Source: Syntrophales bacterium | GTDB lineage: Bacteria > Desulfobacterota > Syntrophia > Syntrophales > UBA2210 | Reading direction: 5' to 3' | Assembly: GCA_963666365.2 (NCBI GenBank) | Contig: CAXXNF010000001.1 | Location: 32,001 to 96,000 of the forward strand | DNA length: 64,000 bases | Part shown: positions 1-64,000 of the stretch, one piece after another | Position numbering within the stretch: position 1 is the first letter of the stretch | How the letters are laid out: each line of letters opens with the position of its first letter | Program-made: the position numbers and the translations under genes | Notes under the pieces: model-generated | Told to the model about the DNA's origin: nothing | Databases searched by the model: none | What the model saw: the letters and a program-made list of their open reading frames with translations, nothing else

Positions 1-531
1 CCGACAGGTCTTGATGCCGCATCGGACAAACTTGCGGATCGTATCTTTTATTTGCGTACAATGATATTCATTATCAAGGAGAGGGAAAGGGAGAGTAAAC
101 TACAGGAAGCGGCCAATAAACTGGCGGGAAAATGGTGGAGGCCGATAGTGCAAGCGAAACGCGAGAAGGAACTGCAAGCGGAACGTGAGCAGAAAATGAA
201 AGAACTTGCAGCGAAACTGAATAATGATCTGATGGGGTTGATCTTGCGGGAACACGCACGGGTGCGTCCGGCGGAACTGGAAAAACAAATTCACGATAAC
301 GAGCAGTGGCTCCCAGGCGCGTGGAACGACTTTTTGAAAGGCCTCGCATTGCGGGATCGAATGCTCGCCGATATAGAGGCAAAACGCAAGGCGGGCAAGA
401 AATTGGAACGTGGGGAGCTGCATGAATTGAAAAATGTTATCATCGGTCTCGCAATGCTATTGAGTAATATAGAATCGGCATTGCGCGAGATCGATCAGTC
501 ACGGGCGGAACTGAATGAAATTCGACAATGA
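1..531 (+). CDS. Hypothetical helical/coiled-coil protein, 5'-truncated by window edge
   Basis: Frame +1 is open from base 1 to TGA at 531; E/K/R/L-rich helical composition; no recognised family. Confidence 0.6.
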   Translation, partial: PTGLDAASDKLADRIFYLRTMIFIIKERERESKLQEAANKLAGKWWRPIVQAKREKELQAEREQKMKELAAKLNNDLMGLILREHARVRPAELEKQIHDNEQWLPGAWNDFLKGLALRDRMLADIEAKRKAGKKLERGELHELKNVIIGLAMLLSNIESALREIDQSRAELNEIRQ

Positions 532-619
532 TGTGCACGCCGGGTTTGTTTCCGCCATGCGGGGTACAAGGCCGCTACGAGCATGAAAATCACGATATGT
601 GCATAATGGAGAATGGGAT

Positions 620-1024
620 ATGAAGAAAAAAATCTTACTGCCTTTCCTGACGATACTTCTTCTGGGTGGAGCGTTGATGCTGTCCGTCCAGTCTATTCAC
701 GCAGTTACGATTCACTTCTCCTACGACGACACCGGTCGGCTCGTAAGGGCCGATTACGGCATCGGCAAGAGGATCACTTATACCTACGACGCCAACGGCA
801 ACCTCCTGACAAACGCGATTATCGGCGAGATCGCTCAGGGGGACGTAAATATCGACGGCGAGGTGAATCTTCAGGATGCCCTGGTGACACTGCGTCTTCT
901 CGCAGGCCTTTCCACCCCCGAACAGGATATCGCTGATTATCTGGCCGGCAAGAAGAGCGTGAGCGAAACGATAGGCCTTCCCGAAACCCTCTGGATTCTG
1001 CAGAAAATCGCCGGTCTCCGGTAG
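620..1024 (+). CDS. Secreted YD/RHS-repeat protein with C-terminal dockerin-like Ca-binding motif
   Basis: Signal peptide MKKKILLPFL..; YDDTGRL and YTYDANGNLL YD repeats; GDVNIDGEVNLQDAL dockerin-like motif. Confidence 0.75.
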   Translation: MKKKILLPFLTILLLGGALMLSVQSIHAVTIHFSYDDTGRLVRADYGIGKRITYTYDANGNLLTNAIIGEIAQGDVNIDGEVNLQDALVTLRLLAGLSTPEQDIADYLAGKKSVSETIGLPETLWILQKIAGLR

Positions 1025-1033
1025 CGAAACGGC

Positions 1034-2827
1034 CTAGTGACCCACGATATGCACCTTCGCGCAGGCAATGGCAAGACGCCATGCTGCCCCGTGCAGAGCC
1101 ACAGACCGCCAGTAGACTGCCTTCTCTACCGGCGGTTCACCCACCTTGAGATAGAATCGATATTCGCCTTCGCCCTCATCGGTGAGAGCCATTCTGCGGA
1201 CCAGGGCTACCAGTTCCGGAAAGGGCTGATAGAGAGGATCGGTAATGACATTGAGACCTATCTGTTTCGTATCGACGTCATAGATGACCAGACCGTCCGT
1301 CTGCATCAGAAATATGTCGACAGGCAGATTGGACGCGACAGGCCCGATGATGCCGGACAGGAGATATTCAGGGGCAAAAAGCGTCGCCACAGACCCCCTG
1401 AACTGGTGACTCTGCGAAAATATGGGATGATGAATAACCACAGCCCGGGGTCCTTCGACTGACTGGAATGATCCACTCATCACCGGTGTATGCGTTTTGA
1501 ACAGCCTGATCATATGCGCCTGCCCACTGATGTCGGCGCCCTCGGACGATTTGTGCGCCTGCGGTTCGACCGCCACCATAATTCCCTGATCGTTAACCGT
1601 CTCACAGTCGATAATGTAAGGATTGCCCCGGTAGAGCTTGTTGAGCACGTCCCGTGCGAGAGCACTCTTCAAATCTTTACCGGCCAGCCTCCAGGCGCTG
1701 TGCAGAAGATCGCCGTCCAGCTTTTCGAGAGCCTCCATGATCTCTATTTGCAGCTGCGACAACAGGTCCTGCAGCTCTTCCCGTGAAAACATACGGGTTT
1801 GATTGTTGACGGCGGGAACAACAAGCGTCCCCGCAATAATATTTTTCTGCAACGCCAGAACGATATCGAGCATGTCCTCAGGAATCAGCTCCCGGTTGTT
1901 TCTATTATAGACAAAGCCCACCCCCCCCTCTTTCAGACCGAATGATTTCAGCCCGCCGGAGAATTTGCCCTCTACAAAAGACTTGACGCTCTCGAAGACT
2001 GCCACGTCGACATACTTGACCATGCTGGTCAGCACATACCCGGGCGCCTGCGCGCTTTGATCGGTATCCACGCCGATCGCCAGCCGGTTCATCTCCTTTG
2101 CCGCCTTGAAAAGACCCTCACCGGTACCACCCGATGCGTGATAGATAATATCCGCACCCTGCCGGTACATAGAGGTGGCGATCTCGTATCCTTTTTGCGG
2201 ATCGTTGAAAGCCCGATTGGTTATCCCCGCAAATTGCGACAGCAGTTCCACATCCGGCCGCAGGGCATGCGCCCCTGCCAGATAGCCTGCCTGAAACCTT
2301 CGGATGACGGGAATATCCATGCCGCCTATGAAGCCGATCTTGCCGGCTGCGCTCTTCAGGGCCGCCATGGCGCCCACCAGGTAGGACCCTTCTTCTTCCC
2401 TGAAGATAAGCCCTGCAAGATTGGCGGGCAGCGGTGCCATCCGCTCCCTGTCATCGTATTTCACGCCATAGTCGACACAGACAAACTTTTTGTCGGGGTA
2501 TTGCAGTGCCAATGAATAAAGCTTTTCGGAAAAGGCATAGCCTACGCCGATAACCATCCCCGCATCGGAGGCCGCCGACTCATTTACGGCGCGCTCCAGA
2601 TCCAGATTTCGCTTGTGTTCTATATAGACGGCTGTTACGCCCAGCGAGGCGACGGCTCTTTCCAGTCCACGGTAGGCGGAATCATTAAAGCCTCCGTCGC
2701 CTCTTCCTCCGACATCAAAGAGGAGTGCAACCTTTAAGGATCCTGCATCACGGGCGGGAGTGTCATTCACAGCGATAAAACAGGCCGCACAGGCACAAAA
2801 CACCACCAGTATCTTTATTAGTTTCAT
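1034..2827 (-). CDS. BMP family ABC substrate-binding protein fused to a C-terminal Cache-like domain
   Basis: GGRGDGGFND, FREEEGSYLVG and IGVDTDQ BMP motifs; about 250 extra C-terminal aa with Cache-like GADISGQAHM, FLMQTDGLVIYD and WRLAI. Confidence 0.8.
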   Translation of the reverse strand: MKLIKILVVFCACAACFIAVNDTPARDAGSLKVALLFDVGGRGDGGFNDSAYRGLERAVASLGVTAVYIEHKRNLDLERAVNESAASDAGMVIGVGYAFSEKLYSLALQYPDKKFVCVDYGVKYDDRERMAPLPANLAGLIFREEEGSYLVGAMAALKSAAGKIGFIGGMDIPVIRRFQAGYLAGAHALRPDVELLSQFAGITNRAFNDPQKGYEIATSMYRQGADIIYHASGGTGEGLFKAAKEMNRLAIGVDTDQSAQAPGYVLTSMVKYVDVAVFESVKSFVEGKFSGGLKSFGLKEGGVGFVYNRNNRELIPEDMLDIVLALQKNIIAGTLVVPAVNNQTRMFSREELQDLLSQLQIEIMEALEKLDGDLLHSAWRLAGKDLKSALARDVLNKLYRGNPYIIDCETVNDQGIMVAVEPQAHKSSEGADISGQAHMIRLFKTHTPVMSGSFQSVEGPRAVVIHHPIFSQSHQFRGSVATLFAPEYLLSGIIGPVASNLPVDIFLMQTDGLVIYDVDTKQIGLNVITDPLYQPFPELVALVRRMALTDEGEGEYRFYLKVGEPPVEKAVYWRSVALHGAAWRLAIACAKVHIVGH

Positions 2828-2929
2828 GCTGTCACCGTTCACTCTTCCTCACGACGCAAAGGAGTGTCATGCCCCATTCCGTGGTCTCGTATTTCTTCGC
2901 CGTCTGCACGGCATGCTCTTCCTCTCTTT

Positions 2930-4228
2930 TTATGGATTTCTAAGCTTTTTGGCAAAGCACCCCGGATAAATTTCTGCAAGTTTCTTTTCTTTTATGAAGA
3001 CCAGAGCCTCATCTGCATCAGTGAAAGAGCCGAGCAAGACCAGATGCCACAGAATGCCGGCCTTTGATCTTACGGTGCGCATCTGCGCGTCGAATCCTCT
3101 GTCTTCCGCCCTTTCCAGCATTTCGTAGGCAAATTCCTTAACGCGCATGGCCCCGATTTGAACGACATAGCCGCCCTTCGCTTCCGGTTTCGGAACTATC
3201 TTTTCGGCAGGAGTGTCTGTTCTCGTCTCCCCTGCCCGCGTTGCCCCGTGTGAAACCGGCGTATCAGACTCCCCTGCAGGCGCAGCGATATCCTTTGTTG
3301 CCGACGCTGCTGCAGTAACAGTCTCTTTCACTGTATTTTCTTCAGATTTCACCTGCACGGTCTCTGCTGCATCTTCCGCCTGCGCTTCCCGGTCGCGTTC
3401 GGCCTCACTTGCTTCAGACTGTTTTTCTCCTGCGGCAACCATTTTATCTTCATGCGCAGCAGGCTCTTCGACGGGTACAGGCGGCGATGTTCCTTCCGAC
3501 GAAGACACTTCCTCTTTCGGTTCTGTCTCCGGCGGCGGTATTGAGGGCGCCACTGCCTGTGTCTGCAACTCTTTTGTGATCGACCCCCGACCTTCTTCAG
3601 ACTCCGCTTCTTTCGGCGCCGGGGCTGCCTTCACCGGCACACTGATACGGCCACGATAGGTTGATGTATCGGCAGGCGGCGCGTTTAGCCACTTTTCTCC
3701 CACACGATACTCCTGGTCTCCCGTCAGCCTGTGCGTACGCAGGGCGTAGGTAGTTCCCTGGATTGTTGCGGTTCCATGCTCATAGATAGTCGGCCATACA
3801 AAGTAGGCTGCCGCAATAAGAAGCGCCAGCACCACCGCAAGCACTATCGTCATCCGTGAACTGTGCGGCCGGGCGATTTTTTCCGGTTGCTCATCGAGGG
3901 GCTCATTTCTGCCTTTTTCGGGCGGCGGCCCTGCGATATCCAGCCCCTCTTCAGGGTGCCCCGCCTCTTCAGGAACATCTTCATTCAGGGTCTCCGCTTC
4001 GGGTCCGCCTTCTTCAGGAGATGAATCCTCAGGCGATTGTTCTTCAAAAGGTCTTTCCAAAATGAGTCCGTCCTGCGGATATTCGGGAGCAGCCGCTTCC
4101 TCTGATTCTATCGTTTCTTCAGTGACTGGATCGTTCTCTGCAGCTGAATCCTTTTCTTCACACCTCTTCGCCTCGAAACGTTCCAGTTCAGCGACGATTT
4201 CTTCCATAGACTTGTCTTCATCGCTCAT
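2930..4228 (-). CDS. SPOR domain membrane protein
   Basis: Acidic low-complexity N-terminus, one TM helix, C-terminal YVVQIGAM..WHLVLLGSF SPOR motif. Confidence 0.8.
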   Translation of the reverse strand: MSDEDKSMEEIVAELERFEAKRCEEKDSAAENDPVTEETIESEEAAAPEYPQDGLILERPFEEQSPEDSSPEEGGPEAETLNEDVPEEAGHPEEGLDIAGPPPEKGRNEPLDEQPEKIARPHSSRMTIVLAVVLALLIAAAYFVWPTIYEHGTATIQGTTYALRTHRLTGDQEYRVGEKWLNAPPADTSTYRGRISVPVKAAPAPKEAESEEGRGSITKELQTQAVAPSIPPPETEPKEEVSSSEGTSPPVPVEEPAAHEDKMVAAGEKQSEASEAERDREAQAEDAAETVQVKSEENTVKETVTAAASATKDIAAPAGESDTPVSHGATRAGETRTDTPAEKIVPKPEAKGGYVVQIGAMRVKEFAYEMLERAEDRGFDAQMRTVRSKAGILWHLVLLGSFTDADEALVFIKEKKLAEIYPGCFAKKLRNP

Positions 4229-4272
4229 GGCACACCCCTGAGTAGCAAAGCTACTTAAAGTTTTTAAATATT

Positions 4273-4596
4273 TCAGTTATCTATCTCTTTACCACTGTCA
4301 TCCCGGAATGAAAAATACCAGTTATCGCAGTTGCAGCCGAGAATTTTACAGTCGCCGGGGCAGTATTTTTCTTTACACTGCCTGCGGTAAGTATCCTGGC
4401 TGTGACAGGGTTTGCAGCCCGTCCAGCTCCAGCAGGTACCGTAGGACATAGGCCCCTCAGCCTTAGGCCCGCAGCTTGCATTGGGACAATTCGGCACGGC
4501 CCAACAGGTCCCCACTCGATCTGGACAGTCGGCGCCTGCAACCATGGGCAGACACAGGACTGCGATAACCGTCAAAATCAACATCAGAGTTTTCAT
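4273..4596 (-). CDS. Small secreted Cys-rich protein with CxxCH motif
   Basis: RBS AGGGAGG, signal peptide ending AGA, 12 Cys in mature part, CKPCH. Confidence 0.7.
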   Translation of the reverse strand: MKTLMLILTVIAVLCLPMVAGADCPDRVGTCWAVPNCPNASCGPKAEGPMSYGTCWSWTGCKPCHSQDTYRRQCKEKYCPGDCKILGCNCDNWYFSFRDDSGKEIDN

Positions 4597-4850
4597 ACGA
4601 CGCCTCCCTTATTTGCGTTGCCAAATATGGTAATGGATTTACTGAGCGATTCTATAAAGTTTTCTTAGGATATGCGCCAATACACAGGGATTGTCAAGGA
4701 GAACATGCCGCGGCGATTGCCATTGAACGGTCGGGGAGGGGGATTATCAACCAGTTCTAATGACATTAGTCTCACCACCCCCACATCAAATCTCTTCCCT
4801 CAAGGGAGAGGGTTTTTTTGCGGAACCGTCACTCTTCGCATGGTTTCAAT

Positions 4851-5048
4851 TTACCATGTCTTTTTGATTCCCAGTTTCACATAGAGGGGGCAGTATCCTG
4901 AAATTACGCTGGAAAGAAGCATGCCGGCAATGACGGCGAGCACGGTGCCCGCAATACCAGTTATCCAGCCGGCAATATTGGCCGCGATAAAAAAAACGGC
5001 CACCATAAACCGCACGATCCTGTCGATAGTCCCTACATTTCGTTCCAT
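4851..5048 (-). CDS. DUF2892 (YgaP-like) membrane protein
   Basis: MERNVGTIDRIVR...SGYCPLYVKLGI signature; RBS GGAGG. Confidence 0.85.
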   Translation of the reverse strand: MERNVGTIDRIVRFMVAVFFIAANIAGWITGIAGTVLAVIAGMLLSSVISGYCPLYVKLGIKKTW

Positions 5049-5122
5049 ATACATTCCTCCCTGCAGTTCCCTTTCTCCTGTGGTAATCAAATATCTCTCA
5101 CAGTATCGGGTAAAGGGGCCAT

Positions 5123-5186
5123 CCCTGCCGGCAGCGCCGGTTGCCTCGTCGATAAAGCCCAGACATGCATAGCCCCCCCCTTTTGA
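5123..5186 (+). repeat. Dispersed ~64 bp repeat matching the 3' UTR at 13869-13931 (and more weakly 16424-16450 on -)
   Basis: CCCTGCCGGCAGCGCCGGTTGCCTCGTCGATAAAGCCC vs CCCTGCCGGCGGCGCCGGTTGCCTCGTCGATAAAACCC, both followed by CCCCCCTTTTGA. Confidence 0.85.
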
Positions 5187-5209
5187 CATATGGAGTTTCT
5201 AAACCATCC

Positions 5210-6121
5210 TTACGTGTCCTCAATCGGTTCAACGGGGATCCGATCTTCACAGGGAACGCCGGTCTGGCAAAGCCCGCAGCCCGCATATTGCCCTATGTAT
5301 CCTTCCCCATGCGCACCCTCAATCCAGGGTTTCTGGCTCACGAAAAGCACTTCAAGACATTTTGACTTGTCGTGTCCCTTTTCGCTGATCGCCCCTCCGG
5401 GACAGCGCCGTATGCAGGCGCCGCATGTGCCCGAACTGAAAAAGAGACAGTTCGCGAAAGGACCGGCATAGGGCCGAATGGACGGCGTAAGCTTTATGCC
5501 GGCAACCACGCTCCCGCAGCGCATTGCCATCCCCCGGGGGGTGATGAATCCTTCGTTGAGGCTGAATGTGCCCAGCCCCGCCGCATACGCCATATGCCTC
5601 TGCGACCAGTTGGACGCTATGCCGCCGGAGAACCGGTCGATCTTAAAGGCCGACGTCAGGTCCGGGGCGATTGCGGAAACGCCCCTTTTTTCGAGAAAAC
5701 TCACCAGATGCCGCTCCAGCTCATCTATGAATTCCTGACCCTTCCAGCGCGTGTGATTCCATCTCAGCGAGGGCCCCTCTTCTTCCAGGGCGTTACTGGA
5801 GCTGGTTCCCCGATCTATGGGAAGCACGAAAGAAATGACACTCAACGGCAACGGGCTCGTCAATGCAGTCCGCCCCTCCTCATCATGCAGAGCGAGTGCC
5901 TCCCGCGGCGTGAGATGCTTTTCTGAAACCACTGTCTTGTACTCAGTAAAGATCGGATCGTCACCGTCTGCAAAGCCGACCAGTGGTTCATTAAAAATCT
6001 GCGTATTATCGAATGCTTCGAGACGGTTCATCGGACTGGTTCTTACAAAGTCCCTAATGACGTCCTCTATTGTTCGATTCGTTACCGGATCTGCTGCCGT
6101 TATAGGGTTCACGATTCTCAT
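5210..6121 (-). CDS. Epoxyqueuosine reductase-like (QueG-like) 4Fe-4S protein
   Basis: PLVGFADGDDP, WSQRHMAYAAGLGTF, CGACIRRCP, CGLCQTGVPC. Confidence 0.8.
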   Translation of the reverse strand: MRIVNPITAADPVTNRTIEDVIRDFVRTSPMNRLEAFDNTQIFNEPLVGFADGDDPIFTEYKTVVSEKHLTPREALALHDEEGRTALTSPLPLSVISFVLPIDRGTSSSNALEEEGPSLRWNHTRWKGQEFIDELERHLVSFLEKRGVSAIAPDLTSAFKIDRFSGGIASNWSQRHMAYAAGLGTFSLNEGFITPRGMAMRCGSVVAGIKLTPSIRPYAGPFANCLFFSSGTCGACIRRCPGGAISEKGHDKSKCLEVLFVSQKPWIEGAHGEGYIGQYAGCGLCQTGVPCEDRIPVEPIEDT

Positions 6122-6243
6122 GCATTCCTGCTCCATTATATTCTGTGTAAAAATTCGACCGCTATTTTTATACCAACCGATACAATCTCCTTTACCGACG
6201 TTCCACAGGAATCTTCCCGGCTGCACAGGTGGTCTGTGTCCTT

Positions 6244-6645
6244 TTAGTCAATTTTAATGCCGGCAGGCGTAATTATGATTGTCTTTGGGGACTCATATGA
6301 ATACTGGCTAAACTCAATGTCCCACGTGGCTGGTGCACAAATGTGCGGATCGCCCGTTGTCTGGCCGCACTGCACTGCAACCTTGTATAGTATGGGGCCC
6401 GTACATTCTTCGATGCAGGGGCATTCGACAGCGGTCTGGTCATAACCGGGCAGTGCGAGAAGCGGTGCTTCACTGTAGCATGCGTGTGTGTGTCCGCAAG
6501 TGGCCGTCATTTCGATGGTGCACGTGCAATGGGGGATCTGAAAATAGACAGGAAACATCAAAAACCTTTCTGCGTATACCTTCGCAGTGAATGTTAATGG
6601 TACACACAGGAACATTGCAGCGACGAGGAAGCTGATTGTTTTCAT
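6244..6645 (-). CDS. Secreted Cys-rich hypothetical protein
   Basis: RBS GGAG, signal peptide ending VYA, 9 Cys in mature region. Confidence 0.6.
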   Translation of the reverse strand: MKTISFLVAAMFLCVPLTFTAKVYAERFLMFPVYFQIPHCTCTIEMTATCGHTHACYSEAPLLALPGYDQTAVECPCIEECTGPILYKVAVQCGQTTGDPHICAPATWDIEFSQYSYESPKTIIITPAGIKID

Positions 6646-6691
6646 ATTATTCTCCGTTCTATCAATGAGGGAACCATCAATTACACATCAC

Positions 6692-7435
6692 TCAACCATT
6701 TATTTTTTTAACATCATCCTCTGACTCGCCAACAGTAATTTCCGGATATAATTTTTTTGCACAGTCCGGGCAAATTCCGTGGCTGAATTCAGCCCCCGAA
6801 TGAGCTTTAATGTACCCTTCTATCTGCTCCCAGTACCCTTCATCATTACGTATTTTTTTACAGGAAGCACAGATAGGAAGCAATCCGCTCAGCTGTTTGA
6901 CTTCTGAAACTGCTTTCTGCAGCTTTTTGATAAGTGTTTCTCTTTCCTCCTCCATTTTTTTGCGTTCGGTGATGTCCCTGGAAATAGCGCGGAAACCGAT
7001 TGGAGTTCCTTCAGCATTTTTCATAAGCGTCACTGACGTTTCGTAGAATACCTTCGTGCCGTCTTTTCTACTCGCCTCAACTTCCAGTGATTCTATAGGT
7101 TTTCCTGTTTGGTAGAGACCTGTGTACGCCTGGACTAATTTCTTGAAGTTTTCCTCTGACGGAGAATGCTTCCGGGCATTCATCCCGATCAGTTCTTCTC
7201 TGGCATATCCGAGGAATCTACAGTTTGCGTCGTTGACAAAAGTATAATTGCCGGCAAGGTCAAGCTCGAAATAGCCCTCCTGAATACTTTCCAGGATATT
7301 GCGGTATCTCTGTTCACTCCTGCGCAGCGCCTCCTCTGTCTGAGTCTCGTACCTTAATGCTTCTTCGAGCTCTCTGATTCTTTTTTCCAACTCTTCGTAA
7401 GTAGGCTTTACGTCCATCGGTACGTACTCCTCCAT
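6692..7435 (-). CDS. PAS domain protein with C-terminal Zn-binding-type motif
   Basis: PAS/PAC (RDITERK) followed by GLLPICASCKKIR..SHGICPDC. Confidence 0.85.
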   Translation of the reverse strand: MEEYVPMDVKPTYEELEKRIRELEEALRYETQTEEALRRSEQRYRNILESIQEGYFELDLAGNYTFVNDANCRFLGYAREELIGMNARKHSPSEENFKKLVQAYTGLYQTGKPIESLEVEASRKDGTKVFYETSVTLMKNAEGTPIGFRAISRDITERKKMEEERETLIKKLQKAVSEVKQLSGLLPICASCKKIRNDEGYWEQIEGYIKAHSGAEFSHGICPDCAKKLYPEITVGESEDDVKKING

Positions 7436-7739
7436 TTGCGCGGGCAGAATTCAAATCATTCATTTTTTCACAATGCAATGACCGGATGAAGGGCGCCTCC
7501 CTACGACCGTAACCGGCCGGTCATCAGCCCCGGTTCGCTCGCTGTCGTTTCTTCCCCACAAGACATTCCGCATTCGCCAACGCATGGCAGTAAATAAGAA
7601 AAACCATACGATGGTCGAAATGAGTAGCTCCTTTCAGAGGTTTTGTCAATAATTTTTAAGAATATTAAATATTTCAACCGGTAATGACTTGACAATCACA
7701 GAGAGACACAGGAAGCGGCGAAAGCCCTTTTACACTACG

Positions 7740-8648
7740 TTACGTCTTTCGATTCGACAGCCAATCCAGCCACATAATATAGGCAATCAAAAAGACGCTG
7801 TAAATGGCAGACGGCAGCGCCGCCTCTTGTTCGAACAGGGCTATGGCCAATCCTCCGGCAATCCCCTGGTTTTTCAAAGTGCCCAGAAGGATGAGACCGG
7901 GCCACTTGCGTTCCTCAATGCCCACCAGTTGCGCTCCTTTCCGGATCACAGCTCCCATCACAAAGGTCGCGCAAAAGATAATCGCGACGACGGGTCCCAG
8001 GATATGAGGCTGCCCGAAGATCAAATCCCGGTTTACCGCGACCATTGAATACAGAACAATAAAAAAACTCCAGTCGGTTATGCCTCCCCGGGCGGAGGCG
8101 AGACGATGGTGAAGATTAAAGTGTAACATCGTTCTGGAGGCGACAAGCGGCAGGATAATGAGCAGGATCAGAATATAAAGCAACTTCAAAGGATCGGCAA
8201 GCTCCGTCCCGATAAACACCCCCATGATAGCCGGCGTGACAACCAGCGCGGCAAGATAGGACGCCACCGTACCTGACAAAGTAAAGGCGACATTTCCCCT
8301 CAAGATGGCGGTAAAGGGGATGACTGCAACGGCCGGAGGAGCGGCGGCAATCAGGACGAATCCGATCCATAGGTTTCGGTCATTGAGAAAAATCGCGGCA
8401 GACGCAAGAAGAAATCCTCCCAGGAGGACATAGGTTGCCACAATTCCGGCAACAAAGGGGACGATATGCGTTCGGAGGTCTTGAAAATAATTGTTCGGAA
8501 CACTCAGCGTCGCCATCGTCATGGCAACGGCCAATGCCGGCATCATGAGATAGCGAGTCACTTCCGAAGGACCGGGGAACGCAAAAGCTCCCACAATGGC
8601 CAGAATAAATATGAAATTCCGATTATTCAGAAGATGAATTCCGGGCAA
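7740..8648 (-). CDS. Bile acid:sodium symporter family (PanT-like) membrane protein
   Basis: Multi-TM; AAAPPAVAVIPFT and GTLKN motifs. Confidence 0.7.
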   Translation of the reverse strand: MPGIHLLNNRNFIFILAIVGAFAFPGPSEVTRYLMMPALAVAMTMATLSVPNNYFQDLRTHIVPFVAGIVATYVLLGGFLLASAAIFLNDRNLWIGFVLIAAAPPAVAVIPFTAILRGNVAFTLSGTVASYLAALVVTPAIMGVFIGTELADPLKLLYILILLIILPLVASRTMLHFNLHHRLASARGGITDWSFFIVLYSMVAVNRDLIFGQPHILGPVVAIIFCATFVMGAVIRKGAQLVGIEERKWPGLILLGTLKNQGIAGGLAIALFEQEAALPSAIYSVFLIAYIMWLDWLSNRKT

Positions 8649-9081
8649 AGTCCCTCCAATTCATAACGGCCTATAGAATTGATAAAAATTGTTTTAATTA
8701 GAAGTATATGGGGAGAAAAGGGGACCTGTCAAGAGATATCAGCCGATATACACTGCCGGGACTACTTCAGAGGTTCCGGGTACCGGCTGGTGTATGAGGT
8801 TTTATCAATGCTATTGATCGCTACGAGCTGAACGCTTCCTGCTCAAGCGACGACTGATCCATTGATCACTATGACAGGGAAACCCATAAATGGGAAAGCG
8901 CCCGACCATCAGGCATCTTCTGTTCCCATAGGGCGTTTGGATAGTTGTTGACGCTTCACGCTGGATGTGTAAGTATTGCGGTTTACAAAATACTCACAAA
9001 AGGGCTGCCATATTCAAGCCCTCTGATACGCTGCGGGATAGCAGTGATAATAACTGGCCAGTGCCAGTAAGGGAAGAAACT

Positions 9082-9426
9082 ATGCCTCTGCCCGAATTCA
9101 CAAGAAAACTCATAGAAACAAAGCTTGAAGAATACTGTACCGGGAAGATCCCGGAACATGCTCGGAATCAGGTCCAGCTCATTTATAAAATTGCAGGGAA
9201 CAAGGCAACCCTTATTGAGACCAGGCCCTATTTTCGCGATCCTAACACATGGACAGAGACACCTCTGGCACAATTCCGGTTTGATACTGAAACCAAGAAA
9301 TGGGCGCTCTATTACATGGATCGGAACTCGCGGTGGCAGCCCTATGACCTGGCGGAAGAAAGTGCCGACTTTGAGAAGTTGCTTGAAGGACTGGACAAGG
9401 ATCGGACTGGGATATTCTGGGGATGA
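9082..9426 (+). CDS. DUF3024 family protein
   Basis: PLAQFRF..WALYYMDRNSRW..DRTGIFWG signature. Confidence 0.85.
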   Translation: MPLPEFTRKLIETKLEEYCTGKIPEHARNQVQLIYKIAGNKATLIETRPYFRDPNTWTETPLAQFRFDTETKKWALYYMDRNSRWQPYDLAEESADFEKLLEGLDKDRTGIFWG

Positions 9427-9567
9427 CGGGAAGATTGACATTCTGGGTGTGTTGTTTGAAAAACTGGACACATATTTGACCTCTTATGAACCGGTTCATG
9501 ATAGCGTATTGAAAACTGATATGCATCAACAGGATATGTACTGCTGAATCTTAAATCGAATCCGCAT

Positions 9568-9810
9568 ATGGCTATTCACAGAATACCCCTGGACAGACTC
9601 AGCCCTGAAGCGCTGGAAGGCGTCATCAGGGAATGTATCTCCCGATACGGAACCGATTACGGCGAGATCGAGCTGTCCTGGGACGCAAAGTGCACTCAGG
9701 TGAAATCCAGGCTTGGAAGTGGACTGGCCGTTCTTCTCTATGACGACGATACCGAAACCATAACCATTGTGCCGGCAACTGATCCGACTCTAAAAAACTT
9801 GACCCTGTGA
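9568..9810 (+). CDS. YheU (UPF0270) family protein
   Basis: IPLDRLSPEALEGVI..RYGTDYGE signature. Confidence 0.8.
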   Translation: MAIHRIPLDRLSPEALEGVIRECISRYGTDYGEIELSWDAKCTQVKSRLGSGLAVLLYDDDTETITIVPATDPTLKNLTL

Positions 9811-9845
9811 CCGAATCGCTGTCCGATCCACATTGAGGAAGCCAG

Positions 9846-10367
9846 ATGGGGACAATAGAAAAAATCATATCCGGTGGACAAACCGGAGCGGATCGGGCGG
9901 CACTCGATTTTGCCATTGAGCATCACATCCCCTATGGCGGTTGGCTTCCCAGGGGCAGAAAGACGGAAGACGGCGCCCTTGACCTGAAATATCATTTAGA
10001 GGAGATGCCCACATCGAATTACTCAAAAAGAACAGAAAAGAACGTCCTCGAATCCGACGGCACGGTAATCGTATCCCACGGGTTTCTCACTGAAGGGTCG
10101 GCATTGACCGGGGAATTCGCCGCACGGCACAGAAAGCATTGGATTCATATCGACTTGAAAGAATTGACCATCAAGGAAGCGGCAGTGAAGCTTCACCTCT
10201 GGCTGACACGCTATGAAATTAAAGTCCTCAATGTGGCCGGTCCGAGGGCCCGCAAAGATCCTGCAATCTACGAGGCGACATTTCACCTGCTGGAAGAAAC
10301 GTTAACAGTTCTTCCCCCGGTTCCCTGGAAATTCCCCCAAGGGTGGGATTATGAGGGGACAAAATGA
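9846..10367 (+). CDS. Putative molybdenum carrier / SLOG-family protein
   Basis: KIISGGQTGADRAALD, RTEKNVLESDGT, LNVAGPR. Confidence 0.85.
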   Translation: MGTIEKIISGGQTGADRAALDFAIEHHIPYGGWLPRGRKTEDGALDLKYHLEEMPTSNYSKRTEKNVLESDGTVIVSHGFLTEGSALTGEFAARHRKHWIHIDLKELTIKEAAVKLHLWLTRYEIKVLNVAGPRARKDPAIYEATFHLLEETLTVLPPVPWKFPQGWDYEGTK

Positions 10368-10443
10368 ATTGCAATCATCTTGACATACAAAGCGATATTT
10401 CATTAGTATAGATTCCTATTTCATCCAAAGGGGGGGTCATCGG

Positions 10444-12144
10444 ATGCAGTGTCTTCGTATATTATTGGCATCTTTTATATTACTGGTTATTTGTGCAGGA
10501 CAGGCATTTGCTGAGACAATTAGACCCCTGGCGGAAGAACAACGTCAGGAGTATGTCGCGTTAAGTCCTTTTGAATTTAAGAATGTATTGATTGAGAAAG
10601 CATGTAAGGATGGAAGAGCAATTCTGAATGCAGGTCGCGGAAACCCAAACTTTCTGAACAGGCCTGCGCGTCTCGCCTTTAGCATGCTTCATCGTTTTGC
10701 CGTTGACTGTTCAATTGACAATGCTGCGCCAAAGGATCTTGGATTTTCACCAACAGCATCTGCAGGTATGGCGGACCGTTTCAAGGAATTTCTGATAAAA
10801 GAACAGGATAGGAAAACTGCTGAATTTTTGATCAATGCCATGGTCTATTGTAGGAATAAACTGGCTATTGCTCCTGATACATTTGTGGCCGATATGGTCG
10901 ACGCAATTCTCGGAGATCATTATCCAACACCATCGCGAATGCTGAATACGCCGGCAAACATCGTTGAAGCCTATTTAAAATCCATTCATTTCACGAAGGG
11001 GAAAATCCCTGCAGGTTCATTTGATTTGTTTGCAACGGAAGGTGCTACTGCGGCGATGATCTATGTGTTCACTACACTGAAAGAGAACTTTATTTTGAAG
11101 CCCGGTGATACTATCGCTATTATCACCCCCATTTTTTCTCCCTATCTTGAAATTCCCCTGCTGAATGATTTCGATCTCAAGCCTGTGTATGTAAGCGGTT
11201 CTGAAAATGCGGGCTGGCAGGTTTCAGACAAAGAACTGGATAAATTGAGACACAAGAAAATAAAGGCGCTGTTCATGGTAAATCCGATGAATCCGGGTGC
11301 GGTAAGTATGGATGAGAAAAGCGTCCAGAAAATCGCCACCCTCATCAAGCAAGAACGGTCCGACTTGATTGTGCTGACAGATACCGTCTATTGTCCTTTC
11401 GTCAATGAGTTTCACGATCTCCTTGAGGCGATTCCGCAGAATTGTATAGGCGTCTATTCGTATTCTAAATATTTCGGTGTCACTGGTTGGCGGTTAGGTG
11501 TGATTTTTGTGTATGAGGACAACATTATTGATCAGATGATCGCTGCCCTTCCCTCCCATCAGAAAAGTCTCTTAAACACACGTTATTCTATTGATTCAAC
11601 GGAACCTGTGAAAATCCGTTTCATTGATCGTCTCCTCATGGACAGTCGCGATGTGGCATTGGCACATACGGGTGGACTTTCCACACCACAGCAGTGCATC
11701 ATGTCGCTGTTTGCTTTGTATGATCTCCTGGACAGCGAGCATTCATATAAGAAAAGCATTCAATCGCTGTTGAGGAAAAGGATGGGAAATCTCTACTCAT
11801 CACTGAAAATGGATCCTCCCTCTGGGGCAGAGCATACGCACTATTACAATTTGGTAAATATCCGTACATTGGCGGAGCGCTTGCATGGGGCTGATTTTTC
11901 AAAATACCTGACAGACACTTATTCACCATTTGGTTTTCTGCTGGAGCTGGCGGATCGCTACCAAACGGTTCTATTGCCCGGCGTCGGTTTTGCGGGTCCC
12001 GAGTGGTCGGTACGCGTTTCTCTGGCGAACCTTCCCGATGATGATTATGTTGCAATCAGCAAAAGATTGGTTGCTCTTCTGGATGAATACTTTGCAGGTT
12101 GGCAGCAAAAGGCCTTTCCCAGGGAAAACTCGACCGAAAAGTGA
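10444..12144 (+). CDS. aspD: Bifunctional aspartate transaminase / aspartate 4-decarboxylase (PLP)
   Basis: LSPFEFKN, LNAGRGNPNF, DLFATEGATAAM, YSYSKYFGVTGWRLG, DSRDVALAHTGGLSTPQQ. Confidence 0.9.
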   Translation: MQCLRILLASFILLVICAGQAFAETIRPLAEEQRQEYVALSPFEFKNVLIEKACKDGRAILNAGRGNPNFLNRPARLAFSMLHRFAVDCSIDNAAPKDLGFSPTASAGMADRFKEFLIKEQDRKTAEFLINAMVYCRNKLAIAPDTFVADMVDAILGDHYPTPSRMLNTPANIVEAYLKSIHFTKGKIPAGSFDLFATEGATAAMIYVFTTLKENFILKPGDTIAIITPIFSPYLEIPLLNDFDLKPVYVSGSENAGWQVSDKELDKLRHKKIKALFMVNPMNPGAVSMDEKSVQKIATLIKQERSDLIVLTDTVYCPFVNEFHDLLEAIPQNCIGVYSYSKYFGVTGWRLGVIFVYEDNIIDQMIAALPSHQKSLLNTRYSIDSTEPVKIRFIDRLLMDSRDVALAHTGGLSTPQQCIMSLFALYDLLDSEHSYKKSIQSLLRKRMGNLYSSLKMDPPSGAEHTHYYNLVNIRTLAERLHGADFSKYLTDTYSPFGFLLELADRYQTVLLPGVGFAGPEWSVRVSLANLPDDDYVAISKRLVALLDEYFAGWQQKAFPRENSTEK

Positions 12145-12153
12145 GCCGGCTGC

Positions 12154-12786
12154 TCAAAAATGGCCGCCGCAAATCCTCATTTGTTCGAACGGTTCCAGGC
12201 CGAAAACGCAGGACGGGGATTTCTCGGTTTCGTCGGTCTCCTTCGACGTTCTCACCTCGACCCGTTCCGCCGGCAGACCTTCGGGACCCGTGATCAGCAT
12301 CTCAAAAGACTGCGCCCTCTCGTGTGCCAGGCGTTCCAGCGCGCCGTGCTTGATCTGTGCTTTCTGCACCAGCTCTTCGAAGATCCGTTGTGCGACCGCG
12401 GCGCGTTCTTTCTCCTTGTCTCTTACAGGCTCTTCCTCGTCCGCTTCTCCTTCATCATCGGCTGCGGACGGTTTCACCTCCTCCTGCAGGACCTTGAATG
12501 CTTCCCTGCCCTGGCGTTCAATGAACAGCTTCTGCAATTTTTCCGTTGTTGCAGAATCGCTGAAATCGAGCGGACCGGGTTCCACCGCTCTCTTTCCGGG
12601 TTCTTCCTTTCCCTCCTCCAGGTCCCGCCTGACCTGGAGATCGCGGATGGCCCGGCCGTCTGCTTCGGCGTGATACCGACCGCTTACAGTAAGTCTCAGT
12701 TGCTGCCGCTGAAGCAGCGTTTCCGCGAGTTTCGCGAGTTTTTCCCGCGCCGGAGGTGTTCGCGGTGATGTGAGTCCTGCCCTTGT
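12154..12786 (-). pseudogene. C-terminal fragment of a DUF748/OmpA-like protein
   Basis: Frame reads PAREKLAKLAETLLQRQQLRLTVSGRYHAEADGRAIR..LERLAHERA; bounded upstream by a TGA at 12787-12789 with no credible start. Confidence 0.6.
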
Positions 12787-12892
12787 TCAGGTTCAAGATT
12801 TCGAAATACCAGGGATGTGTCCGGTCGGCATTGGCATTATACTGCAAAGTAACACAGTTGTTTGAGCAGCGTACCGGGAATAAAATAACAAC

Positions 12893-12977
12893 ATTTCTCG
12901 CAGAGGCGCAGGGGCGCTGAGGACAAACCAATAAAAATAGTTTTTCTCTGCGAACTCGGCGTCTTGCGGGATAAAAT
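12893..12977. repeat. Imperfect palindromic REP-like element
   Basis: TCTCGCAGAGGCGCAGGGGCGCTGAG ... CTCTGCGAACTCGGCGTCTTGCGGGA inverted arms. Confidence 0.5.
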
Positions 12978-13065
12978 GAATACGTTGCTTAGAAGCTCCG
13001 CTATGCCGAACTATCGGCATTACAATAGGAAGTAACCTGTGATCGATGAAATCCGCCTTCCTCTG

Positions 13066-13103
13066 GACATTTCGTTCAACGGTGTTTCACATTTCATCGA
13101 ATG
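13066..13103 (+). promoter_or_regulatory. Putative enhancer (bEBP upstream activating sequence), copy 1
   Basis: CGTTCAA-N17-TCGAATG, conserved with 17203-17244 (-) although flanking DNA has diverged. Confidence 0.55.
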
Positions 13104-13207
13104 GGGGTGTGCAACGCTCCCGAGTTTGCGTCCGTCCCCGTTCCGGTTTAATCAAATATCATCAATAATAACGAGCATATAAAAAATATTATGAACGGAT
13201 GCCCGCT

Positions 13208-13224
13208 TTGGCACGGTTCTTCCT
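13208..13224 (+). promoter_or_regulatory. Sigma-54-like promoter (-24 GG, variant -12 CC)
   Basis: TTGGCACGGTTCTTCC; conserved in the second copy. Confidence 0.6.
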
Positions 13225-13272
13225 ACATCATAAGGCAAAGACAAACGAACACACCAAAAGGAGGAAAAGGAT

Positions 13273-13548
13273 ATGAAACGGACACTTCAGACACTGATCA
13301 TGGCGGTCTTCGTGGTTCTGATTACGGCATCCTTCAGCTTTGCCGAGTATGTGGCATCGACGGCGGGGAATTTCCCCTACTTCCAGCTGGGCTGCCTGGT
13401 GGTGGGCGGTCTGATCATCACCTCTCTGAAGCACAAATACTCCAAGATCTACATGAGCGAAGCCGTCGGTTCCTTCGCGCTCTACGCGGTGCTGGTGGCG
13501 CTCTTCACGGCCCCGGTGGTGGATGCGCTGAAGGCCCTGGTCAGCTAG
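13273..13548 (+). CDS. 91-aa membrane protein (signal-peptide-like N-terminus + two hydrophobic helices), copy 1
   Basis: RBS AAGGAGG; 87/91 aa identical to 16761-17036. Confidence 0.85.
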   Translation: MKRTLQTLIMAVFVVLITASFSFAEYVASTAGNFPYFQLGCLVVGGLIITSLKHKYSKIYMSEAVGSFALYAVLVALFTAPVVDALKALVS

Positions 13549-13612
13549 GAAAAGAAGATACGGATTCACCCTGCCCCAAGGGCGGGCATCCTCGGAAAGG
13601 AGGACAACGACA

Positions 13613-13867
13613 ATGACAGTACTACGACATCATCTGCATCATAGGCATCATATGGAGGACAGAGCGAACTACACGTCGGTCTTCATGATAAGCGTGTGGG
13701 GATTTGTGATCGCCATTTCGTCCTTCCTCTTTCTCTATGCGGGGTACTGGCTTGACCAGCAGTTCGGTTCCGCGCCGACCTTCATGCTGGGACTCTTCTT
13801 TCTCGGGGTATTCCTCTGCGTGGGTCGCCTCTACTGGGAAGTCTGGGTGAGACGGGGAAAGGACTAG
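13613..13867 (+). CDS. AtpZ/AtpI family (ATPase gene 1) membrane protein, copy 1, His-rich N-terminus
   Basis: RBS AAGGAGG; GYWLDQQFGSAPTFMLGLFFLG motif between two TM helices. Confidence 0.8.
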   Translation: MTVLRHHLHHRHHMEDRANYTSVFMISVWGFVIAISSFLFLYAGYWLDQQFGSAPTFMLGLFFLGVFLCVGRLYWEVWVRRGKD

Positions 13868-13917
13868 ACCCTGCCGGCGGCGCCGGTTGCCTCGTCGATA
13901 AAACCCGGGTATATATA

Positions 13918-13953
13918 ATCCCCCCTTTTGATGGAAAAAGGGGGGATTTTTTT
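13918..13953 (+). terminator. Rho-independent terminator
   Basis: ATCCCCCCTTTT..AAAAGGGGGGAT stem followed by T tract. Confidence 0.85.
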
Positions 13954-13959
13954 GTGTCT

Positions 13960-14160
13960 TGGGAGGTGATGTGTTACTGACAATGCCATATCGTATGCGA
14001 TAACTTATTATATTTACTCACTGCTTCCTCCTTTTCCTTTTATTGCAGCTCACAACTCTGAGCAAGGATAGCAGTGTGGGCCGCCTATTTGGCCATACCC
14101 ATTCGGGACTGGCACAGCCAATCCCACATGACCACACCCACAGGGTGTGGGTTTCCAGAA
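13960..14160 (-). mobile_element. IS200/IS605 family relic (end hairpin + truncated tnpA 5' end)
   Basis: GTG at 14021 after AAGGAGG reads MSKYNKLSHTIWHCQ*HI, resembling the TnpA N-terminus; hairpin CCACACCCACAGGGTGTGG at 14132-14150. Confidence 0.75.
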
Positions 14161-14670
14161 TCAACTAAAATATCGTTGTATAAGAAGAATGTTCCCATGG
14201 CGCAATTTTATAATCTCCTCCAATCAGTCCTGATTCTTTGCCTCTTGATACTGTGTACGAATTGGCTAAAACAACGCTGCATTGTCTCGCAGGTACATGC
14301 GTTTGCAGGAAATGCCGATGCGATGATGGATGGAATGATTATCGGCGAGTTCGGTGCATGTGCATCCCCGCATTTACGAACGGCTCTTCCTTTGCGTTTT
14401 TGCAATGATAAATCAATAAGGACACTTGAAATGGACCTTTTCATGCCCATTCGCGGAAGCCGCAGAGGCAGCAGAGGCGCACTTTTCCTCGTGTTCGATA
14501 ATGCCGCCGCGCGGATTTGGGCAACAGCTCGTTGACGCCCGACTCCATTTCTATCTATTCTGGAGCCGGCGAAGCATTAATGCTACCCAAAAGAGTTCAT
14601 ATTCAAAGAATGATGTTATGAATGCTATGACCATCTCTGCCTTTTTTCTCTTGTTAATACTGTATTCATT

Positions 14671-14800
14671 GCATACCGAAAAAGTCAGCGACGTGGCCTG
14701 TCTGGGAGGTAGGGAGATACCAATCACGCTGGGCGATGCAGCGGGCCGAAAACAGCCGGATACACCGCAACGTTCTCTGCACTGCACTGGCTTGTTATGC
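14671..14800 (-). other. Integron attC site (130 bp)
   Basis: R'' GCATAAC overlapping the stop codon; L'' AGTGCAG vs L' CTGACT with one extra G; 5-nt spacers; R' GGTATGC (one mismatch to GTTATGC). Confidence 0.75.
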
Positions 14801-15160
14801 ATTTTTTAAGAATTCAATGGCTGAGTCTTGTTCTTCGGTTGAGAAACACTTCATTTCAATATTCTTGAATATCCTGCCCTCAATATTTACAATCATTTCT
14901 ATCCACTTTTTGTCAGTTATTACTGCTGCTTTCTTTATATTTGATATTCCAACCTTAAATATATATTCGAACTCATCTACTATTGCCGATAGTTCGATAC
15001 CCTCAAATGAATCGATTCTCTCAAAAAGAACAATGTTGCCATATTGCTCAATTTTTTTCTTTGCATCAGAAAGAACCAAAGACATCTCTCTTTCTGTAAT
15101 TTTTCCTGACATACAGAAAGCAACAGCATTATCAATTCCAATTTCCATCGTTTTTAACAT
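14795..15160 (-). CDS. STAS/SEC14 (SpoIIAA-like) domain protein, integron gene cassette
   Basis: AVAFCMSGKIT..KAAVITDKKW..AIEFL; AT-rich; bounded by GTTATGC and an attC site. Confidence 0.8.
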   Translation of the reverse strand: MLKTMEIGIDNAVAFCMSGKITEREMSLVLSDAKKKIEQYGNIVLFERIDSFEGIELSAIVDEFEYIFKVGISNIKKAAVITDKKWIEMIVNIEGRIFKNIEMKCFSTEEQDSAIEFLKNA

Positions 15161-15187
15161 AATTATCTCCTTTCCATCAGTCTGGAT

Positions 15188-15230
15188 GCATAACAATCAA
15201 GCTCACCGACGGCAATGGAGCGCAGCGGCA
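15188..15230 (-). other. Right half of a second attC site
   Basis: CCGCTGCGCTCC..CGGTGAGCTTGATTGTTATGC (apical segment, L', R'); left half missing. Confidence 0.65.
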
Positions 15231-15293
15231 GATATAATATTTTCTTCAACCATTATTGTTTGATCAAATAAGTCATGATATCTTCATACCGGC

Positions 15294-15659
15294 TTGCAGG
15301 TCGGTATCTTCTGCCCTACAAGGTTAAAAGAAAAAGTGAGAAAGATCATTTATGCCCTTCCCACGTTACAGAGTCATACCTTTTATTCCCTGGGACTTTG
15401 TCTCAGGGAAGCAACGACACTGCAAGTTGGAAACATTCTTTCCGATCGGGGTCTGGTTCACATCCATGCGGGGAAAGGGTCGCTGGATCGGACAGTCCCC
15501 TTACCCAAAATCACCCTTTTAGTTTTACGTGAGTACCATAAAAGTAACCGCAATCCAGAATGGATCTTTACTGCTTGGGTCACAACGGAGGCAAAAATGC
15601 ACAATTTGCAAAAGCACATGTCAGCGACAGCGTCGGAATATCCAGCCAAGGGGAGGTAA
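15294..15659 (+). pseudogene. Tyrosine recombinase/integrase fragment
   Basis: YSLGLCLREATTLQVG (catalytic R replaced by C), HAGKGSLDRTVPLP, RNPEWIF; lacks the C-terminal HxxR/Y motifs. Confidence 0.75.
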
Positions 15660-15660
15660 T

Positions 15661-15736
15661 GGGTTCAGGCCGTTGACTATTGACTGGATGTGGAGACGAT
15701 TCGTTAATCTCAGTCAATAGTCAAGGTCCGATCACC
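15661..15736. repeat. Inverted repeat / REP-like element
   Basis: Perfect 14-bp arms TTGACTATTGACTG (15673) and CAGTCAATAGTCAA (15711). Confidence 0.8.
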
Positions 15737-15757
15737 AATAGACCCCCTAAATATATA

Positions 15758-15800
15758 TTGACCACATGTATGGCATGTATTAGTATGTAACACATGTAAA
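15758..15800 (+). promoter_or_regulatory. Sigma-70 promoter with probable TA operator
   Basis: TTGACC-N17-TAGTAT; CATGTA at three positions overlapping the promoter. Confidence 0.6.
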
Positions 15801-15820
15801 ATAAATTTCGAGGTTACACG

Positions 15821-16039
15821 ATGTCTAAAATATTAAATATCCGACTTACCGATGAAATATCGGCACGTCTCGACTATCTGGCCGAAAAAACAAAACGTCC
15901 TAAAAGCTTCTACATAAAAGAAATGCTCGAGCAGCATCTTTCTGAGTACGAGGACGCCTACCTTGCCCTTGATCGCCTGAATGACAGAAACGCCAGGTAT
16001 TTATCGACAGAAGACGTGGAGAAGATCCTTGATCTATAG
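15821..16039 (+). CDS. RHH-type antitoxin (RelB-like)
   Basis: LNIRLTDEISARLDYLAEKTKRPKSFYIKE RHH motif; acidic C-terminus; overlaps the toxin gene. Confidence 0.85.
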   Translation: MSKILNIRLTDEISARLDYLAEKTKRPKSFYIKEMLEQHLSEYEDAYLALDRLNDRNARYLSTEDVEKILDL

Positions 16040-16304
16040 TATCAAATGGCATGAAAAGGCAATTAAGGATCTTCAAAAGATTGACAGCCAAAAGCAAAAA
16101 AAGGTCGTGGACAGGATAAAAAACTATCTTTCAAAAGATCCTCTTGGTTTAGGAAAGCCACTCAAGGGAATCTTCAAGGGCCTGTATCGTTACCGTTATG
16201 GATCGTACCGGATAGTATACGCCATCGACAGAAATGCTTTGATTATATTGATATTAAGAATAGCGGACAGGAAAGGTGTGTACAAAGATCCCACCCTTAA
16301 ATAA
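16029..16304 (+). CDS. relE: RelE/ParE family toxin
   Basis: TTG start; GKPLKGIFKGLYRYRYGSYRIVY..RKGVY. Confidence 0.9.
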   Translation: MIYSIKWHEKAIKDLQKIDSQKQKKVVDRIKNYLSKDPLGLGKPLKGIFKGLYRYRYGSYRIVYAIDRNALIILILRIADRKGVYKDPTLK

Positions 16305-16371
16305 AACGCTGCCGGACCTTCGTCTTTTATGGGAGAAATTAGTATTGATGTCCCCTTAATTTCCATGAAGC

Positions 16372-16406
16372 AAAAAATCCCTCCTTTTGAATAAAGAAGG
16401 GATTTC
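16372..16406 (-). terminator. Rho-independent terminator
   Basis: AAATCCCTTCTTT..AAAGGAGGGATTTTTT on the minus strand, downstream of 16451. Confidence 0.8.
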
Positions 16407-16450
16407 ACGTTACGCTTTCGTTTGTGAGACAACCGGCGCTTCGGCAGGGA

Positions 16451-16696
16451 TTATCCCTTCCCCCGTCTCACCCAGACTTCCCAGTATAGACGACCCACAC
16501 AGAGGAACACCCCGAGAAAGAAGAGACCCAGCATGAAGCTCGGCGCCGAACCGAACTGCTGATCAAGCCAGTATCCCGCATAGAGAAACAGGAAGGATGA
16601 AATCACGATCACGAATCCCCACACGCTTATCATAAATACCGACGTGTAGTTCGATCTGTCCTCTATCCGGTGCATATGTTCTCTCAATATTGTCAT
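16451..16696 (-). CDS. AtpZ/AtpI family membrane protein, copy 2
   Basis: Near-identical to 13613-13867. Confidence 0.8.
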   Translation of the reverse strand: MTILREHMHRIEDRSNYTSVFMISVWGFVIVISSFLFLYAGYWLDQQFGSAPSFMLGLFFLGVFLCVGRLYWEVWVRRGKG

Positions 16697-16760
16697 TGCC
16701 TTTTTCCTCCTTTCCGAGGATGCCTGCCTTGATGGCAGGTGAAGTGCGCTTTTTCTATAT

Positions 16761-17036
16761 CTAACTGACCAATGCTTTTAATCCGTCGATAACCGGGGTC
16801 GTGAACAGGGCAACCAGCACTGCATACAGTGCAAAGGAACCGACGGCTTCGCTCATGTAAATCTTGGAATATTTGTGTTTGAGTGACGTGATGATCAGAC
16901 CGCCCACCACCAGGCAGCCCAACTGAAAATAGGGGAAGTTGCCTGCAGTGCTCGCCACATACTCGGCAAAGCTGAAGGATGCCGTAATCAATACCACAAA
17001 TGCTGCCATGATCAGTGTCTGAAGTGTTCGTTTCAT
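16761..17036 (-). CDS. 91-aa membrane protein, copy 2
   Basis: RBS AAGGAGG; four aa differences from copy 1. Confidence 0.85.
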   Translation of the reverse strand: MKRTLQTLIMAAFVVLITASFSFAEYVASTAGNFPYFQLGCLVVGGLIITSLKHKYSKIYMSEAVGSFALYAVLVALFTTPVIDGLKALVS

Positions 17037-17083
17037 TTTTTGTTCCTCCTTTTGGGTTTGTTCTTGTCTTTGTCTTTTGATAA

Positions 17084-17100
17084 TGGAAAAACCGTGCCAA
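17084..17100 (-). promoter_or_regulatory. Sigma-54-like promoter, copy 2
   Basis: TTGGCACGGTTTTTCC. Confidence 0.6.
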
Positions 17101-17202
17101 AGGCGGGACAAAGAAAAATATATTTAATATATAGCTAATATTATAAGCATTATTTTACACAGAACAGCCGGAGGGAAGGTTTGAAATAGGGCGCTCTTCG
17201 TC

Positions 17203-17244
17203 CATGCATTCGATGAAACGTTGAGTGCCATTGAACGGAATATC
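17203..17244 (-). promoter_or_regulatory. Putative enhancer, copy 2
   Basis: CGTTCAA-N17-TCGAATG, 139 bp upstream of the -24 GG. Confidence 0.55.
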
Positions 17245-17446
17245 GATTGGAGACTGGGTTAGTTGTCGACTGTCTCTTTGCAGCCTCGCTTCGCTTCCGG
17301 TTGGCCTCTTTCTGGATGCGCCGGTTTTTATGGTGCAAGAAAGTAAATAAGCCCAATTTTTCATTCACGCGGGTTACACAGCGGTTACACAAACTCAATA
17401 CCAAAAAAGGCCTTACATCAAAAAACGACGTAACCCCTTGATTTTA

Positions 17447-17523
17447 TGGTACGCCCAGAAGGATTCGAACCTTCGACCTTCGGATTCGTAGTCCGACGCT
17501 CTATCCAGCTGAGCCATGGGCGC
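17447..17523 (-). tRNA. tRNA-Arg(ACG)
   Basis: GCGCCCA acceptor stem, anticodon loop CTACGAA, GGTTCGAATCC, CCA end. Confidence 0.97.
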
Positions 17524-17541
17524 ACGCTTTTTTTATTAATA

Positions 17542-17635
<94 letters not shown>

Positions 17636-17661
17636 GCTGGGTTTCCCGAACATATATATAC

Positions 17662-17747
17662 TGGCGGAGGGAGCAGGATTCGAACCCGCGAACCTTTCGG
17701 TTAACGGTTTTCAAGACCGCCGCCTTCGACCTCTCGGCCATCCCTCC
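17662..17747 (-). tRNA. tRNA-Ser(TGA)
   Basis: GGAGGGA stem, CTTGAAA loop, variable arm, GCCA end. Confidence 0.97.
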
Positions 17748-17792
17748 GACTCTTTCTGTGAACCAACTGCCTTTTGCAAAAGAAGTTGAAGT

Positions 17793-19073
17793 TTACTTAA
17801 TGGGAACGATCCTGTCAACTCCATTCATGTAGGGAATAAGCGCATCGGGAATTTTTACCGATCCGTCTTTTTGCTGGTAGTTTTCCAGCACCGCGACGAA
17901 GGTTCTCCCCACGGCAAGACCGGAACCATTCAAGGTATGCACATGTTCAACCTTGCCCGTATCCTCGCGGCGATAGCGAATGCCTGCCCTTCTCGCCTGA
18001 AAATCCTCGAAATTACTGCACGAGGATATTTCCCGGTAGGCGTCCTGTCCGGGCATCCAGGCTTCTACATCATAGGTTTTGGCAGAGGAAAATCCCAGAT
18101 CTCCCGTACAAAGATTCACCGTACGATAGGCTATGCCCAGTCTTCGCAGAACTTCCTCCGCATTCAGGGTCAGTTTTTCCAGTTCATCATAGGAGCTGTC
18201 CGGTTTGGAAAACTTTACCATTTCCACCTTGTTAAACTGGTGCTGACGGATCAATCCCCGCGTATCCTTCCCGTATGAACCTGCCTCGGCGCGGAAACAT
18301 GCCGAATAGGATACGTAATAGATGGGAAGATCCTTTTCATCCAGTATTTCTCCATTGTGGAGGTTTGTCACGGGAACCTCCGCCGTGGGTATGAGGAAAT
18401 AATCGGTCCCGGCGATTTTAAAAAGATCCTCTTCGAACTTGGGCAACTGCCCCGTGCCGGTCATCGCCTCGCGATTCACCATGTAGGGGGTCAGTATCTC
18501 CGTGTACCCATGATCCTGGGTATGAAGATCGAGCATGAAGTTTATCAATGCCCGCTCCAACCGGGCGCCGGCGCCCCGGTAGACCGCAAAGCGGGCGCCT
18601 GCAATCTTGGCAGCCCTGCCGAAATCGAGAATATTGAGGCTTTCTCCTATTTCCCAGTGCGGTCGCGGCTCGAAATCAAAGACAGGTTTTTCTCCCCAGG
18701 TCCTGACAACGGGATTGTCCTCTTCGCCGGTCCCCATGGGCACCGATGCGTGAGGAATATTGGGAATCACCATGACCAGACTCGAGAGTTGCCCCTCAAT
18801 CCCTTTCAGTTCTTCCTCGAGTTCCTTTATTCTTGCCGACACAGAACCCATTTGTTCAATCAGTTCATCGGCATTTTCCTTTTCCTTTTTTCTCCGACCG
18901 ATCTCTTTCGACACGCTGTTCCGCTCGCTTCGAAGCCCCTCCACCTCCTGAAGGACATCCCGCCGCTTCTGATCGTAGCGGGAAAAGCCGTCCAGATCGA
19001 AATCGGTTCCCCGCTCGCCCAGCTTTTTGCTCACGAAATCGAGGTTTTCTCGTACATATTTTATATCTAGCAT
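17793..19073 (-). CDS. serS: Serine--tRNA ligase
   Basis: [40 protein letters not shown]. Confidence 0.98.
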
Positions 19074-19198
19074 ATGCGCTCTTCCATTTCTTGCTGTTGC
19101 GGGTTCCCTCACTATCATTTCGATCCGCGCAAGTCAATATCTTTGTCCCTGCGTTCTTTTACATGTCGGCGGTGCAATGGATAGGAACGATATGTTTT

Positions 19199-20818
19199 TT
19201 ATCCCGCTTTTTTACCCAGTTTTCTTTTGACCAGGTCCACGACTACGCGCATTTCGCTTCCCCCGAGCATAAAGGAGGCCGTCACGAACACAGTGCCGCC
19301 CACCACCACCGCAATGATCAATGTAAAAATTCGCCCCATCAAATCACCGGCCACACACCACTCCATGAAAAACAGGACCGCGATGATCGCCGCCCCCATG
19401 ATCAGCGAAGCAACAATGCCCCTTGCCGCAGCCCGGAGAAAATCATCTTCAAAGAAAGGGCCGATTTTTTTACGGAGGATGAGCACCAATACGGTGATAT
19501 TCACTGACGAGGCAATCGAAACGGCAAGGGCAAGACCGCCATGTTGGAGGGGGCCCATAAGGATCAGGCTTGCAATTACATTAACGATGAAGGCAAGAAA
19601 GGCGACTTTTACCGGTGTTTTTGTATCCTGTAGTGCATAGAAGGCCGACACAACAACCCGGATGCCCGAAAAGGCCCAGAGCCCCAATGTGTAAAATAAC
19701 AGCGCGTCGGCGGTGCGGATTGTTGCTGAAGCGTCGAAGCGTCCATGCTGAAAGAGCACCGATATGATGGGAATCCGAAGCGCAATGAAGGCAACCATAC
19801 AAGGAATGGTGACAAAAAGAATGATTCTGAGTGAAAAAGAAATGGTCCGCTTCAACTCCCCGTAATCGCCCCGTGCGGCCTGATCTGAAAAGCTGGGAAG
19901 CGATGCCGTTCCCACGGCGAGGGCGAACACTCCCAGCGGAAGCTGAACAATGCGGTCGGCGTAATAGAGGTACGATACGCTTCCGCTGGGCAAAAAAGAC
20001 GCCAGAAGGGTGCCCACAAATAGGTTGATCTGGTATACGGCGGCGCCGAAAAGGGCGGGAAGCATCAGAAGGCTGATACGTGCTACCCCGGGATGCGTGA
20101 AGTGAAAATCCGGCCGCAATCTTACCCCCATTCTCGAGAGGGCGGGAAACTGCACGACCAGCTGAAGGACCCCTCCGATGAGTACTCCTACGGCAAGGGC
20201 CACTACCGGCTCTCTGAAACAGTCTCTGAGAAAGAGGGCCGCGGCAATGATGGCGATATTCAACAGCACCGGTGAAAGGGCCGGCGTGGCAAAATGGCGA
20301 AGAGAGTTCAAAATCCCCATGCAGAGGGCGACGAGCGACATGAAAAATATATAGGGAAACATAAGCCGCGTGAGAAATACCGTCAATTGGTATTTTGCGG
20401 GATCGTCGCCGAAACCGAAGGCGATCAGCTTTACAATCCAGGGAGCAAGCAATACTCCCGCAACCGACACACAGGCAAGGATGATCGACAGGAGCGTCAT
20501 CGCCACATTCGCAAGCTCGAAGGCGCTTTTTTTCGAATGCCGTTTCAGATACTCCGTAAAGACGGGCACAAAGGCAATGGTCAATGATCCCTCTGCGAGG
20601 ATGCTTCGCAGAAGATTGGGTATTCTGAAGGCGACGAAGAAGGCATCCGTCGCGAAACCGGCCCCGAAGAAGGCCGCAACGACCATATCGCGAAGAAAGC
20701 CGAAAATCCGACTGAGCAGCGTTCCAAGCCCCACCACTCCGGCCGCTTTGACGACTCGGGATCGCTCGCTTTCTTTGATGTGCTCACTTTCGGATGAGGA
20801 AATACCTTGATGAGTCAT
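19199..20818 (-). CDS. murJ: Lipid II flippase MurJ
   Basis: SRIFGFLRD, DAFFVAFRIPNLLR, YYADRIVQLPLG, DTKTPV. Confidence 0.96.
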   Translation of the reverse strand: MTHQGISSSESEHIKESERSRVVKAAGVVGLGTLLSRIFGFLRDMVVAAFFGAGFATDAFFVAFRIPNLLRSILAEGSLTIAFVPVFTEYLKRHSKKSAFELANVAMTLLSIILACVSVAGVLLAPWIVKLIAFGFGDDPAKYQLTVFLTRLMFPYIFFMSLVALCMGILNSLRHFATPALSPVLLNIAIIAAALFLRDCFREPVVALAVGVLIGGVLQLVVQFPALSRMGVRLRPDFHFTHPGVARISLLMLPALFGAAVYQINLFVGTLLASFLPSGSVSYLYYADRIVQLPLGVFALAVGTASLPSFSDQAARGDYGELKRTISFSLRIILFVTIPCMVAFIALRIPIISVLFQHGRFDASATIRTADALLFYTLGLWAFSGIRVVVSAFYALQDTKTPVKVAFLAFIVNVIASLILMGPLQHGGLALAVSIASSVNITVLVLILRKKIGPFFEDDFLRAAARGIVASLIMGAAIIAVLFFMEWCVAGDLMGRIFTLIIAVVVGGTVFVTASFMLGGSEMRVVVDLVKRKLGKKAG

Positions 20819-21105
20819 AACGAGGAGATGACGGACTCAATGTCGCTCTTTGCAATTCCCATAATGGCAATCCGTTTATTTTTCGAGCTCGCGCCCCCGG
20901 TGATAACGATCTGTTTTCGTGCCACACCAAAGAGGCCGGAAAGAAATCGAATACATTCTTCGTTGGCCTTTCCCTCAACGGGCGGAGCGGTGATCCTCAA
21001 CTTAAGGGCATCACCCTGAATTCCTACAATCGCGGACTTTGATGATCGTGGGATGACCCGCACATTGAAGACAATGCCTTCCTTGGTTTCGTTGATCTCA
21101 AGCAC
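20815..21105 (-). CDS. yggU: DUF167 / YggU family protein
   Basis: LKLRITAPPVEGKANEE. Confidence 0.92.
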   Translation of the reverse strand: MLEINETKEGIVFNVRVIPRSSKSAIVGIQGDALKLRITAPPVEGKANEECIRFLSGLFGVARKQIVITGGASSKNKRIAIMGIAKSDIESVISSL

Positions 21106-21107
21106 AG

Positions 21108-21533
21108 TTATTCGGCAGATCCCTTGTTCCAGGTTCTGAGTAATTCTATGTTGAATTTGAGAAAGGAGTCAAAATAGGCTTCTAGGCTTTTCTTCTCGGT
21201 TTTAAGCTGGGCTACTCGATGCCCCAACCGCTCTGCCTCGTTGTGCGCAGCCTCCAGCATCTTGTTGGTCGTTTCCTGAGCCTTGGCAATCATTTCTTCA
21301 CAACGAAGATGCGTCTCTTCCACCTCGCGCCTGCGCGTCGCCTCCGCATCTTTGTATTCAGCTACAATCACTTCCATTTCAGCAATTTTCTGCTTCAGCG
21401 ACCGGTTTTCCCTGGTCTGATCCTCTAGTTCATCCGCAACGAGGCGCAGAAAATTTTCAACTTCCGTTGTATCAAAGCCCCTGAATCGGACTTTAAACAT
21501 CTGGCTGCTGACATCCAGTGGAGAAATCTTCAT
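21108..21533 (-). CDS. DivIVA domain protein
   Basis: MKISPLDV..FKVRFRGFDTTEVENFL plus coiled coil. Confidence 0.9.
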   Translation of the reverse strand: MKISPLDVSSQMFKVRFRGFDTTEVENFLRLVADELEDQTRENRSLKQKIAEMEVIVAEYKDAEATRRREVEETHLRCEEMIAKAQETTNKMLEAAHNEAERLGHRVAQLKTEKKSLEAYFDSFLKFNIELLRTWNKGSAE

Positions 21534-21545
21534 AGATACACCTCG

Positions 21546-21845
21546 TTATTTAAAGTAGAGCGCAATCTGCAGCAGGCTTTTCACCAAAAAGCTCTGAATG
21601 AAAATAATCACCAGTATGACTATGATCGGCGATATGTCGATTCCGATTCCTCTCAGGGGTATCCATCGCCTGACGTAGTACAGAACCGGTTCCGTGGCAC
21701 GATAGAGGAATCGTACGATGGGATTGTAGGGGTCGGGATTCACCCACGAAATGAGCGCCCTGATAATGATAAGCCACATGTAAATCGTAAGGGCGATGTC
21801 AACGATTCTTGCTATCGCACCGATAAAATTTCCTATCACAAACAT
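21546..21845 (-). CDS. yggT: YggT family membrane protein
   Basis: SWVNPDPYNPIVRFLYRATEP, IDISP. Confidence 0.93.
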   Translation of the reverse strand: MFVIGNFIGAIARIVDIALTIYMWLIIIRALISWVNPDPYNPIVRFLYRATEPVLYYVRRWIPLRGIGIDISPIIVILVIIFIQSFLVKSLLQIALYFK

Positions 21846-21999
21846 CCTTCGTCCTTGCGGGAATAATATAAGCTTTCGGTTTAAATAATGATTGCTCATT
21901 TAAAAGTCAAGGGTTATATTGTAACGGTTATTTGCGGTTCCACCCGTGATCGGGCCGGGCACACTGATCTGCAAAGAAAAAATAGAGGCGGCCATTTAC

Positions 22000-22821
22000 A
22001 TGATACAAGAAAAACGCATCGGCATTATCGGCGCCGGCACTATGGGCGAAGTGCTTACCAAGGCCCTTATTTCCGGCTGTTCGGTTTCACCCGAGCATAT
22101 CACGCTTGCCGACATTGAAGGACATCGTCTGGAACAGCTTCATGCTGACTACGGCATTCAGACAACAACCGACAACAGTCGCGCAATTGAAGGAGCGGAC
22201 ATTCTGATCCTCGCCGTAAAGCCCCAGATTCTCGGCACGGTTCTCAACGGCATTGCCGGCATCCTGGAAACGGAAACACTTGTGGTTTCTATCGCAGCGG
22301 GCATCGCTATTGTAACTATTGAAGAGTCTTTAGGCCCGGCACACCGGGTTATTCGGGTTATGCCCAACACCCCCGCAATGATCGGTCAGGGCGCTACGGC
22401 AATCGCCGCAGGCCGAAACGCCCGTGAAGAAGACCTGGCAATAGTGCGCCGGATTTTCGATGCCGTGGGACTCACGGTCACGGTTGACGAAGATCTTATG
22501 GACGCGGTTACCGGTCTCAGCGGAAGCGGTCCCGCCTACGGTTTCATAATTATTGAAGCCCTTGCCGACGCGGGCGTCAACATGGGACTTCCCAGGGGCA
22601 TCGCTTTGAAGCTCGCCTCACAGACAATGCTGGGCGCGGCCCAATTCTGTCTGAACGGCGACAAAACACCGTCGCAGCTGAAAGACATGGTAACCTCTCC
22701 CGGCGGCACCACCATCGAAGGGATCAAGGCCCTTGAACGGGGAAGATTGCGCGCCACACTCATGGACGCCGTTGAAGCGGCAACGAATAGATCGATGGCA
22801 CTGGGCAAAAAGAAACCCTGA
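22000..22821 (+). CDS. proC: Pyrroline-5-carboxylate reductase
   Basis: GAGTMG, LAVKPQ, RVMPNTP, SGSGPAY, VTSPGGTT. Confidence 0.97.
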   Translation: MIQEKRIGIIGAGTMGEVLTKALISGCSVSPEHITLADIEGHRLEQLHADYGIQTTTDNSRAIEGADILILAVKPQILGTVLNGIAGILETETLVVSIAAGIAIVTIEESLGPAHRVIRVMPNTPAMIGQGATAIAAGRNAREEDLAIVRRIFDAVGLTVTVDEDLMDAVTGLSGSGPAYGFIIIEALADAGVNMGLPRGIALKLASQTMLGAAQFCLNGDKTPSQLKDMVTSPGGTTIEGIKALERGRLRATLMDAVEAATNRSMALGKKKP

Positions 22822-22880
22822 TCTATCCTGAAACGAAAGAGGGAGAAAAGAAAGAGCTCATCGGAAAGCATGAGAATACC

Positions 22881-23357
22881 ATGGGAACCGAACCACATAT
22901 AGTACAAACTGTAACTGTACGGGGCATGACTATCGATGATCTTCCCAGGGTCTTTCACCTGGGAGAAAAACTGTTCACCCTGCAGAGATTTCCCAACCTC
23001 TACCGTGTGTGGGATGAATTCGAGGTTATCGACACCTTCTCGGGAAATCCCGACCACTGTTTTGTGGCCGTCGACGCCGCCGATCGGGTCGTAGGATTTT
23101 TTCTGGCCAGCATCATCGAAAAAAGGCATTCGCCCCGCTACGGCTACCTGAAGTGGCTCGGCGTGGACAAGGCCTACGAGGGACAAGGCATCGCACAGCA
23201 TCTTTTCACCACCTTTTATGCGATTATGGAAAATGAAGAAATACCCATGCTCCTGGTCGATACGGAAGCGATCAACACACGGGCGCTTCGTTTTTTTGAG
23301 AGACAGGGGTTCAGTTCTCCCCGCGATCATTTTTTCCTAACGCTGAAATTAAAATGA
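22881..23357 (+). CDS. GNAT family N-acetyltransferase
   Basis: LGVDKAYEGQGIA; N..ALRFFERQGF. Confidence 0.88.
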   Translation: MGTEPHIVQTVTVRGMTIDDLPRVFHLGEKLFTLQRFPNLYRVWDEFEVIDTFSGNPDHCFVAVDAADRVVGFFLASIIEKRHSPRYGYLKWLGVDKAYEGQGIAQHLFTTFYAIMENEEIPMLLVDTEAINTRALRFFERQGFSSPRDHFFLTLKLK

Positions 23358-23376
23358 ATATACCGGACGTTTTGTA

Positions 23377-24459
23377 ATGGGCATGCACTCAGAATATATA
23401 ATTAACGATGCGCGTTTGGGGTCCCTCCTGCGAGACATGGTCGATATCTACAGTCCGTCATGGAAAGAGGAGGAACTGACCGATTTTCTCTATTCGTACC
23501 TCTCCCGCGCCGGCATTCATCCCGTCAGGCAATCCGTAGACGAAACAAGAGCCAATCTTCTCATACTCCCCGAAAAGGGCGCGGCCGATGTTTTTTTCAT
23601 CGGTCACATAGACACGGTCCCTGCCTTCGATTATGAACGATTCAAATCGGATCAGCAGGATGATCGGATCAGCGGACTGGGTGCCGCTGACATGAAAGGC
23701 GGTTGCGCCGCCATGATCGAGGCCTTTTGCACCTTTGCCGAAAACGACGGCCCACGATTTCCCGCCGCACTGGCACTGGTGGTGGGAGAAGAAGAAGGGG
23801 GCGATGGCATCCTGGCCTTTTTGAAGGATTTCAGCCCTTCCTGGGCAATCGTAGGAGAACCGACGAATCTCGTTCCCTGTCTGGGACACTTCGGCTACCT
23901 GGAACTTCTCCTGAAAACATCGGGGAGAAGGGTGCATGCATCCCTCGCCGGCCCCGAAGAAAACGCCGTTCGGACCATGCTTGAACTCCTCCTGAAACTG
24001 ACACAGCATTTGAACGAAGCACGGGGTGACGTGGTCTACAATATACGTGATGTGAGCAGTTCACAGGCCGGCTTTGCCGTACCCGACCTTTGCGAGGCCT
24101 CGGTAGATCTCCATGTACCGCCTCATTTTCACATTGGAGAACTCGCCGTCGAGCTGGAAGAAATTGCGGAAGGCGCATCGTCTCTGTCAACGATACATTC
24201 AGGCTATCTTCTACCGGACAAAGGTATGGTCCCCGACATACTGAAGGATAGTTTTACCAGAGGGAACCTCCCCTGGAACCCCGGTCTTTTTCGAAGCGAT
24301 TCCGATGCCAATCTCCTCTGGCAGGAAGGGGTCAAACCGGTTATTCTGGGTCCCGGGGAGCTCGAAAAGGCTCACACCCAGGAGGAATGCATATCGTTCA
24401 GCCAAGTCGTCGCGGCATCACGCATCTATCTCGACGCACTGCTTTCAATGAAGTCATGA
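23377..24459 (+). CDS. M20/M25/M40 metallohydrolase (ArgE/DapE-like)
   Basis: GHIDTV, GLGAADMKGG, GEEEGG, GEPT, AHTQEE. Confidence 0.9.
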   Translation: MGMHSEYIINDARLGSLLRDMVDIYSPSWKEEELTDFLYSYLSRAGIHPVRQSVDETRANLLILPEKGAADVFFIGHIDTVPAFDYERFKSDQQDDRISGLGAADMKGGCAAMIEAFCTFAENDGPRFPAALALVVGEEEGGDGILAFLKDFSPSWAIVGEPTNLVPCLGHFGYLELLLKTSGRRVHASLAGPEENAVRTMLELLLKLTQHLNEARGDVVYNIRDVSSSQAGFAVPDLCEASVDLHVPPHFHIGELAVELEEIAEGASSLSTIHSGYLLPDKGMVPDILKDSFTRGNLPWNPGLFRSDSDANLLWQEGVKPVILGPGELEKAHTQEECISFSQVVAASRIYLDALLSMKS

Positions 24460-24507
24460 AATAGAGCCTGCCTGCACTTCTGCACAAAACGGTTTTTGTG
24501 AGACCTT

Positions 24508-26307
24508 TCAGATTTTAAGCAGGTTGTAAAAGCGGGTTATGATGCCTCTTTTTTCTTTCTGCTCCTCCGTTTCTTCCTCAGGCAATGAAGGCGGCGCCAG
24601 GTCTTTTTCCATGTCTTTTTCCATGCCTTTTCCCAGATCCTTTTCCACATTTCCTGCCGCCTCCGCGTCAGGTTCCTCCGAGGGCGCAGTTTCGCTATCT
24701 GCCGTAGGAGCGACCTCGGGCTGCGCGGCCGTTGTTTTCGGCTTTCTCCTTCTGCTTCGCCTCCTCGGTTTGGATGTCCGCTCTTCTCCGCTCTTCTCCT
24801 CCCGCTCGATGCCCTCTTTTTTCACCTGACCGTTGACGACAGCCTCCTGAGGCTCCATCATTGCCGGTTCTCTCTTTATTACCTTGAACTGAGACTCGGG
24901 CCAGTGCATGTCCGTGCTTCCGAAAACCCGCACTGCCACATCGTAGGTCTGTTCAAGCTTGCTGATCTCACGTCTCTTGTAATTGAGCAAATAGGAAGCC
25001 ACGTCTGAGGGAAGGGTAATTTCGATCTCCGATGCGTCCCGTCTGACAGCTTCCGACTTGATCTTTCGATAAGTGCTCAAGGCCAGATACTCGATTGAAG
25101 GCACCCAGCCGCTTCCCTTGCAGTGGGCGCAGGTGGTGTAGCTGATTTCCTGAATGGTCGACTGTTTTTTCTGTCGGGAAAGTTCGAGAATGCCGAATTT
25201 TGAGATCTTTGCAAGCTGTATCCGCGAACGATCGCTTTTAAGCGCATTTTTAAAGGTCCGCTCCACCTCCATATTGTGCTTGCGATCCATCATGTCGATG
25301 AAGTCGATGACGATCAGCCCGCCCAGATCACGCAATCTCAACTGTTTCGCGATTTCTTCGGCCGCTTCGAGATTCGTCCTGAAGGCGGTTTCTTCTGCGT
25401 CCCGTTTATTCAAGCGTCCTGAATTTACATCAATGGTAATGACCGCCTCGGTGGGTTCGATTACAAGCGACCCGCCCGATTTCAATTCCACCCTCTCTCT
25501 GTAGATCGCATTGATCTGTTCTTCCACTTTAAATTTGTCGAATATGGGCGTCTCTCCGCGGTACTGTTTTACGGACTTGACGCTTCGTGGCGAAACAGCC
25601 TTGCAGTAGGCCTTCATTTTCTTAAGAGTTTCACTGTTATCCACGAGGATTTCATCGATGTCGGAAGAAAAATAATCGCGCAGCACCCTCACGGCAAATT
25701 CACTTTCCTTATAAACCAGGGCGGGCGCAGCAGAACTCTCGGCTTTCTTCTCAATATCCTTCCAGAGCCGAGCCAGCATCTGGTAATCCCGCAACAGTTC
25801 CTGTTTGGTCCGATTTATACCCGCGGTACGCACGATAAACCCCATGCTCTCCTTCTGGCTTATTTCGTCCATGAACTGTTTGAGCTTTTTGCGGTCTGCC
25901 TCGCTTTCGATCTTCCTTGATACGCCCCGACTTTCTTTGTTCGGCATCAGAACGAGGTACCGTCCCGGCAGGGAAACGTAGGTTGTCAGCATTGCGCCTT
26001 TCGCACCTTTTTCTTCTCTCACCACCTGAACGAAAAGATTTGTTCCTACCTTGAGGGCGCCATCGCTCTCCAGATAGGTAGGGCTTACATCGCGCAGGGG
26101 AAGAAACCCGCTTTTTCCCGCTCCGTAATCGACGAAGGCCGCTCTCAACCCCCGCTGAATATTACGCACCACCGCCTTATAGACATTCCCCGTAATGGGT
26201 TCCCTCATGGACATTTTTATGCTGTATTCGGTCAACTGACCGTCTTCGACGATGGCCATCCGGCTTTCTTCTTCGTCAATTGTATTGATAAGCATTTGCT
26301 TGGTCAT
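24508..26307 (-). CDS. rne: Rne/Rng family ribonuclease
   Basis: S1 domain, IDVNSG, RLRDLGGLIVIDFIDM, CAHCKG, disordered C-terminal tail. Confidence 0.93.
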   Translation of the reverse strand: MTKQMLINTIDEEESRMAIVEDGQLTEYSIKMSMREPITGNVYKAVVRNIQRGLRAAFVDYGAGKSGFLPLRDVSPTYLESDGALKVGTNLFVQVVREEKGAKGAMLTTYVSLPGRYLVLMPNKESRGVSRKIESEADRKKLKQFMDEISQKESMGFIVRTAGINRTKQELLRDYQMLARLWKDIEKKAESSAAPALVYKESEFAVRVLRDYFSSDIDEILVDNSETLKKMKAYCKAVSPRSVKSVKQYRGETPIFDKFKVEEQINAIYRERVELKSGGSLVIEPTEAVITIDVNSGRLNKRDAEETAFRTNLEAAEEIAKQLRLRDLGGLIVIDFIDMMDRKHNMEVERTFKNALKSDRSRIQLAKISKFGILELSRQKKQSTIQEISYTTCAHCKGSGWVPSIEYLALSTYRKIKSEAVRRDASEIEITLPSDVASYLLNYKRREISKLEQTYDVAVRVFGSTDMHWPESQFKVIKREPAMMEPQEAVVNGQVKKEGIEREEKSGEERTSKPRRRSRRRKPKTTAAQPEVAPTADSETAPSEEPDAEAAGNVEKDLGKGMEKDMEKDLAPPSLPEEETEEQKEKRGIITRFYNLLKI

Positions 26308-26319
26308 AATTATTCCTTC

Positions 26320-26937
26320 CTACACACTCCCATAGAAGATAGAAACATCGCCACGCCCTTCCCTGATGATTTCGGGCGTCTCGTCCACAAGGCTTACCAC
26401 GCTGGAGAGCTCCGCACCTACAATCCCACCATCAATGACTAGATCTACCGCATACCGGTACACTGCTTCCATGTCGGCCGGATCAGTCATAATTTCGCCG
26501 TCCTCGCTCTTTACACTGGTGCTGATGATGGGACGGCCGAATTCCTTTACCAGGGCGAGACATATCTGATTGTCGGGAACCCTGATACCGACTTCCTTTC
26601 TTTTCGGCAAGAGAATCTTCGGCACCATGCGCGACGCCCCCAGCACAAAGGTATATGGTCCGGGGAGAAGGTGTCTCATCAGTTTGTAAGCATAATTGGG
26701 AACGACTGCGTAGTTGCTTATGTCGCTCAAATCGGCGCAGACGAAACTAAAGGGTTGATTTCTGCTTCTTCGTTTTATTTCGTATATTTTTTCAATGCTC
26801 CGTTTGTTAAAAAGATCGCACCCGAGTCCATACACGGTATCAGTGGGATAGATAATGATCCCCCCTTCATTGAGAATGTCAACCGCTTTTCTGATTAAAC
26901 GCATTTGCGGATTATCTTTGTGTATCGTGAATATCAT
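26320..26937 (-). CDS. Sua5/YciO/YrdC family (threonylcarbamoyl-AMP synthase-like)
   Basis: YPTDTVYGLGC, LPGPYTF, GIRVPD, IISTS. Confidence 0.92.
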   Translation of the reverse strand: MIFTIHKDNPQMRLIRKAVDILNEGGIIIYPTDTVYGLGCDLFNKRSIEKIYEIKRRSRNQPFSFVCADLSDISNYAVVPNYAYKLMRHLLPGPYTFVLGASRMVPKILLPKRKEVGIRVPDNQICLALVKEFGRPIISTSVKSEDGEIMTDPADMEAVYRYAVDLVIDGGIVGAELSSVVSLVDETPEIIREGRGDVSIFYGSV

Positions 26938-27091
26938 CGGGCACTATCTCTCAGCTCTTCCCCAGCACATTTTTTACTTGCTGCAACCGGGCGAAGATGA
27001 ATAGCGAAAAACGTCTAAACCTATCCGTATTTCGGCATGCTGTCAACATCTTTCCACTGCCCGGATATCGAGGCGCCGCAGGCACCCTGCA

Positions 27092-28771
27092 TCAGATGAC
27101 CACCTCGTCTATCTGCGAAGGCGAAAGTTCCTTTTCGGCATAGGCGAGATACACTTTTTCCTTTACAAACAGATCGACTATGTCCCCATCGATGTGGTTA
27201 TCTTTCACCATGAATCCGAGGATTTTCAAAGCGCCTGAAAGCGTGTTCGCTGTGCGGTAGGGACGGTCCGGGGCGGTAATTGCTTCAAAAATGTCAGCCA
27301 CCGCCATGATCCTGGACTGAAGCGGTATTTCGTCGCCTTTCAGCCCCCAGGGATATCCACTGCCGTTGATACATTCGTGATGCGTTGACGCATATTCGGG
27401 CACACGTTTTAGTTTTTTTGGAAAAGGCAACTGGGAAAGCATTTTGTGAGTAATAGTCACATGACTATTGATGACTCGTCGCTCCTCATCGGTAAGCGTG
27501 CCTTTTCTGACGGAGAGATTCTTTATTTCTTCCTCATTGAGCAGGGGCATTTTATTGCCGTCAACAGACCAGGTTCTGCAGGCAATCGATTGGATGCGCT
27601 CGATGGATTCATCGGACATGAATTCCCCGCCCTGATTTGCACGGGCGATGAATTCATAATCGTCCTGAATTCTGCTCAGTTCATCGTCGCAATCGACGGC
27701 CCCCCCGCCCTCTTCTGTCGACACATCTCCCGTTACGATTGCCTTTTTGAGACGGGCAATCTCCACATCCCTTTTCATTAATTCGAAGCGGGTACGAAGC
27801 AGCTCGATGCGGTCGAAAAGTCCGTCCAGCTTCGTAGACTTATCCATCACGTACTCGGGCACGGCTACCTTTCCCACATCGTGAAGCCACGCAGCAATCC
27901 GGAGTTCGTTCATTTGATCGTCGTTGAGACGAACATTGCAAAACGGGCCTTCCTGCGCCTTGTTGACCGCCTCAGCAATCATCATGGTCAGTTCCACCAC
28001 CCTTCTTCCATGATCCCCTGTATAGGGCGACTTTTCGTCGATTGCCGTAGCGATGGTTTTTATAAATGCCTCGAAAAGCGTTTCCAGATCATGGATAAGG
28101 CGGTTGTTGGTCAGTGACACTGCCGCCTGAGATGCCAGTGACTCAGTTAACTCCTGACATTCAGGGGAAAAGGCAATAGTGGTTCCCGTAAAACGATCTC
28201 TGGCGTTGAGAAGCTGCAATACGCCGATGATGTCATTTTCATGATTACGCATGGGGACAACAAGCATGGATTGCGACCGGTAGCCTGTGGCGGCATCGAA
28301 TGTTCTGGTCCCTTCAAAGTTGAATCGGTCGGCATGATACACATCGGGAATGTTGACGACATTGCCGGAGAGCGCGGCATGGGAGGAAACGTTGGCATGA
28401 TTCGGATTGCCTGACTCATCGTAGAGATTGACCGGCGACCAGGTAATATCCCCCGATGTACCCCCCATTCTGGTTTTAAGTGATTCGTTCTGTACAATGG
28501 CAAAGCGCAATTTTTTTTCGTCGTCGCTTACGATATACAGTGTTCCCCCGTCGGCATTGGTAAATTGGCGCGCCTCGTCGACAATCATCTCGAGCAGGCG
28601 GCCGATGTTCCGTTCTGCAGAAAGCGCGGCACCGATTCGTGTCAGCCTCCGTATCTGCTCTCTCTGACTTTCCGTGAAATCGCGGACGGAGTCCACTACC
28701 GTGTTCAGCAGTCTGTTGATGTCGGCATTGCAGGTAAAATCAAACCCTTTGGATTCATGGGCATCATCCAT
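27092..28771 (-). CDS. GAF + HD-GYP phosphodiesterase
   Basis: GAF (TGYRSQSMLVVPM), LHDVGK, HHECINGSGYP, ADIFEAITAPDRPY. Confidence 0.92.
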   Translation of the reverse strand: MDDAHESKGFDFTCNADINRLLNTVVDSVRDFTESQREQIRRLTRIGAALSAERNIGRLLEMIVDEARQFTNADGGTLYIVSDDEKKLRFAIVQNESLKTRMGGTSGDITWSPVNLYDESGNPNHANVSSHAALSGNVVNIPDVYHADRFNFEGTRTFDAATGYRSQSMLVVPMRNHENDIIGVLQLLNARDRFTGTTIAFSPECQELTESLASQAAVSLTNNRLIHDLETLFEAFIKTIATAIDEKSPYTGDHGRRVVELTMMIAEAVNKAQEGPFCNVRLNDDQMNELRIAAWLHDVGKVAVPEYVMDKSTKLDGLFDRIELLRTRFELMKRDVEIARLKKAIVTGDVSTEEGGGAVDCDDELSRIQDDYEFIARANQGGEFMSDESIERIQSIACRTWSVDGNKMPLLNEEEIKNLSVRKGTLTDEERRVINSHVTITHKMLSQLPFPKKLKRVPEYASTHHECINGSGYPWGLKGDEIPLQSRIMAVADIFEAITAPDRPYRTANTLSGALKILGFMVKDNHIDGDIVDLFVKEKVYLAYAEKELSPSQIDEVVI

Positions 28772-29099
28772 CTTGTCCGTCCTTTCGCCTGTCGACCCCC
28801 CTCGGTCATTTTTTTTAAGAGAATAATTTTAAAAATTTATAGCACTGAATAATAATGCATTCAAGCCTTTAAGCGAATAGTGACCTATCGTTCCAATTAA
28901 CATATTGATAAAAAGCGATAAATCTGGCATGTATCGCAAATACTGCTGAGGATTAGAAACTATCCATTGACAAATATTGATCCATGTGTATGAAATACAG
29001 AACGCACTTTTTGGCTTTCAGCCGTAAAAGACGAGTGAATATCTCACAAAGCAATGCCCGATAGGGGCCGGATATCAATTATTGACAAGGAGGAAGAAA

Positions 29100-29882
29100 A
29101 TGGCGTACGAATATGAAAAGTTGGTAGTGGAACAGGATGGCATGGTAGTGATAGCGGCAATTAATCATCCGCCTGCAAATTCCATGGGCCAGGGTGTGTT
29201 AAGGGATATCAACGACCTGCTCGACAAGTGCGAAAATGACGATAATGTCAGGGTCATCGTGCTGACCGGCACGGGGGAGAAACTCTTCTCAGCCGGCGCC
29301 GACATTACGGAATTTGCAGATATTCAGGCAGGCAAAACTCCCAAGTACGACGGCAATGAAATTTATTTCAGAATCGAGAACTATCCGAAGGTCATAATCG
29401 CCGCGATTCAGGGCGGCGCCTACGGCGGCGGTCTCGAGCTGGCATGCTGCTGCCATCTGAGAGTCATGGCTGAAGAAGCCACGCTGGGGCTCCCCGAAGT
29501 GAAACTGGGCCTCAACCCGGGGTGGGGAGGCACACAGCGTCTTCCCAGGTTCATCGGAAAAACCAAGGCCCTCGAACTGATGTTGACGGGCGACTTCATG
29601 CCTGCAAAGGATGCCTTGACGCTGGGACTCCTGAATAAGGTAGTGCCGAAGGCTCAGGTACTGGAAGAAGCCAAGGCCCTGGCGAAGAAGCTTGCCGCCG
29701 GCGCCCCTGTGGCACAGCGTGAAATCATGAAAGCGGTAAGAGAAGGACTGGAAGCGAGTATTCGGGAAGGCGTTCTCGTAATCGAGCGTGGGGCAAGCGC
29801 GGCGCTGAGATATACGGAAGACTTTGCCGAAGGCTCCAGAGCATTCCTGGAGAAGAGAAAACCCAACTTCAAGGGACGCTAA
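29100..29882 (+). CDS. Enoyl-CoA hydratase/isomerase family protein
   Basis: FSAGADI, GGGLELA, LPEVKLG, GWGGTQRLPR. Confidence 0.93.
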   Translation: MAYEYEKLVVEQDGMVVIAAINHPPANSMGQGVLRDINDLLDKCENDDNVRVIVLTGTGEKLFSAGADITEFADIQAGKTPKYDGNEIYFRIENYPKVIIAAIQGGAYGGGLELACCCHLRVMAEEATLGLPEVKLGLNPGWGGTQRLPRFIGKTKALELMLTGDFMPAKDALTLGLLNKVVPKAQVLEEAKALAKKLAAGAPVAQREIMKAVREGLEASIREGVLVIERGASAALRYTEDFAEGSRAFLEKRKPNFKGR

Positions 29883-29923
29883 CCGAATTTTTTTCTCGCC
29901 TCGCAGCGAGCACTTGAACACCT

Positions 29924-29954
29924 GTCCCTCCCCGCCAAGGGGAGGGACCTTTTA
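29924..29954 (+). terminator. Rho-independent terminator
   Basis: GTCCCTCCCC..GGGGAGGGAC stem + T tract. Confidence 0.7.
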
Positions 29955-29980
29955 TTACTGCTATGAAAAATTTTTTTACT

Positions 29981-30988
29981 ATGTCAGAAAAGAAAAATCG
30001 TTTAAAGATCGACAATGTCGCACAGTTTATCACACACCATTTCCGGCATTTCAATGCGGCGGCTCTCGTCGATGCCGCTGAGGGATACCGGAAACTGATC
30101 GATGAAGGCGGCTGCATGTGCATGGTGCTTGCCGGCGCCATGAGTACGGCGGAACTGGGGTTGTCGCTTGCAGAGATGATCAGACAGGACAAAGTGCACG
30201 CGGTGTGCTGCACCGGAGCGAACCTGGAAGAGGACATCTTCAATCTGGTGGCTCACGATCACTACCGGCGCATTCCACACTACCGCGATTTGACGCCTTC
30301 CGACGAAGCGGCGCTTCTGGAACGCCACCTGAATCGCGTCACCGACACCTGTATTCCGGAAGAAGAAGCAATCAGGCGCATCGAACAGGCCATCTTCGAC
30401 CTCTGGAAAGAAGCCGACGACAGAGGGGAACGGCTTTTCCCTCACGAATTCATATATCGCCTTCTTGAAAGCGAACGGCTCGTTCCCTCCTACCAGATCG
30501 ATCCGCTGGATAGCTGGGTGATCGCCGCCCACGAAAAGGGGCTTCCCATCATCGTACCGGGCTGGGAGGACTCGACGCTGGGCAACATATACGCGTCGCA
30601 CTGCATTCGGAACCACATAACCAATGTGCATACCGTGCGAAGCGGCATCGAATACATGATGATGCTCGCCGACTGGTACCGGAAAACGTCTGCGGAAGTA
30701 CCGATCGGGTTCTTCCAGATCGGCGGAGGCATTGCGGGGGATTTCCCTATTTGCGTGGTTCCCATGCTGCGTCAGGACATGGAGCTCGAGAACACGCCCC
30801 TGTGGAAATATTTCTGCCAGATCAGCGACTCCACCACCAGCTATGGCTCCTATTCCGGGGCTGTGCCGAACGAAAAGATCACCTGGGAAAAACTGGGCAT
30901 CGACACGCCGCGCTATGTGATAGAATCCGACGCAACTATTGTGGCGCCGCTTATCTTTGCCTATGTACTGGCAGACGCTCATCCCTGA
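29981..30988 (+). CDS. Deoxyhypusine synthase family protein
   Basis: LAGAMSTAELG, TGANLEED, SYSGAVPNEKITW, IESDATIVAP. Confidence 0.92.
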   Translation: MSEKKNRLKIDNVAQFITHHFRHFNAAALVDAAEGYRKLIDEGGCMCMVLAGAMSTAELGLSLAEMIRQDKVHAVCCTGANLEEDIFNLVAHDHYRRIPHYRDLTPSDEAALLERHLNRVTDTCIPEEEAIRRIEQAIFDLWKEADDRGERLFPHEFIYRLLESERLVPSYQIDPLDSWVIAAHEKGLPIIVPGWEDSTLGNIYASHCIRNHITNVHTVRSGIEYMMMLADWYRKTSAEVPIGFFQIGGGIAGDFPICVVPMLRQDMELENTPLWKYFCQISDSTTSYGSYSGAVPNEKITWEKLGIDTPRYVIESDATIVAPLIFAYVLADAHP

Positions 30989-31035
30989 GGCATTCACGGA
31001 ACATCGCATAGCGACAATCCTCCAGAAAGGCGTAA

Positions 31036-32151
<1,116 letters not shown>

Positions 32152-32154
32152 GTA

Positions 32155-32364
32155 ATGATACTACGCGGAAAGAAGAGCGGAACAACGAGACTCGAAGACA
32201 TCGTCGCCATGATTCGGTTCGATGGCACGGTTCTCTGCATGAAATGCGCCGACGACAAGGATCTGGGCGGCGTCATGTCGGATGAAGATCTGATTACACG
32301 GCAAAGCATCAGGGATGACGACTGCTATATCTGCGACCGCTGCGGAAAAGAAATACGGGGATAA
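32155..32364 (+). CDS. Small Zn-ribbon-like hypothetical protein
   Basis: CMKC...CDRC pairs; starts 3 bp after leuB. Confidence 0.65.
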   Translation: MILRGKKSGTTRLEDIVAMIRFDGTVLCMKCADDKDLGGVMSDEDLITRQSIRDDDCYICDRCGKEIRG

Positions 32365-32476
32365 ACTATTCTATCCCCGCCCTCAGAACCGGTAAAAACG
32401 CCTGTCGCTGATTGAGCTCGTCGCCGGAGCGCTCACCTCATCGATTTACCGCGACAGAGGGCTTTTTGCGAAACCG

Positions 32477-32974
32477 TCATTGGTGCTTTTTTTTCTTTCT
32501 CGTGTACTCCACCAACCCCCCTGCCCCAATCAGTTCAGCCATAAACAGAGGAATTGCATTTCCTTCAAACCGTTTGACATCGCAAACCCTTTCAATAATT
32601 CCCGTTGAGAGCTCCACGCGCGCCTCATCGCCATCGGACAATTCCTTCGCGGCGTCTTGAGACTCAATGAGAGGAAGCCCGATATTGAAGGCATTGCGAT
32701 AAAAAATTCGGGCAAAACTTTCGGCGATTATCAGCGCGATGCCGGCCTCCTTGATTGCAAGGGGGGCATGTTCCCTGGAGGAACCACAGCCGAAGTTGCG
32801 CCCTGCAACGATAATATCACCCGAAGACACCGACTTTGCAAAGTCCGGTCTAAGATCGGCAAAGCAACTCTTGGCGAGCTCGGCCCCATCGGATACGTTG
32901 AGAAATCTGGCGGGTATGATGAGATCCGTATCAATGTCGTCGCCGAATTTCCATACTTTCCCCTCTATCTTCAT
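32477..32974 (-). CDS. leuD: 3-isopropylmalate dehydratase small subunit
   Basis: DIDTDLIIP, NFGCGSSREHA, FARIFYRNA. Confidence 0.95.
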   Translation of the reverse strand: MKIEGKVWKFGDDIDTDLIIPARFLNVSDGAELAKSCFADLRPDFAKSVSSGDIIVAGRNFGCGSSREHAPLAIKEAGIALIIAESFARIFYRNAFNIGLPLIESQDAAKELSDGDEARVELSTGIIERVCDVKRFEGNAIPLFMAELIGAGGLVEYTRKKKKHQ

Positions 32975-33070
32975 AATGCTGTCCATCCTTTCACGTTCCA
33001 GAATGCTTCTTGTGACGTTTATTACGTGCCGCAGTGTGCGATTGAAGCCTTGCTGCACCTCAATCAACCG

Positions 33071-34330
33071 CTACAGATCATCGGGCCCCCCAATTTTACC
33101 GAGCACCGCCGAGGCCGCTGCCACAGCGGGGTTACTGAGATAAACCTCGCTTCGGGGGTGCCCCATCCTGCCAATGAAATTTCTGTTCGTTGTGGCGACG
33201 GCCCGCTCGCCCTCGGCAAGGATGCCCATATGGCCGCCCAGGCAGGGGCCGCAGCAGGGAGGTCCGATGACGGCGCCTGCATCGAGCAGCGTCTCTACAA
33301 TGCCTTCCTGAATGGCCTGCTTATAGATGAGAGGAGATCCGGGTATTACAATGAGCCGCAGTCCCTTCGCGGCACGGCGTCCCTTCAGAATGGCAGCGGC
33401 ATCCCTTAAATCCTCCAGTGATCCGTTGGTGCAGGAACCGATAAAGGCCTGATCGATCTCTACCGTGCCGACCTGCGACAGTTCACGCACATTGGCGGGA
33501 GAATGGGGAAATGCTACCTGAGGCGCCACAGCGGTTGCATCTATTTCAATGACCCGTTCATAGCGCGCGTCGGGATCGCTTTTAAGTACTGCCGGCGTTA
33601 CCGGCATTTTTGCCTTGAGGAATGAGAATGTTGCCTCATCGGGTTCGAATATGCCGTTCTTTCCGCCTGCTTCTATTGCCATGTTGGCCATCGTCAGACG
33701 GTGGGACATCGTAAGGCCGCTGACCGTGTCGCCCGTAAATTCGAGCGCCGAATAAAGGGCGCCCTCCACGCCGATCATGCCGATCAGATAGAGAATCAAA
33801 TCCTTCCCCCCCACATAGGGCCTGCGGGTTCCCTTGATTATGATCCTGATCGTGGGCGGAACTTTGAGCCATATCTCACCCGTTGCCATAGTGACCCCGA
33901 GGTCGGTACTTCCCACACCGGTAGAAAAAGCGCCAAGGGCCCCGTAAGTGCATGTATGGCTATCGGCGCCGATAATTACCTCGCCCGGAAGGACCAGTCC
34001 CTTTTCGGGGAGAATTACGTGTTCAATTCCCGATTCGCCTCCCTCATAATAATGGGTGATATTCTGCTCACGGGCAAAATCGCGCATCAATTTCACCTGT
34101 TGGGCGGACGCGATATCTTTGTTCGGCACAAAGTGATCGGCCACCAGTGTAACCCTGTCCCTGTCAAACACCCCCTTTACACCGGTTTCCCTGAATACCT
34201 TAATTGCAATCGGCGCCGTTATGTCGTTGGCAAGCGTTCTGTCCACCTTGACCTCTATCAGATCTCCCGGGGCAACCGCATCCAGCCCCGCGTGCCTTGC
34301 CAGGATCTTTTCCGTCATTGTCATCGGCAT
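33071..34330 (-). CDS. leuC: 3-isopropylmalate dehydratase large subunit
   Basis: GADSHTCT, IGSCTNG, CGPCLG, TTNRNF. Confidence 0.95.
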   Translation of the reverse strand: MPMTMTEKILARHAGLDAVAPGDLIEVKVDRTLANDITAPIAIKVFRETGVKGVFDRDRVTLVADHFVPNKDIASAQQVKLMRDFAREQNITHYYEGGESGIEHVILPEKGLVLPGEVIIGADSHTCTYGALGAFSTGVGSTDLGVTMATGEIWLKVPPTIRIIIKGTRRPYVGGKDLILYLIGMIGVEGALYSALEFTGDTVSGLTMSHRLTMANMAIEAGGKNGIFEPDEATFSFLKAKMPVTPAVLKSDPDARYERVIEIDATAVAPQVAFPHSPANVRELSQVGTVEIDQAFIGSCTNGSLEDLRDAAAILKGRRAAKGLRLIVIPGSPLIYKQAIQEGIVETLLDAGAVIGPPCCGPCLGGHMGILAEGERAVATTNRNFIGRMGHPRSEVYLSNPAVAAASAVLGKIGGPDDL

Positions 34331-34488
34331 AGTATCAGTCTCCACAGTTTATTTCTCACCAGCGCGTATAGTATATGTTTTCACGCTTGTAAATCAAATA
34401 GTAATTACTTGAAGGATTTGCGCATACCTTTCCTTTTTCCGGGGATATTATGCATATGCAAAAACATCGAACGTCGGAAACTTCGCTG

Positions 34489-36045
34489 TCAGACAGATGG
34501 TTCTTCCGGACGTCTCCGTTCCAGGTTTTTCATCGACTCCAGACGGTTGAGCGCATTAATGTATGCCTTTGCGGTTGCGACCAGCACATCGGGATCCGAC
34601 CCTCTTCCACTTACGGTATAGCCGTTAAAACCGATCTGCACGGTGACCACGCCCTGAGCGTCGGTTCCTCCGGTAATGGCATTCACGGCATATTTAACGA
34701 GTGAGTGCTTTGTTTTCGTAATTTTCTTTATTGCGGCAAAGGTGGCATCCACCGGTCCGACGCCAAACTCCGCATCCTGCAGCACCTTTCCCGCCACCTC
34801 CATACGGACCGCTGCCGTCGGGATGGCCGCATTGCCGCTGACCACATTGAGATAGAGCAGTTTGTACTTGTCCGGCTCCCTGAAAATAATATCGGAAATG
34901 ATTTCCTCCAGATCCTCGTCGAATACCTCCTTCTTGATATCAGCCACTTCCTTGAAACGGCTGAACACCTTGTCCACCTCCTCACCGGTCAGATTAAACC
35001 CAAGCTTTTTCAGGTGTTCCTTTATGGCATGTCGTCCCGAATGTTTTCCCAGAACGATATTGGTTTCCGTCACACCGACGCTTTCCGGCGTCATAATCTC
35101 GTAGGTAATCTTCTCCTTGATTAAACCGTCCTGATGTATGCCCGATTCATGAGAAAAGGCGTTTGTTCCCACGATAGCCTTGTTCGGCTGTACGGGCACG
35201 CCGGTAATATCCTGAAGCAGCCGCGAGGTACGGTACAGGTTCTTCGTCTTTATGTTGGTATGAAATCCCAGAATGTCTTTTCTGGTTTCCAGGGCCATGA
35301 CCACTTCCTCCAGTGAACAGTTCCCCGCTCTTTCACCGATACCATTGATCGCACACTCTATCTGTCGCGCACCCTGCTTTACCGCCGCGATACTGTTTGC
35401 CACGGCGACACCCAGATCGTTGTGGCAATGAATCGATATGACGGCGTCGTGTATGTTGGACACATGGGCAAAGAGATAGGCAACCAGTTCACCCAGTTCA
35501 TCGGGCATAGCATACCCCACAGTATCGGGAATGTTTACTGTCGCCGCGCCCGCCGCAATGACTGCGCCCACCATTTCGCAGAGGTAGTCCCTGTCGGTCC
35601 TTGTGGCATCCATTGGGGAAAACTCCACATTGTCCGTATGCCCTTTCGCATGTTCCACCGCACGTACCGCCTCTTTCAGAACCTGATCTCTCGTTTTTTT
35701 CAGCTGGTACTTCAGGTGAATGTCCGATGACGATATAAAGGTATGGATGCGAGGGTGGGCGGCCTCCTTGACCGCGTTCCAGGCCCGGTCGATATCTTTG
35801 AGATCGGCCCGTGCAAGAGCCGCGATCTGGGGTCTTCTAATCTGCCGGGCTATTTCCCGCACTGCCGTAAAATCTCCCTCAGATGCAACCGGAAATCCGG
35901 CTTCAATGATATCGACGCCCAGCTTTTCCAACTGACGGGCAAAACGGAGTTTCTCCTGCAGGTTCATGCTGAATCCGGGCGATTGCTCTCCGTCTCTTAA
36001 GGTCGTATCAAAAATAAATACCCTGTTGTTTTTCGCTGACATCAT
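34489..36045 (-). CDS. leuA: 2-isopropylmalate synthase
   Basis: DTTLRDGEQSPG, HCHNDLG, HESGIHQDG, regulatory domain. Confidence 0.97.
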   Translation of the reverse strand: MMSAKNNRVFIFDTTLRDGEQSPGFSMNLQEKLRFARQLEKLGVDIIEAGFPVASEGDFTAVREIARQIRRPQIAALARADLKDIDRAWNAVKEAAHPRIHTFISSSDIHLKYQLKKTRDQVLKEAVRAVEHAKGHTDNVEFSPMDATRTDRDYLCEMVGAVIAAGAATVNIPDTVGYAMPDELGELVAYLFAHVSNIHDAVISIHCHNDLGVAVANSIAAVKQGARQIECAINGIGERAGNCSLEEVVMALETRKDILGFHTNIKTKNLYRTSRLLQDITGVPVQPNKAIVGTNAFSHESGIHQDGLIKEKITYEIMTPESVGVTETNIVLGKHSGRHAIKEHLKKLGFNLTGEEVDKVFSRFKEVADIKKEVFDEDLEEIISDIIFREPDKYKLLYLNVVSGNAAIPTAAVRMEVAGKVLQDAEFGVGPVDATFAAIKKITKTKHSLVKYAVNAITGGTDAQGVVTVQIGFNGYTVSGRGSDPDVLVATAKAYINALNRLESMKNLERRRPEEPSV

Positions 36046-36088
36046 TTTATCCTCCTTATTTCACAAAATATTTCTTTGAAATTGCCAT

Positions 36089-36123
36089 AAAAAAAGGCCA
36101 TGAGCGTGATGCCCATGGCCTTT
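36089..36123 (-). terminator. leuA attenuator terminator
   Basis: AAAGGCCATGGGC..GCTCATGGCC followed by T7. Confidence 0.85.
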
Positions 36124-36146
36124 GAAGTCTCTTTTTCTATATCAGA

Positions 36147-36263
36147 TCATTCTCTCCATAAAGGGGCGGGCAGCACGCGGGAGATGTGCCTAAGGGTAAG
36201 AGCGAGGCTAAGACCCAGCAGAACTATCGCGTATAAAGAAATCAACTGCCCCAAAATAGTCAC
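36147..36263 (-). CDS. Leu-rich leader peptide (38 aa)
   Basis: MTILGQLISLYAIVLLGLSLALTLRHISRVLPAPLWRE (11 Leu), GTG start, upstream of the terminator. Confidence 0.75.
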   Translation of the reverse strand: MTILGQLISLYAIVLLGLSLALTLRHISRVLPAPLWRE

Positions 36264-36330
36264 AATTCCTATCCTTCGAAAAAATTAAAGCGTATGCTAA
36301 CCTAATATTTCGGTTCTGTCAAATGTTTTT

Positions 36331-36371
36331 TGGTCTAGCTGGTCTATCTGGTCTATTTGGTCTGTTTGGTC
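36331..36371. repeat. 9-bp tandem repeat
   Basis: TGGTCTAGC TGGTCTATC TGGTCTATT TGGTCTGTT TGGTC. Confidence 0.8.
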
Positions 36372-37965
36372 ACGTCGACACCGGTTTTGGCCCGCCGTTC
36401 TTACACAGCTTGTACTGCAGGCTGTCAATCAATGCCTGCCAGCTGGCCTCAATAATGTTTGCCGACACGCCGATGGTCGTCCAGATTTCTTCTTCATCCC
36501 TTGATTCCAGCAAAACTCTCACCTTGGCAGCCGTACCGTCGCTTCCTTCGAGAATTCGCACTTTGAAGTCCACCAGATGCATCTCATTCAACTGGGGATA
36601 AAACTTTCTCAAGGCCTTTCTCAACGCGTTGTCGAGAGCATTTACGGGACCGATACCTTCAGCCGCGGTGATTTCAGTCTCTTTACCCACCGATATCTTG
36701 ATCGTCGCCTGTGAAGCGGAGGCGCTTTTTTTGTTTTTCTCATCGATCACTCTGAATGATTCAAGCGTAAAGGGCTCGACAAATTCCCCAATGGCCTTCT
36801 TTATCAGCAGGGCCAGTGATCCGTCGGCGGCATCGAACTGATACCCCTCGTCTTCCATTTTCTTGATGGCACTTACAATCTTTCTGCTGACTCCATTCGT
36901 CCCATCAAGCGATATTCCCAGTTCCTGAGCCTTGTACTCTATATTACTTTTACCGGCCAGATCCGATACAATCACCCTTCGATGGTTTCCCACCAACTCC
37001 GGATCGGCATGCTCATAGGCGACGGGATTTTTCAGGATGGCGCTCACATGCACCCCCCCTTTATGTGCAAAAGCGCTCTTGCCTACATAAGGGCGGGAAT
37101 TCACAGGCGGCACATTGGCCACATCGCTCACGTAACGGGACAGAGTCGTCAGGTGGCTGATCGACGACGGGGGGAGTGAATTCCGTTTCATTTTGATGGC
37201 CAGGTTTCCTGCAATCGTGATCAAATCCGCGTTTCCACAACGCTCGCCGTAGCCGTTCACCGTGCCCTGAACCATCCGGACCCCTGCATGCACAGCGGCA
37301 ATCGAATTTGCAACAGCAATTCCGCAGTCGTTGTGTGCATGGATGCCGAGTTCACCGGGCGGTATGATTTTTTTCACATCCTCGATAATGTCCAACAGCT
37401 CCCAGGTAAGGGTTCCGCCGTTCGTATCGCAGAGGACCACCATGTCGGCGCCGGCCGCCCGTGCTCTTGTGATTGTGGTAAGGGCATATTCCCTGTTGTG
37501 TTTGTATCCATCAAAGAAATGCTCCGCATCATAAATGACTTCTTTTCCGCGCGCCTTCAAGTAGGCAACCGTATCTTCGATCATGCTGAGATTTTCCTCA
37601 AGCGATACGCTGAGGATCTCAATTGCATGAAGATCCCAGCTCTTACCGAAAACAGTTACAACCGGCGTACAGGCATCGACAAGGGCCTGTACGTTGGGAC
37701 ACTCCTCCGGACGAATCCCCTGCTTCCGGGTGCTTCCAAAGGCGGCAAGGCGTATGTGGTTGAATTTTTCTTTTTTGGCCAGTTTAAAAAACCGCATATC
37801 CTTCGGATTTGATCCCGGCCATCCGCCCTCCACATAATGAAAGGACGCCTCATCCAGCCGCCGCGCGATGGCAAGTTTCTCTTCCACGGAAAACCCTACC
37901 TGTTCACCCTGGGCACCGTCTCTTAATGTGGTATCATAAATAAGCACGTCTGTTGTATCCATCAC
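36370..37965 (-). CDS. cimA: Citramalate synthase
   Basis: DTTLRDGAQGE, EGGWPGSNPKD, GKSWDLH, DAEHFFDG, AFAHKGGVH. Confidence 0.95.
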   Translation of the reverse strand: MMDTTDVLIYDTTLRDGAQGEQVGFSVEEKLAIARRLDEASFHYVEGGWPGSNPKDMRFFKLAKKEKFNHIRLAAFGSTRKQGIRPEECPNVQALVDACTPVVTVFGKSWDLHAIEILSVSLEENLSMIEDTVAYLKARGKEVIYDAEHFFDGYKHNREYALTTITRARAAGADMVVLCDTNGGTLTWELLDIIEDVKKIIPPGELGIHAHNDCGIAVANSIAAVHAGVRMVQGTVNGYGERCGNADLITIAGNLAIKMKRNSLPPSSISHLTTLSRYVSDVANVPPVNSRPYVGKSAFAHKGGVHVSAILKNPVAYEHADPELVGNHRRVIVSDLAGKSNIEYKAQELGISLDGTNGVSRKIVSAIKKMEDEGYQFDAADGSLALLIKKAIGEFVEPFTLESFRVIDEKNKKSASASQATIKISVGKETEITAAEGIGPVNALDNALRKALRKFYPQLNEMHLVDFKVRILEGSDGTAAKVRVLLESRDEEEIWTTIGVSANIIEASWQALIDSLQYKLCKNGGPKPVST

Positions 37966-37979
37966 CGTTATTCTCCCAT

Positions 37980-38017
37980 AAAAAAACCCGCTGCCAGCGA
38001 CGCTGATAACGGGTTTT
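37980..38017 (-). terminator. cimA attenuator terminator
   Basis: AAAACCCGTTATCAGCG..GCTGGCAGCGGG followed by T7. Confidence 0.85.
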
Positions 38018-38053
38018 GTATTTTTCTCATTCAGAAAGAATCTTATACCATCA

Positions 38054-38125
38054 TCAGGTCGGGCGTCTACATGCCTCCCTAATTATGCCACTAATTATAA
38101 TGATGGTTATAAGAATTCTCATCAT
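38054..38125 (-). CDS. Ile-rich leader peptide (23 aa)
   Basis: MMRILITIIIISGIIREACRRPT (8 Ile), directly upstream of the terminator and cimA. Confidence 0.85.
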   Translation of the reverse strand: MMRILITIIIISGIIREACRRPT

Positions 38126-38231
38126 ATGGATGTAACTGCTTCTTTCCTGTAGTGTAATTTTGCATTTATAGCCTTGAACCACTTTCTTGTCAATGAGAAA
38201 AATGCGTTTATCCCACAGTTCCTGAAAAAAT

Positions 38232-39026
38232 CTAAAGATAGGAACGGCCGCCTATATAGCAGCTGTGGTAAAATCCCTGTAACAGTTCATCAACACGGAC
38301 GTGCTTTCCCGTTCTCGGTGCATGGATAAAATAGCCATCGCCGGCATAAATGCCGACATGCGATACATTGCCGCTCCCTTTCGTATCGAAGAACACCAGA
38401 TCCCCTTCCGCAAGACTGTCAAAATCAACGGCCTCACCACACTCATACTGGCGCCATGATGTCCGGGGAAGACGCAGGCCATTAAGCCGGTACACCGACA
38501 TGGCCAACCCGCTGCAATCGAACCCTTCATCTTCCGAGGCAGCACCCCATTTATAAGGAATACCGAGAAAGCTCCTTGCTGTTTTAACCAGTTCCTGACG
38601 GACATACCTTTCTCCATAGGTTCCTCGCCGGGCCAGAGAAAGCTCGTCGGGACGGACGATGTAGAACTCTTCAATAATATGCGCATCCTTGAGCTCCTGC
38701 GCTTTGACGCGTGCGATCTCCTGAGTGGCAAAATCTCCAAATCTGACCTTGTAAAGACCGCTTTTATACACGAAATAGTACGCATCGAGGCCGTAACCGT
38801 TCAAACAATCGGTGAGACTGCTCGCATTGTCCACGTTCGAAAAGGCTCCTGCCTGGATGGTATACCCAATCGGTGCCGGCAGTTCCTTTTTTATAATCTC
38901 AAGTCTTTTGCTCGGCGCTGCCGGTCTGTAGACAGCGCATGAGGCAACAAACAGGAGTGACGCGATACATAACACTACCTTTGTGGCGACACCGCAAATC
39001 GGCTTCTTTCCGTCGTGAGAGATCAT
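38232..39026 (-). CDS. NlpC/P60 peptidase lipoprotein with SPOR domain
   Basis: Lipobox VASC, YTIQAGAF, PYKWG..FDCSGL, HVGIYAG; start uncertain. Confidence 0.9.
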   Translation of the reverse strand: MISHDGKKPICGVATKVVLCIASLLFVASCAVYRPAAPSKRLEIIKKELPAPIGYTIQAGAFSNVDNASSLTDCLNGYGLDAYYFVYKSGLYKVRFGDFATQEIARVKAQELKDAHIIEEFYIVRPDELSLARRGTYGERYVRQELVKTARSFLGIPYKWGAASEDEGFDCSGLAMSVYRLNGLRLPRTSWRQYECGEAVDFDSLAEGDLVFFDTKGSGNVSHVGIYAGDGYFIHAPRTGKHVRVDELLQGFYHSCYIGGRSYL

Positions 39027-39230
39027 AGAGGTCCTTTTCCAAGGCGGATATCTTTTTTGATACTTTACAGCCAATACACCATGAGTTCAAGTTTTTGCTC
39101 TCACCCCCCTTTGTGCCCCAGACTCAGGGAATGCCTCGCATAAAATTGCAAAGTGGAGTACAAGGAATGTTCTATTCGAGGACGCGGGATTTTGCCTCCC
39201 CGAATAAAGACAAGAGGAGATAGACCGACT

Positions 39231-40670
39231 ATGCAGGGCATTTCCCGGCGTATTGCCGATCGATGGCGCCGGAAAGGAGGATATCGAGAGCTCCTGACCA
39301 TTGCTATTCCTCTGATTGCCAGCACTTCGACTTGGTCTATTCAACATTTCATAGATCGCATGTTTCTGACCTGGCATTCTCCGGCTGCCATTGCCGCCTC
39401 AATGCCGGCAGGCATGCTGTCTTTTACGATCACCTGCATTTTTATTGGCACCGCAAGCTATGCAGGAACATTCATCGCGCAATATTACGGAGCGGGACAG
39501 TACGAGAGATGCGGGCACTCTCTCTGGCAGGGCATATATGTGGGCCTTATCGGGGGATCGATACAGATTCTTCTTATTCCCTTTGCCGGCCAGATATTCA
39601 ATCTGATCGGACATGCGCAGGAAGTCCGGGAGGCTGAACACACTTATTTTGTTATTCTCAGCTTCGGTGCACCTTTCGTCATTGTTTCATCGGCCATCGC
39701 CAGTCTCTTTTCGGGTCTGGGACGTACCTGGCCCGTACTATGGGTAAACGTTATCGCCATGATGGTCAACCTGTTCATGGACTGGGCTTTAATATTCGGG
39801 AACTGGGGATTCCCTGCAATGGGCATTGCCGGCGCCGGAATCGCCACGGTTCTGGGATTTATTGCCGCCACGGCAGCGTATTTATTTCTCATCCTTCGCC
39901 CCGGCTATGCCGAAAAATACGCCACAATCAGAGGCTGGCGCTTCGAATGGACGCTATTCAAAAGGCTTATCAGGTTCGGTGTTCCGAGCGGAGTGCAGTT
40001 TTTCATAGATATAGCCGGTTTTACGGTCTTCGTCCTTCTAATCGGCCGTCTGGGAACTGTATCGCTCGCAGCCACCAATATCGCCTTCAATATAAGCACC
40101 CTGGCCTTCATGCCTATGATCGGCCTAGGCATCGCAACCTCCATGCTCACAGGTCAGAGACTGGGAGAACAAAAGCCTGAACTGGCGGAAAGATCCGCCT
40201 ATTCGGCCTTTCACCTTGCCTTTCTCTATATGGGACTCATCGCATCACTCTTCATGTTCTTTCCCGATTGCTTTATCGCTGCCTTTTCACACCATTCCGA
40301 ACCAGAAAGTTTTATTGCCATTCGAACCCTTACGGTAACCCTTCTTCGATTCGTCGCACTCTACTGCCTCTTTGATGCAGTAGGCATTATCTTCGCCTCG
40401 GCCGTGAAGGGCGCAGGCGATACACGCTTTGTCATGACCATGATGCTTGTCCTGTCAGCGGTACTTCTTGTAATCCCCAGTTATCTGGCAATCGTGCATT
40501 TTTCGCTGGGCATCTACATCGCATGGACCTTCGCAACGATATATGTGATAATTCTCAGCATCGCCTTTTACCTGCGATTCGCAGGGGGCAAATGGAAATC
40601 GATGCGCGTCATAGAAGAGGTTGCCACGGTTGTTCCTCCCACATTTCCGGAGTCACCGGTGACCGAATAG
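39231..40670 (+). CDS. MATE family efflux transporter
   Basis: Multi-TM; FIDRMFL, AQYYGA, KGAGDT. Confidence 0.92.
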   Translation: MQGISRRIADRWRRKGGYRELLTIAIPLIASTSTWSIQHFIDRMFLTWHSPAAIAASMPAGMLSFTITCIFIGTASYAGTFIAQYYGAGQYERCGHSLWQGIYVGLIGGSIQILLIPFAGQIFNLIGHAQEVREAEHTYFVILSFGAPFVIVSSAIASLFSGLGRTWPVLWVNVIAMMVNLFMDWALIFGNWGFPAMGIAGAGIATVLGFIAATAAYLFLILRPGYAEKYATIRGWRFEWTLFKRLIRFGVPSGVQFFIDIAGFTVFVLLIGRLGTVSLAATNIAFNISTLAFMPMIGLGIATSMLTGQRLGEQKPELAERSAYSAFHLAFLYMGLIASLFMFFPDCFIAAFSHHSEPESFIAIRTLTVTLLRFVALYCLFDAVGIIFASAVKGAGDTRFVMTMMLVLSAVLLVIPSYLAIVHFSLGIYIAWTFATIYVIILSIAFYLRFAGGKWKSMRVIEEVATVVPPTFPESPVTE

Positions 40671-40788
40671 CGCAGACGCGTAAAAAGTTATCCTTGAACT
40701 TAGAAACCCAAACATTTATGGTATACCCCATTCGGAAGGATCAGCAGCGGCAGTACTTGCAACATACATCCAAAATAGGAGACAGTGC

Positions 40789-42210
40789 ATGAGTGGTAAT
40801 GGGAATATGCTCAATCGGTTTCTCGCGCCGGAAAGCATCGCAGTATTCGGAAGCATGCAGGAGAACTGGTTCTTCGGCGGCGGGGTCATCATAAACGACC
40901 TTTTAAAGTGGGGCTACAAGGGCGCGATCTTTCCCATTCATCCTAAAACTGAACGGGTATACGGGCTAAAGGTATTCAAGACACTGACTGAGGTGAAGGA
41001 AGTGCCGACACTTGCCGTGATTGTCACGTCCTACCGGAATGTCCCGGCCATTCTCGAACAATGCGGACGCAAGGGAGTCACATCGGCGGTCATCGTCTCA
41101 GATGGTTTCGGTGAAGCGGGACCTGAAGGAATCATGCGCGAACAGGAACTGATAAAAATCGCCCGATCCTTCAGCATCCGTATTATCGGACCGAACACAG
41201 TGGGCATCTTTAATGCGGCTGACTGGATTTCCACCGTCCCTTATGAAAAGGGATATGAGTACCACACCACGGGCAGTCTGTCCGTCATCACGCAGACAGG
41301 CATGTACGGACCCCAGGCAATGGCGTGGAACGAATATCACCAGGGGATCAACAAGGTAATCGATCTCGGGAACATGTGCGACGTCGACGAAACGGATTGT
41401 CTGGAGTATCTGGCAACGGACGAGGGCACCTCGATCGTGTCGCTCTATATGGAACACACCCGGCGGCCCGCTGCGTTTCGTAATGCGGCCCTTCAGGTGG
41501 CGCTGAGAAAACCGCTCCTCTGCCTGAAACCGGGAAAATCCTCAGGGGCGGCCCAGGCCATGGCATCTCATACGGGCTCGCTGGCAGGAGACGACAATCT
41601 CTACAGGGGGCTTTTTGCGCAGGCGGGCATCATCCGGGTGGAAGAATATGAAGATCTTCGGGACTGCGCCACCCCATTTGTACGCTACCCCCTTCCGAAG
41701 GGGAATCGCCTCGGCGTGATCACCTTTTCGGGCGCCGTGGGCATCCAGAGTATCGACGTCGCAGAGGCGATGGGACTGACATTGTCGCCTCTCACCCACA
41801 AAAGCAGAAAGGCGCTTGACCTCCTTCACGACACCCTGGGGGGACATCCTGTCGACATCGGCCCGGTCTCAGCTACGGCAGGCGTTGAAATATTCACCAT
41901 ATATAAAAGATGTTTCGATATTCTTACACACGACGACACCGTGGATTGCATCTACCTCAACACCTATGTTTCCCATGGACTGAAACCGGAATTTTACAAC
42001 GAACTTTTGGACTATATTGGAAACTACAGGGAAAAGCCGGTCGTTGCCTGGTCCTACGGTCCTTCGCGAAAACTGGTTACAGAATTCGGCGAACTGGCGG
42101 AATCATACGGAATCCCCTTTTTCTTCACCACCGCCAAGGCGATACGAAGCCTCGGCTATATGGCGCGGTATGCGGGGTGGAGGAAGGGTGTGGAAAGTAG
42201 GAAAGGTTGA
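40789..42210 (+). CDS. CoA-binding protein, ADP-forming acyl-CoA ligase alpha-subunit family
   Basis: PESIAVFG, RIIGPNTVG, LGNMCDVDE, ASHTGSLAG. Confidence 0.9.
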   Translation: MSGNGNMLNRFLAPESIAVFGSMQENWFFGGGVIINDLLKWGYKGAIFPIHPKTERVYGLKVFKTLTEVKEVPTLAVIVTSYRNVPAILEQCGRKGVTSAVIVSDGFGEAGPEGIMREQELIKIARSFSIRIIGPNTVGIFNAADWISTVPYEKGYEYHTTGSLSVITQTGMYGPQAMAWNEYHQGINKVIDLGNMCDVDETDCLEYLATDEGTSIVSLYMEHTRRPAAFRNAALQVALRKPLLCLKPGKSSGAAQAMASHTGSLAGDDNLYRGLFAQAGIIRVEEYEDLRDCATPFVRYPLPKGNRLGVITFSGAVGIQSIDVAEAMGLTLSPLTHKSRKALDLLHDTLGGHPVDIGPVSATAGVEIFTIYKRCFDILTHDDTVDCIYLNTYVSHGLKPEFYNELLDYIGNYREKPVVAWSYGPSRKLVTEFGELAESYGIPFFFTTAKAIRSLGYMARYAGWRKGVESRKG

Positions 42211-42308
42211 AAAGAAAAAACTTCCCAAAAAAGGTATGGCTTTGTTTTCGCTTGTCTTTTCTTACTTTTTTAACTCTTCCTACTCTTCATACTTTTCCTA
42301 CTACATTC

Positions 42309-42824
42309 CTATATACATATCCTCCATTCGCAGGACACATTGTCCGGGGTTCCCTCCGGTCGGGAATCGGGAGGAGTAAAGATGCGGGTTACCCGGGCAC
42401 GAGGGGTGAGCTTTCTGAAAAAGCCCTCCCGGAGCACCAGACCTCCTCGACCGCAGGCGTAGTATTCCATGCCCCACTTTTTTACGGCCTTTTGCGCCGT
42501 GCATCCGATGGTTCTCATAATCAATTCCCTGTCGGAGATCTTTGTCATCTCGATATCTTCAAAGGCGCACCAGTGGGAACGCTTCAGGAATTCCACCAGC
42601 CGATCGACTCCCCCGGCATCCTCTTCCACCACCCTTTGAAGCCTCCCGGCCTCGTAGGCGCCGAAATCCTCTGAAAGCTTTAAAAATTCATCGCTTTCCG
42701 CTTTTTCGGGGCAATGCTCCTTAATCCATCCCTCCATGAGAAACCACATATAGTTGAAACTGAATAACAGCTCACGCGTTACTTTGTGCAGATGGTCCTT
42801 GCTCCAATGGTCGATTTCGAACAT
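42309..42824 (-). CDS. Hypothetical protein (DUF6125-like)
   Basis: RBS GGAGGAGG; CTAQ, PPDSRP..SCEW motif. Confidence 0.65.
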   Translation of the reverse strand: MFEIDHWSKDHLHKVTRELLFSFNYMWFLMEGWIKEHCPEKAESDEFLKLSEDFGAYEAGRLQRVVEEDAGGVDRLVEFLKRSHWCAFEDIEMTKISDRELIMRTIGCTAQKAVKKWGMEYYACGRGGLVLREGFFRKLTPRARVTRIFTPPDSRPEGTPDNVSCEWRICI

Positions 42825-43060
42825 TAATTCCTCCTCCACCTTGTAATCCACACCGAACAGATGATGAATGAAGATATAGAAGCGCCGCCGCACTGTCAAG
42901 ACCTTCATCCTCATTTGCAACACTTTTTCGTCCCTGCCCGCTCTTTCACTTTTACGGGCGCTCTCGGGAATCTCCATCTCGATTTTCCTGAAATAGCGCT
43001 TTTCTTACAGCCTTTTTTGTGCAATAAAAACCGGAGAGACCACAGGAAGGAGGGACGGTC

Positions 43061-43486
43061 ATGCTTTCACGAGAAGAAATCATAGCGGCGCTCGAGGAAT
43101 GGAATCGCGCATGGGACGCTCATGATCTTGATGGGGTAATGAATCTTTTTCACGATGATATTATCTTCAACAACTGGACAGAGGGAAAGGCGCACGGGAA
43201 AGAGGCCCTGCGCAAGGCGTGGGCTCCCTGGTTTCAGAATAACGGCGGTTTCCGGTTTATCGAGGAGGATCTCTTTATCGACGAGATGCAGCAGAAGGTG
43301 CTCTACCAGTGGAGTCTCGAATGGCCCTCTTCCGAAGCGGGCTTTGAAGGTCTGCCGGAGAAACGGCGCGGAGTCGATGTCATCTATTTCAAAGAAGGAA
43401 AAATATTCCGTAAAACAACCTTTATAAAAACCGCCGTGGAAATCAATGGGCGCCGAATGCAACTTTCGCCCCTGCGGGGCAGATAA
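43061..43486 (+). CDS. NTF2/SnoaL-like protein
   Basis: WNRAWDAHDLDGVM, GKEALR, RGVDV. Confidence 0.85.
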   Translation: MLSREEIIAALEEWNRAWDAHDLDGVMNLFHDDIIFNNWTEGKAHGKEALRKAWAPWFQNNGGFRFIEEDLFIDEMQQKVLYQWSLEWPSSEAGFEGLPEKRRGVDVIYFKEGKIFRKTTFIKTAVEINGRRMQLSPLRGR

Positions 43487-43622
43487 GGGTGTTCGACAAC
43501 CCCTTTGATTCTGAAACACTGCAAATGACAGCAGAATGCCTGTGGGTGCACGCACTGCGTGCCCCGGTATCTTTTTTTCTATGAACGCAACGACTCAAGA
43601 TCCTCTGTCCCGGCGTTTAAAG

Positions 43623-44246
43623 ATGAATATAGTACCGCACAGACGCGCTATCTCACAAATGACAGTCACGGCAATTGTGCTGGCGGCGGTTTTCATATGT
43701 TCTGCTTCGCTGCTTTACAGTGCAGATATCTATATGTACATCGACAAGGACGGTGTATACAATTTCACCGACCAACCACCGTCCCCTAAGTACAAACTCT
43801 TCATAAAGGACTGGAGCACCTCTCGTGTTTCCCCGGGCAGCTCAGCCCAATTTGACGAGCATATCAAGGCGGCTGCGAGAACTCATGAAATCGAAACACA
43901 TCTTTTAAAGGCCGTGGTGAAGGCCGAGTCAAATTTCAACCCCCGTGCCGTTTCAAAAAAGGGGGCGCTGGGTTTGATGCAGATTATGCCGGAAAATATT
44001 AAGGAATTGAACATAGAAAATCCCTTCGATCCACGCGAAAATATTATGGCCGGAGCCCGATACCTGCGGGAACTTCTCAACCGTTTTCAAGGAGATGTCC
44101 CCCTTGCCCTCGCCGCATATAACGCTGGTCCCGGAAGCGTTGAACGCGCCAACAGCATTCCCCCCATCAAAGAAACGGAAACCTTTGTCAAAAAGGTCCT
44201 GATGTACTACCGCGATTTCAAAAAGAAGAAGGAGGCACCCCGATGA
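43623..44246 (+). CDS. Lytic transglycosylase (DUF4124 + SLT)
   Basis: DKDGVYNFTDQP, AESNFNPRAVS, GLMQIMP, ALAAYNAG; start uncertain. Confidence 0.9.
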   Translation: MNIVPHRRAISQMTVTAIVLAAVFICSASLLYSADIYMYIDKDGVYNFTDQPPSPKYKLFIKDWSTSRVSPGSSAQFDEHIKAAARTHEIETHLLKAVVKAESNFNPRAVSKKGALGLMQIMPENIKELNIENPFDPRENIMAGARYLRELLNRFQGDVPLALAAYNAGPGSVERANSIPPIKETETFVKKVLMYYRDFKKKKEAPR

Positions 44247-44941
44247 TTGCGTCAATGAGCCGACTCATTCACAGGAGCTGCGGGTTCCTATGGATTCTTC
44301 CGCCCATGCTTTTATTGATCTCTTCTTGTACAACCCCCGCAGTGTACAATGTGGATATACTGTACATCCCGACAGAAGCTGAAAGAGAGATGATGCCGCA
44401 TAAGACTGCCGTCCCACCCGTTACGGTGGCTCTTTTTCAGGATGTACGGAACAGGGAAGATCCCATCGTAGTCGGTGCGGTACTGCCTGACGCGGAGAGG
44501 GAGAAGCCTCGACCGGTTCTTCCCAAATACAAAAAGCCTCCACAGGCCCTAGTGAACGCGATAGGAGATTTCCTGACTCGGCAAGGATACGCTGTCTCGG
44601 GTTCCCATCCTGACTGGGATCTTACGGAAGATACTATTGACGGATCATGGGGGGAGGTACTCCTGGGAGGGACAATTGAAGAGCTTTTCATAGAATGTGA
44701 TCGCTCGGGGATAATTAATAAGTATCGTGCGCGAGCGGGCGTTACAATCGTCCTTGCCGATATAAAGACAAAACAAATACTCTACCGGGTATCCGCTGCA
44801 TCCAACCCATCAAGGGATGACATCCGGTTCTCGGAAATAATGATGGAAAGAGAAATTAATCGGGCCCTTTCTTCTGCCATTGAAAAGGCCTTTGCGGAAA
44901 GCGCCCTCCTGTCGCACATAGACGCCATGTCCGGCATGTGA
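44243..44941 (+). CDS. Putative lipoprotein (YajG-like)
   Basis: Lipobox ISSC; FQDVR motif. Confidence 0.65.
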   Translation: MIASMSRLIHRSCGFLWILPPMLLLISSCTTPAVYNVDILYIPTEAEREMMPHKTAVPPVTVALFQDVRNREDPIVVGAVLPDAEREKPRPVLPKYKKPPQALVNAIGDFLTRQGYAVSGSHPDWDLTEDTIDGSWGEVLLGGTIEELFIECDRSGIINKYRARAGVTIVLADIKTKQILYRVSAASNPSRDDIRFSEIMMEREINRALSSAIEKAFAESALLSHIDAMSGM

Positions 44942-45616
44942 CTAGAGGTAAAGTTTTGACGTACGCTTTTTCTCTCGCCTTCCCATGATCAACCCTATTA
45001 TCAGGCCGAAAAGAAGCACCAGCGCACCTGCCAGGAACCATCTGTGCCTGTGCGATGACCGCAACTGCATGTTTTCTTCTGTTACCTTTGCCAAATCTTC
45101 CTGCACTCTTGCAAGGTCGGCTTTGGTTGTATCGAAGTGTTTCTTCAGGTCAAGAAAACCGGATGCTTCATTTTTCAGTATCTCATAGTCATTTTTCACC
45201 GTGCGCAACGCTTCCGTCGTTTTTTTCAATTCCTTTTCAATCTCTACATTGCGGGCCTTGACCTCCTGAAGCTCCCCTTGCACTGGATTAACTGTTTCCC
45301 TGAGTTTTGCATTTTCCGCTTCCAGTGATTTGACACGCCTCTCCCAGGGTTCTCGGCTCATGAGATACCGGGTGAGTATCCAGCCTTCCTTCCCGCCGCT
45401 TTCCCTGGTCGTGCGGACATTACTCCACCCTTGCTTTTCAGTTATCACCTCAACCGCCTGCCCCGACCGAAGCATGCCGACAATTCTGAACTCTGTACCG
45501 GGACCGATTCTAAGCGGAGCATCCAGCTTGTCCGACACGTACACGGCAGCCGACACTGAAAGAGCCGTTGTACAGAGCCCTATTACTATAAGCGCAGTTA
45601 TAATTCCCCTTTTCAT
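44942..45616 (-). CDS. SH3 domain protein (TIGR04211-like)
   Basis: Signal peptide, YVSD..LRIGPG, EGWI, coiled coil, C-terminal TM. Confidence 0.88.
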   Translation of the reverse strand: MKRGIITALIVIGLCTTALSVSAAVYVSDKLDAPLRIGPGTEFRIVGMLRSGQAVEVITEKQGWSNVRTTRESGGKEGWILTRYLMSREPWERRVKSLEAENAKLRETVNPVQGELQEVKARNVEIEKELKKTTEALRTVKNDYEILKNEASGFLDLKKHFDTTKADLARVQEDLAKVTEENMQLRSSHRHRWFLAGALVLLFGLIIGLIMGRREKKRTSKLYL

Positions 45617-45774
45617 GGCAGATATCCCTTTGTGGTAAGTCTTTTTCTGTGTCCAATCCTATAACCCATAATCGACATGGCGGATAATTTCAAGTGATAC
45701 TCTATTTTTTTAAAGGAGCTTTTTACAAGACCGTCAGAACTTATTGGATTCCGGGATCACTCGCGAACCAATCT

Positions 45775-47148
45775 CTAGTCCCGCTCGAAAGATATACCGT
45801 ACTTTTCGAGCTTTCTTTCGAAGGTTGGTCGTGAAATTCCAAGAATTTCACATAACTCCCCTTTGTTTTTGTCGGTTTCTCTCAGCACTTTCCGAATGTG
45901 CATCTCCTCGACCTCGTCAAGAGTCATGAACCGTCCCGATTCCGTCCGGCCGCTTGTGCGGGGTTCACTTAGCCCCCCCTCTTTTTCTCGGAGAAGTTCA
46001 GGAAAATCACCCTTTCCCAATATTTGGCTCTTTGCGACCACCACGGCGCGCACCAGCAGATTCTCGAGCTCTCTGATATTGCCCGGCCAGCTGTAGTTGA
46101 GAAATACCTCCATCATTTCATCGGAAATGCCTGCAACTCGCTTATGGAGATCCATATTGATCTTCGTTAACAGATAGTCGACAAGATGAGAAATATCTTC
46201 ACGCCGCTCCCTCAGGGGCGGTATTTTTACAGTAACAATATTAAGGCGGTAATAGAGATCGTCTCTGAACTTTCCCTCCTTCACCATCTCCTCGAGATCT
46301 CTATTGGTTGCCGCAATCACCCGGGCATTCAGTTTGACACGATCTTTTCCACCCACCCGCTCGAATTCGCGCTCCTGCAAGACGCGAAGCAACTTAGCCT
46401 GAAGATTGACCGACATCTCGCTGATTTCATCCAAAAATACGGTCCCGAATCTTCCAAGTTCGAATTTGCCCTGTTTTCTGGCGATGGCGCCGGTAAAAGA
46501 GCCTTTTTCGTGCCCGAAGAGTTCCGATTCGAGCAATGTTTCCACGATTGCGGAACAGTTAACGGCGATGTATGGCTCATCGCGGGAGGTATTGTGATGG
46601 ATCACCTTTGCAATCAATTCCTTTCCTGTACCGCTTTCACCCTGAATCAACACCGTCGCCCGGTTCTGGGACACCACGCCGATCGTTTTAAAAATTTCCC
46701 TCATTCGATCGCCGTTGCCGATAATATCTCCCAGCTTGAAGTCTCTGGCAGGTTCCATGAGCAGGCTGTCGATTTTTCTTTCCATTTCGACGGTCTTCAA
46801 GGCTTTTTTTATGGCGATGTCCAGTTCATCTATATTGATCGGCTTATGAATATAATCGAAGGCGCCCAACTTCATGGCATTGATAGTGGTTTCCATGTCA
46901 TGGTGGGCGGTAATCATAATGACCTTGGCGTTCTCATTCTCCTCCTTTAAATCTTCAAGCACGGTAAACCCGTCAATATCGGGGAGCCGTATGTCCAGCA
47001 CCACCACATCAGGCAGCCGCTCTACATACCGGTTCAATCCCTCGGTCCCGGTGGAGGCGACAGACACATCGTACCCTTCTTCCGACAGATAGAGCTCCAG
47101 TGACTCGCGAATCGATTTATCATCATCAATAACAAGAATTTTCGCCAT
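45775..47148 (-). CDS. Sigma-54-dependent (NtrC-family) response regulator
   Basis: REC domain, GESGTGKE, ESELFGHEKGSFTGA, WPGNIREL, C-terminal HTH. Confidence 0.96.
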   Translation of the reverse strand: MAKILVIDDDKSIRESLELYLSEEGYDVSVASTGTEGLNRYVERLPDVVVLDIRLPDIDGFTVLEDLKEENENAKVIMITAHHDMETTINAMKLGAFDYIHKPINIDELDIAIKKALKTVEMERKIDSLLMEPARDFKLGDIIGNGDRMREIFKTIGVVSQNRATVLIQGESGTGKELIAKVIHHNTSRDEPYIAVNCSAIVETLLESELFGHEKGSFTGAIARKQGKFELGRFGTVFLDEISEMSVNLQAKLLRVLQEREFERVGGKDRVKLNARVIAATNRDLEEMVKEGKFRDDLYYRLNIVTVKIPPLRERREDISHLVDYLLTKINMDLHKRVAGISDEMMEVFLNYSWPGNIRELENLLVRAVVVAKSQILGKGDFPELLREKEGGLSEPRTSGRTESGRFMTLDEVEEMHIRKVLRETDKNKGELCEILGISRPTFERKLEKYGISFERD

Positions 47149-47151
47149 AGT

Positions 47152-49827
47152 TTAATCCTTGGGAACAGTGAAAGCGGCGCCGGCATCTCCGTCGCTCCTC
47201 AGTTCTTGTCGACTCTCGGAGTAGGGGAAGGTCACAACAACCTTCGTGCCCTGCGATTTAACACTGAGAATCTCTATGCTTCCCTGATGAAGATCTACGA
47301 TCTTCTTTACCTGCGCAAGTCCCAGTCCGGTACCGTACTGCTTTTTTGTGAAGAAGGGGTTGTAAATTGACGGCATGTCCTCCTCGTCGATGCCGCATCC
47401 ATTATCCACTATTTCCACGGTCAGTGAGTGTGGGTCGTCATCGTTCAGACGGGTTGACAGGGTAAGCTCGCCCCCTTCGCCCATGGCATCAACGGCATTA
47501 TAAATAATGTTCAAAAATGCCTGCGCCAGAAGTGCTGGATCTACAACGATGGGCGATAATTTTTTCTCATAGCGCTTTCGAATTAAAATTTTCTTGTCTA
47601 AGAGCACCATATCAGCCATATGGAGGGCGTGGTCAAGAATCGCCTCGATCTCGGAGAACTCCTTTTGTGGATCATCAGGCTTGGCATAGATCAAGACGTC
47701 ACTGACGAGCTTCTCCAGGTGCCCCACCTCCCGTGCCGCTATTTTAAAACGTTTCAGATCGTTTCCGCCGGGCGTCATCCGCTTCTCCAGAATTTGAAGA
47801 CTCATTTTTATTGATGACAGGGCGTTCCTCAATTCATGGGCGATCCCCGCGGAGAGCTGCCCGAGGGCGGCAAGCTTTTCATTCTCAAAACTTTTTTTCT
47901 CCAGCTTCTTCAAAGCCGTGATATCCTGCTGAACAAGAATGATTCGGTCGGAACCGGGAACGGGACGCGGGGTAATGAGGAGATCTCTCTTTGACCCGTC
48001 GCGGGCAAGAGCTCTTATCTCGTAGGGGGTGAAGTCGCCCTGTTTCCCGTCTTCCCACTTTTGAAGCACGAATTCCCTGTTTTCGGGATCGACAAAATCG
48101 GCAAAATGCTTCCCCTTCAGTTGAGGTATTCCCGATACGCCTTCACGTTTGATATTATCCCGGCTCACATAATTAATGACGCCTTCGCTGCTCAGATCGT
48201 AGACCTTCTCCGGCATCGTATCTATTATGGACTGCAGATAATTATAGAGTTCCTCGATTTCCTTTCTCAACCGGATATTCTCATCAAGCTCGTTCTGGAG
48301 AGTCTCTGCATATTCCTTGAGACTCAGCTCCATTTCTTTTTCTTTGGTTATGTCCTGAAGAGTTTCTATCGCAGCGGTAATGCTGCCGTTTTCGTCGTAA
48401 ATCGGCGCCGCGAGAAAATAGAGATACCGTTCTTTGCCTCCAAGGTTCTCATAATGATCGAATGCTTCAAAGGCGCCTTCCACCCGGTCTGATTTTTTCA
48501 CCTCCTTTGTCCCGTAATAGTGTTCGAGAATTTCAAAACTCTGATCAATAATGATATCGGCAACCAGGGGGCGTGCATCCTTGTAAAGAGGCATGTAGTG
48601 CTTGTTCGTCCCGATCATCTCCGCGGCCGTGTACCCTGTCAGATCGGCGCAGGCCTTGTTCCATAGAATTACCCTGTGATTCGTATCGATCACCATGGTG
48701 GGGATCGGTGAGCCTTCAATAATGCCCTCGATGGTTTTGTGCTCCCGGATAAGCCGTCCCTGCCACTCTTCCCGCTCTTTGAGGCGCTTCAGTTCTTCCT
48801 CAGCCCTCAGTTGTCTGGTGGCGACAAAGCCGATTACAAAGGCAGCGGCTATCACGATTATGATAAGCCCCATGGCGCCCGCCATTATATTAATAAACGC
48901 CTTACGCATGAGATCTATCACTCTTCCATAGGGGGTCACAAGGACAAGGGTCCATCGATCACCCTTGACGTGCACGGGGGCATAAGCCACGATCTGCTTC
49001 TCCTCATTTCCCATGGCATCGCGGATCAACCACTGATCGTATCCGGCATTTCCTTTCAGAAAAACCTCTCTGAGTTGAGAGACCGCCGCATTTCCTCCCG
49101 TTACGAGGACGCTCACGTCCATGCCGATCAAATAGGGGTTGGAATGCGCCATGAAGGTTCCCCCCTTTTCGATAAGCCAGCTGTCGGTAAATTCACGGCG
49201 GCTCAGTGGACCTGCATAGCGGTCTATCACTGCGTCAAGCAAGAGAAAGGCTATCACTGATCCTGTATACTGCTTGTGATGATTATATTTAGGGACGGGT
49301 ACCGCTATTGCCGATTCGGTGGCACTCATGCAGTTCGACCCCAGAGGCAGACGAATCAGCGGCGTGACCGTCGATTCCGGCAGAAGGCCGGCTTCTCCCA
49401 AGGCGGTCTGCCATGCATCGAAACAGGCTTTTGTTTTTACCTTCTTTTCCGGCCAGAGGAATACCAGTTCTCCCGCTGAATTGGTCATTCCAATAAGGCG
49501 CACCTGATGACCCACATTGTCATAAAGGAGCTTCAGAAGTTCCTTTGTCTTCTCCACATCGTAGTTTTCCCTTTCCGCAATATTGACAAAGGCGGAAAGG
49601 TTTTCTCTCGCTCCGTCAATCAGATCCTCGATACCTGCGGCCGCGGCATTTGCTATCGCCACATGCTGGTCTCCGAATTGCCTTGCGATGTCTTTTTCCC
49701 TGGCATGATTCACCGTCAATGCCAAAAGGAGAATAAGAATGATCAGCGACGCCGTTGCCAACCAGACGGAAATATTCATATCAAGTCTGAAAGTCCGCCT
49801 TTTTTTTTCTCTGTCTCTCGCATTCAT
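47152..49827 (-). CDS. Cache/PAS sensor histidine kinase
   Basis: Two TM helices flanking a Cache domain, PAS domains, AHELRN, DNGCGI, GTGLGL. Confidence 0.94.
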   Translation of the reverse strand: MNARDREKKRRTFRLDMNISVWLATASLIILILLLALTVNHAREKDIARQFGDQHVAIANAAAAGIEDLIDGARENLSAFVNIAERENYDVEKTKELLKLLYDNVGHQVRLIGMTNSAGELVFLWPEKKVKTKACFDAWQTALGEAGLLPESTVTPLIRLPLGSNCMSATESAIAVPVPKYNHHKQYTGSVIAFLLLDAVIDRYAGPLSRREFTDSWLIEKGGTFMAHSNPYLIGMDVSVLVTGGNAAVSQLREVFLKGNAGYDQWLIRDAMGNEEKQIVAYAPVHVKGDRWTLVLVTPYGRVIDLMRKAFINIMAGAMGLIIIVIAAAFVIGFVATRQLRAEEELKRLKEREEWQGRLIREHKTIEGIIEGSPIPTMVIDTNHRVILWNKACADLTGYTAAEMIGTNKHYMPLYKDARPLVADIIIDQSFEILEHYYGTKEVKKSDRVEGAFEAFDHYENLGGKERYLYFLAAPIYDENGSITAAIETLQDITKEKEMELSLKEYAETLQNELDENIRLRKEIEELYNYLQSIIDTMPEKVYDLSSEGVINYVSRDNIKREGVSGIPQLKGKHFADFVDPENREFVLQKWEDGKQGDFTPYEIRALARDGSKRDLLITPRPVPGSDRIILVQQDITALKKLEKKSFENEKLAALGQLSAGIAHELRNALSSIKMSLQILEKRMTPGGNDLKRFKIAAREVGHLEKLVSDVLIYAKPDDPQKEFSEIEAILDHALHMADMVLLDKKILIRKRYEKKLSPIVVDPALLAQAFLNIIYNAVDAMGEGGELTLSTRLNDDDPHSLTVEIVDNGCGIDEEDMPSIYNPFFTKKQYGTGLGLAQVKKIVDLHQGSIEILSVKSQGTKVVVTFPYSESRQELRSDGDAGAAFTVPKD

Positions 49828-50256
49828 GCCTATGGGGCCTATGGAAATACCTTTTAATTTTATGGGGGACCTACGCTTTTTCAGTCAGAGTCTTCTTCAT
49901 CTTCCTCATGACGCGACTTGATTGCAATAAATACATACACCCCCACTGCGGCGCCAAGGGAAATGAGCAGCGTTGCAAGCCCGCTTTCAATGCCCAGCAC
50001 CCACTTACAAAGGAGCCATGCCACAAGATATGTTACCAAAGTCAAGATTTCCTGCATGCCACACCCTCGCTCACGTTGTCACAAGACCATGTAGAGATTT
50101 TCATAAGGGGCTTGCTTCATCCTCAATGCACTGACGGACCTTATCCGGATCGCCACGATTCCAACCGAGTACTTCTCAAATAGCGCAACCCGTCATTATT
50201 GACGGGTTGATACTACAGGCGACGCAGGTTATTTTCAATAAAATTATCCATTCTAC

Positions 50257-50307
50257 TTTTCGTTCAATGCAATGAGTCAATTTAAAAAAACGTTCAACGA
50301 AAGCATG
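50257..50307 (+). promoter_or_regulatory. Putative enhancer upstream of atpE
   Basis: CGTTCAA at 50261 and ACGTTCAACGAAAGCATG at 50290, similar to the motifs upstream of both 91-aa operons. Confidence 0.5.
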
Positions 50308-50399
50308 CAGAACCATCCTTATGGAGGCGCCAATCAAAAGCGCCATAGTCTCTTTTAATACGAATGGTTGCATAGCAATGGCTTCTTGCTGCTTCACAA

Positions 50400-50415
50400 T
50401 GGCACGGCTATTGCT
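50400..50415 (+). promoter_or_regulatory. Sigma-54 promoter
   Basis: TGGCACGGCTATTGCT matches the TGGCAC-N5-TTGC consensus. Confidence 0.85.
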
Positions 50416-50516
50416 GAACTGCAGATACATTGAAAATATCATTTTCATAATAAAAGGATTTATTGTACAAGGGTGTACAAATGAATGGAGAAAGAAGAAT
50501 GAAAGGAGTCTCAACA

Positions 50517-50894
50517 ATGAAAAGGAAGTCAAGAAAACTGCTCTTCGGATTACTGGCAGCAATAGTGATCCTCATGGCGACATCGCCTGTTGCCCTTGCC
50601 GCTGATGCAATTCCGGCGGAAGGCGCCCCGTTAATGAAGGTAATCTTTTCCGTCGGAGCTATGATAGCGGCAGGTATCGCCATTGGGTGCGGAACCATCG
50701 GCGCCGGTGCCGGTATCGGTAATGCGGCAAACGGCGCCTGCGGCGCGGTAGGTAGAAACCCCGGCGTCCAGGGAAAAATCCTCATGACCATGCTGGTTGG
50801 TATGGCCATGGCCGAGTCCATCGCGATTTACGCCCTCGTCGTTTCGTTGGTTCTTTTGTATGCGAATCCCTACAAGAGTTTCCTTTTTGGCTAG
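50517..50894 (+). CDS. atpE: F0 ATP synthase subunit c (orphan) with signal-like N-terminal extension
   Basis: GAGAGIG, GRNP loop, MAESIAIYALVVSLVLLYANP. Confidence 0.93.
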   Translation: MKRKSRKLLFGLLAAIVILMATSPVALAADAIPAEGAPLMKVIFSVGAMIAAGIAIGCGTIGAGAGIGNAANGACGAVGRNPGVQGKILMTMLVGMAMAESIAIYALVVSLVLLYANPYKSFLFG

Positions 50895-50948
50895 AGAAAA
50901 AAATCTGAATTATAAACGCCAAAAAAATAAACTTAGGGGGAGAATACA

Positions 50949-52250
50949 ATGACAGAAACGAAAAAAGGTAAGCAGCTTTTTACTGTATCACGGTTGTTCT
51001 TCCTGCTTATCGTCATCCCCTTGCTATTAATGGCTTTTCTCATCGCCAACGGTATATTTCAATTAGGGGACACATCAAAGAAAGGCGCCATATCGGCTCT
51101 TGATGAGAAATTCCAGCAGGAACTGCTGGCCCGCGCCATATCCGTGTCGGACAGTGTTGCCGATTTCCTGAGGCAGATCGAGAAGGATACGCTGGTTGCC
51201 ACAATCCTTCCGGTCAACGAAGAGACGTACATTGACTTTGTCGAGAAAAACAAGCAAGGTCTCTGGGTGAAAAAGGACGGCACTATTGCGAAGGTTATGA
51301 AACCGCTCTACACAGAAATGGCCTATATCGACAGTAACGGCAACGAGATTGTCAAAATTGTCGATGGGCACGCGGTACCCAAAGCCGAGCTGGCAAACGT
51401 CAGCGACCCGGCACGCACCACTTACAAAAGTGAGGATTATTTCGAAAAGGCGAAAAATCTTAACAAGGCCCAGGTATACATGTCACATGTGATGGGCTGG
51501 TACGTCGATAAATCCGCCTTCGAAAAAGGTGAGCGATTTATGGGTATCATCAGGCTGGCAACACCTCTCTTTGACAAGCAGGGGTTCGCGGGAGTTATCA
51601 CTCTCGCCCTTGATGTGCAACACTTGGCAAAATTTACGGATAACATTATTCCGACTGAACCCGGATACGTTCTTGAAGCTGACGTATCCACGGGAAACTA
51701 CGCCTATATGGTTGATAACAGAGGGTTCGTCATCTCACATCCTGTGGACTCTCACATAGCCGGTCTTTATCCTGACGGTACCCCGGTACCTGCAGTTACG
51801 GAAAAAACGATCAGCGAGATGTCCAAGAAGGGTCAGGAGGTACTCAATCTCAACCTACTGGGCGCCATTGATCCCGAGCTGCCGGCGGTCGCCCAAGACG
51901 CGGCCAAGGGAAATTCGGGTGTCAAATCATACAAATTCGGCGGACACACCAAGATTGTGGCCTACTCTCCGATCAATTACTATTCAACGGTTTATCCTGA
52001 ACCTGCCGGTTTCGGCTGGGTCGGACTCGGCATAGACGTAGATAAATTCAACGAGATGGCCATGAAAGCTTCCGAGAAGATAGAGAAAGAAACACGGGCA
52101 TGGACGACAACGGTGGTACTCATTATCATCATATCCATCATTCTGCTCTTCTTCATTGCATCAATACTGGCACGGGGCGTTGGTCGTTCGATTGAAGCCG
52201 AAGTCCCGGAGGATGCTCTGGAACCACCGGGCTATGACGACGAAGATTAA
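50949..52250 (+). CDS. Membrane-anchored Cache-domain protein without cytoplasmic output domain
   Basis: N- and C-terminal TM helices, YAYMVDNRGFVISHP, KIVAYSP, short acidic tail. Confidence 0.8.
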   Translation: MTETKKGKQLFTVSRLFFLLIVIPLLLMAFLIANGIFQLGDTSKKGAISALDEKFQQELLARAISVSDSVADFLRQIEKDTLVATILPVNEETYIDFVEKNKQGLWVKKDGTIAKVMKPLYTEMAYIDSNGNEIVKIVDGHAVPKAELANVSDPARTTYKSEDYFEKAKNLNKAQVYMSHVMGWYVDKSAFEKGERFMGIIRLATPLFDKQGFAGVITLALDVQHLAKFTDNIIPTEPGYVLEADVSTGNYAYMVDNRGFVISHPVDSHIAGLYPDGTPVPAVTEKTISEMSKKGQEVLNLNLLGAIDPELPAVAQDAAKGNSGVKSYKFGGHTKIVAYSPINYYSTVYPEPAGFGWVGLGIDVDKFNEMAMKASEKIEKETRAWTTTVVLIIIISIILLFFIASILARGVGRSIEAEVPEDALEPPGYDDED

Positions 52251-52273
52251 CAACTGTTAACATCAGACGTCAC

Positions 52274-52311
52274 AGAGAGGCCGAACGCCGTAACGTTCGG
52301 CCTCTCTTTTT
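52274..52311 (+). terminator. Rho-independent terminator
   Basis: AGAGAGGCCGAACG..CGTTCGGCCTCTCT followed by T tract. Confidence 0.9.
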
Positions 52312-52472
52312 ATTTAAAAGAGCAACAACCTTCCCTTGTCTTCGTTCTTCGGTCTATACTCCGATATTTTTTCACCACGGCCTCAAATATCTGGACTTGG
52401 GGACGATATATGTAGTATCCCCCGGAAGGGTTCTCCACGAATGGTGCTATTAAAAAATCAAAAGGTGTCCTC

Positions 52473-53540
52473 ATGAACGGCAATCTCCTGTTCCGGGCAG
52501 GGAAAAAAGCCATGGAAAAGATACGCAGCAAAGGTCTTTCTCCTGATATGGTCAAAGTCATCGCGGGTGCAGCCGGGGGACCCAAATATCTTGTCCTGAC
52601 ACAGCTTGACCGTGAAATTTTCTCCACCTGGCTCGCAACGAGGAAACAACCGCTCTTTCTCGTCGGATCATCAATCGGCGCCTGGCGCTTTGCCGCGATT
52701 GCCCAGCGCGATCCGCTCAAGGCTCTTGAAACATTTGAAGCAAATTATATTCATCAGCACTATCGCACACAGCCCAGCGCCGAAGACATTACTCGTGAAA
52801 GTATTCGAATTCTTTCTACCTTCCTGACTGACAAGGGTGCGCAGGAAATACTGTCCCACCCCTTTCTCAGGCTTTCCATCCTTGCGGTGAAGGCACGATG
52901 GCCCCTTTCCAGCGATAACAAGATGTTGCTTATTCCGGGGATCATCATGTCGGCCCTGGCCAATATGCTGAACAGAAAACTTCTCAAAATCTTTTTCAGG
53001 CGCGTGCTTTTCTACGATTCGAGAGAACCGCCCCCCTTCCTGCACATGTCCGATTTCCCCATCCACAGGATACCATTGACTGTCCACAACCTGAAACAGG
53101 CCGTAATTGCCTCGGGTTCGATTCCCCTGGTAATGAAGGGAGTACACAACATACCCGGCGCTCCCCCGGGCATGTATCGGGACGGCGGCGTCATCGATTA
53201 CCATGTAGACATCCCCTTTTTTAAAGACAATGACGATGGAATCGTCCTCTACCCCCACTACAGTGGAAGAATCACCCCGGGATGGTTTGACAAAAAAATT
53301 ACCTGGAGGAGTCCATCATACATGGATGATGTACTGCTTGTATGTCCCTCAGATGAGTTCATCGGTAGGCTCCCCTATAGCAAAATACCCGAGCGGAACG
53401 ATTTTTATCTTTTCAAAGGTCGCGATTCCGACCGGATCGCCTACTGGAAAAAGGTCATCGACGAAAGCCGGCGGCTGGCCGATGAGTTTGCAGATATTGT
53501 GTATACGGGAAAGATTGGCGATGTCGTCAGGCAATGGTAA
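52473..53540 (+). CDS. Patatin-like phospholipase family protein
   Basis: GAAGGPK, GSSIG, ASGSIP, DGG. Confidence 0.88.
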   Translation: MNGNLLFRAGKKAMEKIRSKGLSPDMVKVIAGAAGGPKYLVLTQLDREIFSTWLATRKQPLFLVGSSIGAWRFAAIAQRDPLKALETFEANYIHQHYRTQPSAEDITRESIRILSTFLTDKGAQEILSHPFLRLSILAVKARWPLSSDNKMLLIPGIIMSALANMLNRKLLKIFFRRVLFYDSREPPPFLHMSDFPIHRIPLTVHNLKQAVIASGSIPLVMKGVHNIPGAPPGMYRDGGVIDYHVDIPFFKDNDDGIVLYPHYSGRITPGWFDKKITWRSPSYMDDVLLVCPSDEFIGRLPYSKIPERNDFYLFKGRDSDRIAYWKKVIDESRRLADEFADIVYTGKIGDVVRQW

Positions 53541-53677
53541 CCGGCATGCATGGTTCCACTTCTGCCTTGACTTTTGCAGATCCTTCCATTTAATAAAGTG
53601 CTACTTTCGCAGGGCAGGAAAGTCACCGCCCTATTCACACTGCCGATTTTCATGAATCACGACAAAGGAAGATTATA

Positions 53678-55063
53678 ATGCGATCAGTTAAAGAAGTAAT
53701 GGAAGCCAAAAATATCGCCATCTTCGGCGCCTCTGAAGATCCCCTTAAACCAGGGTCGATGCTCATTGAATCGCTGTTAAACACCGGTTTTAAAGGCCGC
53801 ATCGCAGGGATTAACCCCCGGGGGGGGACATTAAGGGGCATTACGTTTTACCCACGCGTTGATCAAGTTCCCTTTGATGTGGACATTGCCGCCATGATCA
53901 TCCCGCCTGCCGCCATCCCGGCCGCCCTTAAGGACTGTGCTCGCAAGGGAGTCAAGGGAGTGGTGATCTCTTCCGAAGGGTTTGCCGAATCAGGGGCACC
54001 GGGCAAGGCCATGCAGGAAGAGATTCGCTCGATTCTTCGCGCCGCCGATATACGCGGCTTCGGGCCCAACACACTGGGACTCGTCAATACGGAAACGGGG
54101 CTCCTGACATCCTACTTTGCCAACAAAAACATGGCAAGCCCAGGTTCTGTGGGCTTTGTCGCGCAATCGGGCATTTTTGTGGGCGCACTGCTCATGTATA
54201 TGAGCTCTTTTCCGGTCTACAGGATTTCAAAAGGTCTGGGGCTCGGCAACAAGGTGGATGTCGATGAAAGCGACGCCCTGGAATATCTGGCGCAGGATAG
54301 GGCGACAAAGATAATCGGCATGTACCTGGAAGACATCCGCGACGGCAGACGCTTTCTCGAGGAGGCACGAAAGGCGGTGCGCCAGAAACCGGTCATTCTC
54401 ATTAAGGGGGGACGAAGCGAGGCGGGAAGTGCGGCAACGGCCTCCCACACGGCGAGCCTTGCCGTCAATGATGCGGTCCTGGATGGATGTCTGAGGCAGG
54501 CAGGGGTGCTGCGTGTAAAGAAAGTGGACGAACTGCTGGCGACAATCATGGGGTTTCAATGGGCGCCCCTTCCCCGGGGCAACAGAATCGCCCTTGTCAG
54601 CTTCAGCGGCGCCCAGGCAATTATGACCATCGATCAGGCAACGGAGGAGGGACTCGCACTGGCCGGTTTTACGGACGCCACTCAGGATCGGCTTTCCACG
54701 GTGATTGCCAACTACCCGAAACGAAAAAATCCCATCGACACCTATCCCGACATGAATATCCACGGCTTTGAAAAGACATCAACGGAAATCCTCAAGGCCC
54801 TTTTTGACGATGAGGAGGTGGACGGCATTTTCTTTATCTCCTTTGCCGCATACGGCGTAGACATGTTCAAACCGCTGGTCAAACTGATCAAAGAACAGGC
54901 CAGCAAACCGGTGTTTGTCTCACTTCTGGGGGATGCACAGGACATTGCCAATTCCCGCAATTTCTTTATGGAGCACGAAATTCCCATATTCGATTTTCCG
55001 GAAACAGGGGTGCAGGTTTTTGCCCGCATGCGGCGGTATGCCGAGATGATAGGAAATAGGTGA
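53678..55063 (+). CDS. CoA-binding protein, ADP-forming acyl-CoA ligase alpha-subunit family
   Basis: IAIFGAS, GPNTLG, AQSG, GNKVDVDE, ASHTASLA. Confidence 0.9.
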   Translation: MRSVKEVMEAKNIAIFGASEDPLKPGSMLIESLLNTGFKGRIAGINPRGGTLRGITFYPRVDQVPFDVDIAAMIIPPAAIPAALKDCARKGVKGVVISSEGFAESGAPGKAMQEEIRSILRAADIRGFGPNTLGLVNTETGLLTSYFANKNMASPGSVGFVAQSGIFVGALLMYMSSFPVYRISKGLGLGNKVDVDESDALEYLAQDRATKIIGMYLEDIRDGRRFLEEARKAVRQKPVILIKGGRSEAGSAATASHTASLAVNDAVLDGCLRQAGVLRVKKVDELLATIMGFQWAPLPRGNRIALVSFSGAQAIMTIDQATEEGLALAGFTDATQDRLSTVIANYPKRKNPIDTYPDMNIHGFEKTSTEILKALFDDEEVDGIFFISFAAYGVDMFKPLVKLIKEQASKPVFVSLLGDAQDIANSRNFFMEHEIPIFDFPETGVQVFARMRRYAEMIGNR

Positions 55064-55084
55064 TAGGCGATTGGTGATAATTTT

Positions 55085-56332
55085 TTACCAGTAGATAATA
55101 CCGATCACAGCGCCGGTCATGCAGGTGGCAAGCGTTCCGGCAATTATCGATCGAAAACCGAGGGCGACTATTTCATCACGGCGCTCAGGCGCCATGGTTC
55201 CCAGTCCACCGATCATAATTCCCAGGCTGCCCGGATTGGCGAATCCACACATGGCATAGGTCATAATCAGAAGGCTTCGCTTATCAAGAACCCCTTCCGG
55301 AAGCCGGCTCATCTGCAAATAGGCCAGCAGTTCGTTCAAAATTGTTTTCGTACCCATGAGTGCTCCCGCCTGGTGCGCTTCACCCCAGGGTATTCCCATA
55401 AGCCATACGACAGGGGCCATAAGAAATCCCAGAATTCTCTGCAGCGTCAGTGAACCGCCACCGACATCGGGAAATAACCCCAGAACAAGATTCACCAGGT
55501 GCACCAGCGCCACCAGCACTACCAGCATGGCAATAATATTAAGGAGCAATTGGAGCCCCTGCACGGTCCCCTTTGCAATGGCATCCACGGCATTGAGAGA
55601 GGATTCCGGTGGGGCAAGCGTGCCGGCAGTCGTCTCTTCCGTTTCGGGAACCATTACTTTGGCCACGGTAATGGCTGCCGGGACGCTGATGATCGAGGCC
55701 GTCAGAATATGTCCCATTACATTGGGAATGACTTTTTCGAGAATGGAAGCGTATAGAACCATCACCGTGCCTGCGATGGTCGCCATGCCGGTGGTCATAA
55801 GGGTGAATAGTTCGCTCCTGGTCATATCCTTCAGATAGGGTCGAATCAGGAGAGGCGCTTCCACCATGCCCACAAAGATGTTTGCGGACACTCCCAGTCC
55901 TTCGGCGCCGCCCAGCTTGAGCATTTTTTGTAAAACCCAGGAAAATCCCTTTACTACAAGGGGAAGTATCCGCCAGTAAAATAAAAGTGAAGAAAGCGCA
56001 CTGATGACCAGCACCAGAGGAAGTCCTCTGAAGGCAAGAATGAAACTTGCTCCCGGGTCGGTTTCTGCAAAGGGAAGCCTTCCTCCTCCGAGATAGCTGA
56101 ACACAAAAGAGGTGCCCGCCGTTGTCGCTTCTTCCACGATTGCGACAATCCGGTTCAAAAGGAGGAACATTTCATTAAAGACCGGAATCTTCAAAAGAAC
56201 GAATCCAACAGCGAGTTGCACTGCAATTCCCAGCGGAATTAAACCGATAGGCACTCCTCTCCTGTTTTCGCTCAGCACCAGGGCGATGACGGCGAAGACA
56301 CACAATCCTCCCATACTTTGGATGATGCACAT
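55085..56332 (-). CDS. CNT/NupC nucleoside:cation symporter
   Basis: ANIFVGMVEAPL, GMATIAGTV, CGFANPGS. Confidence 0.92.
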   Translation of the reverse strand: MCIIQSMGGLCVFAVIALVLSENRRGVPIGLIPLGIAVQLAVGFVLLKIPVFNEMFLLLNRIVAIVEEATTAGTSFVFSYLGGGRLPFAETDPGASFILAFRGLPLVLVISALSSLLFYWRILPLVVKGFSWVLQKMLKLGGAEGLGVSANIFVGMVEAPLLIRPYLKDMTRSELFTLMTTGMATIAGTVMVLYASILEKVIPNVMGHILTASIISVPAAITVAKVMVPETEETTAGTLAPPESSLNAVDAIAKGTVQGLQLLLNIIAMLVVLVALVHLVNLVLGLFPDVGGGSLTLQRILGFLMAPVVWLMGIPWGEAHQAGALMGTKTILNELLAYLQMSRLPEGVLDKRSLLIMTYAMCGFANPGSLGIMIGGLGTMAPERRDEIVALGFRSIIAGTLATCMTGAVIGIIYW

Positions 56333-56398
56333 TCGATAGATCTCTCCTCGTTGCTATACTTCCCGTTGGACAGGAGGCAGCATCCCGTCAAGGCCTCA

Positions 56399-57298
56399 TC
56401 AGTTTCGATACATCCCGTTGATTTGCTCTGCTGTTTTTCTTATCACTGCATCGACAGCCTCATCTTTGCCGCAACAGGCGTCCGGAACGGTGAGAAGAAA
56501 GGGCAGTACGACGAGGGCGGAACCGACAACTGATTCCAGAGCGGCTTTCGTATCCTTTTTCCTCTTTTCGACCCTGTGAAAAACAGGGTACTCGCCCCCT
56601 GACGCTTCATTATGGCCGAAGTCGTCAACGAGGAGGACGCCCCCCTCTTTTATGCCGGGGCGCTTCGACGCCACAATCTCCCAAAACCTGCGCTCACTTT
56701 TATGGACCCCTGAATCGGCAGAGTTCGCCACGAAAAAGGAGCATTCCCCGCCCATGGATGCGGCATCCCCCAGTGCCGCGGCACTGATATTCAGCCTCGC
56801 AAGTTCTCTGATGATCGCTTCGGTGGCCTCCCTGTAGTGATCCGTGGCAATGACCACCTGAACCGCCGGGGCCTCGTTCAACCGGGACAGGAGCGGCGCC
56901 CACCGCAGATCTATTCGGCATGATTCGAAATAGCGATCGACAAAGTGCGAGGCGGCGCGCTTCATTGCATGAAAGGACTTCGCATCGCTGTGAATGTGAA
57001 AAAGCTCCTGCAGTCTCCTTTCCAGAAGCGATCTGTAGCCTGTCGAGGTGGTGCTTCCCTCCTGCCAGGTGGGATTGACGACCTCATTCCAGAAAAATTC
57101 TGTGCTTTTCACGCCCAAGGCGGCCAGACCCGATGCAGTGAGTTCCGCCATCAGATGTTCCCTTCGTCCAAATGCAACGGCATCGAGACTGAGCGTTCCC
57201 GAGTAATCAAAAATAACCGTATTCACCTCTGCCGCTGCTCCCTCATACTCATTTGGCGGATCAACGGAATGGTGGTCCTGGCGATCCCGGCCGCTCAT
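56399..57298 (-). CDS. HAD-like hydrolase
   Basis: IFDYSGTL (motif I variant), IATD, K, LLVDD; start overlaps the thiC stop. Confidence 0.65.
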   Translation of the reverse strand: MSGRDRQDHHSVDPPNEYEGAAAEVNTVIFDYSGTLSLDAVAFGRREHLMAELTASGLAALGVKSTEFFWNEVVNPTWQEGSTTSTGYRSLLERRLQELFHIHSDAKSFHAMKRAASHFVDRYFESCRIDLRWAPLLSRLNEAPAVQVVIATDHYREATEAIIRELARLNISAAALGDAASMGGECSFFVANSADSGVHKSERRFWEIVASKRPGIKEGGVLLVDDFGHNEASGGEYPVFHRVEKRKKDTKAALESVVGSALVVLPFLLTVPDACCGKDEAVDAVIRKTAEQINGMYRN

Positions 57299-58584
57299 GG
57301 ATGATCGTGGGCGCCTCTTTTCCCCAGTTTGATCGCACAGAACTCACCGCACATAGTGCATCCCTCTTCGGCGGCGCTTTCACTTTTTTCGAGCAGCGCC
57401 TCCGTCTTATCGGGATCGATCGCCGCTCTGATCTGTCCCGCCCAGTCAAATTCATTTCGACAGCGCGCCATCGCCTCGTCTTTGGCCAGAGCGCCCGGAT
57501 ATTCCTTGGCAATATCGGCGATATGCGCGGCAATACGGGACGCGATGATTCCCTCTTTCACATCCGCCAATGTAGGAAGTTTCAAATGTTCCGCTGCAGT
57601 GACATAGCAGAGGAAGTCCGCACCTGCGGAGGCGGCAATGGCGCCGCCGACAGCCGACGTGATGTGGTCGTACCCGGGAGCGATGTCGGTGGGAAGCGGT
57701 CCGAGCACATAAAAGGGGGCATTCCCGCAGAGGCGCTTCTGCAGCGTCACATTTGCCTCTATCGCTCTCAAGGGCACGTGCCCGGGTCCCTCGATCATGA
57801 CCTGTACGCCCTGCGCACGCGCCCGCTTTGTCAATTCGCCGAGCAATATCAACTCCTGCACCTGCCCACGGTCCGTGGCGTCGGCAATACAGCCGGGTCT
57901 CAGACCGTCACCGAGACTTAATACCATATCGTAGTGACGGGCAATGGCAAGGAGACGCTCATATTCTTCGAAAAGAGGATTCTCCCTGTCGTTGAACTGC
58001 ATCCATTTTGTCAGAATGCTTCCGCCGCGGCTGACAATGCCGAGCAGCCGGCCCTCCGCCTCGATACGTCCTACGCTTTCTCTCGTCACGCCGCAGTGCA
58101 CGGTAATAAAGTCGACGCCGTCGGCGCCGTTTTCTTCACAGGCATCGAACATATCGTCGGCGGTCATTTCCACAATTGCCTTCCGGTTGTCCAGGGCACA
58201 GGTCGCCGCCTGGTAAATCGGCACGGTTCCCACCACTATCGGCGAAGCCCCGACAATTTCTTTTCTTATGTGCCGCACGTCACCGCCAGTGGATAAATCC
58301 ATTACCGCATCGGCGCCAGCGGCGCCGGCAATTTCCACTTTTTTCAATTCGAGATCCAGATCTACACAATCTCTTGATGTGCCCACATTGGCGTTTACCT
58401 TTGTCCGCAGCCCCTTCCCGATTGCGCAGGGGGGTATGTTCCCGTGGATTCTGTTCCGCACCACCACAATCGTTCCCTCTTCGACACCATGCCGTATGTA
58501 TTCTTCCGAAACCCCTTCCTGTCGGGCGCAAAGGGCCATTTCCTCCGATATCAGGCCCTCTCGGGCCATTTCCAGTTGCGTCAT
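57295..58584 (-). CDS. thiC: Phosphomethylpyrimidine synthase
   Basis: TKVNANVG, MDLSTGG, SRGGS, EGPGH, CTMCGEFC. Confidence 0.95.
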   Translation of the reverse strand: MTQLEMAREGLISEEMALCARQEGVSEEYIRHGVEEGTIVVVRNRIHGNIPPCAIGKGLRTKVNANVGTSRDCVDLDLELKKVEIAGAAGADAVMDLSTGGDVRHIRKEIVGASPIVVGTVPIYQAATCALDNRKAIVEMTADDMFDACEENGADGVDFITVHCGVTRESVGRIEAEGRLLGIVSRGGSILTKWMQFNDRENPLFEEYERLLAIARHYDMVLSLGDGLRPGCIADATDRGQVQELILLGELTKRARAQGVQVMIEGPGHVPLRAIEANVTLQKRLCGNAPFYVLGPLPTDIAPGYDHITSAVGGAIAASAGADFLCYVTAAEHLKLPTLADVKEGIIASRIAAHIADIAKEYPGALAKDEAMARCRNEFDWAGQIRAAIDPDKTEALLEKSESAAEEGCTMCGEFCAIKLGKRGAHDHP

Positions 58585-58608
58585 CTATACTACTTCCTTT
58601 CACGACCC

Positions 58609-59553
58609 TCAGGGTCTTTTAAAATCATATACCAATGTTTTCACGTTCACTGGCCTCTCTATAAGCCCGTAGTCGAGGGCGAAATCGGCAAATCGCTGCC
58701 AGCGTCCGATATCGTGATTCTGATCCTTCGCATAAAGGGGCAGCGTAATGTCGAAGGCTTTCTTTTCCAATTCATGGGGCGCCTCAGGCACTGCCTTAAA
58801 ATACAGTTCCAACGCGCGCGCAGGATCCTGTCTCACGGCGTCTGTCGCCCACTGCAGCACCTGCACAAAGGCACGAATCGTCTTTTCCCTTTTCGCCAGC
58901 ACTCCCGCACCGGCAATGAAAATCAATTCATCATAATCGGGAATTCCCCACTCAACGAGTTCAAAATATCCGGGATCGTATCCCTTCTCTTTCAGCTCGA
59001 CGACCTCGTAATTTTTATAGGGCCCCATGATGGCATCCACTTTCCCTGACACAAGAGAGGGAACAATGGTAAATCCTACATTGACAGGGGCATATTCTTT
59101 AATGCCGTTGCATTTCGCAAACGCATCGGTCAGTATGTCCATCATGCCGGGCACGGTATACCCGATGATCTTACCTTCCAGATCCGCCGGCCTTACGATT
59201 CCTTTCCCTTTCAAAAAAAGCAGCACGCTGAGCGGGTGCGTTACCAGTCTTCCCACCACCCTGACGGGAAGCCCAGCAGAGGCGGCCATAATCGCCTGAG
59301 GCGCATAGGAAACGGCCAGATCCACATTTCCCGACGACGCGAGTTTCAGGGCATCTGTCGTTGCTGAAGGACTGAGGATCTTCACGGCAATGCCCTCCCT
59401 GGCAAAAAGCCCCTCTTCCTGTGCCACAAAGAGCGGCAGGTGATCTACATTGGGAAACCAGTCGAGCATAAGGGTAAGTTTCTCTCCTGCACGGACCGGC
59501 GCCGCAACCGCCATAGAGATGACAATAATAATGAGAAAATACATTTTTTTCAA
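58609..59553 (-). CDS. thiY: ABC substrate-binding protein, NMT1/THI5 (ThiY-like)
   Basis: LDWFPNVDH; thiamine operon context. Confidence 0.82.
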   Translation of the reverse strand: MKKMYFLIIIVISMAVAAPVRAGEKLTLMLDWFPNVDHLPLFVAQEEGLFAREGIAVKILSPSATTDALKLASSGNVDLAVSYAPQAIMAASAGLPVRVVGRLVTHPLSVLLFLKGKGIVRPADLEGKIIGYTVPGMMDILTDAFAKCNGIKEYAPVNVGFTIVPSLVSGKVDAIMGPYKNYEVVELKEKGYDPGYFELVEWGIPDYDELIFIAGAGVLAKREKTIRAFVQVLQWATDAVRQDPARALELYFKAVPEAPHELEKKAFDITLPLYAKDQNHDIGRWQRFADFALDYGLIERPVNVKTLVYDFKRP

Positions 59554-59584
59554 ATCAACTACTCCTTCCTGCCGGCCCGTTCAC

Positions 59585-60334
59585 TTATCTCCAGTGGATT
59601 ATTTTACGTTCCATGAAGCCCACAAACCCCCAGAGGAACAGTCCCATGCACGAGAGCCAGAGTATGGCCGCGAAGACCAGGTCCACGCTCAAACGTGCAT
59701 TCGCCTGGATCATCACATACCCAAGTCCCCTCTGGGCGCCGACCCACTCGCCGATCACCGCACCAATGGTGGCCACCGTTACCCCGACCTTAAGCCCGGC
59801 AAACAAAAACGGCAGTGCCCAGGGCCAGCATAACAAACGCAGCGTATCCCAGAATCCCGCACCCATGAGACGGAAAAATACACGATACTCGGGATCGCAG
59901 TTCTTATATCCCTCGAGAAGACTCACAGTGATGGGGAAAAAAATAATAATCGCCGCCATGAGCACCTTGCTGGCAATACCGTACCCGAGCCAGACCACGA
60001 GAAGCGGTGCCAGCGCAAACACGGGGATTGCCTGAGAAACGACCAGAAAGGGGGCCAGCGCCCGCTCAACTGAAGGGCATGCAAACATCACTGTCGCCAA
60101 GGGAAGGGCCACGACAAGGGAGAGCGCCACGCCGAGAAAAATTTCAAGCGCCGTGACTCCTGCGTGGGGAAGTAAAAGAGGCGCTTTGAGGAGAGCCGCG
60201 GAGAGGATCACGGTGGGAGCGGGAAGAATGAAGTCCGGTACCTCAAAGAGCCGGCATGCCACTTCCCAGAACACCAGGATAAGGGCAACTCCTCCCGCCG
60301 ATATGTACCGTGAATGTATGATCGTCATCGCCAT
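59585..60334 (-). CDS. thiX: ABC permease (ThiX-like)
   Basis: QAIPVFALAPL, GAVIGEW..GLG. Confidence 0.82.
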   Translation of the reverse strand: MAMTIIHSRYISAGGVALILVFWEVACRLFEVPDFILPAPTVILSAALLKAPLLLPHAGVTALEIFLGVALSLVVALPLATVMFACPSVERALAPFLVVSQAIPVFALAPLLVVWLGYGIASKVLMAAIIIFFPITVSLLEGYKNCDPEYRVFFRLMGAGFWDTLRLLCWPWALPFLFAGLKVGVTVATIGAVIGEWVGAQRGLGYVMIQANARLSVDLVFAAILWLSCMGLFLWGFVGFMERKIIHWR

Positions 60335-61104
60335 ACCCTTTTTTCAGCGGTCCCGTGGACCGGCATCCCGTTGAAAGACTCGCGCTGCAGCCCCTCAAGC
60401 ACATGTTCCTTCACACGAAGCAATTCCGGATCATTCCCTTTTCGAGGCTTCGGCTCATTTAGCACAAACCGCTCCCTCATCCGCATGGGAAACGAACTCA
60501 GCACAATAACTTCATCGGCCAAAAGCAGGGCCTCCTCCACATCATGGGTAATCATGAGGATGGTTTTGCCGAATTCGCTCTGAAGCAAAAGCAGCATTGA
60601 TTGCAGGCTTCTTCGTGTAATTGCGTCAAGTGCGGATAGAGGTTCGTCAAGAAGCACCAGTTCATGGCGAAACATCAACGTGCGTACCAGCGCACATCTC
60701 TGGCGCATACCGCCCGACACCTTTTGAGGCAGATAATCCTTAAACTCCTCAAGACCCAGTCTGCGAAAAAGCATGGATGCTTTTCTGCCCGCCTCCGCCC
60801 TGTCCTCCCCTGCGATGTGGATCGGAAGAAGCGCATTCTCGATCAGAGTGCGCCACGGCAGAAGAAGATCCTTCTGCTGCATATAGGCGGTTCTGCCTCC
60901 CAGATGGCAATACATGACGCCGGCCCAGAGGATTTCGCCACCGTCTTTTTCGACGGCGCCGGTCAGCACATCAAAGAACGTACTCTTCCCACACCCCGAT
61001 GGACCCACAAGGATTGTAAAGGCGCCCCTTCGGACGGTCAGTGAAAACCCATCGAGGACGACAAGGTCATCAAAACATTTTCGCAGATTTTTTACTTCCA
61101 GCAT
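60325..61104 (-). CDS. thiZ: ABC ATP-binding protein (ThiZ-like)
   Basis: GPSGCGKS, SGGMRQR, LLDEP; TAATG coupling with thi4. Confidence 0.85.
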   Translation of the reverse strand: MLEVKNLRKCFDDLVVLDGFSLTVRRGAFTILVGPSGCGKSTFFDVLTGAVEKDGGEILWAGVMYCHLGGRTAYMQQKDLLLPWRTLIENALLPIHIAGEDRAEAGRKASMLFRRLGLEEFKDYLPQKVSGGMRQRCALVRTLMFRHELVLLDEPLSALDAITRRSLQSMLLLLQSEFGKTILMITHDVEEALLLADEVIVLSSFPMRMRERFVLNEPKPRKGNDPELLRVKEHVLEGLQRESFNGMPVHGTAEKRVWR

Positions 61105-61871
61105 TACTTCAGTATCAGTTCCGCCACCTTTTTTCCGGAAAGCAGCATGCCTCCGAAGATCGGTCCCATCCTGGGGCCTCCGAAGGCCGCATTGGCCGCC
61201 ATACCGGCGGCATAGACGCCCGGGCAGATCTCCTTTGTATTTTCGAGGGTAAGCTGTTCCGCCTTGTCGGCCCACATGGAGCGTTCTCCCATCACGCCGC
61301 CCGTCTCCGTATTGAGCGCAATATCGGCCTTTCTGGCAATGACCCGAAGAACCTCCGTATCATGCCCCGTCGTGTCGATAATGGTGTTCGCTTCGATCGA
61401 GAGCGGATCTACATGAAGACCGGCCATCTCCACAGGGGACCAGGTAACAACGAGCCCCGTCACCACCCCTTCGCGGATGATTACATCTTCCACACTCATG
61501 CAGTTGAAAATCTTGGCTCCCGCCTTCATGGCATGGGAACAGATAGTGGTGACGCTTTCCACTGCATCGGCGGTATAGTACCCCGGTTCATATTCACGGA
61601 CGGCAATGCCGAAGAGATCGAGAATCTCCTTTCCCTCTTCCTGAACGACGATTTCGTTGAACATCATGCCGCCACCCCACATGCCGCCGCCGATACTCAG
61701 TTTACGTTCGAAAATAGCCACTTTTTTTCCGGCCTTCGCCAGAAAATAGGCCGCCACAAGCCCGGAAGGGCCGGCGCCGACAATTGCCGTATCGACCGTC
61801 GCGTAATCGCTGAATTTTTCAAGAAAGCGGTTGATAATGGCCCGCGTAATTACTACTTCGTTTAATGACAT
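61104..61871 (-). CDS. thi4: Sulfide-dependent thiazole synthase
   Basis: [32 protein letters not shown]. Confidence 0.95.
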
Positions 61872-62004
61872 TGTAACCTCCTTGTGGTTTCTGAATAATT
61901 AACTTCTCGTTATTGTGTTCCCTATGGGCACAGAGGAAATCGTCCTTTTTTCTCCTGCAACATCATCTCCGCGGTGTCCGAGAGGGATGGTTTCTTGAAT
62001 AATC

Positions 62005-63354
62005 CTATATTGCTTGAAGGCGATTCGACAGGCGAAGCACCTTTTCGACCACCTCGGCAGGAGTTTTACCGAGCACTCGAATCACCGGTTCCTTTCCCAC
62101 ATCGCCGCGGTCAAAAATCATATCGGGAATCCTCGTCCGCTTCGAAAGGACCTCTGCAGTGCCCCATTCAAGCGAAGATCCTTCCCGTTCCTTCACATCA
62201 TCAGGCTCATCGGCACGGTCAAACGAATCCACTTTGTAGCCAAGTTCGCGACACACCGAAATTATCTCTTCAGAAAACCGTATATCGATTGCCGAACGGT
62301 AGAGCCCGTCGTATTTCATTGCCGTAAGCACGATACGCGCCACATGGCTGGAGGCGCCAAAATCCGGATCATGCAGCGTTTCAGCCTTTTCACCGACACG
62401 CACAATCCTTCCGGGCACTCCCGCCACATCGGCCCGATCAAGCGCATAGGGAAGCGCGTAGACAAAGTTCGACTGGATTTCGGGGATAAGATTGCCGCAC
62501 TTTGCATCTTTCAACGTTTCCACTGCATCGCGAAGCTCCTTCACACAGCGGTAACGATCACATTCCCGGAAGAGCATTGCCATGTGATTGGTGGGCCCGT
62601 GACCGGCGCCTATCCGAAGTGAAAAACGAATGGCCATGGTAATGTAGCGCTTTGCCCGCGCCACGGCCTCAAAGGCGCTCAACCCCTGGGCAAGGCCGGT
62701 GGCAATGGCTGCCGAAGTGGTGCACCCCGTGCCGTGCGTGTCTTCCGTGGGAATTCTCTCGGCGGAAAACTCATGAAACCGTACACCGTCATACAAGATA
62801 TCGCACGCATCACCGGACAGGTGTCCCCCTTTGATCAGAACGTTCTGTGCGCCCATGCCGTATATGGCCTGAGCGGCCTTTTTCATATCATCCTCATTGT
62901 CTATGGAACGCCCCGACAACACCTCCGCCTCCGGAATGTTGGGCGTTACCACGTAGGAAAGCGGGAGCAGGCGCTCAATAAGGGTTGTTTTTGCATCCTC
63001 CCTGATCAGCATCGCCCCTCCCTTCGCCACCATCACAGGGTCGACCACAAGTTTCTTGATCTGATACTGTACAATTTTTTCGGCCACCACCCCGATAATT
63101 TCCGGACTTGCCAGCATGCCTGTTTTTGCTCCGTCAATTCCGATATCCTCCGCCACTGCATCGAACTGCTTCGCCACAAAGTCGGGAGGCGTCTCATGAA
63201 TCCCGTGGACACCGAGGGTGTTTTGTGCCGTCAATGCCGTCACCACTGTCATACCAAAACCACCGAGGGCGGCAATCGTCTTCAAATCCGCCTGGATGCC
63301 GGCGCCACCACCGGAATCCGAACCTGCAATCGTCAACACTCTATGTACGGACAT
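62005..63354 (-). CDS. thiD: HMP/HMP-P kinase fused to ThiN-type thiamine-phosphate synthase
   Basis: [23 protein letters not shown]-terminal [21 protein letters not shown]. Confidence 0.93.
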
Positions 63355-63365
63355 ATTCTATTTTC

Positions 63366-64000
63366 TCACTCTCTGGGCATCTGCCTATAATGAATGACCA
63401 GAAGGTATCCGGTCTTCACCGAAATATGACCTTCCGAACCCGTAAGCCTGTTGCTTATTCCATAGGGAGAGCCCTGCTCCATCCGGGCATCGGCGAGGGG
63501 ATATTCGAATCCCGACAGTGTGATGCCCGTTGCTTCTTCCGCAAGGGGAAGCAGCGATACCGTCTGTCCGGGAGCGCCCCGTATCGTCGCCGACCCATTC
63601 ACGACGAACAGTTCAGAACAGTCATCAAAAATCCGAATATCGACACCCTGTGCGACACCGGCAACCAGGAGCGAAATATTTGCCAGCCCGTGATCGATGC
63701 GACTCCCCAGGGCGCCCACTATGCGTATGCGGTGTGGCGTCAGCGAAAGGGCATGAATAAGGGCAAGCTCCGTATCCGTCTCATTCTTCGACCGCGGGTA
63801 ACGAAGGATTTTCGAGCCTTTCGCCTCATAAGCGCTGAGCAGATCATCGTCTATGGAATCCATATCGCCTATTATCACAGACGGAATCAGACCCAGGGCT
63901 TCGCAATAACGTGCGCCGCCGTCGGCACAGATAATTGTGGCATTCGCCTCCCGATCCAGTATCTTTTTCACCCATGCCGTATCAGCGATCGTTCCTCCTG
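63366..64000 (-). CDS. Thiamine pyrophosphokinase, 5'-truncated by window edge
   Basis: [31 protein letters not shown]. Confidence 0.93.

Follow-up and report, generated by a model that had tools for sequence, protein, structure and literature searches.

Introduction

A sigma-54 promoter carries a GG and a GC ten bases apart (TGGCAC-N5-TTGCW), and its transcription, which requires rpoN and an activator, starts about 12 bp 3' of the -12 element. NtrC-type activators use repeated binding sites located 100-150 bp upstream of their target promoters. Similarly to the NtrC, AtoC and ZraR systems, the regulator pair described here in a member of the Syntrophales associates a response regulator (receiver, AAA+ domain with a GAFTGA-type loop and HTH_8) with a PAS/HisKA kinase, and the -24/-12 promoter divergent from the regulator operon is preceded, at a distance of 100-150 bp, by a candidate enhancer. 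The pair is nevertheless not an equivalog of these systems: its best NCBIfam rows (AtoC/AtoS and ZraR/ZraS) are all under cut-off (AtoC, 487 versus 714 bits), and its proposed targets are a c subunit of ATP synthase, a Cache protein without output domain and multi-copy cassettes. In Escherichia coli, the PspF regulon groups the pspA operon and the distant pspG, uses sigma-54, produces small inner-membrane proteins and responds to membrane energetics; PspF has no receiver domain. The regulon proposed here resembles it in having a single activator for scattered sigma-54 promoters in front of small membrane-protein genes, and differs from it in its kinase, in its multi-copy cassettes and in targets that are unrelated in sequence.

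In ATP synthases, the stoichiometry and the ion specificity of the c-ring set the number of ions per ATP and, to our knowledge, both are generally treated as fixed in a given species. Syntrophic degraders of fatty acids or aromatic compounds live on very small free-energy steps, for which the ion/ATP ratio is critical. Acetobacterium woodii groups its c genes, including one that encodes a duplicated hairpin, within the atp operon. Like this organism, in which several c genes contribute to one F1Fo ring (PDB 4BEM), the present genome has more than one F-type c paralogue; unlike it, the paralogues are single hairpins encoded at separate loci, one of them behind a predicted signal-dependent promoter. 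As for the canonical atpZ-atpI-atpB-atpE operon, its first three genes adjoin the present module in relatives, and the cassettes encode a PF09527 paralogue, whereas an inverted regulator operon parts atpE from atpB and the cassettes are devoid of AtpI. In the passages of PMC2881411 dealing with N-ATPase operons, AtpQ and AtpR are likewise a PF09527 protein and a second small hydrophobic protein encoded near a c subunit; the pair described here has the reversed gene order and stands alone, as a multi-copy cassette equipped with a sigma-54-type promoter. These passages attach the evidence for a c-ring chaperone or assembly role to AtpI, not to AtpZ/AtpQ; the earlier note on this DNA had linked gene-1 products to c-ring assembly. 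In the full-text listings and passages searched, including those of PMC4641369 and PMC12316311, we found no account of the module, of a c-subunit gene of ATP synthase under sigma-54 control, or of any sigma-54 regulon with targets of this kind.

We propose, with a probability of about 0.7, that Syntrophales possess a lineage-specific sigma-54 regulon uniting the atpE(c1)-Cache operon and the hairpin/AtpZ-like cassettes, under the control of the two-component system adjacent to atpE. What is new here is the predicted link of the scattered cassettes to the atpE-Cache/regulator module.

Results and discussion

Three similar promoter regions in the window

The window, i.e. the whole stretch of 64,000 nucleotides that was analysed, contains five TGGCACGG boxes. 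Three of them, starting at 13209 (+), 17099 (-) and 50400 (+), are preceded by a CGTTCAA motif, the start of which is 137, 139 and 140 bp, respectively, upstream of the first G of the -24 GG. The two others (32223 and 52168) lie within coding sequence, without a half-site, and were dismissed. The composite CGTTCAA-N(125-135)-TGGCACGG occurs three times in the window and never in 100 dinucleotide-preserving shuffles, confirming the earlier observation of three such boxes with CGTTCAA about 137-140 bp upstream; the coordinate 50400 (+) was right, and those of the two others (13208 and 17100) were off by one. The accompanying second motifs are all present as quoted, but their GCATG tail is not kept in orthologues.

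The first two loci belong to cassettes (Table 1) that are about 83% identical along about 700 bp, with enhancer, promoter and 5' leader kept and a drifted spacer. Being paralogous copies, they count as one observation, not two. Between the first cassette and atpE (loci 1 and 3), the enhancer regions are 58% identical (shuffles 50 ± 4%), and the spacers are at chance level (48%; shuffles 53 ± 4%). The evidence within the window is thus modest, and it is the comparison with relatives that carries the case.

Table 1. Features of the atpE-Cache operon, the divergent regulator operon and the two cassettes present in the window.
Position	Strand	Feature	Remarks
13069..13102	+	Candidate enhancer, cassette 1	ATTTCGTTCAACG, then TTTCATCGAAT 21 bp on; direct repeat
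13209..13224	+	Sigma-54-type promoter, cassette 1	TGGCACGGTTCTTCCT; non-canonical -12
13273..13548	+	Hairpin protein p91, 91 aa	Signal peptide and two TM; no described family
13613..13867	+	AtpZ/AtpQ-like protein, cassette 1, 84 aa	PF09527, 34.9 bits
13917..13948	+	Intrinsic terminator, cassette 1	
16379..16400	-	Terminator-like hairpin 3' of cassette 2	
16451..16696	-	AtpZ/AtpQ-like protein, cassette 2, 81 aa	PF09527, 37.2 bits
16761..17036	-	91-aa hairpin protein, second copy	96% identity to first copy
17084..17099	-	Sigma-54-type promoter, cassette 2	TGGCACGGTTTTTCCA
17209..17241	-	Candidate enhancer, cassette 2	ATTCCGTTCAATG ... TTTCATCGAAT
45775..47148	-	NtrC-type sigma-54 activator, 457 aa	PF00072, PF00158, PF02954
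47152..49827	-	Sensor histidine kinase, 891 aa	Weak dCache_1, PAS, HisKA, HATPase_c
49881..50057	-	Two-TM ORF, 58 aa, first gene of regulator operon	Conserved by tblastn
50258..50268	+	Candidate half-site 1, atpE promoter	TTTCGTTCAAT, about 141 bp upstream of TGGCAC
50288..50307	.	Candidate second enhancer element, atpE promoter	AAACGTTCAACGAAAGCATG
50400..50415	+	Canonical sigma-54 promoter of atpE	TGGCACGGCTATTGCT
50517..50894	+	atpE-like F-type c subunit c1, 125 aa	PF00137, 62.8 bits
50949..52250	+	Cache membrane protein without output domain, 433 aa	PF02743, 63.3 bits
52274..52307	+	Intrinsic terminator closing the atpE-Cache operon	14-bp stem and T run

Gene content of the two operon types

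The c1 protein, which begins with a signal-peptide-like extension, has the glycine-rich helix 1, the R-N/Q-P loop and the helix 2 carboxylate that characterise subunit c. Its GxGxGxG motif, RNP loop and AES..Y signature are conserved, and 24 sequences show no variation at G62/G64/G66/G68, R80-N81-P82 and E100. The nearest solved structures are F-type c rings (4BEM, 2WIE and 1YCE); among the 4BEM matches, chain J (C1 subunit) ranked first (2.3e-23) and chain A (C2 subunit) eighth. The Cache protein consists of a transmembrane segment, a periplasmic double Cache domain (dCache_1), a second transmembrane segment and an acidic tail of 25 amino acids. BLASTP detected no significant similarity between it and the kinase's own sensor, and atpE is immediately 5' of the gene at 28 of 30 orthologous loci. 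The patatin-like and CoA-ligase-like genes located 3' of Cache were excluded from the unit, their conservation stopping at the genus.

The earlier note had spoken of two distant AtpZ/AtpI operons. The genome actually harbours five cassettes with promoter and enhancer, two of which are in the window, plus one promoterless copy. Their AtpZ-like products both exceed the PF09527 gathering cut-off (26.6 bits) and neither matches AtpI (PF03899) at E ≤ 0.01; they are to be named AtpZ/AtpQ (gene 1), not AtpI. That of cassette 1 remains under the TIGR02230 cut-off (27.4 versus 46.7 bits). For reference, the canonical atpZ of a relative scores 61.1 bits with PF09527, and the AtpI of relative G010 63.6 bits with PF03899. 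The hairpin protein has no match in NCBIfam or, at E ≤ 0.01, in Pfam, hence none to the AtpR family either; the 64-aa form of relative G050 gave only sub-threshold noise.

Conservation of promoters and candidate half-sites

The genome encodes sigma-54 from one rpoN gene (PF04552, 7.6e-65; G000:C2:821340-821816). Within the window, only the atpE promoter (TGGCACGGCTATTGCT) has a canonical -12 element, the cassettes displaying TGGCACGGTTCTTCC and TGGCACGGTTTTTCC, without GC at -12. TGGCAY-N5-TTGC[AT] is kept in 26 of the 28 regions upstream of atpE-Cache orthologues, one of these regions being only 11 bp long. In the 28 hairpin-gene promoters, the -24 box TGGCACG is conserved and the -12 element always reads TT[TC]C[AT], never with the GC. 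Such a well conserved deviation points to a function, but not to the textbook consensus, and because the canonical GC is lacking, sigma-54 dependence is less certain for the hairpin genes than for atpE.

Upstream of these promoters, 23 of 26 atpE orthologues have a TTTCRTTCAAT half-site (at least 9 of 11 positions matching) on the plus strand at -143..-138, and 20 of 28 hairpin genes have one at -141..-138, the remaining eight having none there. A weight matrix trained on 25 atpE orthologues only, the present genome being excluded, found its best match at -139..-142 in 17 of the 28 hairpin-gene promoters and elsewhere in the other 11. A second site near -118 is present in both sets: inverted in 20 of 26 atpE promoters (ATTGAAYGAAA at -119..-116) and direct in 14 of 28 hairpin-gene promoters. 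In the present genome, the second half-site of atpE is shifted by about 10 bp, i.e. about one helical turn, from the position found in orthologues; the corresponding element AAACGTTCAACGAAAGCATG combines one half-site per strand, CGTTCAAC on the plus and TTTCGTTGAAC on the minus strand. A search upstream of atpE orthologues recovered a conserved promoter together with a half-site at -140, and the same was true of the hairpin genes. IHF-like sites (WWTYAR-N4-TTR) are found in the spacers of 11 of 28 hairpin-gene promoters (1.9 expected) and of none of 26 atpE promoters, which rules them out as a shared architecture.

The resemblance between the two promoter families could be purely historical, one promoter region having been copied in front of both without any co-regulation today. 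The cassettes have indeed been duplicated as compact enhancer-promoter-gene units, and the similarity of atpE and cassette regions within the window is modest. We nevertheless regard this explanation as very improbable from the following lines of evidence. First, once the half-sites and the -24 box are set aside, the identity between atpE and cassette regions does not exceed chance. Second, the sequence and the distance of the half-site are nevertheless kept in both families and in two order-level lineages, as would be expected under selection.

The pattern is also specific at the genome scale. Among 1342 loosely defined promoter-like sites in the present genome, the six best enhancer scores are those of atpE and of the five hairpin cassettes; the next composites, scoring at most 11.2 bits and having poor promoter boxes, were rejected as further members of the regulon. 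In five other genomes, the strict composite produced eight matches, seven of which lie upstream of c1 or hairpin genes, and its reversed control produced none. The genome-wide scan for motif, spacer and promoter therefore singles out the atpE and hairpin/AtpZ-like genes.

The two-component system divergent from atpE

With its receiver (D52), its AAA+ domain (Walker A GESGTGK at residue 170 and GSFTGA loop at residue 216) and its Fis-type HTH (HTH_8), the activator qualifies as an NtrC-type enhancer-binding response regulator. Of 61 relatives, 51 have a single-copy orthologue of it, with 66-88% identity. The operon made of the small ORF, the kinase and NtrC is divergent from atpE-Cache at 14 of 16 long loci, the two-component system not adjoining atpE at the two others, and in a second order-level lineage the regulator operon has this arrangement at all three loci. 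The 58-aa ORF, which has no Pfam or NCBIfam match, was detected by tblastn between atpE and the kinase at 21 of 30 short loci and 14 of 16 long loci. The hairpin and AtpZ-like genes are directly 3' of NtrC in five genomes (G002, G005, G007, G013 and G103), and in G050 atpE, Cache, hairpin and AtpZ-like genes form a single operon. An SH3 gene 3' of NtrC was left outside the unit, as its conservation stops at the genus.

The three gene families also tend to occur together. The earlier note had listed the absence of such co-occurrence, and of motif conservation upstream of atpE orthologues, as grounds for refutation, and on both counts its proposal held. Across the 61 genomes, 47 have both NtrC and Cache orthologues, six have only one and eight have neither; the hairpin gene is missing as well from seven of these eight. 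The NtrC orthologue is present in 38 of 40 genomes with the hairpin gene, and 13 genomes, many of them fragmented assemblies, have NtrC without it. The assignment of the activator rests on this co-occurrence and on synteny, both observed in related genomes that do not count as independent samples.

Given that this genome has 27 activator genes with strong Sigma54_activat matches and that its cassettes are far from the regulator operon, the half-sites might be genuine but bound by another protein, either another sigma-54 activator or a non-activator, in which case the adjacent system would drive atpE-Cache only, or neither operon type. In line with this, a different activator paralogue (43% identity) is upstream of the hairpin cassette at one locus (L052). 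Such an explanation seems decidedly unlikely to us, owing to the five genomes in which the orthologous NtrC gene directly precedes the hairpin/AtpZ-like pair, to its divergence from atpE at 14/16 and 3/3 loci, and to its presence in nearly all genomes with the hairpin gene.

A common regulon is well supported by the conservation of motif and promoter, genome-wide specificity, synteny and co-occurrence. The earlier proposal that one NtrC-type system co-activates both operon types is probably correct on this comparative evidence, with its details corrected as above. We propose that the membrane kinase (47152-49827) phosphorylates the activator (45775-47148), which would then bind repeats of the TTTCRTTCAAY half-site centred about 140 and 118 bp upstream of the sigma-54 promoters. 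The activator would thereby turn on two types of operon, both short and closed by a terminator: the single atpE(c1)-Cache copy, encoding an F-type c subunit and the Cache protein without output domain, and the dispersed copies of the 91-aa hairpin and AtpZ/AtpQ-like cassette. Binding by this very activator, dependence on sigma-54 and every step from transcription to function are inferred from genomic data; the sequencing runs located by a search came from one study, and none of those listed was recorded as RNA. Most likely, the output would be a signal-dependent supply of one form of c subunit and of small membrane accessory proteins.

Relation to ATP synthase

The earlier note had placed the c-ring module apart from the atp operon. 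This is so in the present assembly, where the F1 genes are located elsewhere and no atpZ, atpI or atpB (a-subunit gene) was found, but in four relatives the module abuts atpZ-atpI-atpB. In these relatives (G010, G017, G021 and G002), the regulator module stands between atpB and an atpE gene located 3' on the same strand, and the usual atpB-atpE pair is found in G046, a relative devoid of the module. Since the module directly follows atpZ-atpI-atpB there, the regulated c gene seems once to have been the final gene of the Fo operon, apparently cut off from it by its own two-component system, under the control of which it would have been placed.

This gene order suggests that c1 may be the ordinary c subunit of F1Fo, its gene having been split from atpZ-atpI-atpB, and that the regulon gates the amount of Fo. 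This is possible though doubtful. The atpB-module-atpE order on one strand in four relatives, the atpB-atpE pair of G046 and a genome (G005) in which c1 is the sole PF00137 match all fit it. They are countered by c2, a second, well conserved F-type c paralogue (G000:C1:1522215-1522406 in this genome), also present in 10 of 20 relatives' regions, themselves a chosen selection, and by the fact that c2 keeps Q...TES..Y while the Q position of c1 varies (N, T, S, H or Q).

The products could also act outside ATP synthase, in a separate membrane complex serving, for instance, a response to membrane or proton-motive-force stress, or as a co-sensor feeding back on the kinase. The Cache protein is a ligand-binding fold with no output domain, all targets are small membrane proteins at dispersed sigma-54 promoters, in a layout reminiscent of PspF, and this assembly has no a-subunit gene. 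We consider such a complex unlikely, because c1 has every F-type hallmark and is closest to solved F-type rings, and because the module is tied to atpZ-atpI-atpB in four relatives, AtpZ-type genes being otherwise genes of atp operons.

Within the proposed regulon, c-ring remodelling is a hypothetical function. In its most specific form, which is tentative and rather doubtful, c1, the ion-site residue of which varies, would be induced through sigma-54 on a cue perceived by the Cache/PAS kinase and would replace, or mix with, a constitutive c2, with the help of the hairpin/AtpZ-like and Cache proteins, thereby altering the ion specificity or the ion/ATP ratio of F1Fo. If true, this would be a case of regulated c-ring remodelling at the thermodynamic limit. 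The conserved candidate switch for one of two c paralogues hints that energy-starved syntrophs may adjust their ATP synthase on a signal; it makes a conditional re-equipping of the enzyme directly testable, and the co-regulated accessory cassettes would add to the c-subunit switch.

The profile of the hairpin protein aligned with that of c1 over 83 columns with a probability of 44%, too weak to call, and with those of the AtpZ-like protein and the 58-aa ORF with probabilities of 3.8% and 0.4%. The predicted complex of mature c1 and mature hairpin protein scored 0.00, against a mark of 0.32. A Protein Atlas search with the hairpin protein returned only unnamed clusters. For an uncharacterised activator, our analysis provides a defined candidate enhancer motif and a compact predicted regulon. 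Two protein families that lack a name, those of the 91-aa hairpin protein (670 clusters) and of the stand-alone Cache protein (at least 748 clusters), are also placed in a context for the first time.

Predicted sigma-54 promoters in the window

The window was previously described as having three loci with a common sigma-54 box and upstream motif, and all three exist: TGGCACGG starts at 13209 (+), 17099 (−) and 50400 (+), and CGTTCAA starts 137, 139 and 140 bp 5' of the first G of the GG, respectively. The gene calls of the earlier note (c subunit, Cache, AtpZ-type, kinase and activator) agree with Pfam, except that it had also invoked AtpI: the cassette proteins are AtpZ-like (PF09527), not AtpI, which is the protein that the published c-ring chaperone evidence concerns (PMC2881411).

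Genes of the three loci and of the adjacent two-component system
Feature	Coordinates	Basis
F-type c subunit (c1, atpE), signal-peptide-like extension	50517-50894	PF00137 (Pfam)
dCache_1 protein, two TM helices, without output domain	50949-52250	Pfam and sequence
AtpZ/AtpQ-like proteins	13613-13867, 16451-16696	PF09527 (Pfam)
91-aa hairpin proteins	13273-13548, 16761-17036	no family in Pfam
PAS/HisKA kinase	47152-49827	Pfam
Receiver-AAA+-HTH_8 activator	45775-47148	Pfam

In the window, the composite CGTTCAA-N(125-135)-TGGCACGG has three occurrences; 100 shuffles gave none. The first two loci are paralogous copies (~83% identity) of a ~700-bp cassette comprising the hairpin gene and the AtpZ-like gene, and they therefore count as one observation, not two. 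GC at −12 is absent from the cassette promoters. Between atpE and the cassettes, the enhancer regions are 58% identical (versus 50 ± 4% in shuffles) and the spacers are identical at chance level; judged from the window alone, this likeness is modest. A further TGGCACGG box, in a small Cys-x-x-Cys-rich ORF (32156-32365), was rejected as coding sequence, not promoter. Between the atpE enhancer and the 58-aa ORF that belongs to the regulator operon, a 10-bp perfect inverted repeat, CAACCCGTCA-TTAT-TGACGGGTTG (50186-50209), overlaps boxes resembling sigma-70 elements on both strands and may serve that operon as operator or leader hairpin.

One half-site in two promoter families

Matches to the Cache protein occur in 51 of 61 related genomes (strong in 49), and the Cache gene is immediately preceded by atpE at 28 of 30 loci, the remaining two being cut by an end. 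TGGCAY-N5-TTGC[AT] is kept in 26 of the 28 atpE upstream sequences, one of which is only 11 bp long, and their alignment on the promoter gives TTTYGTTCAAT-N11-ATTGAAYGAAAYGTTMAAC. Counting from the promoter, the first half-site starts at −144 to −137 in 24/25 atpE orthologues, with an inverted copy at −119 to −116 in 20/26 atpE promoters.

The hairpin gene was found in 40/61 genomes, often in 2-6 copies, with the AtpZ-like gene after it in 22/30 loci and TGGCAYG-N4-TT[TC]C[AT] in 28/30 upstream regions. When a half-site weight matrix built from the 25 atpE orthologues only (the window genome being excluded) was run over 200 bp, its best match fell at −139 to −142 in 17 of 28 cassette promoters (11 misses). 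Half-sites with at least 9/11 matches occur at −141 to −138 in 20 of them (8 misses), and a second half-site, in direct orientation, at −122 to −114 in 14. Together, the matrix and the half-site positions indicate that the atpE and cassette promoters share one half-site at one distance. This putative asymmetric element is thus common to two promoter families otherwise unrelated in sequence, and the predicted second site lies about two helical turns from the first in both.

The −12 element reads TT[TC]C[AT], never TTGC, in all 28 hairpin promoters, those of the window (13220-13224 and 17088-17084) included; the deviation from the sigma-54 consensus is thus itself conserved. Changes at −12 affect the tightness of the closed complex, which might give the cassettes a tuning other than that of atpE. 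An IHF-like site (WWTYAR-N4-TTR) stands at −42 to −40 in 11/28 cassette promoters (loci L032-L060; 1.9 expected), and in 0/26 atpE promoters.

Genome-wide specificity and cassette copies

Among 1342 loosely defined promoter-like sites of the window genome (4.0 Mb in two contigs, C1 and C2, with the window at C1:32001-96000), the top six enhancer scores at −147 to −133 belong to atpE and five cassettes; the next-best scores do not exceed 11.2 bits. The strict composite TTTYRTTCAAY-N(124-132)-TGGCAY gave eight matches in five other genomes versus none for the reversed control, and seven of the eight lie, by their coordinates, upstream of c1 or hairpin genes.

The two distant operons claimed earlier are both real cassettes, but their number was too low, the genome having five promoter-bearing copies. 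Indeed, five of its six hairpin genes carry the same enhancer and promoter, and four of these five are followed by an AtpZ-like gene. The duplicated unit is compact, running from enhancer through terminator. The sixth copy (C1:500957-501229, −), directly 3' of another gene's stop codon, is devoid of enhancer, sigma-54 box and AtpZ-like gene. The two convergent cassettes of the window flank ~2.4 kb (13950-16380) with an ORF for a ParE-type toxin (15981-16304) and short stretches that recur elsewhere in the genome near other cassette copies, and the cassettes may be located in recombination-prone or mobile regions.

The candidate regulator

In this genome, rpoN occurs once, and sigma-54 activator genes number 27, counting strong matches. 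The operon encoding the 58-aa ORF, the kinase and the NtrC-type activator is divergent from atpE-Cache in 21/30 short loci, in 14/16 long loci (one with a 3.5-kb insert) and in 3/3 loci of a second order-level lineage from a phylum-wide sample. In five relatives (G002, G005, G007, G013 and G103), the activator orthologue is directly followed, on the same strand, by the hairpin and AtpZ-like genes, and in relative G050, one operon continues from Cache into a hairpin gene that lacks the signal peptide and an AtpZ-like gene. The activator has a single orthologue (66-88% identity) in 51/61 genomes. Of these genomes, 47 have both the activator and the Cache orthologue, six have one of the two and eight have neither; seven of these eight lack the hairpin gene as well. 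The activator is present in 38 of the 40 hairpin-bearing genomes. These counts come from related genomes, which are not independent samples, so no statistic is attached to them.

We propose, with a probability of about 0.7, that these genes form a regulon controlled by the neighbouring two-component system, which would act through the shared half-sites on the sigma-54-type promoters of atpE and the cassettes. Literature searches of article text found no description of such a regulon or module.

Relation to the ATP synthase

The F1/stator operon lies at C2:1.400-1.406 Mb in the order atpFFHAGDC (from ORF sizes and PF00006/PF00231 matches), and a V-type operon is also present. No atpZ, atpI or atpB was found in this genome by HMM (PF00119/PF09527) or by tblastn with the relatives' proteins, reflecting a gap in the assembly or else true loss of the genes; the sister genome G001 has its atpB on a 2.7-kb contig. 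In relatives, atpZ (PF09527), atpI (PF03899) and atpB form an operon, which in G010, G017, G021 and G002 immediately abuts the 3' end of the regulator module, this module being inverted and followed by atpE on the atpB strand. From this layout, the regulated c gene appears to have once been the last gene of the Fo operon. Relative G046, which has no module, has the usual atpB-atpE pair. As to function, it is possible, if unlikely, that the regulon gates how much of the ordinary c subunit is supplied.

A second F-type c paralogue, c2 (C1:1522215-1522406, −; 123 aa, signal-peptide-like extension), stands alone beside a gene with an RF-1 domain; the upstream sequence read shows no sigma-54 box. 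An alignment of the two c subunits spans both in full (HHalign E = 1.9e-72), and the solved chains closest to c1 are F-type c rings. c2 keeps Q...TES..Y, as seen in 10 of 20 regions chosen and fetched from relatives, whereas c1 varies at the Q position (N, T, S, H or Q), reads AES..Y and has a GAC that is conserved, residue differences that are no guide to ion specificity. That c1 serves an alternative or mixed rotor is somewhat more doubtful than gated supply, and a role in a separate membrane complex or stress response is the least probable of these functions.

In the complete genome G042, the Cache orthologue (C1:584613-585911) has seven in-frame stops and is likely a pseudogene; the c1 gene beside it is intact, and another c-type gene lies 400 bp beyond.
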